Of a stretch of 5,354 nt of DNA, positions 1 to 5,354 are shown one piece after another. The translations under genes were made by a program, and so were the position numbers. The stretch lies in IMG/VR virus record IMGVR_UViG_2740892006_000002, one strand, 5' to 3'. Below the pieces are notes generated by a model. It was not told where the DNA came from. It did no database searches and saw only the letters and a program-made list of their open reading frames with translations. Source of the stretch: a virus (taxonomy: Duplodnaviria > Heunggongvirae > Uroviricota > Caudoviricetes). Positions within the stretch are counted from its first letter, which is position 1. Each line of letters begins with the position of its first letter.

Positions 1-807
1 ATGGGTTCATGTGCAGCTCCATCAGCAAAAAGGGATGATAAGTTTATCACCACCGACTATTTGCAACAGTGCCCGTTTGCCTTAGGGAAAACAGGAAGCA
101 CCGTTGCGAATGATAAAGCAGTTGGATGGAACTGGAGTAGCGGAGCCTATAACGCAACTATTAGTGGTGCATCAACGTTAATTATTCATTTTTATATGGG
201 AGAAGGAAGTTGTCCTGCAGCTCAGTTTCGGATTAATTATAAAAATGGCGGTATTTTTTATCGTTCAGCCCGTGATGGTTATGGTTTTGAAGCCGACTGG
301 TCCGAATTTTACACCACCACCAGAAAACCTTCAGCAGGAGATGTTGGTGCACTGCCGTTATCTGGTGGTCAACTGAATGGTGCACTGGGTATCGGAACAT
401 CCAGTGCTCTTGGCGGTAATTCGATTGTATTGGGTGATAATGACACGGGCTTTAAACAAAATGGCGATGGTAATCTGGATGTTTATGCTAATAACGTCCA
501 TGTTATGCGCTTTGTCTCCGGAAGCATTCAAAGTAATAAAACCATAAATATTACAGGGCGTGTTAACCCCTCGGATTACGGTAACTTTGATTCCCGTTAT
601 GTGAAAGATGTTCGACTTGGTTCACAGCAATATTATGGAGTGAACAACTGGCGAACATGGAATTTCCAGTGCCCTTCAGGTCATGTATTGTCTGGTATTA
701 ATGTTCAGGATACAGGGTCTAACTCTGCCGATAATATAGCGGGTGTTTATTACAGACCCGTTCAAAAGTATATAAATGGCACCTGGTATAATGTAGCGAG
801 CGTTTAA
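1..807 (+). CDS. Phage tail fiber protein, C-terminal variable portion (5'-partial; ORF open to the window edge)
   Basis: Frame is open from position 1 to TAA at 805-807. Gly/Asn/Ser-rich composition typical of fiber tips. Shares the motif ALGGNSI(V/T)LGDNDTG(F/I)KQxGDG and the C-terminal tip motif QKYI(N/S)G(T/N)WYNV with the minus-strand fiber ORF. Its stop overlaps the start of the downstream tfa (TAAtATG), as in stf-tfa operons. Confidence 0.85.
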
Positions 808-808
808 T

Positions 809-1342
809 ATGATGCACTTAAAGAACATAAAAGCGGGTAATGCTAAAACACTGGAACAGTATGAGTTAACAAAGAAACACGGAGTTATCTGGCTTTACTC
901 TGAGGACGGAAAAAACTGGTATGAGGAAGTGAAAAACTTTCAGCCAGACACCATAAAGATTGTTTACGATGAAAATAATATTATTGTTGCCATAACCAAA
1001 GATGCCTCCACACTTAACCCTGAAGGTTATAGCGTCGTTGAGATTCCTGATATTACCGCCAACCGGCGTGCTGACGACTCAGGTAAATGGATGTTTAAAG
1101 ATGGCGCAGTCATTAAACGTGTATATACCGAAGAAGAGTTGCGCCTACAGACGGAAAACCAGAAAAAAATATTATTACAGCAGGCCAGAGAAAAAACGCA
1201 GTTCTGGCAAACACAGCTTACTTTGGGGATTATCACTGATTCAGACAGACAGCAACTGATGAACTGGATGCGATACGTGCAACAGGTTGAGACAACTGAT
1301 ACCTCGGTTCTTCCTGTAACATTCCCGGAACCACCAGAATAA
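809..1342 (+). CDS. tfa: Tail fiber assembly protein (Tfa family chaperone)
   Basis: 177 aa starting [11 protein letters not shown]...[23 protein letters not shown]...ITANRRAD, which is the conserved N-terminal half of enterobacterial Tfa proteins. Start codon lies 1 nt after the fiber stop. The N-terminal ~95 residues are highly similar to the minus-strand paralog at 1373-1900, and the C-terminus diverges. Confidence 0.9.
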
Positions 1343-1343
1343 G

Positions 1344-1368
1344 AAAAGGCCCGTACGGGCCTTAATTT
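1344..1368. terminator. Candidate bidirectional hairpin between the convergent tfa genes
   Basis: AAGGCCC-GTAC-GGGCCTT (7-bp GC-rich stem 1346-1352 / 1357-1363, 4-nt loop) lies between the tfa stop (1340-1342) and the tfa' stop (1373-1375). Flanking T/A runs are short, so efficiency is uncertain. Confidence 0.45.
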
Positions 1369-1372
1369 GTTG

Positions 1373-1900
1373 TTATTCTGGTTTCTGTGGCCATTCAGGC
1401 TTTGCAGTATCCACATGGCTGACCATAACGCTGTAGCGTTCCCATGATTCCAGTCGTGTGCGTTCCTCATCAGTTGCCATATTCAGTCTGACAGCACGTT
1501 CCAGCGGTTGAATCACAGACTCCGCTTCGGAAAGCAAAGCGGCTTTTTGTAACTCTGCCTGCTGTTGCAGTTCCTGTTTTGTATATTCCCGCTTTACTAC
1601 TTTACCATCCAGAAACTTCCAGTTTCCCGAGATATCGGCGCGACGGTTGGCTGTTATATTCGGTAACTCAACAACACTTAACCCGTCAGGGTTAAGTGTT
1701 GATACGTCTTTCTCAATACAACGAATAATCCCCTTCTGGTCATAAGCTATTTTTAAAGTATCATCCTGAAAGTTTTTTAATTCGTCATACCAGTTTTTAC
1801 CGTCTTCTGTATATAGCCAGATAACGCCAGCTTTTTTCGTAAGCTGATACTGCTCAATGGTTTTGGGGTTTCCGGCGGTAATATTTTTCAGATGTTGCAT
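1373..1900 (-). CDS. tfa: Tail fiber assembly protein, alternative cassette (Tfa')
   Basis: 175 aa starting [36 protein letters not shown]...ITANRRAD. An AGGAGA Shine-Dalgarno sits about 7 nt upstream of the ATG (reverse complement of 1904-1909). The C-terminal tail ...[15 protein letters not shown]...PEWP resembles the lambda-Tfa-type C-terminus seen again at 4116-4385. Confidence 0.9.
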
Positions 1901-1915
1901 ATATTCTCCTGATGG

Positions 1916-2884
1916 CTATGCCTGTTCAACGTTATACCAGTTACCAGAAATGTATTTTTGTAGTGGTCGTGACACCATCCAGTCATCTCCATCAACCTCA
2001 CCAATAATTTGCAATCCTGTTGTCACATGACCATTACCTGGTTCGCAAAGTCCTCCGCGATATAATGTGTCAGAACGTCTGCCTCCCAGACGCACATTTC
2101 TGATAAAAGAACTATTCAGGTAATCATTTAAGTTTGACCCCCAGCACCCACCAAATATATTTCCATCGGTGTTATAACGGACGCCACCCGCAATAAGAGC
2201 ACCCGGTGAAATAAAGGATTTATCGTTCGGGTTAAACTGCCATAAAGCATCATTACCGCCATCGCCACGCATATGAATACATGGAACCGGAAATCCATAC
2301 TGTTCTGTCAGTAAATACCCAAAGCTGACCGCGCCGGGATAGCCCTGTCCATTGCGAATGGACAAGCCCTTAACTATCGGCACGTAAAGACCACCAGGAG
2401 TGGGATTCCAGGCAAACTGCGTCTGAACAAAAGGCGCGGTGGCATTATTCAACTGGTCTGCAAATGCGCCACTTCCATCAGGAATTATTCCCTGATGAAT
2501 ATATGCAACCCGCTTATAAAAATCAGCAGATGCGGGTTGAAGCCCAAATGCCAGTTGTCCATTTGAATAGAATAAAAGGACACCGTCGCCGCCCTGTTTA
2601 ATACCAGTGTCGTTATCTCCGAGAGTAATGGAATTACCGCCCAGTGCGTTATCTGTACCAAGCGCCAGCCCACCATCAATTTTGGCCCCGTGGCTGACAG
2701 ATATAGCACCTGTTCTCAGATTTATAGCGAATGGCCTTAATGGGCCGATATCACCGTTTTCGCCTTGTCCTTCAGCCGTCGGAATGAAATGAAGAAAATC
2801 TTCTGAACGACGGAAAATAAGACCGAAGGCATCATTGAAAATTCGCAGCGCATTCACCGTGCCAATTTTCAGTTCTCCGGTCAT
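1916..2884 (-). CDS. Alternative tail fiber variable segment (Sv'-like cassette); frame stays open upstream to about 2947 through the crossover site
   Basis: 322-aa ORF with the same glycine-rich motif (ALGGNSITLGDNDTGIKQGGDG) and C-terminal QKYISGNWYNV tip as the + strand fiber. It is followed 16 nt downstream by tfa' with its own SD. My translation upstream of the first ATG stays in frame (…NLGLQETVNKAGNAVQRSGDK-MTGELKIG) across 2930-2955, as expected for a promoterless cassette that becomes fused to a constant fiber part after inversion. Confidence 0.85.
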   Translation of the reverse strand: MTGELKIGTVNALRIFNDAFGLIFRRSEDFLHFIPTAEGQGENGDIGPLRPFAINLRTGAISVSHGAKIDGGLALGTDNALGGNSITLGDNDTGIKQGGDGVLLFYSNGQLAFGLQPASADFYKRVAYIHQGIIPDGSGAFADQLNNATAPFVQTQFAWNPTPGGLYVPIVKGLSIRNGQGYPGAVSFGYLLTEQYGFPVPCIHMRGDGGNDALWQFNPNDKSFISPGALIAGGVRYNTDGNIFGGCWGSNLNDYLNSSFIRNVRLGGRRSDTLYRGGLCEPGNGHVTTGLQIIGEVDGDDWMVSRPLQKYISGNWYNVEQA

Positions 2885-2929
2885 TTTATCGCCGGAACGC
2901 TGAACGGCGTTACCAGCCTTGTTTACCGT

Positions 2930-2955
2930 TTCCTGTAAACCGAGGTTTTAGATAA
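2930..2955. other. Gin/Pin/Cin/Hin-type inversion crossover site (pix/gix-like), right end of the invertible segment
   Basis: TTCCTGTAAACC-GA-GGTTTTAGATAA: 26 bp made of two imperfect 12-bp inverted half-sites around a central GA, closely matching the recalled gix/cix/pix consensus. It lies between the 5' end of the silent fiber cassette and the invertase start (3010), which is the canonical position. Confidence 0.7.
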
Positions 2956-3009
2956 TGGCGGTTTCTGGCCTGCATGGCATGATTTGTGCTTTTGGACGGG
3001 AGATTCAGC

Positions 3010-3252
3010 GTGCTGATTGGCTATGTAAGGGTATCAACAAATGACCAGAATACAGATCTGCAACGAAACGCTCTTGTTTGTGCAGGATATGAACAAATAT
3101 TTGAAGATAAATTAAGCGGAACAAGGACAGGCCGACCTGGATTAAAACGTGCTTTAAAGCGCCTTCAAAAAGGTGACGCACTGGTTGTCTGAAAACTGGA
3201 CTGACTGGTTCACTGTATGCGGCATCTTGTCGTGCTGGTGGTGGAAGCCTAG
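3010..3252 (+). pseudogene. pin: Serine DNA invertase (Pin/Gin/Hin family), truncated and decayed
   Basis: GTG start at 3010 with GGGAGA SD 6 nt upstream. The first 60 codons (VLIGYVRVSTNDQNTDLQRNALVCAGYEQIFEDKLSGTRTGRPGLKRALKRLQKGDALVV) match the invertase N-terminus, including the catalytic Ser in YVRVSTNDQ. TGA at 3190-3192 replaces the expected Trp of VVWKLDRLGRS, followed by in-frame stops at 3202-3204 and 3250-3252 and several substitutions (*KLD*LVHCMRHLVVLVVEA*). The whole C-terminal catalytic/HTH portion is missing; the frame runs into a tfa 3' end. Confidence 0.85.
3025..3100. promoter_or_regulatory. Candidate Fis-dependent recombinational enhancer retained inside the invertase 5' remnant
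   Basis: In Hin/Gin/Cin systems the enhancer lies within the first ~100 bp of the invertase coding sequence with two Fis sites roughly 48 bp apart. Two G-N13-C 15-mers with AT-rich centres occur here at 3031-3045 (GTATCAACAAATGAC) and 3080-3094 (GTGCAGGATATGAAC), centres 49 bp apart. Assigned by eye only. Confidence 0.3.
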
Positions 3253-3385
3253 AAAAAGTATCGGGTGTTACTGAACCGTGTTGATACATCAACTGCACCT
3301 GATATTGAGTGGCCTACGAACCCTGTCAGGGAGTAATCATTGGGATTATGCCGCAGCACGTCTTAAGCAAGAACGTGCTGCGGTT
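3244..3385 (+). repeat. Direct repeat copy A (tfa 3' end plus hairpin), fused in frame to the invertase remnant
   Basis: About 140 bp, roughly 90% identical to 4293-4436 at a constant 1049-bp offset. Encodes [29 protein letters not shown] (stop 3334-3336), then a perfect 11-bp-stem hairpin CCGCAGCACGT-(11 nt)-ACGTGCTGCGG at 3351-3383. Confidence 0.8.
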
Positions 3386-3399
3386 GGATGCTATTTTTT
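3351..3399 (+). terminator. Hairpin plus T-run downstream of the tfa-like 3' end (candidate intrinsic terminator)
   Basis: Perfect 11-bp stem at 3351-3361 / 3373-3383, then TTTTTT at 3394-3399. The T-run is about 10 nt from the stem and also encodes the last Lys codons of the minus-strand methyltransferase, so terminator function is uncertain. Confidence 0.3.
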
Positions 3400-4059
3400 C
3401 CCTGAAGCGGAAAACATTACTACAGTACCTTGAACCTTGGTTTTAACATTCTCGAAATGCTCTGAGAGTATATGTGTTAAGCCTTCTTCGGAATCTTTTG
3501 TGTTTGAAAAGATGCCTTTCTGATTGTAAATGCGCATCAGTTTTTGACCGAAGCTATTGTGCACAACGCCGTCACCAAGAATTGTGGCTCCGTATAGAGT
3601 TCCATCGTCAGTTAAGGCCTGCGCCGCATTGCGTATTACACAGCTTTTTGTAGATATATTTCCAGGCAGGCAGTGAAGAAGGTAAAACATGGAAATGGAA
3701 TCAAATTGACCATGTAACGCCGCGGGATAAGGTTCAAAAACATCATGGCTAATTTTATGTTTAATTTTTGATTCCCCAGCCCTTGTAGATGCCGCGTTCA
3801 GGCTAGCTTCGTTCAAATCCATTAAAGATATCAGACTACTCTCAGGTACGTGAGTAAGGTAAAACCCAGTTCCAACACCAATATCCAGATGGTTGTTACC
3901 TACATGTTCCAGAAAGTGTGGAAGAAGGTGTTCCTTTGTAGGACATCCCCATGCAAGCCGATTTGATACTCCCAAAACCCACCAGTCATAAAGCTTTAGG
4001 GTAAGTGGTGTGTAAATTTTAGCCCCATCATCTGTGTTTTTTTTCATTGATTTCACCAT
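3391..4059 (-). CDS. Class I SAM-dependent methyltransferase (prophage moron)
   Basis: 222-aa ORF with a Rossmann-fold motif I, HLDIGVGTGFY, followed by an acidic residue after the next strand (LISLMDLNE) and a later FDSISMFYLLHCLP segment. No DPPY/NPPY-type amino-MTase motif. An alternative start at the second ATG (4047-4045; MKKNTDD...) is preceded by a GGTGA SD-like sequence. Confidence 0.85.
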   Translation of the reverse strand: MVKSMKKNTDDGAKIYTPLTLKLYDWWVLGVSNRLAWGCPTKEHLLPHFLEHVGNNHLDIGVGTGFYLTHVPESSLISLMDLNEASLNAASTRAGESKIKHKISHDVFEPYPAALHGQFDSISMFYLLHCLPGNISTKSCVIRNAAQALTDDGTLYGATILGDGVVHNSFGQKLMRIYNQKGIFSNTKDSEEGLTHILSEHFENVKTKVQGTVVMFSASGKK

Positions 4060-4088
4060 GTTATAGTTTTATTTGTGAATTAAATCAA
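4060..4088 (-). promoter_or_regulatory. Candidate sigma70 promoter for the methyltransferase
   Basis: On the minus strand: TTGATT (4088-4083), a 17-nt spacer, then TATAAC (4065-4060). The -10 abuts the first ATG (4059-4057), which would imply transcription starting at or after that codon and translation from the second ATG. Judged by eye, weak. Confidence 0.25.
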
Positions 4089-4115
4089 TTATGGCGATGA
4101 ATTACAAGGGGTTAA

Positions 4116-4385
4116 ATGCTGCCGCAGCATAGCGATATTGAAATAGCCTGGTATGCTTCGATACAGCAGGAGCCGAATGGCTGGAAGACCGTCACCACAC
4201 AGTTCTACATCCAGGAATTCAGTGAGTATATTGCGCCACTGCAGGATGCTGTAGATCTGGAAATCGCAACGGAGGAAGAAAGATCGTTGCTGGAGGCATG
4301 GAATAAATATCGGGTATTGTTGAATCGTGTTGATACATCAACTGCACCTGATATTGAGTGGCCTGCAAATCCTGTCAGGGAGTAA
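4116..4385 (+). pseudogene. tfa: Tail fiber assembly protein, C-terminal fragment (lambda Tfa-like), N-terminal half missing
   Basis: The 89-aa ORF ends ...[54 protein letters not shown], closely resembling the C-terminus of lambda Tfa as I recall it. There is no conserved Tfa N-terminal region; an AAGGGG SD sits about 5 nt upstream of the ATG at 4116. The 3' part is repeat copy B. Confidence 0.7.
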
Positions 4386-4436
4386 TCATTGGGATTATGC
4401 CGCAGACACGTCGTATGCAGGAACGTGCTGCGGTTA
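4293..4436 (+). repeat. Direct repeat copy B (tfa 3' end plus hairpin)
   Basis: Matches 3244-3385 at a +1049 offset (+1050 after a 1-nt insertion in the hairpin arm). The W codon TGG at 4299-4301 corresponds to TAG at 3250-3252 in copy A. The hairpin here is imperfect (CCGCAGACACGT...ACGTGCTGCGG). Confidence 0.8.
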
Positions 4437-4499
4437 GTTTGTGAGCTTTCGATAGTGGTTGTTATTTTTGCCCTTATTTGTTCCGGAGGCCATGGTTCA

Positions 4500-4670
4500 A
4501 TGGTCCGTCTGCCCCCTGTGGTGATGTCAGCAAAATCAGCCACTGCGCGAACCACAATAGCCCGGGAAGATGCTGAAGATCACCAGGTAAAGCTGTCAGC
4601 GCAGAAACTGGAAGAACTGCTCGCATCAATGGTTAAGGATGAGGTTGATCGCAATGATGGGATTTATTGA
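4500..4670 (+). CDS. Hypothetical small protein (56 aa); uncertain
   Basis: In-frame ATG at 4500 with GGAGG (4485-4489) about 10 nt upstream, giving MVRLPPVVMSAKSATARTTIAREDAEDHQVKLSAQKLEELLASMVKDEVDRNDGIY. The ORF-track start at 4389 lies inside repeat B and is unlikely. No family recognised. Confidence 0.25.
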   Translation: MVRLPPVVMSAKSATARTTIAREDAEDHQVKLSAQKLEELLASMVKDEVDRNDGIY

Positions 4671-4765
4671 CGTCAGCGAGAGCAGAAGGAAGAACTGAAT
4701 AACCTGAATGATTTACGCTCAATCAGAGCGATGGCGATTAGCGGCAATCACGCTCGATAAAATTA

Positions 4766-4790
4766 ACCCCGGTGATCATCCGGGGTTTTG
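4766..4790. terminator. Bidirectional intrinsic terminator between the small + ORF and the convergent Rha-family gene
   Basis: ACCCCGG-TGATCAT-CCGGGGT stem-loop (4766-4786) followed by TTTT on the + strand, and by a T-rich stretch (TTAATTTTAT) on the minus strand. It lies just downstream of the minus-strand stop at 4797-4799. Confidence 0.6.
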
Positions 4791-4796
4791 CATTCA

Positions 4797-5354
4797 TTAA
4801 AACCGCATCAACCTTTCCACCAATTGTTCTTTACGGGCAACGATCCACCCATGTTGCTCCAGATAAAATTTAAACCGTTCCAGCGTGCATACCATCGCAT
4901 CGGCGGGGACTTTTTCTGTGAACTCGACCTGACCGTGTTTATCGAAGTGGATCAGTAATGCGCATCCATTATTTGGGGCGGGGGAGTTTTGTGCTGCAGG
5001 AGGACGTTTGTGGAGTTCTTCTTCCATTGCGTTAAATTTTTCAATGTAAGCTTCTTTTAGTCTGGCTGCTTTTTTGCCAGTAAATCCCATTACGAGGAAC
5101 ATGAAGCCGTCTTTTGTGATCAGGTAGCATCGTGATTCACGTTCTGCGCCGTTGCCAATTTCGACAGTCTGAACATCGGCCGAAAAGTTGGCTGATGTAA
5201 ATTCGGGAGAGCAGTCGAGTGTGTCAATCTTAGCTAAAACGTGTTTATGTTGTTTATCGAAGTAGTCGGCAACAGCTTGAGAGGTGGTAACCAGGCGACC
5301 ATCTTTGAAAAAGACTTTTGGTGACTCGTTAGAAAAAGTTATAGCTGTATTCAT
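4797..5354 (-). CDS. Rha-family phage regulatory protein (antirepressor-like N-terminal domain) with an uncharacterised C-terminal domain
   Basis: 185 aa; the N-terminal region (...VTTSQAVADYFDKQHKHVLAKIDTLDCSPEF...YLITKDGFMFLVMGFTGKKAARLKEAYIEKFNAMEE) matches the pRha-domain pattern as I recall it. The start codon is at the window edge (5352-5354), so upstream signals cannot be seen. Confidence 0.7.
   Translation of the reverse strand: MNTAITFSNESPKVFFKDGRLVTTSQAVADYFDKQHKHVLAKIDTLDCSPEFTSANFSADVQTVEIGNGAERESRCYLITKDGFMFLVMGFTGKKAARLKEAYIEKFNAMEEELHKRPPAAQNSPAPNNGCALLIHFDKHGQVEFTEKVPADAMVCTLERFKFYLEQHGWIVARKEQLVERLMRF

Follow-up and report, generated by a model that had tools for sequence, protein, structure and literature searches.

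Probable right-hand part of an orphaned Mu G-type invertible tail-fibre segment, probably flipped in trans

Two tail-fibre cassettes that face each other next to a 26-bp dyad raise the question whether the DNA that holds them can be inverted to exchange the tip of a phage tail fibre, and, if so, by which enzyme. The stretch analysed (5,354 nucleotides, hereafter the window) is very likely the right-hand ~3 kb of a Mu G-type invertible tail-fibre segment that is orphaned and probably flipped in trans. A Mu G-type invertible host-range segment had also been proposed in a first-pass annotation, which was correct in kind; the comparative data from ST131 relatives agree with it. The segment is carried by a lambdoid prophage at ompW/trp in an Escherichia coli ST131-like genome. 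The type of switch is already well known and is decayed in the source genome; nothing in it is categorically new.

Fibre cassettes, crossover sites and the IS26 junction

From the open reading frames (ORFs), the Pfam matches and the alignments, the window contains two alternative variable fibre ends in opposite orientation, each with a chaperone of its own (Table 1). The ORFs are located at 1-807 and 809-1342 on the plus strand and at 1373-1900 and 1916-2884 on the minus strand, and a palindromic hairpin lies between the two convergent fibre-tip/chaperone cassettes, as in the first-pass annotation. The tip on the plus strand, var1, is 99.6% identical to the stretch from residue 699 to the end (941) of the 941-aa Stf in strain JJ1886. 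It is also 98% identical to the C-terminus of H of the P2-like prophage of ST131, and its residues 1-92 are 85% identical to Mu S'. Its partner Tfa1 shares 69% identity with Mu U' and 66% with Mu U, and Tfa2 shares 77% with Mu U. A Pfam search of var2 gave no match; this tip is 100% identical to residues 627-968 of a fused 968-aa Stf of strain 4/1-1.

Table 1. Position of the features in the window
Feature	Coordinates	Strand	Evidence
IS26 terminal 73 bp, with 14-bp terminal inverted repeat at 60-73; not fibre	1..73	.	Identity to annotated IS26 ends
var1, variable fibre tip, C-terminal 243 residues	74..807	+	Pfam gp37_C; protein alignment
tfa1, tail fibre assembly chaperone, partner of var1	809..1342	+	Pfam Caudo_TAP, E 6e-32
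Palindromic hairpin, 18-nt AAGGCCCGTACGGGCCTT, between the convergent cassettes	1346..1363	.	Terminator-like score, both strands
tfa2, tail fibre assembly chaperone, partner of var2	1373..1900	-	Pfam Caudo_TAP, E 1e-33
var2, silent variable fibre tip, 343 codons, frame open through the crossover site	1916..2947	-	Translation
Right crossover site, gix-type, TTCCTGTAAACCGAGGTTTTAGATAA, central dinucleotide GA at 2942-2943	2930..2955	+	25/26 to Mu gixL/gixR
Gin-type serine invertase pseudogene	3010..3192	+	60 codons 95% identical to Mu Gin, then TGA
Candidate Fis-dependent recombinational enhancer in the dead invertase gene	3031..3094	.	Inferred; conserved positions compared with Mu gin

Upstream of the ATG at 2884 the minus frame reads stop-NLGLQETVNKAGNAVQRSGDK-M. 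As had been claimed, this frame crosses the site without a stop; the first one is the TAA at 2948-2950, in the outer half-site and past the crossover dinucleotide. The silent tip can thus be fused in frame, and the fused 968-aa ORF is real in 4/1-1. The site itself spans 26 bp and is an imperfect dyad centred on a 2-bp core. With up to 3 mismatches permitted, it was found once in the window and had 0 matches in 200 shuffles, and none is expected by chance. It had been described as Gin/Pin-type. The likeness to Gin stood, the site being of the gix type, but a search of the e14 P region for a site of this kind found none within 7 mismatches.

A second (left) site was searched for in the window at up to 3 and subsequently at up to 7 mismatches, and none was found. 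The sequence 'ACAGGAAGCACCGTT' near positions 85-100 was considered as a degenerate left site and dropped, as the true site of the relatives is situated 225 bp upstream of window base 74. There, in the ST131 relatives, the left site TTATCGAATACCTCGGTTTACGAGAA (5776-5801 in L001) lies inside the 941-aa stf and is an inverted, diverged copy of the right site, to which it is identical at 22/26 positions, with a compatible TC/GA core. The constant part of stf sits upstream of it. The left site and constant part that had been expected upstream are therefore present in these 99.9%-identical relatives, but the source contig ends in IS26.

In the genome comparison, the prophage at the ompW/trp locus of ST131 was 99.9% identical to window positions 74-5354, and every prophage match in the genomes starts at base 74. 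Bases 1-73 are 100% identical to the ends of elements annotated as 'IS6-like element IS26 family transposase' in >5000 plasmids; their assignment to IS1 was dropped, as the sequence search gave IS26. This part of the window, in which one end of the IS6-family element is visible, finishes in the terminal repeat TTTGCAACAGTGCC. The 14-bp inverted repeat GGCACTGTTGCAAA can be read directly at 60-73, and the start codon of the adjacent transposase is found at 8-10 on the minus strand. Since IS26 accounts for bases 1-73, the plus-strand 'fibre' ORF begins with 24 codons that are not fibre, and to judge from its sequence ORF 1-807 is an IS26-fibre chimera. Of the range 1-2955 that had been taken as the fibre switch, the part from base 74 onwards holds, but bases 1-73 do not belong to it. 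IS26, directly upstream of base 74, separates the plus cassette from its first ~72 codons. A complete E. coli genome with the IS26/fibre junction was not found; none of the matches listed reaches beyond base 74 on the upstream side.

The source contig starts inside IS26, 4 bp upstream of the window, and the left site of the source genome is therefore out of sight. A simple IS26 insertion would read '...CATGTTGGTGCGTTTGCC' followed by IS26 and 'CGTTTGCCTTAGGG', with an expected 8-bp target duplication that we take to be CGTTTGCC. The left site and the constant part could also have been deleted by IS26. IS26 interrupts var1 at a point 200 bp inside the segment; in the orientation seen, an intact fibre cannot be made. 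A whole Stf-var2 fibre would be produced in the flipped state only, provided that the left site is still present on the far side of IS26.

Orientation of the segment in ST131 relatives

With 600-bp locus-specific junction queries, the segment was oriented as in the window in 144 cases and flipped in 239 among complete genomes, counts that alone measure no rate and could partly reflect clonal inheritance instead of frequent flipping. These queries replaced 180-bp junction queries, which gave too high a number for the flipped state, as they also match the P2-like prophage. In strain 4/1-1 the segment is inverted, which gives the 968-aa Stf-var2 fusion, and in the relatives the fused ORFs of 941 aa and of 968 aa are each intact. 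The inverted DNA between the sites forms a single collinear block of 3119 bp with 99.8% identity. Comparison of JJ1886 with 4/1-1 revealed hybrid sites: at the right site the half-sites are swapped, the outer arms staying in place and the inner arms moving, and the exchange point falls within ACCTCGGTTTAC, which is common to both sites. The inverted copy of the site and the two orientations that the first-pass annotation had proposed to look for were both found in relatives, and the exchange took place exactly at the predicted site. In a comparison made among relatives, both orientations thus occur in nature with the exchange at the core of the site.

The following mechanism would account for the two orientations. 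In intact relatives the constant N-terminal part of Stf comprises 626 residues and ends at the 26-bp site. A serine DNA invertase would swap strands at the central dinucleotides of the left site and the inverted right site, by which 3081 bp would be flipped. The constant part would then be joined either to var1 (with tfa1) or to var2 (with tfa2), and the receptor-binding tip would change accordingly.

It could be argued that no inversion takes place anywhere now, and that the two orientations stem from one or a few old flips that predate the loss of gin and have been passed on clonally. All relatives examined have the local invertase as a pseudogene only, and the counts given above yield no rate by themselves. 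However, Esc9 and Esc21, with chromosomes of 5,156,506 and 5,156,486 bp that are 20 bp apart, have opposite orientations, and the fused ORFs of both states are still intact. Moreover, a preprint (10.1101/2022.05.07.487787) describes reversible inversion, with both states confirmed by PCR in one isolate, in an ST131 prophage without invertase. That prophage is named 'Entero_BP_4795'; the text of the preprint gives no locus, so it cannot be tied to ompW. Taken as a whole, a frozen segment is improbable.

Even less probable is that RecA-dependent recombination between homologous, inverted stretches, and not site-specific exchange, sets the orientation. The genes tfa1 and tfa2 are indeed homologous and inverted, var1 and the tip of the P2-like fibre are nearly identical (98%), and translocation of cassettes between prophages is mentioned in the same preprint (10.1101/2022.05.07.487787). 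When L001 and L002 are compared, however, the breakpoints lie in an identical core of 12 bp that is flanked by site-specific polymorphisms and coincides with the gix crossover position. A core of this length lies far below what efficient RecA recombination requires, and all the DNA between the sites was inverted as the one collinear block.

A dead invertase and possible supply in trans

The 60 codons left of the invertase gene include the catalytic-serine motif YVRVST. They are followed by the TGA at 3190-3192 and by more stops at 3202-3204 and 3250-3252; the homology to gin ends near ~3245, after which a 3' fragment of tfa is found. Pfam recognized the Resolvase N-terminal domain only, and in RefSeq the remnant is annotated as 'recombinase family protein, incomplete'. 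In all relatives examined it is a pseudogene, so that in the place of an adjacent functional serine invertase gene there are 60 codons, stops and a deletion, with ~400 bp of the gene missing. That this gene encodes the flipping enzyme of a self-contained active switch is hardly conceivable: its distance to the crossover centre (67 bp) does match that in Mu, and its 60 codons, with the YVRVST motif among them, resemble Gin, but the stops and the loss of homology leave it with neither dimerisation helix nor DNA-binding domain (positions 2-69 of the 145 in the Pfam Resolvase model are covered). The self-sufficiency implied by the first-pass annotation is refuted by the pseudogene at 3010-3192; as far as can be read from the DNA, the switch is not self-sufficient.

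As its own invertase is a pseudogene, inversion of the segment probably relies on the intact Gin-like invertase of a co-resident P2-like prophage, and catalysis would most likely take place in trans. Intact 199-aa invertases that are 85% identical to Mu Gin are encoded by the P2-like prophages of JJ2434 and 4/1-1 (P2-like prophage invertase WP_000905061.1), and in strain 4/0 a pair of invertases with 73% and 76% identity to Mu Gin is intact. The invertible H/tfa segment of the P2-like prophage, near serS in JJ2434 and 4/1-1, is resident in the same genomes. The sequence of its left site is that of the lambdoid left site, 3/26 positions distinguish its right site from that of the window, and its fibre tip is the near-identical relative of var1 described above. 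Unlike the segment of the window, it possesses an intact invertase and a P2-type constant part. It is likely the enzyme donor, as a separate element. Cross-complementation of Gin, Cin, Pin and Hin is established according to the part of PMC3798978 that cites Kahmann et al. (1985). We consider it fairly likely that an orphan gix-bounded fibre segment of a lambdoid prophage, which has retained only its sites and an enhancer-bearing gin stub, is kept switchable by the invertase of the co-resident P2-like prophage.

The stub could have a function of its own. The location of the enhancer within the invertase gene is established (Kahmann et al. 1985, in the part of PMC3798978 that cites it), and over its first ~190 bp the dead gene has about 6 mismatches to Mu gin. 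Two G-N13-C cores were found here, at 3031-3045 and 3080-3094; set against the corresponding positions in Mu, the first shows no difference and the second a change of 1 base. The first core is centred 95.5 bp from the crossover, in agreement with the spacing of ~100 bp of the Hin enhancer (PMC3798978). The published sequence of the Gin enhancer was sought in the literature and only this Hin spacing was citable; the assignment is therefore kept as a candidate. This candidate Fis enhancer is probably still provided in cis by the part of gin that is left at the 5' end.

Known systems and implications

The segment most resembles the G segment of Mu, with which it shares closely similar crossover sites and the gene order constant part, site, tip, chaperone, inverted chaperone, inverted tip, site and invertase at 67 bp. 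The lengths are comparable (3059 bp in Mu versus 3081 bp here), the Tfa proteins are 65-77% identical to U and U', and var1 has its counterpart in S' (85% over 92 residues), whereas var2 is without a close one. The invertase remnant is 95% identical to Gin but is a pseudogene here. The constant part has 170 residues in Mu against 626 here, in the stf gene of a lambdoid prophage; the left and right sites are identical in Mu and differ at 4/26 positions here; and in the source genome var1 is split by IS26, in contrast to Mu. The P segment of e14 in E. coli K-12, with Pin (stfP-tfaP / tfaE-stfE, pinE), has the same layout and belongs to a defective chromosomal prophage. PinE is of the same invertase family (75% identical to the remnant over 60 residues), but e14 keeps an intact pinE whereas the local invertase is dead here, and its chaperones are distantly related to those of the window (31% over 62 residues).

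The prophage seems to have undergone partial decay (in JJ1886 an ISEc12 copy interrupts lom), and the switch may therefore be without phenotypic consequence. What the locus provides is a cleanly mapped Mu G-type host-range switch inside the stf gene of a lambdoid prophage in ST131, a pandemic lineage. The label 'hypothetical protein' of the silent cassette and the gene call for the IS26-fibre chimera are artefacts of this architecture, and differences in orientation between otherwise identical assemblies are expected biology at this locus, not misassembly. A locus that flips while its own invertase is dead would illustrate how recombination machinery and fibre cassettes can be shared among the prophages of one cell. 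If this is true, two prophages share one enzyme and nearly identical tip cassettes, so that within ST131 the cassette repertoire and the host-range state of one would be linked to those of the other.

Facing fibre cassettes and their crossover sites

According to the ORF listing the minus-strand cassette of the window, the silent pair var2/tfa2, faces the plus-strand pair var1/tfa1, and the ORFs, the Pfam assignments and the palindrome bear out the proposal of the first-pass annotation that two convergent fibre/chaperone cassettes lie across a hairpin. The frame of var2 runs on upstream of its ATG (...*NLGLQETVNKAGNAVQRSGDK-MTGELKIG in the minus-strand translation) and meets its first stop at 2948-2950, in the outer half of the 26-bp crossover site and past the central GA (2942-2943). 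The site itself (TTCCTGTAAACCGAGGTTTTAGATAA) is present in a single copy at 2930-2955, where it had been reported; with up to 3 mismatches allowed it had 0 matches in 200 shuffles. The observation of a site at this position, with a minus-strand fibre frame open to its far side, was therefore correct as made.

Features of the window and their coordinates
Feature	Coordinates	Strand	Basis
Fibre-tip ORF (IS26/var1 chimera)	1-807	+	ORF listing; Pfam gp37_C
Chaperone ORF (tfa1)	809-1342	+	ORF listing; Pfam Caudo_TAP
18-nt palindrome between chaperone genes	1346-1363	both	terminator score on each strand
Chaperone ORF (tfa2)	1373-1900	-	ORF listing; Pfam Caudo_TAP
322-codon ORF (var2)	1916-2884	-	ORF listing
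Class I SAM-dependent methyltransferase, bracketed by direct repeats	3391-4059	-	
Rha regulator gene	4797-5354	-	

A left site and the constant N-terminal part of the fibre had been expected further upstream. Both were found in JJ1886, with the left site (TTATCGAATACCTCGGTTTACGAGAA) at 5776-5801 of its locus (L001) and a plus-strand fibre of 941 aa ('prophage tail fiber N-terminal domain-containing protein'); the source contig of the window itself breaks inside IS26. The JJ1886 left site repeats the right site in inverted orientation, with 22/26 positions matching and a compatible TC/GA core, and the crossover centres are 3081 bp apart, versus 3059 bp in the Mu G segment.

The right site agrees with Mu gix at 25/26 positions. 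Among the proteins, the chaperones share 65-77% identity with Mu U and U', the invertase stub shares 95% with Mu Gin, and for part of var1 the identity to Mu S' is 85%. The e14 P segment is less alike: its chaperones are distant, and a search of the e14 P region gave no site similar to that of the window. Because of this difference 'Gin-type' is more accurate than the earlier label 'Gin/Pin-type'. The segment works like that of Mu G, its close relative. A known kind of system had been rightly recognised from the raw sequence as a Mu G-type invertible fibre switch, but its decay was missed, i.e. the dead invertase of the whole lineage and the IS26 that breaks the expressed cassette in the window's genome.

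The IS26 junction and the prophage locus

In a megablast search of 5,426 complete E. coli genomes only bases 74-5354 showed 99.9% identity to the ST131 lambdoid prophage adjoining ompW/trpA (e.g. JJ1886), and among the matches listed for a search with bases 1-400 no record reached upstream of base 74. Thousands of plasmids carry an IS26 end that matches bases 1-73 at 100% identity, and these bases close with the IS26 terminal repeat TTTGCAACAGTGCC. ORF 1-807 is thus a chimera of 24 IS26-derived codons and the last 243 codons of the fibre gene. An exact-protein look-up of this ORF returned one draft contig, LRHS01000036.1 (GCA_001647345.1), which starts 4 bp before the window, with the assembly break inside IS26. 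As the JJ1886 left site lies 225 bp upstream of the equivalent of base 74, IS26 is placed 200 bp inside the segment in the window's genome, where it cuts off the final 243 codons of var1 from the constant part and from the ~72 codons that open var1. In the source assembly this read-out chimera of IS26 and truncated fibre tip was called as a gene; the window extends from the ATG of the chimera to the start codon of the Rha regulator gene.

At the same ompW locus NCTC86 (L003 6385-9700) carries a different cassette pair. Its expressed and silent tips both resemble var1, window 74-620 and 74-1128 matching in opposite orientations, and its stf gene is annotated as split. In JJ1886 an ISEc12 (IS21-family) insertion interrupts the lom gene (L001 565-3757), which points to prophage decay in ST131.

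A dead invertase and its stub

The invertase gene starts with a GTG at 3010, 67 bp from the crossover centre as in Mu. Its remnant comprises 60 Gin-like residues, YVRVST included, after which it reads VV*KLD*LVHCMRHLVVLVVEA*. The homology to gin ends near 3245, a tfa 3' fragment comes next, and the Pfam match is limited to the first half of the Resolvase catalytic domain. RefSeq flags the gene as incomplete in all relatives examined. A functional adjacent invertase, one of the defining features of a self-contained Din system, is thus absent, and the switch is unable to drive itself.

Direct repeats at 3239-3385 and 4288-4435, 89% identical, each consist of a tail fibre assembly gene 3' end and a GC-rich hairpin. 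The methyltransferase between them, just past the dead invertase, resembles cargo picked up between two copies of a tfa end. Of the seven differences from JJ1886, three (3568, 3571 and 3574) cluster in a 7-bp stretch inside this gene.

Fis-dependent invertases require an enhancer in cis. Over the first ~190 bp, which the dead gin has kept, there are about 6 differences from Mu gin, and G-N13-C cores are found at the Mu gin positions (3031-3045 and 3080-3094), the former centred 95.5 bp from the crossover. The Hin enhancer lies inside hin, ~100 bp from hixL (PMC3798978), and the Gin enhancer is placed 'within the invertase gene' by Kahmann et al. (1985), as cited there. This suggests that the stub may still act as the enhancer in cis.

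Inversion and the probable source of its enzyme

In strain 4/1-1 the entire block between both sites is reversed with unchanged flanks. The constant part is thereby joined to var2 in a protein of 968 aa, and var2 of the window is 100% identical to residues 627-968 of this fusion. Comparison of the four sites revealed that the outer arms TTATCGAATACC and TTATCTAAAACC remain with the flanks and that the inner arms GGTTTACGAGAA and GGTTTACAGGAA move with the segment, which places the strand exchange within the common ACCTCGGTTTAC, the Gin crossover position. Locus-specific 600-bp junction queries counted 144 genomes in the orientation of the window and 239 in the flipped one, and the chromosomes of Esc9 (5,156,506 bp) and Esc21 (5,156,486 bp) carry the segment in opposite orientations. 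A preprint on ST131 wound isolates describes reversible inversions in two prophages, confirmed by PCR within one isolate; one of the two, 'Entero_BP_4795', is without an invertase of its own, and the text does not tie it to this locus (10.1101/2022.05.07.487787).

A P2-like prophage near serS is also present in ST131 genomes and has an invertible H/tfa segment of its own, a second complete fibre segment with an intact invertase (JJ2434, L005 2061-6752; 4/1-1, L006 20135-24826). In both strains the enzyme has 199 aa and is 85% identical to Mu Gin. The lambdoid left site recurs unchanged as the left site of the P2-like segment of JJ2434; the right site of that segment and that of the window disagree at 3 positions. 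The expressed P2-like tip is 98% identical to var1, which implies that unrelated prophages share cassettes. Strain 4/0 (L007 20014-23407) has a different prophage remnant at this serS site, in which two intact invertase genes (199 and 190 aa) flank short fibre and chaperone genes; identity to Mu Gin is 73% for one of the 4/0 enzymes and 76% for the other.

Because Gin, Cin, Pin and Hin complement one another, catalysis in trans is the most economical account of continued flipping: the intact invertase of the P2-like prophage would flip the lambdoid segment, which thus probably uses the enzyme of another prophage. The evidence for an orphaned segment that is still flipping in ST131 is the only mildly novel aspect of this switch.

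Follow-up and report, generated by a model that had tools for sequence, protein, structure and literature searches.

A gin-type invertase pseudogene beside a still-inverting tail-fibre switch in prophage Phi4 of Escherichia coli ST131

The DNA analysed here (the window; 5,354 nucleotides, from the IMG/VR virus record IMGVR_UViG_2740892006_000002, assigned to the Caudoviricetes) matches E. coli ST131 chromosomes such as those of JJ1886 and EC958 at 99.9% identity over positions 74-5354, with the match starting at base 74 in JJ1886 and in other ST131 genomes. The host element is the lambdoid prophage Phi4 of ST131, a pandemic clone, located at ompW beside the trp operon; the window is the right end of the prophage, and the invertase stub with which this work is concerned lies at the right edge of the Phi4 invertible tail-fibre segment (Table 1). 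Phi4 looks defective, with IS elements and truncated tail genes. In JJ1886, the part upstream of the window (L001 1-9800) has a truncated tape-measure gene and a partial C40 peptidase gene, and its lom-like gene is split by ISEc12 (IS21-like).

Table 1. Features of the Phi4 right end (window positions)
Feature	Position	Strand	Remarks
IS26 end (terminal inverted repeat and tnpA start)	1..73	-	100% match to 'IS6-like element IS26 family transposase', thousands of plasmids
Tail-fibre gene stf, allele A variable C-terminal part	74..807	+	Part of the 941-aa Stf WP_023363168.1 in JJ1886; within the invertible segment
tfa allele A (tail-fibre assembly gene)	809..1342	+	Pfam Caudo_TAP, E=6e-32; WP_000972097.1
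tfa allele B (tail-fibre assembly gene)	1373..1900	-	Pfam Caudo_TAP, E=1e-33; WP_001164137.1
stf allele B, alternative variable C-terminal part	1916..2942	-	Frame open to the crossover site; WP_071550361.1
Invertase-proximal 26-bp crossover site, TTCCTGTAAACCGAGGTTTTAGATAA	2930..2955	+	Inverted repeat with L001 11770-11801; inner half-site swapped in orientation B
Invertase leader	2956..3009	+	RBS GGGAG at 2998-3002; collinear with the Mu gin leader
Invertase stub, gin-type part of the mosaic	3010..3192	+	GTG start, 60 codons, TGA replacing Trp61
Putative Fis-dependent recombinational enhancer, by gin homology	~3025..3130 (approximate limits)	.	Fis sites in the gin/hin coding region
Dead invertase codons 62-78, pinE-like part of the mosaic	3193..3241	+	TGA 3202-3204 replaces Arg65
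tfa 3' end, fused in frame	3242..3336	+	TAG 3250-3252 replaces Trp; natural stop 3334-3336
Class I SAM-dependent methyltransferase cargo gene	3391..4059	-	Pfam Methyltransf_12/23/25; in the module replacing the invertase 3' end
Second tfa 3' fragment	4116..4385	+	Pfam Caudo_TAP profile positions 75-130; direct repeat partner

The segment has the architecture of a G-, C- or P-segment switch. Two inverted 26-bp crossover sites surround it: the invertase-proximal site lies in the window, where the annotated G-segment boundary of phage Mu maps to position 2943, and its left-hand partner, TTCTCGTAAACCGAGGTATTCGATAA, is located upstream of the window, as seen in JJ1886, S7 and the Esc strains. The segment offers two alternative fibre C-termini with cognate chaperones, each fusing in frame with the constant part, so that Stf is a protein of 941 aa in orientation A (that of the window) or of 968 aa in orientation B, both intact and identical through residue 629; in either orientation the stf gene is followed by its own chaperone gene, tfa. 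PGAP is inconsistent for orientation B (S7, L002 1048-3954; also L014 and L015), the intact 968-aa fibre gene being sometimes called as a truncated pseudogene plus an unannotated gap, while the same 968-aa sequence is annotated as an intact protein in Esc10. A third crossover-like sequence, AATGTTAAAACCAAGGTTCAAGGTAC, at 3425-3450 on the minus strand, agrees with the sites in the core AAACCAAGGTT alone; its arms are unlike those of a crossover site by eye, it lies within the conserved methyltransferase gene, and it was treated as a chance match. Beside the segment there is no functional invertase gene, only a 60-codon stub.

Translation of 3010-3336 begins VLIGYVRVSTNDQ and proceeds through 60 unbroken codons that include Ser9 of the RVST motif, which bears out an earlier note, made from the sequence alone, that had described a Shine-Dalgarno sequence, a start codon and 60 codons with the catalytic serine. 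The GGGAG motif of the leader coincides with the gin ribosome-binding site annotated in the phage Mu record. The TGA in place of an expected Trp codon, also described there, is at codon 61 (3190-3192), where Mu gin, the EC958 Phi1 and Phi2 invertases, the invertase sequence L004, the pinE-like sequence L008 and the stub of strain MB30 (see below) all have TGG; as the note had it, two more in-frame stops follow, a TGA at codon 65 (3202-3204) and a TAG at codon 81 (3250-3252), ahead of the TAA (3334-3336) that is the terminal tfa stop of the fused frame. The first 191 nt of the stub are 96.3% identical to phage Mu gin (184/191), and the gin-type part is 94-95% identical to the EC958 Phi1 invertase. 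The 60-aa product is recognized by Pfam Resolvase (PF00239; E=2.9e-15) over profile positions 2-69 of 145 only, and HTH_7 (PF02796) was absent from the stub product in the Pfam search, the frame entering tfa sequence from 3242; the intact paralogs cover Resolvase positions 2-144 and also have HTH_7. Homology thus places the stub in the Gin/Hin/Cin/Pin family, but it has neither the complete Resolvase catalytic domain, though Ser9 is present, nor the C-terminal HTH_7 of the Fis/enhancer-dependent serine invertases, and it is a pseudogene of the family and not a functional member. Lacking roughly half of the catalytic domain and all of HTH_7, with the frame continuing into tfa, the stub cannot encode an active recombinase, in agreement with the earlier note. 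That note had allowed that sequencing errors or programmed recoding might undo this conclusion; neither could restore the enzyme, since beyond codon 78 the frame consists of tfa and no longer of invertase sequence. In the RefSeq annotation (PGAP), 3010-3189 is a pseudogene for a partial 'recombinase family protein' with its C-terminus missing, and 3253-3336 is a 'tail fiber assembly protein' pseudogene without its N-terminus. An ST131-specific G-to-A change at window position 3089 turns Cys27 into Tyr in the stub; it lies at the centre of a candidate Fis core (3080-3094), which is now more AT-rich.

Alignment with invertase genes, as proposed in the earlier note, mapped the stops and placed the breakpoint. 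Identity to gin and to the Phi1 invertase falls sharply, to 50-53%, at about 3200. The differences that the earlier note had seen ahead of the tfa sequence are present, but they are not the substitutions of a decaying gene, since most of 3201-3241 is pinE-like: over 3202-3246, 38 of 45 positions (84%) are identical to the pinE-like invertase WP_000904992.1 (L008) versus 24 of 45 to the Phi1 invertase, and 3193-3245 is 83% identical to the pinH fragment of K-12. These two matches rule out locally accelerated decay of a gin-type gene as the origin of 3201-3241, and an origin from tfa is ruled out by an identity of ~25% in every register tried; agreement with the Phi1 invertase as high as the 24/45 found was reached in only 4 of 100,000 shuffles. 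Because 3201-3241 matches a pinE-like allele at 84% and gin/Phi1 at only 50-53%, the stub is, on these alignments, a mosaic of two invertase alleles, of gin/Phi1 type (94-96%) upstream and of pinE/pinH type (83-84%) downstream of a boundary at 3190-3205, the two being joined within the common stretch CTGGT-GTCTGGAAACTGGA. Read in this way, the boundary implies a past recombination between invertase alleles of different prophages.

The second joint in the stub, that between invertase and tfa, falls at 3241/3242, with identity to tfa setting in at ~3236-3242 and codon 78 in frame with tfa; the earlier note had correctly seen an in-frame passage into a tfa 3' end, and its position of around 3244 is refined to this exact switch. 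Microhomology had also been suggested at the breakpoint. The sequences at the joint have just 2-4 nt (TGG) in common, which is indistinguishable from chance and too little to sustain a microhomology-mediated fusion. The sequence beyond the joint belongs to a tfa-methyltransferase-tfa module, in which two tfa 3' ends with their downstream hairpins form a direct repeat (3239-3385 / 4288-4435, ~89-90% identical) flanking the methyltransferase gene. The module is found in many E. coli, including K-12 at ~581 kb, where it has the layout of window 3242-4440 (a tfa 3' end, an opposite class I methyltransferase gene and a second tfa 3' end) and is 96-98% identical to the window at the tfa end; the K-12 module, which we take to be tfaD-ybcY-tfaX of the DLP12 prophage, adjoins a packaging-gene remnant, whereas that of the window adjoins the invertase stub.

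The same fusion, 98% identical, is found in strain MB30 (L003 5107-5433), in another prophage remnant at the ybhB-bioA locus, and ~167 records carry this variant. In the MB30 copy, codons 61 and 81 are TGG and codon 65 is, as in ST131, TGA; this copy is annotated as a 64-aa protein, WP_001378636.1. It follows that the fusion and the stop at codon 65 (CGA-to-TGA) are old and common to both copies, and that the stops at codon 61 (TGG-to-TGA) and codon 81 (TGG-to-TAG), both G-to-A changes specific to ST131, came later, in the ST131 copy only.

The loss of the enzyme had led the earlier note to describe the switch as apparently locked in cis. Taken literally this does not hold, as the segment flips. 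Among complete genomes, two 566-nt queries, each consisting of one inner arm plus the stub-tfa junction, found 145 with orientation A and 239 with orientation B, every one of them carrying the same stub; the sum, 384, agrees with the ~380 records that hold the stub at at least 99% identity. JJ1886 and S7 have stubs that are 100% identical next to segments in opposite orientations that are exact reverse complements of each other (0 mismatches); the exchange point lies inside the core GTAAACCGAGG of the 26-bp site. Siblings Esc5 and Esc10 are identical over 12.4 kb save for a precise inversion of 3,065 bp, again exchanged within the 26-bp site. Both orientations therefore occur, with exchange in the site core, as in a switch of this kind.

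It is very improbable that these inversions are driven by RecA-dependent homologous recombination between short inverted repeats and not by a site-specific invertase. An imperfect inverted repeat of 32 nt does flank the segment, but only 84% of its positions match and no exact stretch in it is longer than ~12 bp, a length considered too short for efficient RecA-dependent exchange; moreover, the exchange always falls within the core of the 26-bp invertase site, and inverted reads were common enough in one culture to give a contig of their own. The latter observation comes from the account of Phi4 in Forde et al. (2014; PMC4134206), in which PacBio sequencing yielded an alternate 12.7-kb contig with the segment inverted within one culture. 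It also bears on the suggestion that the orientation polymorphism is a frozen relic, the inversions predating the decay of the invertase and the switch having been locked since. The stub is old, as the 98%-identical fusion in the bio-locus prophage of other lineages attests, but the stubs are 100% identical in both orientations, the sibling assemblies of Esc5 and Esc10 differ by the inversion alone and, in that account, both orientations were present in a single EC958 culture; a frozen relic is thus scarcely credible. PCR-confirmed inversions have also been described in a preprint for an invertase-less BP-4795-like prophage, which may or may not be Phi4, in ST131 isolates with further prophages, P88-like and phiE255-like, that do carry an invertase (bioRxiv 10.1101/2022.05.07.487787). 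Because both orientations are found with identical stubs, the inversions are precise and a single culture is heterogeneous, we conclude that the switch is orphaned, not locked, and still inverts. The stub-bearing genomes EC21Z-078 and E138, in which a DNA search found no invertase paralog, are both in orientation B, the majority orientation, an outcome that is consistent with an enzyme in trans but, at n = 2, of no statistical weight.

The window's own strain carries a further alteration. Its IS26 is inserted in the stf variable part, inside the segment that inverts, and interrupts fibre allele A; the junction at 73/74, ~215 bp from the position of the left site in JJ1886, was found in no complete E. 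coli genome of the collection. Arrival of the IS26 may have been accompanied by a deletion or rearrangement in which the left site was lost and the switch disabled in this strain, and no complete genome in the collection shows the sequence upstream of the junction. A simple insertion, however, would leave both sites in place, a segment longer by ~0.8 kb could still invert and no deletion is visible in the window; a disabled switch in this strain is, on balance, rather unlikely. The left site lies outside the window, so the Phi4 copy of the window's strain may be altered or disabled.

Since the stub cannot encode an active recombinase, inversion must rely on an invertase supplied in trans. The earlier note had expected dependence on a Pin/Gin-type enzyme of another prophage and had suggested a search of the host genome for intact paralogs; the paralogs found, their near-identical sites, the occurrence of both orientations and the published account of Phi4 all agree with this expectation. 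EC958 has two intact invertases, those of Phi1 (a P2-like prophage; 199 aa, WP_000905061.1) and Phi2 (190 aa, WP_000904922.1), each with Resolvase and HTH_7 domains (Pfam), and most ST131 chromosomes have 2-5 invertase-like places. Of the Phi1 crossover sites, one agrees with its Phi4 counterpart at 26/26 positions and the other at 25/26; the Phi2 site that our scan located has many more mismatches to those of Phi4. In their treatment of this locus, Forde et al. (2014; PMC4134206) described the truncated Phi4 invertase, EC958_1582, as missing the HTH domain and proposed the Phi1 invertase as the likely trans-acting enzyme for Phi4. We infer that Phi4 most likely depends on the intact Phi1 invertase, acting in trans, and that the Phi2 enzyme is the less likely source.

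DNA invertases of this family require an enhancer in cis, bound by Fis (PMC2724282). That of hin lies in the N-terminal coding region, ~100 bp from hixL (PMC2724282; PMC3798978), and gin has three Fis sites inside its coding region, ~550 bp upstream of the mom start (PMC3378877), a distance that places these sites near gin nt 110. In the stub, gin nt 1-191 are preserved at 96% identity and at the native spacing to the crossover site, and candidate G-N13-C cores are present at 3031-3045 and 3080-3094. Because the gin 5' region with its Fis sites is kept, at this identity and spacing, the stub probably still provides a cis enhancer that lets a foreign invertase flip the segment. More tentatively, and with somewhat less than an even chance of being right, the first ~190 nt may persist as a Fis enhancer that makes the Phi4 switch an enhancer-plus-sites 'satellite' of the Phi1 invertase; if so, host-range switching of two unrelated co-resident prophages, Phi4 and Phi1, would be coupled. 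Of 5,426 complete E. coli genomes, ~540 contain the fusion, which occurs in two or more prophage contexts; such a spread would fit the retention of a working orphan switch.

Persistence of the 5' region could also mean that the 60-aa N-terminal peptide is produced and acts in its own right, perhaps by interfering with intact invertases. The ribosome-binding site, the start codon and 60 codons are indeed intact, and the 64-aa version is annotated as a protein in MB30-type genomes. Against this, the additional ST131 stop, which shortened the frame from 64 to 60 codons, looks like neutral decay, less than half of a catalytic domain is judged unlikely to fold or dimerise, and conservation is equally explained by recency and by an enhancer acting at the DNA level. 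We regard a functional peptide as exceedingly improbable.

The explanation that best accounts for the data, and in which we have high confidence as a whole, is that of an invertase pseudogene remnant beside an intact, still-inverting switch that is worked by an enzyme in trans, with the stub as a probable cis enhancer. An old rearrangement joined invertase codon 78 in frame to the tfa 3' end of a tfa-methyltransferase-tfa module; the remainder of the catalytic domain was lost in this way, and the DNA-binding domain with it. The switch has kept its two 26-bp sites and two complete fibre/chaperone allele sets and inverts still. The Phi1 invertase (or, less likely, that of Phi2) would act in trans on the near-identical Phi4 sites, and the 5' region of the stub would probably supply this enzyme with its cis enhancer.

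Phi4 of EC958 has the same locus, EC958_1582, with a 241-nt stub that is 100% identical (1487945-1488185) and with the same 26-bp sites and ~3.1-kb invertible segment as the window; the window's strain differs in the extra IS26 within the segment. The G segment of Mu with gin, and the systems of P1 (cin), e14 (pin) and Salmonella (hin), resemble Phi4 in having a constant fibre 5' part, two variable parts with chaperones and 26-bp sites. In all of these the invertase gene borders the segment on the outside and carries the enhancer near the start of its coding region; the Phi4 stub has this position and, probably, this enhancer, and the spacing from site to start is identical in Mu gin and in the stub. 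Unlike in Mu, P1, e14 and hin, however, the Phi4 invertase gene is cut short after 60 codons and joined to tfa debris, the enzyme being encoded elsewhere in the genome. The pinH pseudogene of K-12, beside ypjA and present in most E. coli, is likewise an invertase remnant; both of its ends are missing, and at two loci its neighbours are ypjCB-type genes on one side and ypjA on the other, the annotation showing neither fibre nor tfa genes in the vicinity.

The truncation, the inversion of Phi4 and the proposal of an enzyme in trans are already published (Forde et al., 2014, PLoS One 9:e104400; PMC4134206), and current understanding is unchanged, because the essentials have been out since 2014. 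The sections of that paper drawn on here do not deal with the gin/pinE mosaic, the tfa fusion, the individual stops or the enhancer argument; what is added to the 2014 account is the gin/pinE mosaic and the retained gin 5' region with its putative Fis enhancer. The locus is also relevant to annotation, as both the stub and the alternative fibre fragments are routinely annotated wrongly and spurious contigs arise here in assembly. The effect on the biology of ST131 is probably small, because Phi4 looks defective and no invertase-tfa fusion was found in deposited phage genomes. Phi4 nevertheless provides a clear natural example of an inversion switch without an enzyme of its own, running on one borrowed from another prophage, and shows how prophages sharing one genome can interact.

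Follow-up and report, generated by a model that had tools for sequence, protein, structure and literature searches.

A putative orphaned recombinational enhancer in the truncated invertase gene of prophage Phi4 of Escherichia coli ST131

How can a segment of prophage DNA go on inverting when the invertase gene next to it is dead? The question is raised by the tail-fibre end of a prophage of E. coli ST131, where a gin/pin-type invertase gene has been reduced to a stub. Every invertase gene of the Gin/Cin/Pin/Hin type bears an enhancer of inversion (sis) at its 5′ end, and the initial annotation of this DNA had proposed that the stub may retain it and may still act in cis. From our analysis of the window (the whole stretch of 5,354 nucleotides), we consider it likely that bases 3028-3099 are an orphaned, sequence-intact Fis-dependent enhancer at which a Gin-like invertase supplied in trans, together with Fis, the binding of which is predicted, inverts the Phi4 segment. 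Such an enhancer would probably explain why the tail-fibre segment continues to be flipped in ST131 by the invertase of another prophage.

The Phi4 locus and its truncated invertase gene

Bases 74-5354 of the window are 99.9% identical to the chromosome of the ST131 strain JJ1886 (NC_022648.1, 1488422-1493702), and to many other ST131 genomes; apart from an IS26 end, only seven bases differ from JJ1886. This is where the tail-fibre end of a lambdoid prophage adjoins ompW and trp; the prophage was named Phi4 in strain EC958 (Forde et al. 2014, PMC4134206). The window begins with two opposed sets of a tail-fibre C-terminal cassette and its assembly gene, followed by a crossover site, the invertase stub, a tfa fragment, a gene for a SAM-dependent methyltransferase, more tfa fragments and a Rha-family gene (Table 1). 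Alternative C-terminal cassettes that oppose each other, each with its assembly gene, are what characterizes a segment of the Gin/Cin/Pin type. In JJ1886 the segment extends from 211 bp to the left of window base 74 up to window base 2943, and the inverted partner of the crossover site, situated beyond the window, reads TTATCGAATACC-TC-GGTTTACGAGAA. In strain NCTC86, the silent half of a Phi4-type segment (bases 7253-8787 of locus L090) is a near-identical match to a portion of the invertible segment carried by the P2-like EC958 prophage Phi1 (locus L004), and thus tail-fibre cassettes have moved between unrelated prophages.

There is no functional serine invertase gene adjacent to the segment. 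The stub, recorded in RefSeq as a partial recombinase pseudogene in both JJ1886 and EC958, reads normally through codon 61; it then meets two stops, the second of which falls within a heavily substituted patch where D*LVHC replaces DRLGRS, and only codons 1 to about 78 remain, everything beyond being deleted. The initial annotation had described a 5′ part that survives intact while the rest of the gene has decayed. The first half of that description holds for the enhancer interval, which is almost unchanged, whereas the second has to be amended: the invertase homology ends at about base 3245, at a fusion to a tfa fragment, so that the 3′ two-thirds of the gene were deleted and did not decay.

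Two other observations concern the sequence around this fusion. The patch (3201-3214) has eight in-frame changes in 14 nt when compared with e14 pinE, between flanks that are near-identical, and has the appearance of a short tract that was converted or replaced, not of random decay. Further downstream, the direct repeat given in Table 1, both copies of which are tfa C-terminal fragments, brackets the methyltransferase gene (class I SAM-dependent; 3391-4059, minus strand), which looks like cargo inserted or kept between duplicated tfa ends.

The truncation did not arise within ST131. The same crossover site, stub, patch and tfa junction are present, with Trp62 intact, in a Rac-type prophage of strain ECJXMCRH7 (NZ_CP067342.1; bases 4516-5601 of locus L087), which has an intact pinR on the opposite strand about 220 bp downstream of the stub and only half an invertible segment at its left, beside trkG. 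Moreover, the stub allele of the window (3057T, 3089A, 3192A) is common to ST131, NCTC86 and AR_0069, the last two having it at the ompW locus. The truncation is therefore older than ST131.

The window differs from the reference genomes by its IS26 end, located within the invertible segment at 211 bp from the position of the left crossover site of JJ1886, where it breaks up the variable portion of the tail-fibre gene. The insertion is absent from EC958 and JJ1886, and the IS26/tail-fibre junction was found in none of the complete E. coli genomes of the collection searched. Through this insertion the tail-fibre cassette that is expressed has been disrupted in the window's strain, and the left crossover site may have been lost or become unlinked, so that the tail-fibre switch may no longer matter there; to this extent the window itself speaks against use of the enhancer. 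In contrast, the reference ST131 genomes have at Phi4 the full known cis set, i.e. two 26-bp crossover sites and the enhancer.

Table 1. Features of the window relevant to inversion of the Phi4 segment (Fis scores are rule-based and serve for ranking only)
Feature	Position	Strand	Sequence, score or basis
IS26-family element, terminal 73 bases	1-73	-	100% match to 'IS6-like element IS26 family transposase' in at least 5000 plasmid records; JJ1886 homology begins at 74
Invertible segment, part inside the window	74-2929		ORFs and JJ1886 annotation
Variable tail-fibre end	74-807	+	
tfa	809-1342	+	
Alternative tfa	1373-1900	-	
Alternative variable tail-fibre end	1916-2929 (ORF 1916-2884)	-	
Right 26-bp crossover site	2930-2955		TTCCTGTAAACC-GA-GGTTTTAGATAA; one base off the Mu right G-segment site
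gin/pin-type invertase remnant	3010-3245	+	GTG start at 3010; premature TGA at 3190-3192 (Trp to stop); second stop at 3202-3204; alignment to Gin, Pin, Cin, Hin and the Phi1 and Phi2 invertases
15-mer of the initial annotation	3031-3045 (centre 3038)		GTATCAACAAATGAC; score 1.25, about the 39th percentile
Proximal Fis core (predicted)	3032-3046 (centre 3039)		TATCAACAAATGACC; score 6.0, top 2% of the window; pyrimidine-purine steps at 3-4 in both half-sites
Distal Fis core (predicted)	3080-3094 (centre 3087)		GTGCAGGATATGAAC; score 8.5, rank 6 of 5338 positions
Core pair	3039/3087		spacing 48 bp; score 14.5, rank 2 of 5290
Third Fis-like 15-mer	3103-3117		GAAGATAAATTAAGC; score 9.0, the highest of the region; identical in Mu gin and Phi1, weak in hin (3.25)
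tfa C-terminal fragment fused to the stub	3246-3356	+	direct repeat 3239-3356 / 4288-4405 (118 nt, 89% identity); same junction in the ECJXMCRH7 Rac prophage

The enhancer interval and its predicted Fis cores

In the invertase coding sequence, bases 3028-3099 are equivalent to nt 19-90; the initial annotation had singled out nearly the same interval (3025-3100). In the P1 record (NC_005856), the feature 'enhancer of Cin-mediated C-segment inversion' is annotated at 31678-31749, i.e. precisely at nt 19-90 of cin. The 5′ end of the stub was compared, in an in-frame alignment, with those of Mu gin, P1 cin, e14 pinE, a Salmonella hin and the intact invertase genes of the EC958 prophages Phi1 and Phi2. 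The interval aligns without a gap with its six counterparts, nt 19-112 being devoid of indels in all seven genes, and the spacing between the cores is thus unbroken. Over nt 19-90, 70 of the 72 bases of the stub are identical to those of Mu gin and also to those of the intact Phi1 gene; the differences are at 3057 and 3089. The proposal that the enhancer interval is kept in the 5′ end of the dead gene, at the expected place and at the expected distance from the crossover site, is in this respect borne out.

Neither difference seems likely to harm the enhancer. The C to T change at 3057 lies between the cores, and T is the majority base there in intact genes. The G to A change at 3089, at position +2 of the distal core, converts a conserved Cys codon into a Tyr codon and renders the core centre more AT-rich. 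Every base of the stub except 3089A occurs among 62 unique Hin-family sequences from intact genes placed in a single codon register. That 3089A is never found in intact genes is a point against use of the enhancer, but its absence from the 62 sequences is explained by the loss of the Cys codon that it causes, and according to the published Fis rules the change should be neutral or favourable. The retained enhancer is very probably usable.

For the Fis cores we used ad hoc rules drawn from the determinants in Hancock et al. 2016 (PMC4784862), and no calibrated matrix, so that the scores are a ranking aid only. The rules concern the half-sites (G at position 7; pyrimidine-purine step at 3-4; no C/T at 3; no A at 4; no purine at 8) and require an AT-rich centre. 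The initial annotation relied on a simpler signature: two G-N13-C 15-mers, 49 bp apart and at the expected place. Both exist, have centres 49 bp apart and lie in the enhancer interval, but the motif as such carries no information, because it is about as frequent as base composition predicts: the window contains 274 such 15-mers against about 263 expected, or roughly one per 20 nt, and eight of them begin within 2995-3119. The second of the two, at 3080-3094, coincides with the distal core, but the first is probably one base out of register, as judged from homology and the Fis rules. Read at 3031-3045, it violates the rules for positions 3 and 4 in both half-sites, and we rejected this register; shifted by one base, it becomes one of the better positions of the window and sets the spacing at 48 bp instead of 49 bp. 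Scoring of the region, carried out with these rules in place of the weight matrix that had been suggested, consequently favours the pair centred at 3039 and 3087 and disfavours the register centred at 3038 (Table 1). The Fis scores of the stub are at least equal to those of functional enhancers.

Scores of this kind have to be read with the density of Fis-like sequences in mind, since 15 positions between 2990 and 3130 score at least 4. The best-scoring 15-mer of the region, GAAGATAAATTAAGC, is located 23 bp past the distal core, outside the interval annotated in P1, and its status is uncertain. What raises the identification of the enhancer above chance is homology, not the motif. The proximal core is identical in Mu gin and homologous in position to TGTCAACAATTGACC of hin; the distal core is homologous to GTGCAAATTGTGACC of hin and to GTGCAGGATGTGAAC of Mu gin. 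The two hin cores are themselves 48 bp apart. The hin enhancer has been described as having '47 bp between their centers' (PMC3798978), a figure which, in our own reading, fits 48 bp if the intervening base pairs were counted.

The position of the cores relative to the crossover site is conserved as well. From the centre of the right crossover site, the distance is 96.5 bp to the proximal core centre and 144.5 bp to the distal one. Mu, e14 and Phi1 all share the first of these values with the stub; the corresponding distance in hin is 106.5 bp, in line with the location of the hin enhancer at about 100 bp from hixL (PMC3798978). In sequence and position, the stub has attributes expected of a sis enhancer: location at nt 19-90, two predicted cores 48 bp apart, homology to an experimentally defined enhancer, and a place in cis whose distance from the closest site is about 90 bp or more. 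It is also the single enhancer copy in the 17-kb Phi4 locus of JJ1886. Taken together, the sequence features make it likely that the stub acts as a cis enhancer.

Inversion without a local invertase

The segment is inverted in nature. EC958 differs from JJ1886 by the reverse-complementation of bases 5788-8870 of the locus, with no mismatch over 6000 nt, and between the two strains the half-site differences re-assort exactly at the central dinucleotide. To assess how widespread the two orientations are, we built a synthetic 'flipped' junction, in which the JJ1886 segment is inverted exactly at the central dinucleotides, and compared it with the window's own orientation in complete genomes at a query coverage of at least 80%. 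The flipped junction was matched in 374 complete genomes, EC958 among them, and 40 out of 40 among the matches listed were 100% identical over 800 nt. The window's orientation was matched in 144 complete genomes at the same coverage, and both full-length matches among those listed were 100% identical. Both queries carry the same stub sequence. As genome counts do not measure rates, these figures indicate the presence of both orientations and not how often inversion takes place. Isolates that, from their names alone, appear to belong to the same series also differ in orientation (4/0 versus 4/1-1 and 4/4; U12A versus U13A to U15A).

Inversion in culture has already been reported: both Phi4 orientations were found in one EC958 culture and assembled as separate contigs, the Phi4 invertase was noted to be severely truncated, and the Phi1 invertase was proposed to act in trans (Forde et al. 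2014, PMC4134206). A preprint describes PCR-confirmed switching in ST131 bone isolates for two prophages, one of which is listed without an invertase gene. With a dead invertase gene beside it, the segment can invert only through an enzyme supplied in trans, and the idea, present in the initial annotation, that the segment stays invertible by such an enzyme agrees with all these data.

One genome, NZ_CP082831.1 (SCAID WND1-2021), contains the locus in both orientations, at 2244427-2249707 and 4765747-4766546. Either the locus is truly duplicated there, or a contig with the alternative orientation has been joined to the chromosome in error, which Forde et al. 2014 (PMC4134206) warn can happen.

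An origin of the two orientations in RecA-dependent homologous recombination between short inverted repeats is extremely improbable. The crossover sites do lie inside an inverted repeat that could serve for this purpose, but the repeat is imperfect, being only 32 nt long and 84% complementary, and the exchange occurs in its 13-bp identical centre, where the half-sites re-assort as predicted for cleavage at the central dinucleotide. Furthermore, the sites match the gix/cix/pix consensus, and the two orientations coexist in one culture (PMC4134206). With repeats that are too short and an exchange that is exactly central, we rejected this explanation.

The sequence of events that we propose follows the known systems. 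A Gin-like invertase made elsewhere would bind both crossover sites; in ST131 the P2-like prophage Phi1 would be its most likely source. Two Fis dimers would occupy the cores at 3032-3046 and 3080-3094, and the three sites would then assemble as an invertasome on supercoiled DNA, as in Mu. Fis would activate cleavage at the central dinucleotide, and subunit rotation would invert the 3.1-kb segment and thereby swap the C-terminal tail-fibre cassette together with its assembly gene.

Would such an enzyme need the enhancer of the stub? EC958 possesses two intact invertases, in Phi1 and Phi2, and this existence of two candidate enzymes counts to some degree against the explanation that we prefer. 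The Phi1 invertase differs from Mu Gin by one residue in the first 120 and keeps His106 and Met114, which we take to be the positions where Gin mutations confer Fis independence. The Gln/Arg/Leu residues matching those that contact Fis in Hin (PMC3798978) are likewise conserved in this enzyme. Its own enhancer is about 0.5 Mb from Phi4 on the chromosome. Being wild-type at the presumed Fis-independence positions and having conserved the Fis-contact residues, the Phi1 invertase should need a Fis-bound enhancer in cis, and we infer that Phi4 inversion would depend on the one in the stub.

Another possibility is that the enhancer sequence is a functionless coding relic, left at the end of a deletion, and that a trans invertase flips the segment without it or by means of other Fis sites nearby. 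Substrates that lack an enhancer still invert, at a low rate, which is an argument against the need for the stub. Several features would fit with a relic: the same stub and fusion occur in the Rac prophage close to an intact pinR, which would carry its own enhancer, and there the left half of the segment has been replaced; two of the three derived substitutions fall within the enhancer interval; and, as shown above, Fis-like 15-mers are common in the region. On the other hand, the Phi1 invertase looks wild-type where Fis independence would presumably arise, and the spacing of the cores as well as the distance to the crossover site have been kept exactly. Wild-type Gin, Cin and Hin require a cis enhancer for efficient inversion (PMC3798978), and efficient is what the reaction seems to be, since both orientations were abundant enough to form separate contigs from one culture (PMC4134206). 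We therefore regard the relic explanation as unlikely and retain use of the stub's enhancer by a trans-acting invertase as the best explanation.

Persistence of the stub and comparison with known systems

Use of the enhancer, even if real, would not imply that it was kept for this purpose. The initial annotation suggested that the stub persists because it still functions in cis, and for this we found no support: the same stub and junction exist near an intact pinR in a Rac-type prophage, and two out of three derived substitutions are in the enhancer. Most likely, the stub survived because of where the deletion ended and not by selection. It could nevertheless be supposed that selection maintains the Phi4 switch as a non-autonomous invertible cassette reliant on a helper, in which the enzyme was lost, the full cis set was kept, and the invertase of a P2-like prophage drives the host-range switch of a lambdoid one. 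The sharing of one stub allele by ST131, NCTC86 and AR_0069 would be in keeping with this, as would the plausibly harmless nature of both enhancer substitutions, one giving the majority base and the other a more AT-rich core centre. However, when substitutions were polarized with Mu, Phi1 and the ECJXMCRH7 stub over window bases 3010-3200, those derived in the lineage were not depleted in the enhancer (two in its 72 nt versus one in the 119 nt outside; Fisher p = 0.56), a comparison which, with three changes and very close lineages, has almost no power. The prophage is, moreover, degraded in places, with an IS21-family element in lom of JJ1886 and IS26 in the tail-fibre gene of the window. A further argument comes from the pinH pseudogene of K-12 MG1655 (bases 9066-9305 of locus L088), which consists of about codons 42-95, from the middle of an invertase gene, fused to a fragment of an IS3-like transposase. 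We considered it as a possible second enhancer-retaining stub and discarded it, for it has no 5′ end, no enhancer and no adjacent invertible segment; invertase remnants, then, do not always keep their 5′ end. Altogether, a selected cassette appears quite improbable to us.

If it were nonetheless true, the Phi4 switch would be for inversion what a non-autonomous transposon is for transposition, with cross-talk and exchange of cassettes between prophages. The preferred explanation, an enhancer that is used but was left by chance of the deletion end point, has consequences of its own. It offers a concrete and testable reason for the published, unexplained inversion of Phi4 in the pandemic ST131 clone. 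Should the stub enhancer be required, orphan invertible segments could be sorted from their sequence into those that can be flipped in trans and those that cannot, and the interpretation of long-read assemblies, with their orientation differences and spurious contigs, would benefit from such sorting. Moreover, a non-coding role would then have been shown for the remnant of a pseudogene.

Comparison with the systems already described places these proposals in perspective. The closest is Phi4 of EC958 itself, as described by Forde et al. 2014 (PMC4134206) for this very locus, with crossover sites at 1484784-1484809 and 1487865-1487890, a truncated invertase and inversion in culture. The main text of that description does not contain the word 'enhancer', has one word-start match to 'Fis', and does not propose an enhancer role for the stub. 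Within the literature that we searched, the coverage of which is incomplete, we found no previous suggestion that inversion in trans uses an enhancer contributed by the stub of a truncated invertase gene. Inversion of Phi4 in trans is thus real and already published; the link with the stub enhancer is new as far as the searched literature goes, yet a specialist would expect it.

The Salmonella hin enhancer is similar in having two cores with a 48-bp spacing, set in homologous codons and separated by AT-rich stretches. It differs by one extra codon, by its 106.5 bp to the crossover site, and by its role: the segment under its control bears a promoter and serves flagellar phase variation, and does not consist of tail-fibre cassettes. 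With the P1 cin enhancer, the stub shares the nt 19-90 interval and a nearly identical proximal core (TATCAACAAATGAAC in cin compared with TATCAACAAATGACC). The orientation is not the same: cin points towards the C segment, which puts its enhancer at about 500 bp from cixL, versus about 100 bp here, and the divergence is greater in the sequence between the cores and on either side of them.

The best match is the sis enhancer of Mu gin (Kahmann et al. 1985, as cited in PMC3798978), which has in common with the stub 70 of the 72 bases over nt 19-90, both core registers and the 96.5 bp to a crossover site that is itself only one base different. What distinguishes Phi4 from Mu is that its gene is dead, truncated at about codon 78, that it has the 3089 G to A change in the distal core and the 3057 C to T change between the cores, and that its enzyme must come from elsewhere. 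The known working of the Hin, Gin and Cin enhancers is left unchanged by all this: Phi4 provides a useful explanation rather than a new kind of system.

Follow-up and report, generated by a model that had tools for sequence, protein, structure and literature searches.

A methyltransferase gene within a partial tfa duplication at the right end of the ompW prophage of E. coli ST131: a probable moron moved by homologous recombination

How did a methyltransferase gene come to lie between two copies of the same tfa gene end, and do these copies allow prophages to gain and lose it? The question arises at the right end of the ompW prophage of E. coli ST131, contained in the stretch of DNA analysed here, the 5,354 nucleotides of the IMG/VR virus record IMGVR_UViG_2740892006_000002 (hereafter the window). 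The methyltransferase unit is oriented leftward and converges with the late (tail-fibre) operon of the lambdoid prophage at that operon's end. The features of the locus, in window positions, are as follows.

2986-3246, plus strand: dead pin gene (serine invertase of the Din family), of which the N-terminal ~85 codons remain up to the tfa junction, interrupted by in-frame TGA at 3190-3192 and 3205-3207.
3239-3385, plus strand: repeat copy A, a tfa 3' remnant (~32 codons) followed by hairpin A (3351-3383).
3243-3247, no strand: illegitimate pin::tfa junction with ~4 nt of microhomology (TGGA), from a three-way alignment of the window, e14 pinE and an intact tfa.
3391-4059, minus strand: class I SAM-dependent methyltransferase, homologue of ybcY (Pfam Methyltransf_12, 23, 25 and 11).
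4060-4115, minus strand: divergent AT-rich spacer of 56 nt (27% GC) with a candidate methyltransferase promoter, TTGATT (4088-4083), 17 nt, TATAAC (4065-4060).
4116-4385, plus strand: 5'-truncated tfa fragment, an 89-codon ORF with an AAGGGG Shine-Dalgarno sequence; its last ~32 codons are the coding part of copy B.
4288-4435, plus strand: repeat copy B, a tfa 3' end (last ~32 codons) and hairpin B (4400-4433), with a bulged A at 4406.
4482-4760, plus strand: 'DUF4376, a tail-fibre-related gene fragment (PGAP; PHROG 1141 tail fibre, E 7e-10).

Self-alignment of the window pairs 3239-3385 with 4288-4435 as a direct repeat (147 and 148 nt, 148 columns, 88.5% identity), which BLAST returns as a single alignment of 178 bits (E 5.6e-47); in 100 dinucleotide shuffles of the window the best off-diagonal score was 24.3 +/- 2.2 bits, with a maximum of 34.4. 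The repeat consists of a block of 118 nt (3239-3356 and 4288-4405, 89%) spaced by 1049 nt and a block of 29 nt (3357-3385 and 4407-4435, 90%) spaced by 1050; the change in spacing comes from a 1-nt indel, as the left arm of hairpin B has one A more. The longest runs of perfect identity between the copies are 39 and 35 bp. Both copies align with the 3' end of lambda tfa, and the ORF that runs into copy B matches Pfam PF02413 Caudo_TAP (positions 75-130 of 131, E 6e-25) and PHROG 2341 (1-88 of 88), such that the source of the repeat is the C-terminal region of a Tfa-type gene. A first-pass annotation made from the letters of this DNA had already described ~140-bp direct repeats at a 1049-bp offset, and its coordinates (3244-3385 and 4293-4436) fall within 5 nt of ours. 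It had also read each copy as the last ~30 codons of tfa plus a hairpin, which agrees with the ~32 codons and the hairpin with an 11-bp stem found in each, and had placed a minus-strand methyltransferase and the 5' part of the tfa fragment between the copies, as the Pfam matches confirm.

Copy A is cut short on its left. Its reading frame carries a TGG to TAG change at 3251-3253 and reaches a stop at 3334-3336; prophages at the DLP12 site and at ompW have intact tfa genes ahead of the methyltransferase, and copy A is ~99% identical to their 3' ends. Where the upstream tfa is intact, the repeat extends ~70 nt further left, to 216 nt in total. In the window, the pin fragment takes this place: it matches the Pfam Resolvase N-terminal domain (E 4.6e-15), is labelled 'recombinase family protein, incomplete' by PGAP and aligns with e14 pinE as far as GTGCTGGTGG. 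The left edge of copy A is a one-off illegitimate join of pin to tfa and no natural boundary of the repeat. The recombinase of another locus (L019) was discarded as comparator for the pin fragment, as it belongs to a different subfamily, and e14 pinE was used in its place.

Between the copies, the methyltransferase ORF comprises 222 codons; translation probably starts at Met5 (4047) to give a protein of 218 aa, and residues 5-222 match the PHROG 2132 profile from end to end (1-218 of 218). The ybcY<>tfaX spacer of K-12 is an RpoD-holoenzyme genomic-SELEX site with a listed ybcY promoter, marked as H-NS-bound (PMC3946193), and the TTGATT-17-TATAAC sequence of our spacer is the same as that promoter sequence. 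A simple promoter consensus scan returned only a 9/12 site, with a weaker alternative at 4115-4088. At the other end of the gene, the hairpin located 8 nt past the methyltransferase stop has a folding energy of -23 kcal/mol on the methyltransferase strand (z -5.1); hairpins A and B give -28.5 kcal/mol (z -5.1) and -24.1 kcal/mol (z -2.7), respectively. No adjacent T-run is present at either hairpin on either strand, and a terminator consensus scan picked out no more than a sub-stem of hairpin B and did not call the hairpin 3' of the methyltransferase. No part of the window, hairpins included, was assigned to an Rfam family at gathering thresholds. We infer that the hairpin could act as terminator of the methyltransferase unit.

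This structure is already annotated in E. coli K-12. The tfaD-ybcY-tfaX arrangement of prophage DLP12, which the first-pass annotation had named as similar, is present in NC_000913.3, and window positions 3239-4362 align with it at 96.8% over 1124 nt (98.5% in a 730-nt methyltransferase core). The hairpin, the promoter spacer and the truncation point of the tfa fragment are all identical in the two prophages. However, the left copy of DLP12 lies within a full-length tfaD, whereas that of the window is cut to 147 nt by the fusion to pin'; ybcY is a pseudogene in DLP12, whereas the methyltransferase of the window is intact; and the right fragment of DLP12 switches at ~4296 to a different tfa allele and lacks hairpin B, whereas the right copy of the window is complete. 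The chromosomal sites also differ, argU/ompT for DLP12 and ompW for the window prophage. Lambda offers a simpler counterpart, with a single copy and ea47 where the methyltransferase sits in the window. At its tfa/ea47 intergenic region (22558-22685), lambda has a tfa 3' end homologous to that of the window at 85% identity, and a homologous hairpin holds the same position between the rightward tfa and the leftward b-region gene ea47, differing from that of these prophages by one compensatory C:G to A:T change in the stem. The downstream flank of copy B resembles the sequence 3' of lambda's own tfa.

Whether the unit comes and goes was examined at ompW, with the 'DUF4376 fragment, part of the conserved attR-proximal end of these prophages, serving as right-hand flank. 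The methyltransferase, tfa fragment and 'DUF4376 occur together in ompW-prophage flanks in 817 records, whereas 20 genomes have stf-tfa-hairpin-'DUF4376 without the unit, in an uninterrupted 616-bp match. What is absent from these single-copy prophages is exactly one 1049-bp repeat period, with both flanks kept at 96-99.5% identity. The nine single-copy alleles examined follow, for the most part, copy A in their left portion and copy B in their right, and the final switch falls inside the repeat, at window-B positions 4325-4365 in eight and at 4370-4406 in the ninth (L028). These two intervals are the 39- and 35-bp runs of perfect identity, and the minimal homology for RecA-type exchange is ~25 bp; the alleles are thus chimeras joined within identity long enough for homologous recombination. 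Over 2.7 kb of left flank, L028 is 99.5% identical to the cassette-bearing L024, whose own copy A is chimeric at the same intervals, and in some viral contigs C-terminal codons of B-type occur together with hairpin A and the methyltransferase. The 20 genomes without the unit encode at least 8 different Tfa proteins, and the alleles examined show patchy A/B mosaicism upstream of 4365, on account of which they may be ancestral 'empty' sites instead of deletion products.

In this respect the first-pass annotation anticipated the outcome, as it had proposed to compare syntenic prophages with and without the 1049-bp unit for junctions inside the repeat; we saw neither a methyltransferase always present between unrelated flanks nor a lack of cargo polymorphism, which it had named as evidence against its reading. 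It had also proposed to look for the single-repeat deletion product in reads or PCR products; in genome sequences, the ST131 form of this product, pin' followed by one repeat and the right flank, was found in none of 5426, including ~420 of ST131 type, which indicates that turnover is slow at 88.5% identity. In the literature on ybcY, tfaX, morons and tail-fibre assembly, we found no description of this polymorphism, the yield being the K-12 promoter listing and passing mentions of context.

Could the two copies be passive debris instead, that is, two tfa genes that decayed independently after successive prophage fusions and deletions, with a repeat that plays no role in cargo turnover and single-copy prophages that represent an older lineage which never had the methyltransferase? 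Indeed, this prophage end is littered with gene pieces (pin', tfa', 'tfa and 'DUF4376), the pin::tfa boundary is clearly illegitimate, other loci often show IS insertions and truncations, and the ST131 context has yielded no deletion product. The single-copy alleles are also diverse. We nevertheless consider this explanation unlikely, since independent decay does not account for a missing unit of exactly one repeat period between well-conserved flanks, for switch points that coincide with the longest identity runs, or for the chimeric copy-A alleles of some cassette-bearing prophages (L024 and viral contigs).

The comparison of E. coli, E. albertii and Shigella loci with phage records adds a further element. 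The junctions of hairpin A with the methyltransferase 3' end and of the methyltransferase 5' end with the tfa fragment are the same wherever both are retained, whereas the outer flanks differ; the 5' truncation point of the tfa fragment, in particular, is identical at every locus that keeps this part. Since the inner junctions are identical, the sequences point to one founding event and later spread via flanking homology, and the methyltransferase is not a free cassette. The module is carried by bona fide phages, among them PhiR26_1, 2G7b and ev243.

The tfa end itself precedes more than this gene. A 35-nt tfa core was found in 63 instances in viral contigs, 34 in the methyltransferase context and 29 in others; clustering of 27 of these 29 gave 16 groups, thus at least 16 other contexts, including RVT_1, TIR, integrase and DUF2971 genes. 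E. coli loci also show other cargo between tfa and the hairpin-methyltransferase segment. The earlier suggestion that the tfa 3' end plus hairpin is an exchange point through which cargo is gained and lost gains support from this diversity and from the polymorphism of the unit. A stronger version, in which selection has made the tfa 3' core and hairpin a 'docking' signal that channels cargo exchange where the lambdoid late operon ends, for example through a structure-induced break or a site preferred by Red, strikes us as improbable. If true, it would define a hotspot for lambdoid accessory genes comparable to the hotspots of P2/P4-type elements, with exchange covering the methyltransferase and defence genes (reverse transcriptases, TIR proteins). 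The clustering of junctions may partly reflect selection for an intact tfa rather than a higher local rate of recombination.

We therefore favour, as quite probable, the reading of the unit as a moron, a self-contained transcription unit (candidate sigma-70 promoter, methyltransferase and terminator-like hairpin), held in a partial tfa duplication and moved by homologous recombination. Morons, as reportedly described by Juhala, Hendrix and colleagues, are promoter-gene-terminator units inserted between conserved genes of lambdoid phages, with cargo loci 3' of tail-fibre genes among them. The window unit would resemble them in its candidate promoter and 3' hairpin, and does so in its lower GC content (41.3% in the methyltransferase and 26.8% in the spacer, against 44-49% in the flanks and 47-49% in the flanking tfa pieces), although the contrast in base composition is modest. 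Like a moron, it distinguishes prophages that are otherwise syntenic, 817 records having it and 20 genomes lacking it, and its place at the late-operon end is one that many other cargos share. Unlike the usual morons, it is bracketed by a partial duplication of a neighbouring structural gene, which records the route of insertion and supplies the homology for its precise loss or gain; its product is a putative methyltransferase, compared with the known lysogenic-conversion factors of other morons. The structure fits the textbook model of morons and mosaicism.

We infer that events took the following course. The methyltransferase would first have stood just 3' of tfa in a donor phage, where lambda has ea47, and would have shared the intergenic hairpin. 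One illegitimate recombination would then have fused the promoter side of the gene to a second tfa in its middle, giving tfa-hairpinA-methyltransferase-'tfa-hairpinB. From there, RecA- or Red-type homologous recombination within the near-invariant tfa 3' segment and hairpin may have carried the unit from one lambdoid prophage to another, at argU/ompT (DLP12), ompW, potB and elsewhere; such homology would also permit unequal crossing-over or intramolecular deletion, adding or removing exactly one 1049-bp period. In the ST131 lineage, a microhomology-mediated deletion presumably fused pin to codon ~-32 of the upstream tfa and left the 147-nt copy A. The interest of the locus is modest: it is a clean and countable case of lambdoid prophages gaining and shedding accessory genes, in which one illegitimate join would create a moron flanked by a partial gene duplication that ordinary homologous recombination can spread and remove.

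A different account of the constant linkage is that the tfa fragment ORF (88/89 aa) is a functional partner of the methyltransferase, such as a truncated chaperone that interferes with the tail-fibre assembly of competing phages. Its ORF is intact, with the AAGGGG sequence in front, it makes up a PHROG family by itself (2341), the listing for the RpoD SELEX site of the K-12 spacer includes a predicted tfaX promoter (PMC3946193), and it is linked to the methyltransferase at all sampled sites but one. Its 3' end, however, is variably truncated or replaced: in K-12 tfaX, at ~4340 in L017-L019, and at ~4146 in strain 83972 (L025), where the methyltransferase is intact despite the cut. PGAP treats the ORF as a pseudogene fragment, and there are too few substitutions in the fragment for a dN/dS test of selection. 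We hold such a function to be very unlikely.

The locus looks superficially like an integron cassette, as a single ORF is paired with an imperfect hairpin that has a bulged base, and the cargo varies while its position stays the same. The related idea of the hairpin as a dedicated recombination site for a site- or structure-specific enzyme (like an integron attC, or like a docking site), making methyltransferase and hairpin a true mobile cassette, can draw on the presence of hairpin A with the methyltransferase in 33 of the 34 viral-contig instances, on the homology of L004, L017 and L019 to the window, which starts only at the hairpin or inside it, the DNA further left being unrelated, and on the stem pairing kept with lambda by compensatory change. 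It is nonetheless the least credible of the explanations: no integrase or recombinase is linked to the module, the only one nearby being the dead invertase-class pin; inspection revealed no attC-like R''/R' core pair around both hairpins; the other breakpoints lie in tfa coding sequence, at IS ends or at microhomology and not at one fixed position; the methyltransferase is always also linked to the truncated tfa on its other side, unlike a cassette; and any gene would be expected to stay closely linked to its terminator anyway. An integron/attC cassette proper was rejected, as the locus has no integron integrase or attI, the conserved core sites are lacking, and the junctions fall at several positions scattered over the homology.

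The gene carried and the company it keeps may prove more useful than the repeat: the methyltransferase is uncharacterised, 3836 of 5426 complete E. coli genomes (~71%) contain its core, with 4882 occurrences at 95% identity or above, and the same tfa end precedes many cargos, including genes that resemble defence genes. The protein matches only the generic small-molecule-type domains Methyltransf_11/12/23/25 and none of the DNA methyltransferase families (N6/N4/C5); NCBIfam matches were far below cut-off, the sole PADLOC hit had an E value of 0.009, which does not place it in a defence system, a PDB sequence search found no relative, and the PHROG comparison was no more informative on function. 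A role as DNA methyltransferase in restriction-modification or anti-restriction is not supported, as neither Pfam, NCBIfam nor PADLOC gave a match to such a family or defence model. Among eight alleles, pN/pS is ~0.1-0.3, showing signs of purifying selection. The gene is still intact in the prophage remnant of strain 83972, and its homologues in Enterobacter, with 61-64% amino-acid identity, occur without tfa flanks.

The chromosomes of E. coli O25b:H4-ST131 match the window at 100% identity, and in the JJ1886 annotation a lambdoid prophage inserted in ompW, beside the trp operon, has the window as its right-hand end. The locus is the ST131 copy of the widespread ybcY unit, a probable moron set within a partial duplication of tfa. 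Structures of this kind are ordinary and already annotated, and general homologous and illegitimate recombination accounts for how they work. The first-pass annotation had described a methyltransferase cassette between direct repeats and had read the tfa 3' end plus hairpin as a recombination hotspot; the observation holds, and the main points of the interpretation are supported. The window contains the following features.

Features of the window (window positions)
1-807, plus strand: side-tail-fibre C-terminus
809-1342, plus strand: tfa
1373-1900, minus strand: second tfa
1916-2884, minus strand: second fibre C-terminus
about 2930-2961: Din-type crossover site
2986 to about 3246: truncated pin invertase gene
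3239-3385: repeat copy A
3391-4059, minus strand: class I SAM-dependent methyltransferase
4060-4115: AT-rich spacer, 56 nt
4116-4385, plus strand: tfa fragment, 89 codons; its 3' end and the next hairpin form copy B
4288-4435: repeat copy B
4482-4760: 'DUF4376 fragment
4797-5354, minus strand: Rha-family gene

A Pin/Gin-type invertible tail-fibre segment lies for the most part within positions 1-2961. It carries two alternative fibre C-termini in opposite orientation, each paired with a tfa of its own, and is flanked by 32-nt inverted sites of 84% complementarity; the left site lies 126-157 nt ahead of the window start (8944-8975 of the JJ1886 locus, L001). The invertase gene is dead, carrying two in-frame TGA stops and a fusion to tfa, and the host-range switch is probably frozen, unless the invertase of another prophage acts in trans. 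In JJ1886, trpA directly follows the ompW remnant (L001 14912-15909) and yciE-yciF-yciG, located between ompW and trpA in other strains (L021 4275-6157), is missing beside the prophage, as it also is in strain EC15 (L034).

Copies A and B share 88.5% identity over 148 columns and score 178 bits in BLAST (E 6e-47), where 100 dinucleotide shuffles reached 34 bits at most, such that the direct repeat first noticed at a 1049-bp offset is real; the offset is 1049, then 1050 past a 1-nt indel within the hairpin. The proposed origin of both copies from a tfa 3' end with a downstream hairpin was also borne out. Copy B aligns with Pfam Caudo_TAP over the final 56 positions of the profile, copy A is that tfa segment with a TGG to TAG change, and an 11-bp-stem hairpin closes each copy (3351-3383 in A and 4400-4433 in B; folding energies of -28.5 and -24.1 kcal/mol, z-scores of -5.1 and -2.7, respectively). 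No T-run directly follows hairpin A or B, a consensus terminator scan called only a sub-stem of hairpin B and no full hairpin, and no Rfam family covers the hairpin. Lambda has a homologous hairpin, differing by one compensatory C:G to A:T stem change, within 22558-22685, the interval that separates its tfa stop (22557) from convergent ea47 (22686); the hairpin is thus an old feature of the late-operon end. The position taken here by the methyltransferase is held in lambda by ea47.

The likeness to the K-12 prophage DLP12, suggested in the first-pass annotation, was confirmed by its annotation as tfaD-ybcY-tfaX and by 96.8% nucleotide identity to window positions 3239-4362 (98.5% to the methyltransferase core). 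DLP12 differs in that ybcY is a pseudogene and, at about 4296 on the right side, another tfa allele takes over. A search of 5426 complete E. coli genomes for the 730-nt core gave 4882 occurrences in 3836 of them, every one at 95% identity or more, and the core is also present in E. albertii, Shigella and sequenced temperate phages that include PhiR26_1, 2G7b and ev243.

Both inner junctions, one where hairpin A meets the 3' end of the methyltransferase and the other where the spacer at the 5' end of that gene meets the truncated tfa, are the same in every inspected locus that keeps them, and this constancy points to one founding event. All sequence outside them varies. The left flank may be a full tfa (DLP12 site and ompW prophages), the dead pin gene in ST131, an IS3 element or, in Shigella, unrelated DNA abutting the hairpin. 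Extra cargo sits between tfa and hairpin in L019 (pin-ydfK-ynaM) and in O157:H7 (a catalase/ferritin-like/stress-protein block), and in both loci the left hairpin half is B-like, which places an exchange inside the hairpin loop. The O157:H7 block (L017, NZ_CP089272.1 3136055-3143784, locus 795-3008) comprises four genes annotated as Mn-catalase, two ferritin-like proteins and a general stress protein, resembles the host yciGFE(-katN) cluster flanking ompW, and may be captured host DNA or an inter-prophage rearrangement. On the right, a complete copy B is followed by 'DUF4376, or a different tfa allele takes over at about 4363 (L020), or the fragment is truncated at about 4340 (L017-L019) or about 4146 (L025, strain 83972).

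For the left edge of copy A, a three-way alignment of the window, e14 pinE and an intact tfa indicated that pin homology extends to GTGCTGGTGG and tfa homology begins at TGGAAGCC. Given the overlap of about 4 nt, this edge is a lineage-specific, microhomology-mediated illegitimate join. The repeat reaches 216 nt, at about 91% identity, in loci with an intact upstream tfa.

We then asked whether the cassette is polymorphic, as expected if it can be deleted through the repeats. A synthetic ST131-type single-repeat junction, the deletion product of this very locus, had no match in 5426 genomes. A generic junction query, made of the repeat with 200 nt of intact tfa before it and 200 nt from the right flank of copy B after it, gave a full-length, one-piece match in 20 genomes, and the methyltransferase, tfa fragment and 'DUF4376 occur together in 817 records; the unit is thus polymorphic among syntenic prophages, with junctions inside the repeat. 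The nine annotated genomes of the 20 read stf-tfa-hairpin-'DUF4376 without the methyltransferase; eight of these single-copy prophages are in ompW, two of which (L032 and L034) share the Rha and ash genes of the window, and the other (L031) lies beside uspF and ompN. At 85 columns that tell the two copies apart in cassette-bearing loci, the single-copy alleles score mainly as A-type towards the left and B-type towards the right, with the last switch at 4325-4365 in eight and at 4370-4406 in L028, intervals that are the two longest runs of perfect identity between the copies (39 and 35 bp). L028 is 99.5% identical to the cassette-bearing L024 across 2.7 kb of left flank, and chimeric copy-A alleles at the same intervals are present in some cassette-bearing loci (L024 and viral-contig variants). 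This is the pattern predicted by homologous exchange between the repeats, which would take the form of a deletion within one molecule or of unequal crossing-over between phage genomes. Some single-copy alleles may instead be ancestral empty sites, because they are diverse (at least eight Tfa proteins among nine) and partly mosaic.

The methyltransferase (METHYLTRANSFERASE) has generic class I domains of the small-molecule type and falls in PHROG 2132, a family of unknown function; comparisons with NCBIfam, PDB and PADLOC gave no useful match. Chromosomal homologues in Enterobacter, at 61-64% amino-acid identity, lack tfa flanks. The pN/pS of eight E. coli alleles is about 0.1-0.3, and in strain 83972 the gene is intact though the prophage is reduced to int'-'tfa-methyltransferase; that it outlasted nearly all of the prophage hints at selection for the gene. 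The remnant (L025, NZ_CP058220.1 3612253-3620399) is that of DLP12 and runs from argU through an int fragment, a tfa fragment and the intact methyltransferase to ompT. The spacer immediately upstream of the methyltransferase contains TTGATT-17-TATAAC, the same promoter listed for ybcY at a K-12 RpoD-holoenzyme genomic-SELEX site that is also marked as H-NS-bound (PMC3946193). Putative promoter, gene, hairpin and the lower GC accompanying the unit would together match the definition of a moron. An A-type hairpin precedes the methyltransferase in 33 of 34 instances among the IMG/VR matches listed, a linkage that fits the hairpin serving as the 3' end of the methyltransferase. RefSeq also lists a 45-aa hypothetical protein (WP_001309429.1, 3309-3446) that crosses hairpin A and runs into the 3' end of the methyltransferase, probably as an artefact of annotation. 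In the truncated tfa the 89-codon ORF is intact, has a strong Shine-Dalgarno sequence (AAGGGG, 5 nt before the ATG) and makes up a PHROG family of its own, 2341 (88 aa).

It is generally known that the lambdoid late operon ends in a cargo site. An IMG/VR scan for the exact 35-nt tfa core returned at least 80 loci; among the matches listed, at least 16 loci have two copies exactly 1049 nt apart, and 63 instances have at least 400 nt of downstream sequence, with the methyltransferase in 34 and another context in 29. Among these matches, 27 of the 29 were long enough to cluster and fell into at least 16 groups, therefore the tfa end is a general cargo site, as had been proposed. Genes for an RVT_1 reverse transcriptase, a TIR-domain protein, an integrase and a DUF2971 protein, and a Mn-catalase block, are among the groups, which suggests that the late-operon end also houses defence-like cargo. 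These five contexts lie within 1.3 kb downstream of the core in IMG/VR loci L107, L082, L039, L113 and L041.

Follow-up and report, generated by a model that had tools for sequence, protein, structure and literature searches.

INTRODUCTION

Lambda-type phages keep accessory genes in the arm that runs from the tail-fiber genes to the attachment site. The closest described relative of the gene analyzed here, ybcY (b0562) of Escherichia coli K-12, lies in the cryptic prophage DLP12, where the order is tfaD, antisense ybcY, and tfaX, followed by appY and ompT, and it is annotated as a "putative SAM-dependent methyltransferase" pseudogene. A genomic SELEX study in K-12 recorded binding of the RpoD holoenzyme in the spacer between ybcY and tfaX, assigned the hexamers TTGATT-17-TATAAC to ybcY, and placed an H-NS mark at the same spacer (PMC3946193). 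A microarray probe, c0651/ybcY, showed a 2.7-fold change in a K-12 experiment (PMC4778652), and this probe was the sole trace when we searched the literature for expression of ybcY in lysogens, on which no data were found. Nor did the literature yield a functional account of ybcY (WP_000240999, c0651), the papers that name the gene doing so as a table entry.

Several characterized methyltransferases (BioC, UbiE/UbiG/Coq5, NodS, JHAMT, CysG/BelI, DhpI, and RebM) resemble the ybcY product in fold, size, SAM motifs, and an N-terminal helical lid, but they share only 12–21% identity with it, their NCBIfam models score it far below the cut-offs, and the ybcY family has a signature of its own. The comparison also takes in a bacterial phosphatidylethanolamine N-methyltransferase, R-type PmtA from Rubellimicrobium thermophilum (Rt-PmtA), for which catalytic residues Tyr10, His117, Ser120, and His147 and membrane-binding Arg residues have been described (PMC11446283). 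As a genetic element, ybcY is comparable to lambda-type morons such as lom and bor, and to lysogenic-conversion cargo between the tail-fiber genes and att, in its location, its orientation against late transcription, its dispensability, and its proximity to other cargo (ompT, a hydrolase gene, and yciGFE-katN-like genes), and it would resemble them in its promoter- and terminator-like elements.

Here we describe a copy of ybcY in the window, by which we mean the whole 5,354-nt stretch of DNA that was analyzed, from IMG/VR virus record IMGVR_UViG_2740892006_000002 (Caudoviricetes). Public annotation already covers the gene, the family to which it is assigned, and its place in a prophage, under the K-12 name, and ybcY is no new kind of element.

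RESULTS

The prophage locus and its flanks

The whole window matches, at 100% identity, a lambdoid prophage that E. coli ST131 carries in ompW, beside the trp operon (trpA). In this prophage, J is followed by a lom gene broken by ISEc12, by stf and tfa, and then by oppositely oriented tfa' and stf', which form an invertible tail-fiber segment. Next come a pin invertase gene that breaks off after 68 codons, a tfa 3' remnant of 84 nt, and the antisense methyltransferase gene, after which the prophage ends with a 5'-truncated tfa, a DUF4376 remnant, the antisense genes for Rha and Ash, and the split ompW.

An earlier note on this DNA had placed the gene antisense between tail-fiber assembly remnants, and the anatomy of both flanks bears this out. 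The left flank (3239..3385, plus strand) consists of the remnant of a tfa 3' end and a hairpin and is a direct repeat, 89–90% identical, of 4288–4435 (repeat families D1 and D3). The right flank (4116..4435, plus strand) holds a 5'-truncated tfa, the equivalent of K-12 tfaX, and a second copy of the hairpin at 4399–4434. The tfa fragment itself (4116–4385, plus strand) matched the Caudo_TAP profile with an E value of 6e-25 over profile positions 75–130 of 131, that is, the C-terminal half, and shares 44% identity with the Tfa that the window encodes at 1373–1900. RefSeq likewise calls both flanks truncated tail fiber assembly genes. Among 88 E. coli-type copies of the gene, the right tfa fragment was kept in all 88 and the left flank in 73. 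A near-threshold match to Rfam RF02111 (IS009), which scored 112.5 bits where the gathering score is 117, lies over the right flank, at 4139–4342.

The claim that no nuclease adjoins the gene, which made a role in a restriction-modification pair improbable, also held: the neighbors are the truncated pin, the tfa fragments, the DUF4376 remnant, and Rha, none of them a nuclease, and PADLOC returned nothing significant on the window (best match, E value of 0.009), so that neither neighbor annotation nor PADLOC shows a defense component.

Identity with K-12 ybcY

When we aligned window positions 3200–4460 with DLP12, nucleotide identity was 98–99% across ~1.1 kb that takes in the gene and its upstream spacer. 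K-12 ybcY is the same gene in the same cassette of tfa, antisense ybcY, and a truncated tfa (tfaX), and on this identity and gene order the window gene is the intact orthologue of ybcY (b0562). The setting differs, since the window copy occupies another prophage, at ompW beside trpA and next to the truncated pin invertase gene. The copies differ also in condition. Alignment with K-12 places a run of eight A residues (4037..4044, minus strand; T8 on the plus strand) directly 3' of an ATG at codon 5, and in K-12 2 bp are gone from this run and the ATG has become ATT; these two changes make the K-12 copy a pseudogene, whereas the window copy is intact. A different candidate for the K-12 counterpart, ymfD of the e14 prophage, was rejected when BLASTP revealed no similarity.

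The open reading frame, its start, and its fold

On the minus strand of the window, the ybcY open reading frame spans 3391..4059, runs for 222 codons without interruption, and has a GC content of 41%. These coordinates agree with those given previously, and we refine the start: translation probably begins at Met5 (ATG at 4047..4045), which would give a product of 218 aa and a coding sequence at 3391..4047. We prefer this start because the PHROG profile opens at Met5, most homologues are 218 aa long, and a Shine-Dalgarno-like GGTGA (4057–4053) lies 5 nt 5' of the Met5 ATG; the first ATG (4059) is without one. The profile in question, phrog_2132, matched the window protein with an E value of 4.2e-157 across 218 of its 218 positions, the match starting at residue 5. 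PHROGs labels phrog_2132 as "unknown function," and RefSeq names the gene "class I SAM-dependent methyltransferase" (WP_000240999.1).

The class I SAM-binding motif reported in the earlier note, LDIGVGTG, is present at residues 58–65 of the 222-aa product, and the window protein scored above all curated cut-offs for the Pfam domains Methyltransf_12, _23, _25, and _11. In an alignment of 93 homologues, the glycines of this motif (G57, G59, and G61 in 218-aa numbering) are conserved at 97–100%, and D77 (in LMDLN), which ends a predicted strand at residues 72–77, is invariant. The absence of a DPPY/NPPY motif was likewise confirmed, as a regular-expression search of the window protein found neither (D/N/S)PP(Y/F/W) nor PCQ. 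An AlphaFold2 model built from the 93-homologue alignment (34–90% identity) had a pLDDT of 93.9 and a pTM of 0.90 and consisted of a single class I domain, with two helices at the N terminus and a hairpin at the C terminus. Its seven-stranded beta sheet with flanking helices, together with the curated domain models, places the protein in class I. Structure prediction and a search for structural neighbors had been proposed as a check; both were run, and they gave a methyltransferase fold whose neighbors are small-molecule and lipid methyltransferases. Pfam, the family profile, and AlphaFold2 with Foldseek all point to a methyltransferase, and the lack of such a fold, which would have counted against the earlier reading, was found by none of them.

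Expression signals around the gene

Upstream of the probable start lies an AT-rich divergent spacer of 68 bp (4048..4115, minus strand), which holds a candidate ribosome binding site and in which a consensus scan picked out three sigma-70-like promoter candidates on the minus strand: TTGATT (4088–4083) and TATAAC (4065–4060) spaced by 17 nt, TTGTAA (4107–4102) and TTTAAT (4084–4079) spaced by 17 nt, and TTAACC (4115–4110) and CATAAT (4093–4088) spaced by 16 nt. The three overlap one another. The window spacer differs from that of K-12 by one base, and the hexamers assigned to ybcY by SELEX, TTGATT and TATAAC, are unchanged in the window (4088–4060). The number of promoters in the scanned region was no higher than in shuffled sequence, so that sequence alone does not prove a promoter. 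The candidate promoter previously ascribed to the gene thus stands as a set of hexamers within 4060–4115, although their number did not exceed the shuffled background, and it is plausible that ybcY has a promoter of its own. The H-NS mark at the K-12 spacer suggests that ybcY may be silent under usual conditions.

At the other end of the gene, RNA folding predicted a 12-bp GC-rich, terminator-like hairpin (3350..3384, both strands) with a free energy of −28.5 kcal/mol (z, −4.8) on the plus strand and −25.4 kcal/mol (z, −4.7) on the minus strand relative to shuffled sequence. The hairpin separates the convergent tfa remnant from the ybcY stop codon and is followed on the plus strand by a T run (3394–3399) that reaches into the stop codon. 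A hairpin with such a T run can end the tail-fiber transcript before it enters ybcY in the antisense direction. Judged from its predicted fold and its position, the hairpin is terminator-like and lies at the 3' boundary of the predicted ybcY transcript.

Prevalence and integrity of the gene

Of 5,426 complete E. coli genomes, 3,799 (~70%) carry the gene over 80% or more of its length at no less than 95% identity, and one genome may have as many as four copies. The full gene is also present in 14 genomes of isolated lambdoid phages, including 2G7b, ev243, PhiR26_1, Turner, and Kati. In 2G7b, the methyltransferase gene lies between the tail-fiber genes and a segment with a hydrolase gene, ompT, and int, which corresponds to the accessory arm of lambda-type phages. 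In strain E24377A the same cassette ends a different prophage, next to potB, and in the O157:H7 prophage beside ompT a stress gene set resembling yciG/yciF/yciE/katN is inserted between tfa and the methyltransferase gene.

The gene was intact in 87 of the 88 E. coli-type copies, the sole exception being K-12; this sample is biased, its viral loci being the 80 best protein matches and hence preselected for high identity. As a less biased test of integrity we used a 65-nt probe over the start codon and the A8 run, which returned 3,248 records. Of these, 2,868 (~88%) fell in identity bands where the rows sampled were free of indels. The remaining 380 were in the 90–95% band, where three of four sampled rows carried the K-12-type 2-bp deletion. 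Disruption of the frame in most homologous loci, which the earlier note had said would refute its reading, is thus contradicted both by the 87 of 88 intact copies and by the ~88% of 3,248 probe records that are without the K-12 lesion. Phase variation at the A8 tract was rejected as well: the tract length is constant in the rows sampled from the two upper bands (~88% of records), and what varies in the lowest identity band is the K-12-type lesion.

Selection and dispensability

We compared the gene with four relatives of 79–90% protein identity (in a Citrobacter prophage remnant, on a Salmonella plasmid with ccdAB and kfrA, in an IS-flanked E. coli island, and at a Salmonella perC locus) and obtained dN/dS values of 0.24, 0.18, 0.15, and 0.11. 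Among E. coli alleles, 15 polymorphic codons differed only synonymously and six with an amino acid change, two K-12 artefact codons being left out of the count, and four of the six changes are K/R or L/V exchanges. The ybcY protein is under purifying selection.

Phage Ayreon has a clean 663-bp deletion in which window position 3426 is joined to ~4090, and the last 36 nt of the gene remain. Because these 36 nt encode a C-terminus that is largely conserved in chromosomal homologues, we regard Ayreon as carrying a deletion scar and not an empty site. With Ayreon without the gene and the lambdoid phages 2G7b, ev243, and PhiR26_1 with it, the gene is dispensable for phage growth and, as these genomes indicate, ybcY is optional for the phage.

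The family and its structural neighbors

An exhaustive HMMER search for the family returned 1,326 cluster representatives at an E value of 1e-3 or below, and a genome scan found at least 576 loci carrying family members. Among the matches listed, identity is 100% in E. coli, Shigella, and Escherichia albertii and then 67% or less, the more distant loci belonging to Enterobacter, Klebsiella, Salmonella, Yersinia, Erwinia, Pantoea, Pseudomonas, Xanthomonas, Dyella, Burkholderiaceae, Vibrio, Nostoc, myxobacteria, and actinobacteria. Homologues at 45–67% identity are monocistronic genes that stand alone in the chromosomes of bacteria from many phyla; the copies in Salmonella, Enterobacter, Yersinia, and Aeromonas are solitary, in unrelated chromosomal or IS-flanked settings. 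Plasmids and IS-flanked islands also carry relatives, and members of the family are present in fungi.

When all open reading frames within 3.5 kb were clustered across 80 loci from different species, no conserved operon partner emerged, so that genomic context gives only scattered hints. Generic SDR, LysR, and MCP families were the only ones to recur in this clustering. Two of the hints point to small-molecule chemistry. One member (P0254, locus L186) is a fusion of the methyltransferase to a P450, is 36% identical over 209 aligned residues of the 218-aa window protein, with all signature motifs, and is encoded directly 3' of a PKS AT-ACP-TE gene, with a second P450 gene and a phosphopantetheinyl transferase (PPTase) gene following. 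It is a true family member, but it is fused and located in a PKS cluster, whereas the prophage ybcY is solitary. In Xanthomonas, one locus has a glutathione S-transferase (GST) gene that shares 4 nt with the start of the methyltransferase gene.

From the 93-homologue alignment we derived a family signature, YxP..L..YDxxVL..SN...WxCP, LLHCLPG, and YNxKGIFxNxxD. Strongly conserved residues are Y12, Y20, D21, W33, C35, H53, D77, S117, H125, C126, P128, G129, K134, G153, T155, N175, F180, N182, and D185.

Searching the PDB with Foldseek, we obtained the phosphatidylethanolamine N-methyltransferase Rt-PmtA (8ys9) as the best match (E value of 8e-12; TM score of 0.62–0.67; full-length), followed by JHAMT, NodS, phosphoethanolamine methyltransferases, CysG, SgvM, and polyketide C-methyltransferase domains. 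Nothing close to the window model was found among the BFVD viral structures. The family profile run against PDB sequences matched CysG (E value of 5e-7), NodS, ToxA, JHAMT, and UbiG over the SAM-binding core only. No NCBIfam model was reached by the window protein or by family members; the most frequent sub-threshold matches among the 93 members were to BioC (63), CpaM (43), UbiE (38), NodS (29), and RquA (25). The failure to reach any NCBIfam model and the confinement of profile matches to the core indicate an uncharacterized branch among small-molecule and lipid enzymes, without a solved structure.

DISCUSSION

We are nearly certain that the window carries an intact class I methyltransferase gene of the ybcY family, an autonomous and non-essential prophage cargo gene that stands outside restriction-modification. 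As for its acceptor, from its structural and profile neighbors and the contexts of its relatives we consider it reasonably probable, although well short of certain, that the enzyme acts on a small molecule or a lipid-like compound; most likely the acceptor is neither DNA nor a phage structural protein. The cassette would be self-contained, non-essential cargo in the arm between the tail fibers and the attachment site of lambdoid prophages, with a putative promoter region of its own and a terminator-like hairpin. Since ybcY is transcribed against the phage late operon, any expression would presumably be independent of lytic development. The enzyme is predicted to bind SAM through the LDIGVGTG motif and the invariant Asp that ends strand 2, and it may pass the methyl group to an acceptor, located in the cytoplasm or the inner membrane of the lysogen, that would sit in a conserved pocket. 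This pocket would be formed by Tyr12, Tyr20, Asp21, Trp33, and Cys35 of the N-terminal helical lid, by the His125-Cys126 loop after strand 4, and by Asn175, Asn182, and Asp185; we infer that the conserved residues cluster at the acceptor site from the usual architecture of class I enzymes.

The gene was probably captured from the widespread chromosomal family. Its movement on plasmids and IS-flanked islands in addition to prophages suggests a portable benefit, such as the modification or detoxification of a compound. A more specific form of this reading, in which ybcY is a widespread lysogenic-conversion gene whose product is a tailoring-type small-molecule methyltransferase, related to enzymes of polyketide clusters, that lambdoid prophages, plasmids, and IS islands have taken up and that inactivates or modifies a specific toxic metabolite or antibiotic or methylates a membrane lipid, seems to us unlikely; if it were true, ~70% of E. 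coli strains would hold a trait that K-12 lacks through its broken copy. In either case, expression in lysogens, the class of substrate, and the benefit are matters on which we argue from context. Carried by ~70% of complete genomes and under purifying selection, ybcY ranks with the prophage cargo genes that E. coli carries most often, and as K-12 is a natural null, an effect of the gene would have escaped notice in most work on E. coli physiology. As its family has neither a characterized member nor a solved structure, assigning a biochemical function to one protein would annotate well over a thousand protein clusters. The practical value of ybcY itself is modest, that of a functional-genomics target already annotated in thousands of genomes.

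Other acceptors would also fit a class I fold. A tRNA or rRNA methyltransferase acting on host or phage RNA in the lysogen is unlikely in our judgment, because matches to RNA methyltransferases rank no higher than those to dozens of small-molecule enzymes, the window protein lacks an RNA-binding extension and has a pI of 6.9, and members are sporadic and carried on mobile elements instead of being a core gene; the P450-fused member in a polyketide cluster and the member translationally coupled to a GST also argue against it. An argument from pI against a nucleic-acid substrate was dropped, given a family median of 8.8 against 6.9 for the window protein. Counting against the small-molecule reading, a family this basic (median pI of 8.8) would also suit RNA or membrane binding. 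The membrane figures in the next possibility, a PmtA-like phospholipid N-methyltransferase that modifies phosphatidylethanolamine in the inner membrane of the lysogen and so alters the envelope. Here the top Foldseek match in the PDB is Rt-PmtA itself, the two proteins are of comparable length, the window protein has an aromatic-rich N-terminal helix to set beside the Tyr-containing helix of Rt-PmtA and a His after strand 4 as in that enzyme, and the conserved Y12, Y20, and H125 may loosely resemble its Tyr10/His117 pattern (PMC11446283); moreover, K-12, the usual strain for lipidomics, is a natural null. We nevertheless think this quite unlikely, since the TM score is just 0.62–0.67 and the identity 15–17%, the PmtA model NF045882 is not matched (15.7 bits against a cut-off of 390), and the family profile matches 8ys9 over the SAM core only (E value of 1.5e-4). 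Orphan DNA methyltransferases are common in phages and the gene lies among tail-fiber genes, which might suggest an anti-restriction or epigenetic DNA methyltransferase or a protein methyltransferase acting on tail fibers or a host protein, and sub-threshold matches to PrmC and HemK were present in 10 and 4 of the 93 members. Both are very unlikely: the 218-aa protein is a single domain with no (D/N/S)PP(Y/F/W), PCQ, or target-recognition domain, its top structural neighbors include no DNA methyltransferase, the gene lies in antisense orientation to the late operon, phage Ayreon lacks it, and homologues occur in chromosomal, plasmid, and fungal contexts outside phages, away from tail genes.

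The remaining question is whether the gene does anything at all. It could be a decaying, functionless hitch-hiker retained only through linkage to useful neighbors such as ompT or the tail-fiber genes, and the pseudogene in K-12, the position among fragments in the ends of defective prophages, the H-NS mark at the K-12 promoter region, and the low GC content (41%) would suit such a relic. We find this very improbable in view of dN/dS values of 0.11–0.24 and within-species polymorphism that is mostly synonymous, and of the intactness of 87 of 88 sampled copies and the lack of the K-12 lesion in ~88% of genomes. Viable phages as well as several different prophages have, furthermore, kept the same cassette, and the window protein retains all of the family-signature residues.

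Cargo variation next to tfa

In phage Ayreon (L185, MF807953.1, 2950-3060), a clean 663-bp deletion has removed the methyltransferase gene: window position 3426 abuts position ~4090, and the last 36 nt of the coding sequence survive as a scar. In E. coli O157:H7 (L184, NZ_CP038328.1, 3665-5878), a stress set of four genes has been inserted, on the same strand, between the tail-fiber assembly gene tfa and the methyltransferase gene. Its products are a general stress protein, a pair of ferritin-like proteins, and a Mn catalase, and the set resembles yciG/yciF/yciE/katN. Beyond it are IS66, an alpha/beta hydrolase gene, and then ompT. The insertion site is a cargo hotspot.

A Gin/Pin-type crossover site, TTCCTGTAAACCGAGGTTTTAGATAA (window 2930-2955), adjoins the truncated invertase gene pin (window 2986-3192), which is cut after 68 codons and retains the Resolvase N-terminal domain only. 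An inverted partner of the site, with three mismatches, precedes window position 1 by ~130-145 nt (L001 11556-11575), and window positions 1-2884 form a segment with two alternative sets of the tail-fiber gene stf and tfa. Given the paired inverted sites and the truncated pin, the segment looks like an invertible tail-fiber switch that is now locked through loss of the invertase.

We also considered whether the methyltransferase gene itself might be switched. The K-12 pseudogene ybcY (L003 6153-6807) has lost 2 bp in an A8 run (window 4037-4044) directly 3' of the start codon. We split 3248 E. coli records by identity band and read the tract length from sampled rows. In the two upper bands (~88% of the records), every row sampled had a tract of unchanged length, and the lowest band (380 of the 3248) was represented mostly by K-12-type strains. 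We therefore rejected a phase-variable switch at this tract.

Gene neighborhoods of methyltransferase relatives

On metagenomic contig L186 (1-6580), the methyltransferase part of a methyltransferase-P450 fusion belongs to the same family, and the fusion is accompanied by a PKS AT-ACP-TE gene, a second P450 gene, and a phosphopantetheinyl transferase gene; together they resemble a polyketide tailoring cassette. In Xanthomonas L043 (5201-6004) and in L083 (969-1691), the gene immediately upstream of the family member encodes a glutathione S-transferase, and its 4-nt overlap with the family member's start codon in L043 suggests translational coupling. In E. coli, an 84%-identical allele occurs inside an IS-flanked island (L179 and L180). 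Other genes of this island (L179, 3115-10353) encode a tannase/feruloyl esterase, a TetR regulator, a second esterase, and an O-methyltransferase of the catechol type (Methyltransf_3), a combination that might point to the metabolism of phenolic compounds.

A 4.3-kb contig labeled as a Bacillus sp. MAG (L016, JBJEFM010000006.1) encodes a protein 100% identical to that of the E. coli gene; the contig is most likely a piece of E. coli prophage that was mis-binned or came in as contamination.

RNA-family matches and a small ORF

Rfam family IS009 (RF02111), a predicted E. coli sRNA, matched the truncated tfa fragment (window 4139-4342, plus strand) at 112.5 bits, slightly below the gathering score of 117, and a partial second match (43.5 bits) fell in the left repeat (window 3214-3293, plus strand). 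The IS009 match may reflect either a genuine RNA or an Rfam model made from a tfaX gene fragment. CssrB matched weakly at window 3320-3382. A "hypothetical protein" of 45 aa in the RefSeq annotation (WP_001309429.1; window 3309-3446, plus strand) has an ORF that begins in the tfa remnant, runs through the hairpin, and extends antisense into the 3' end of the methyltransferase gene; it is probably an annotation artifact.
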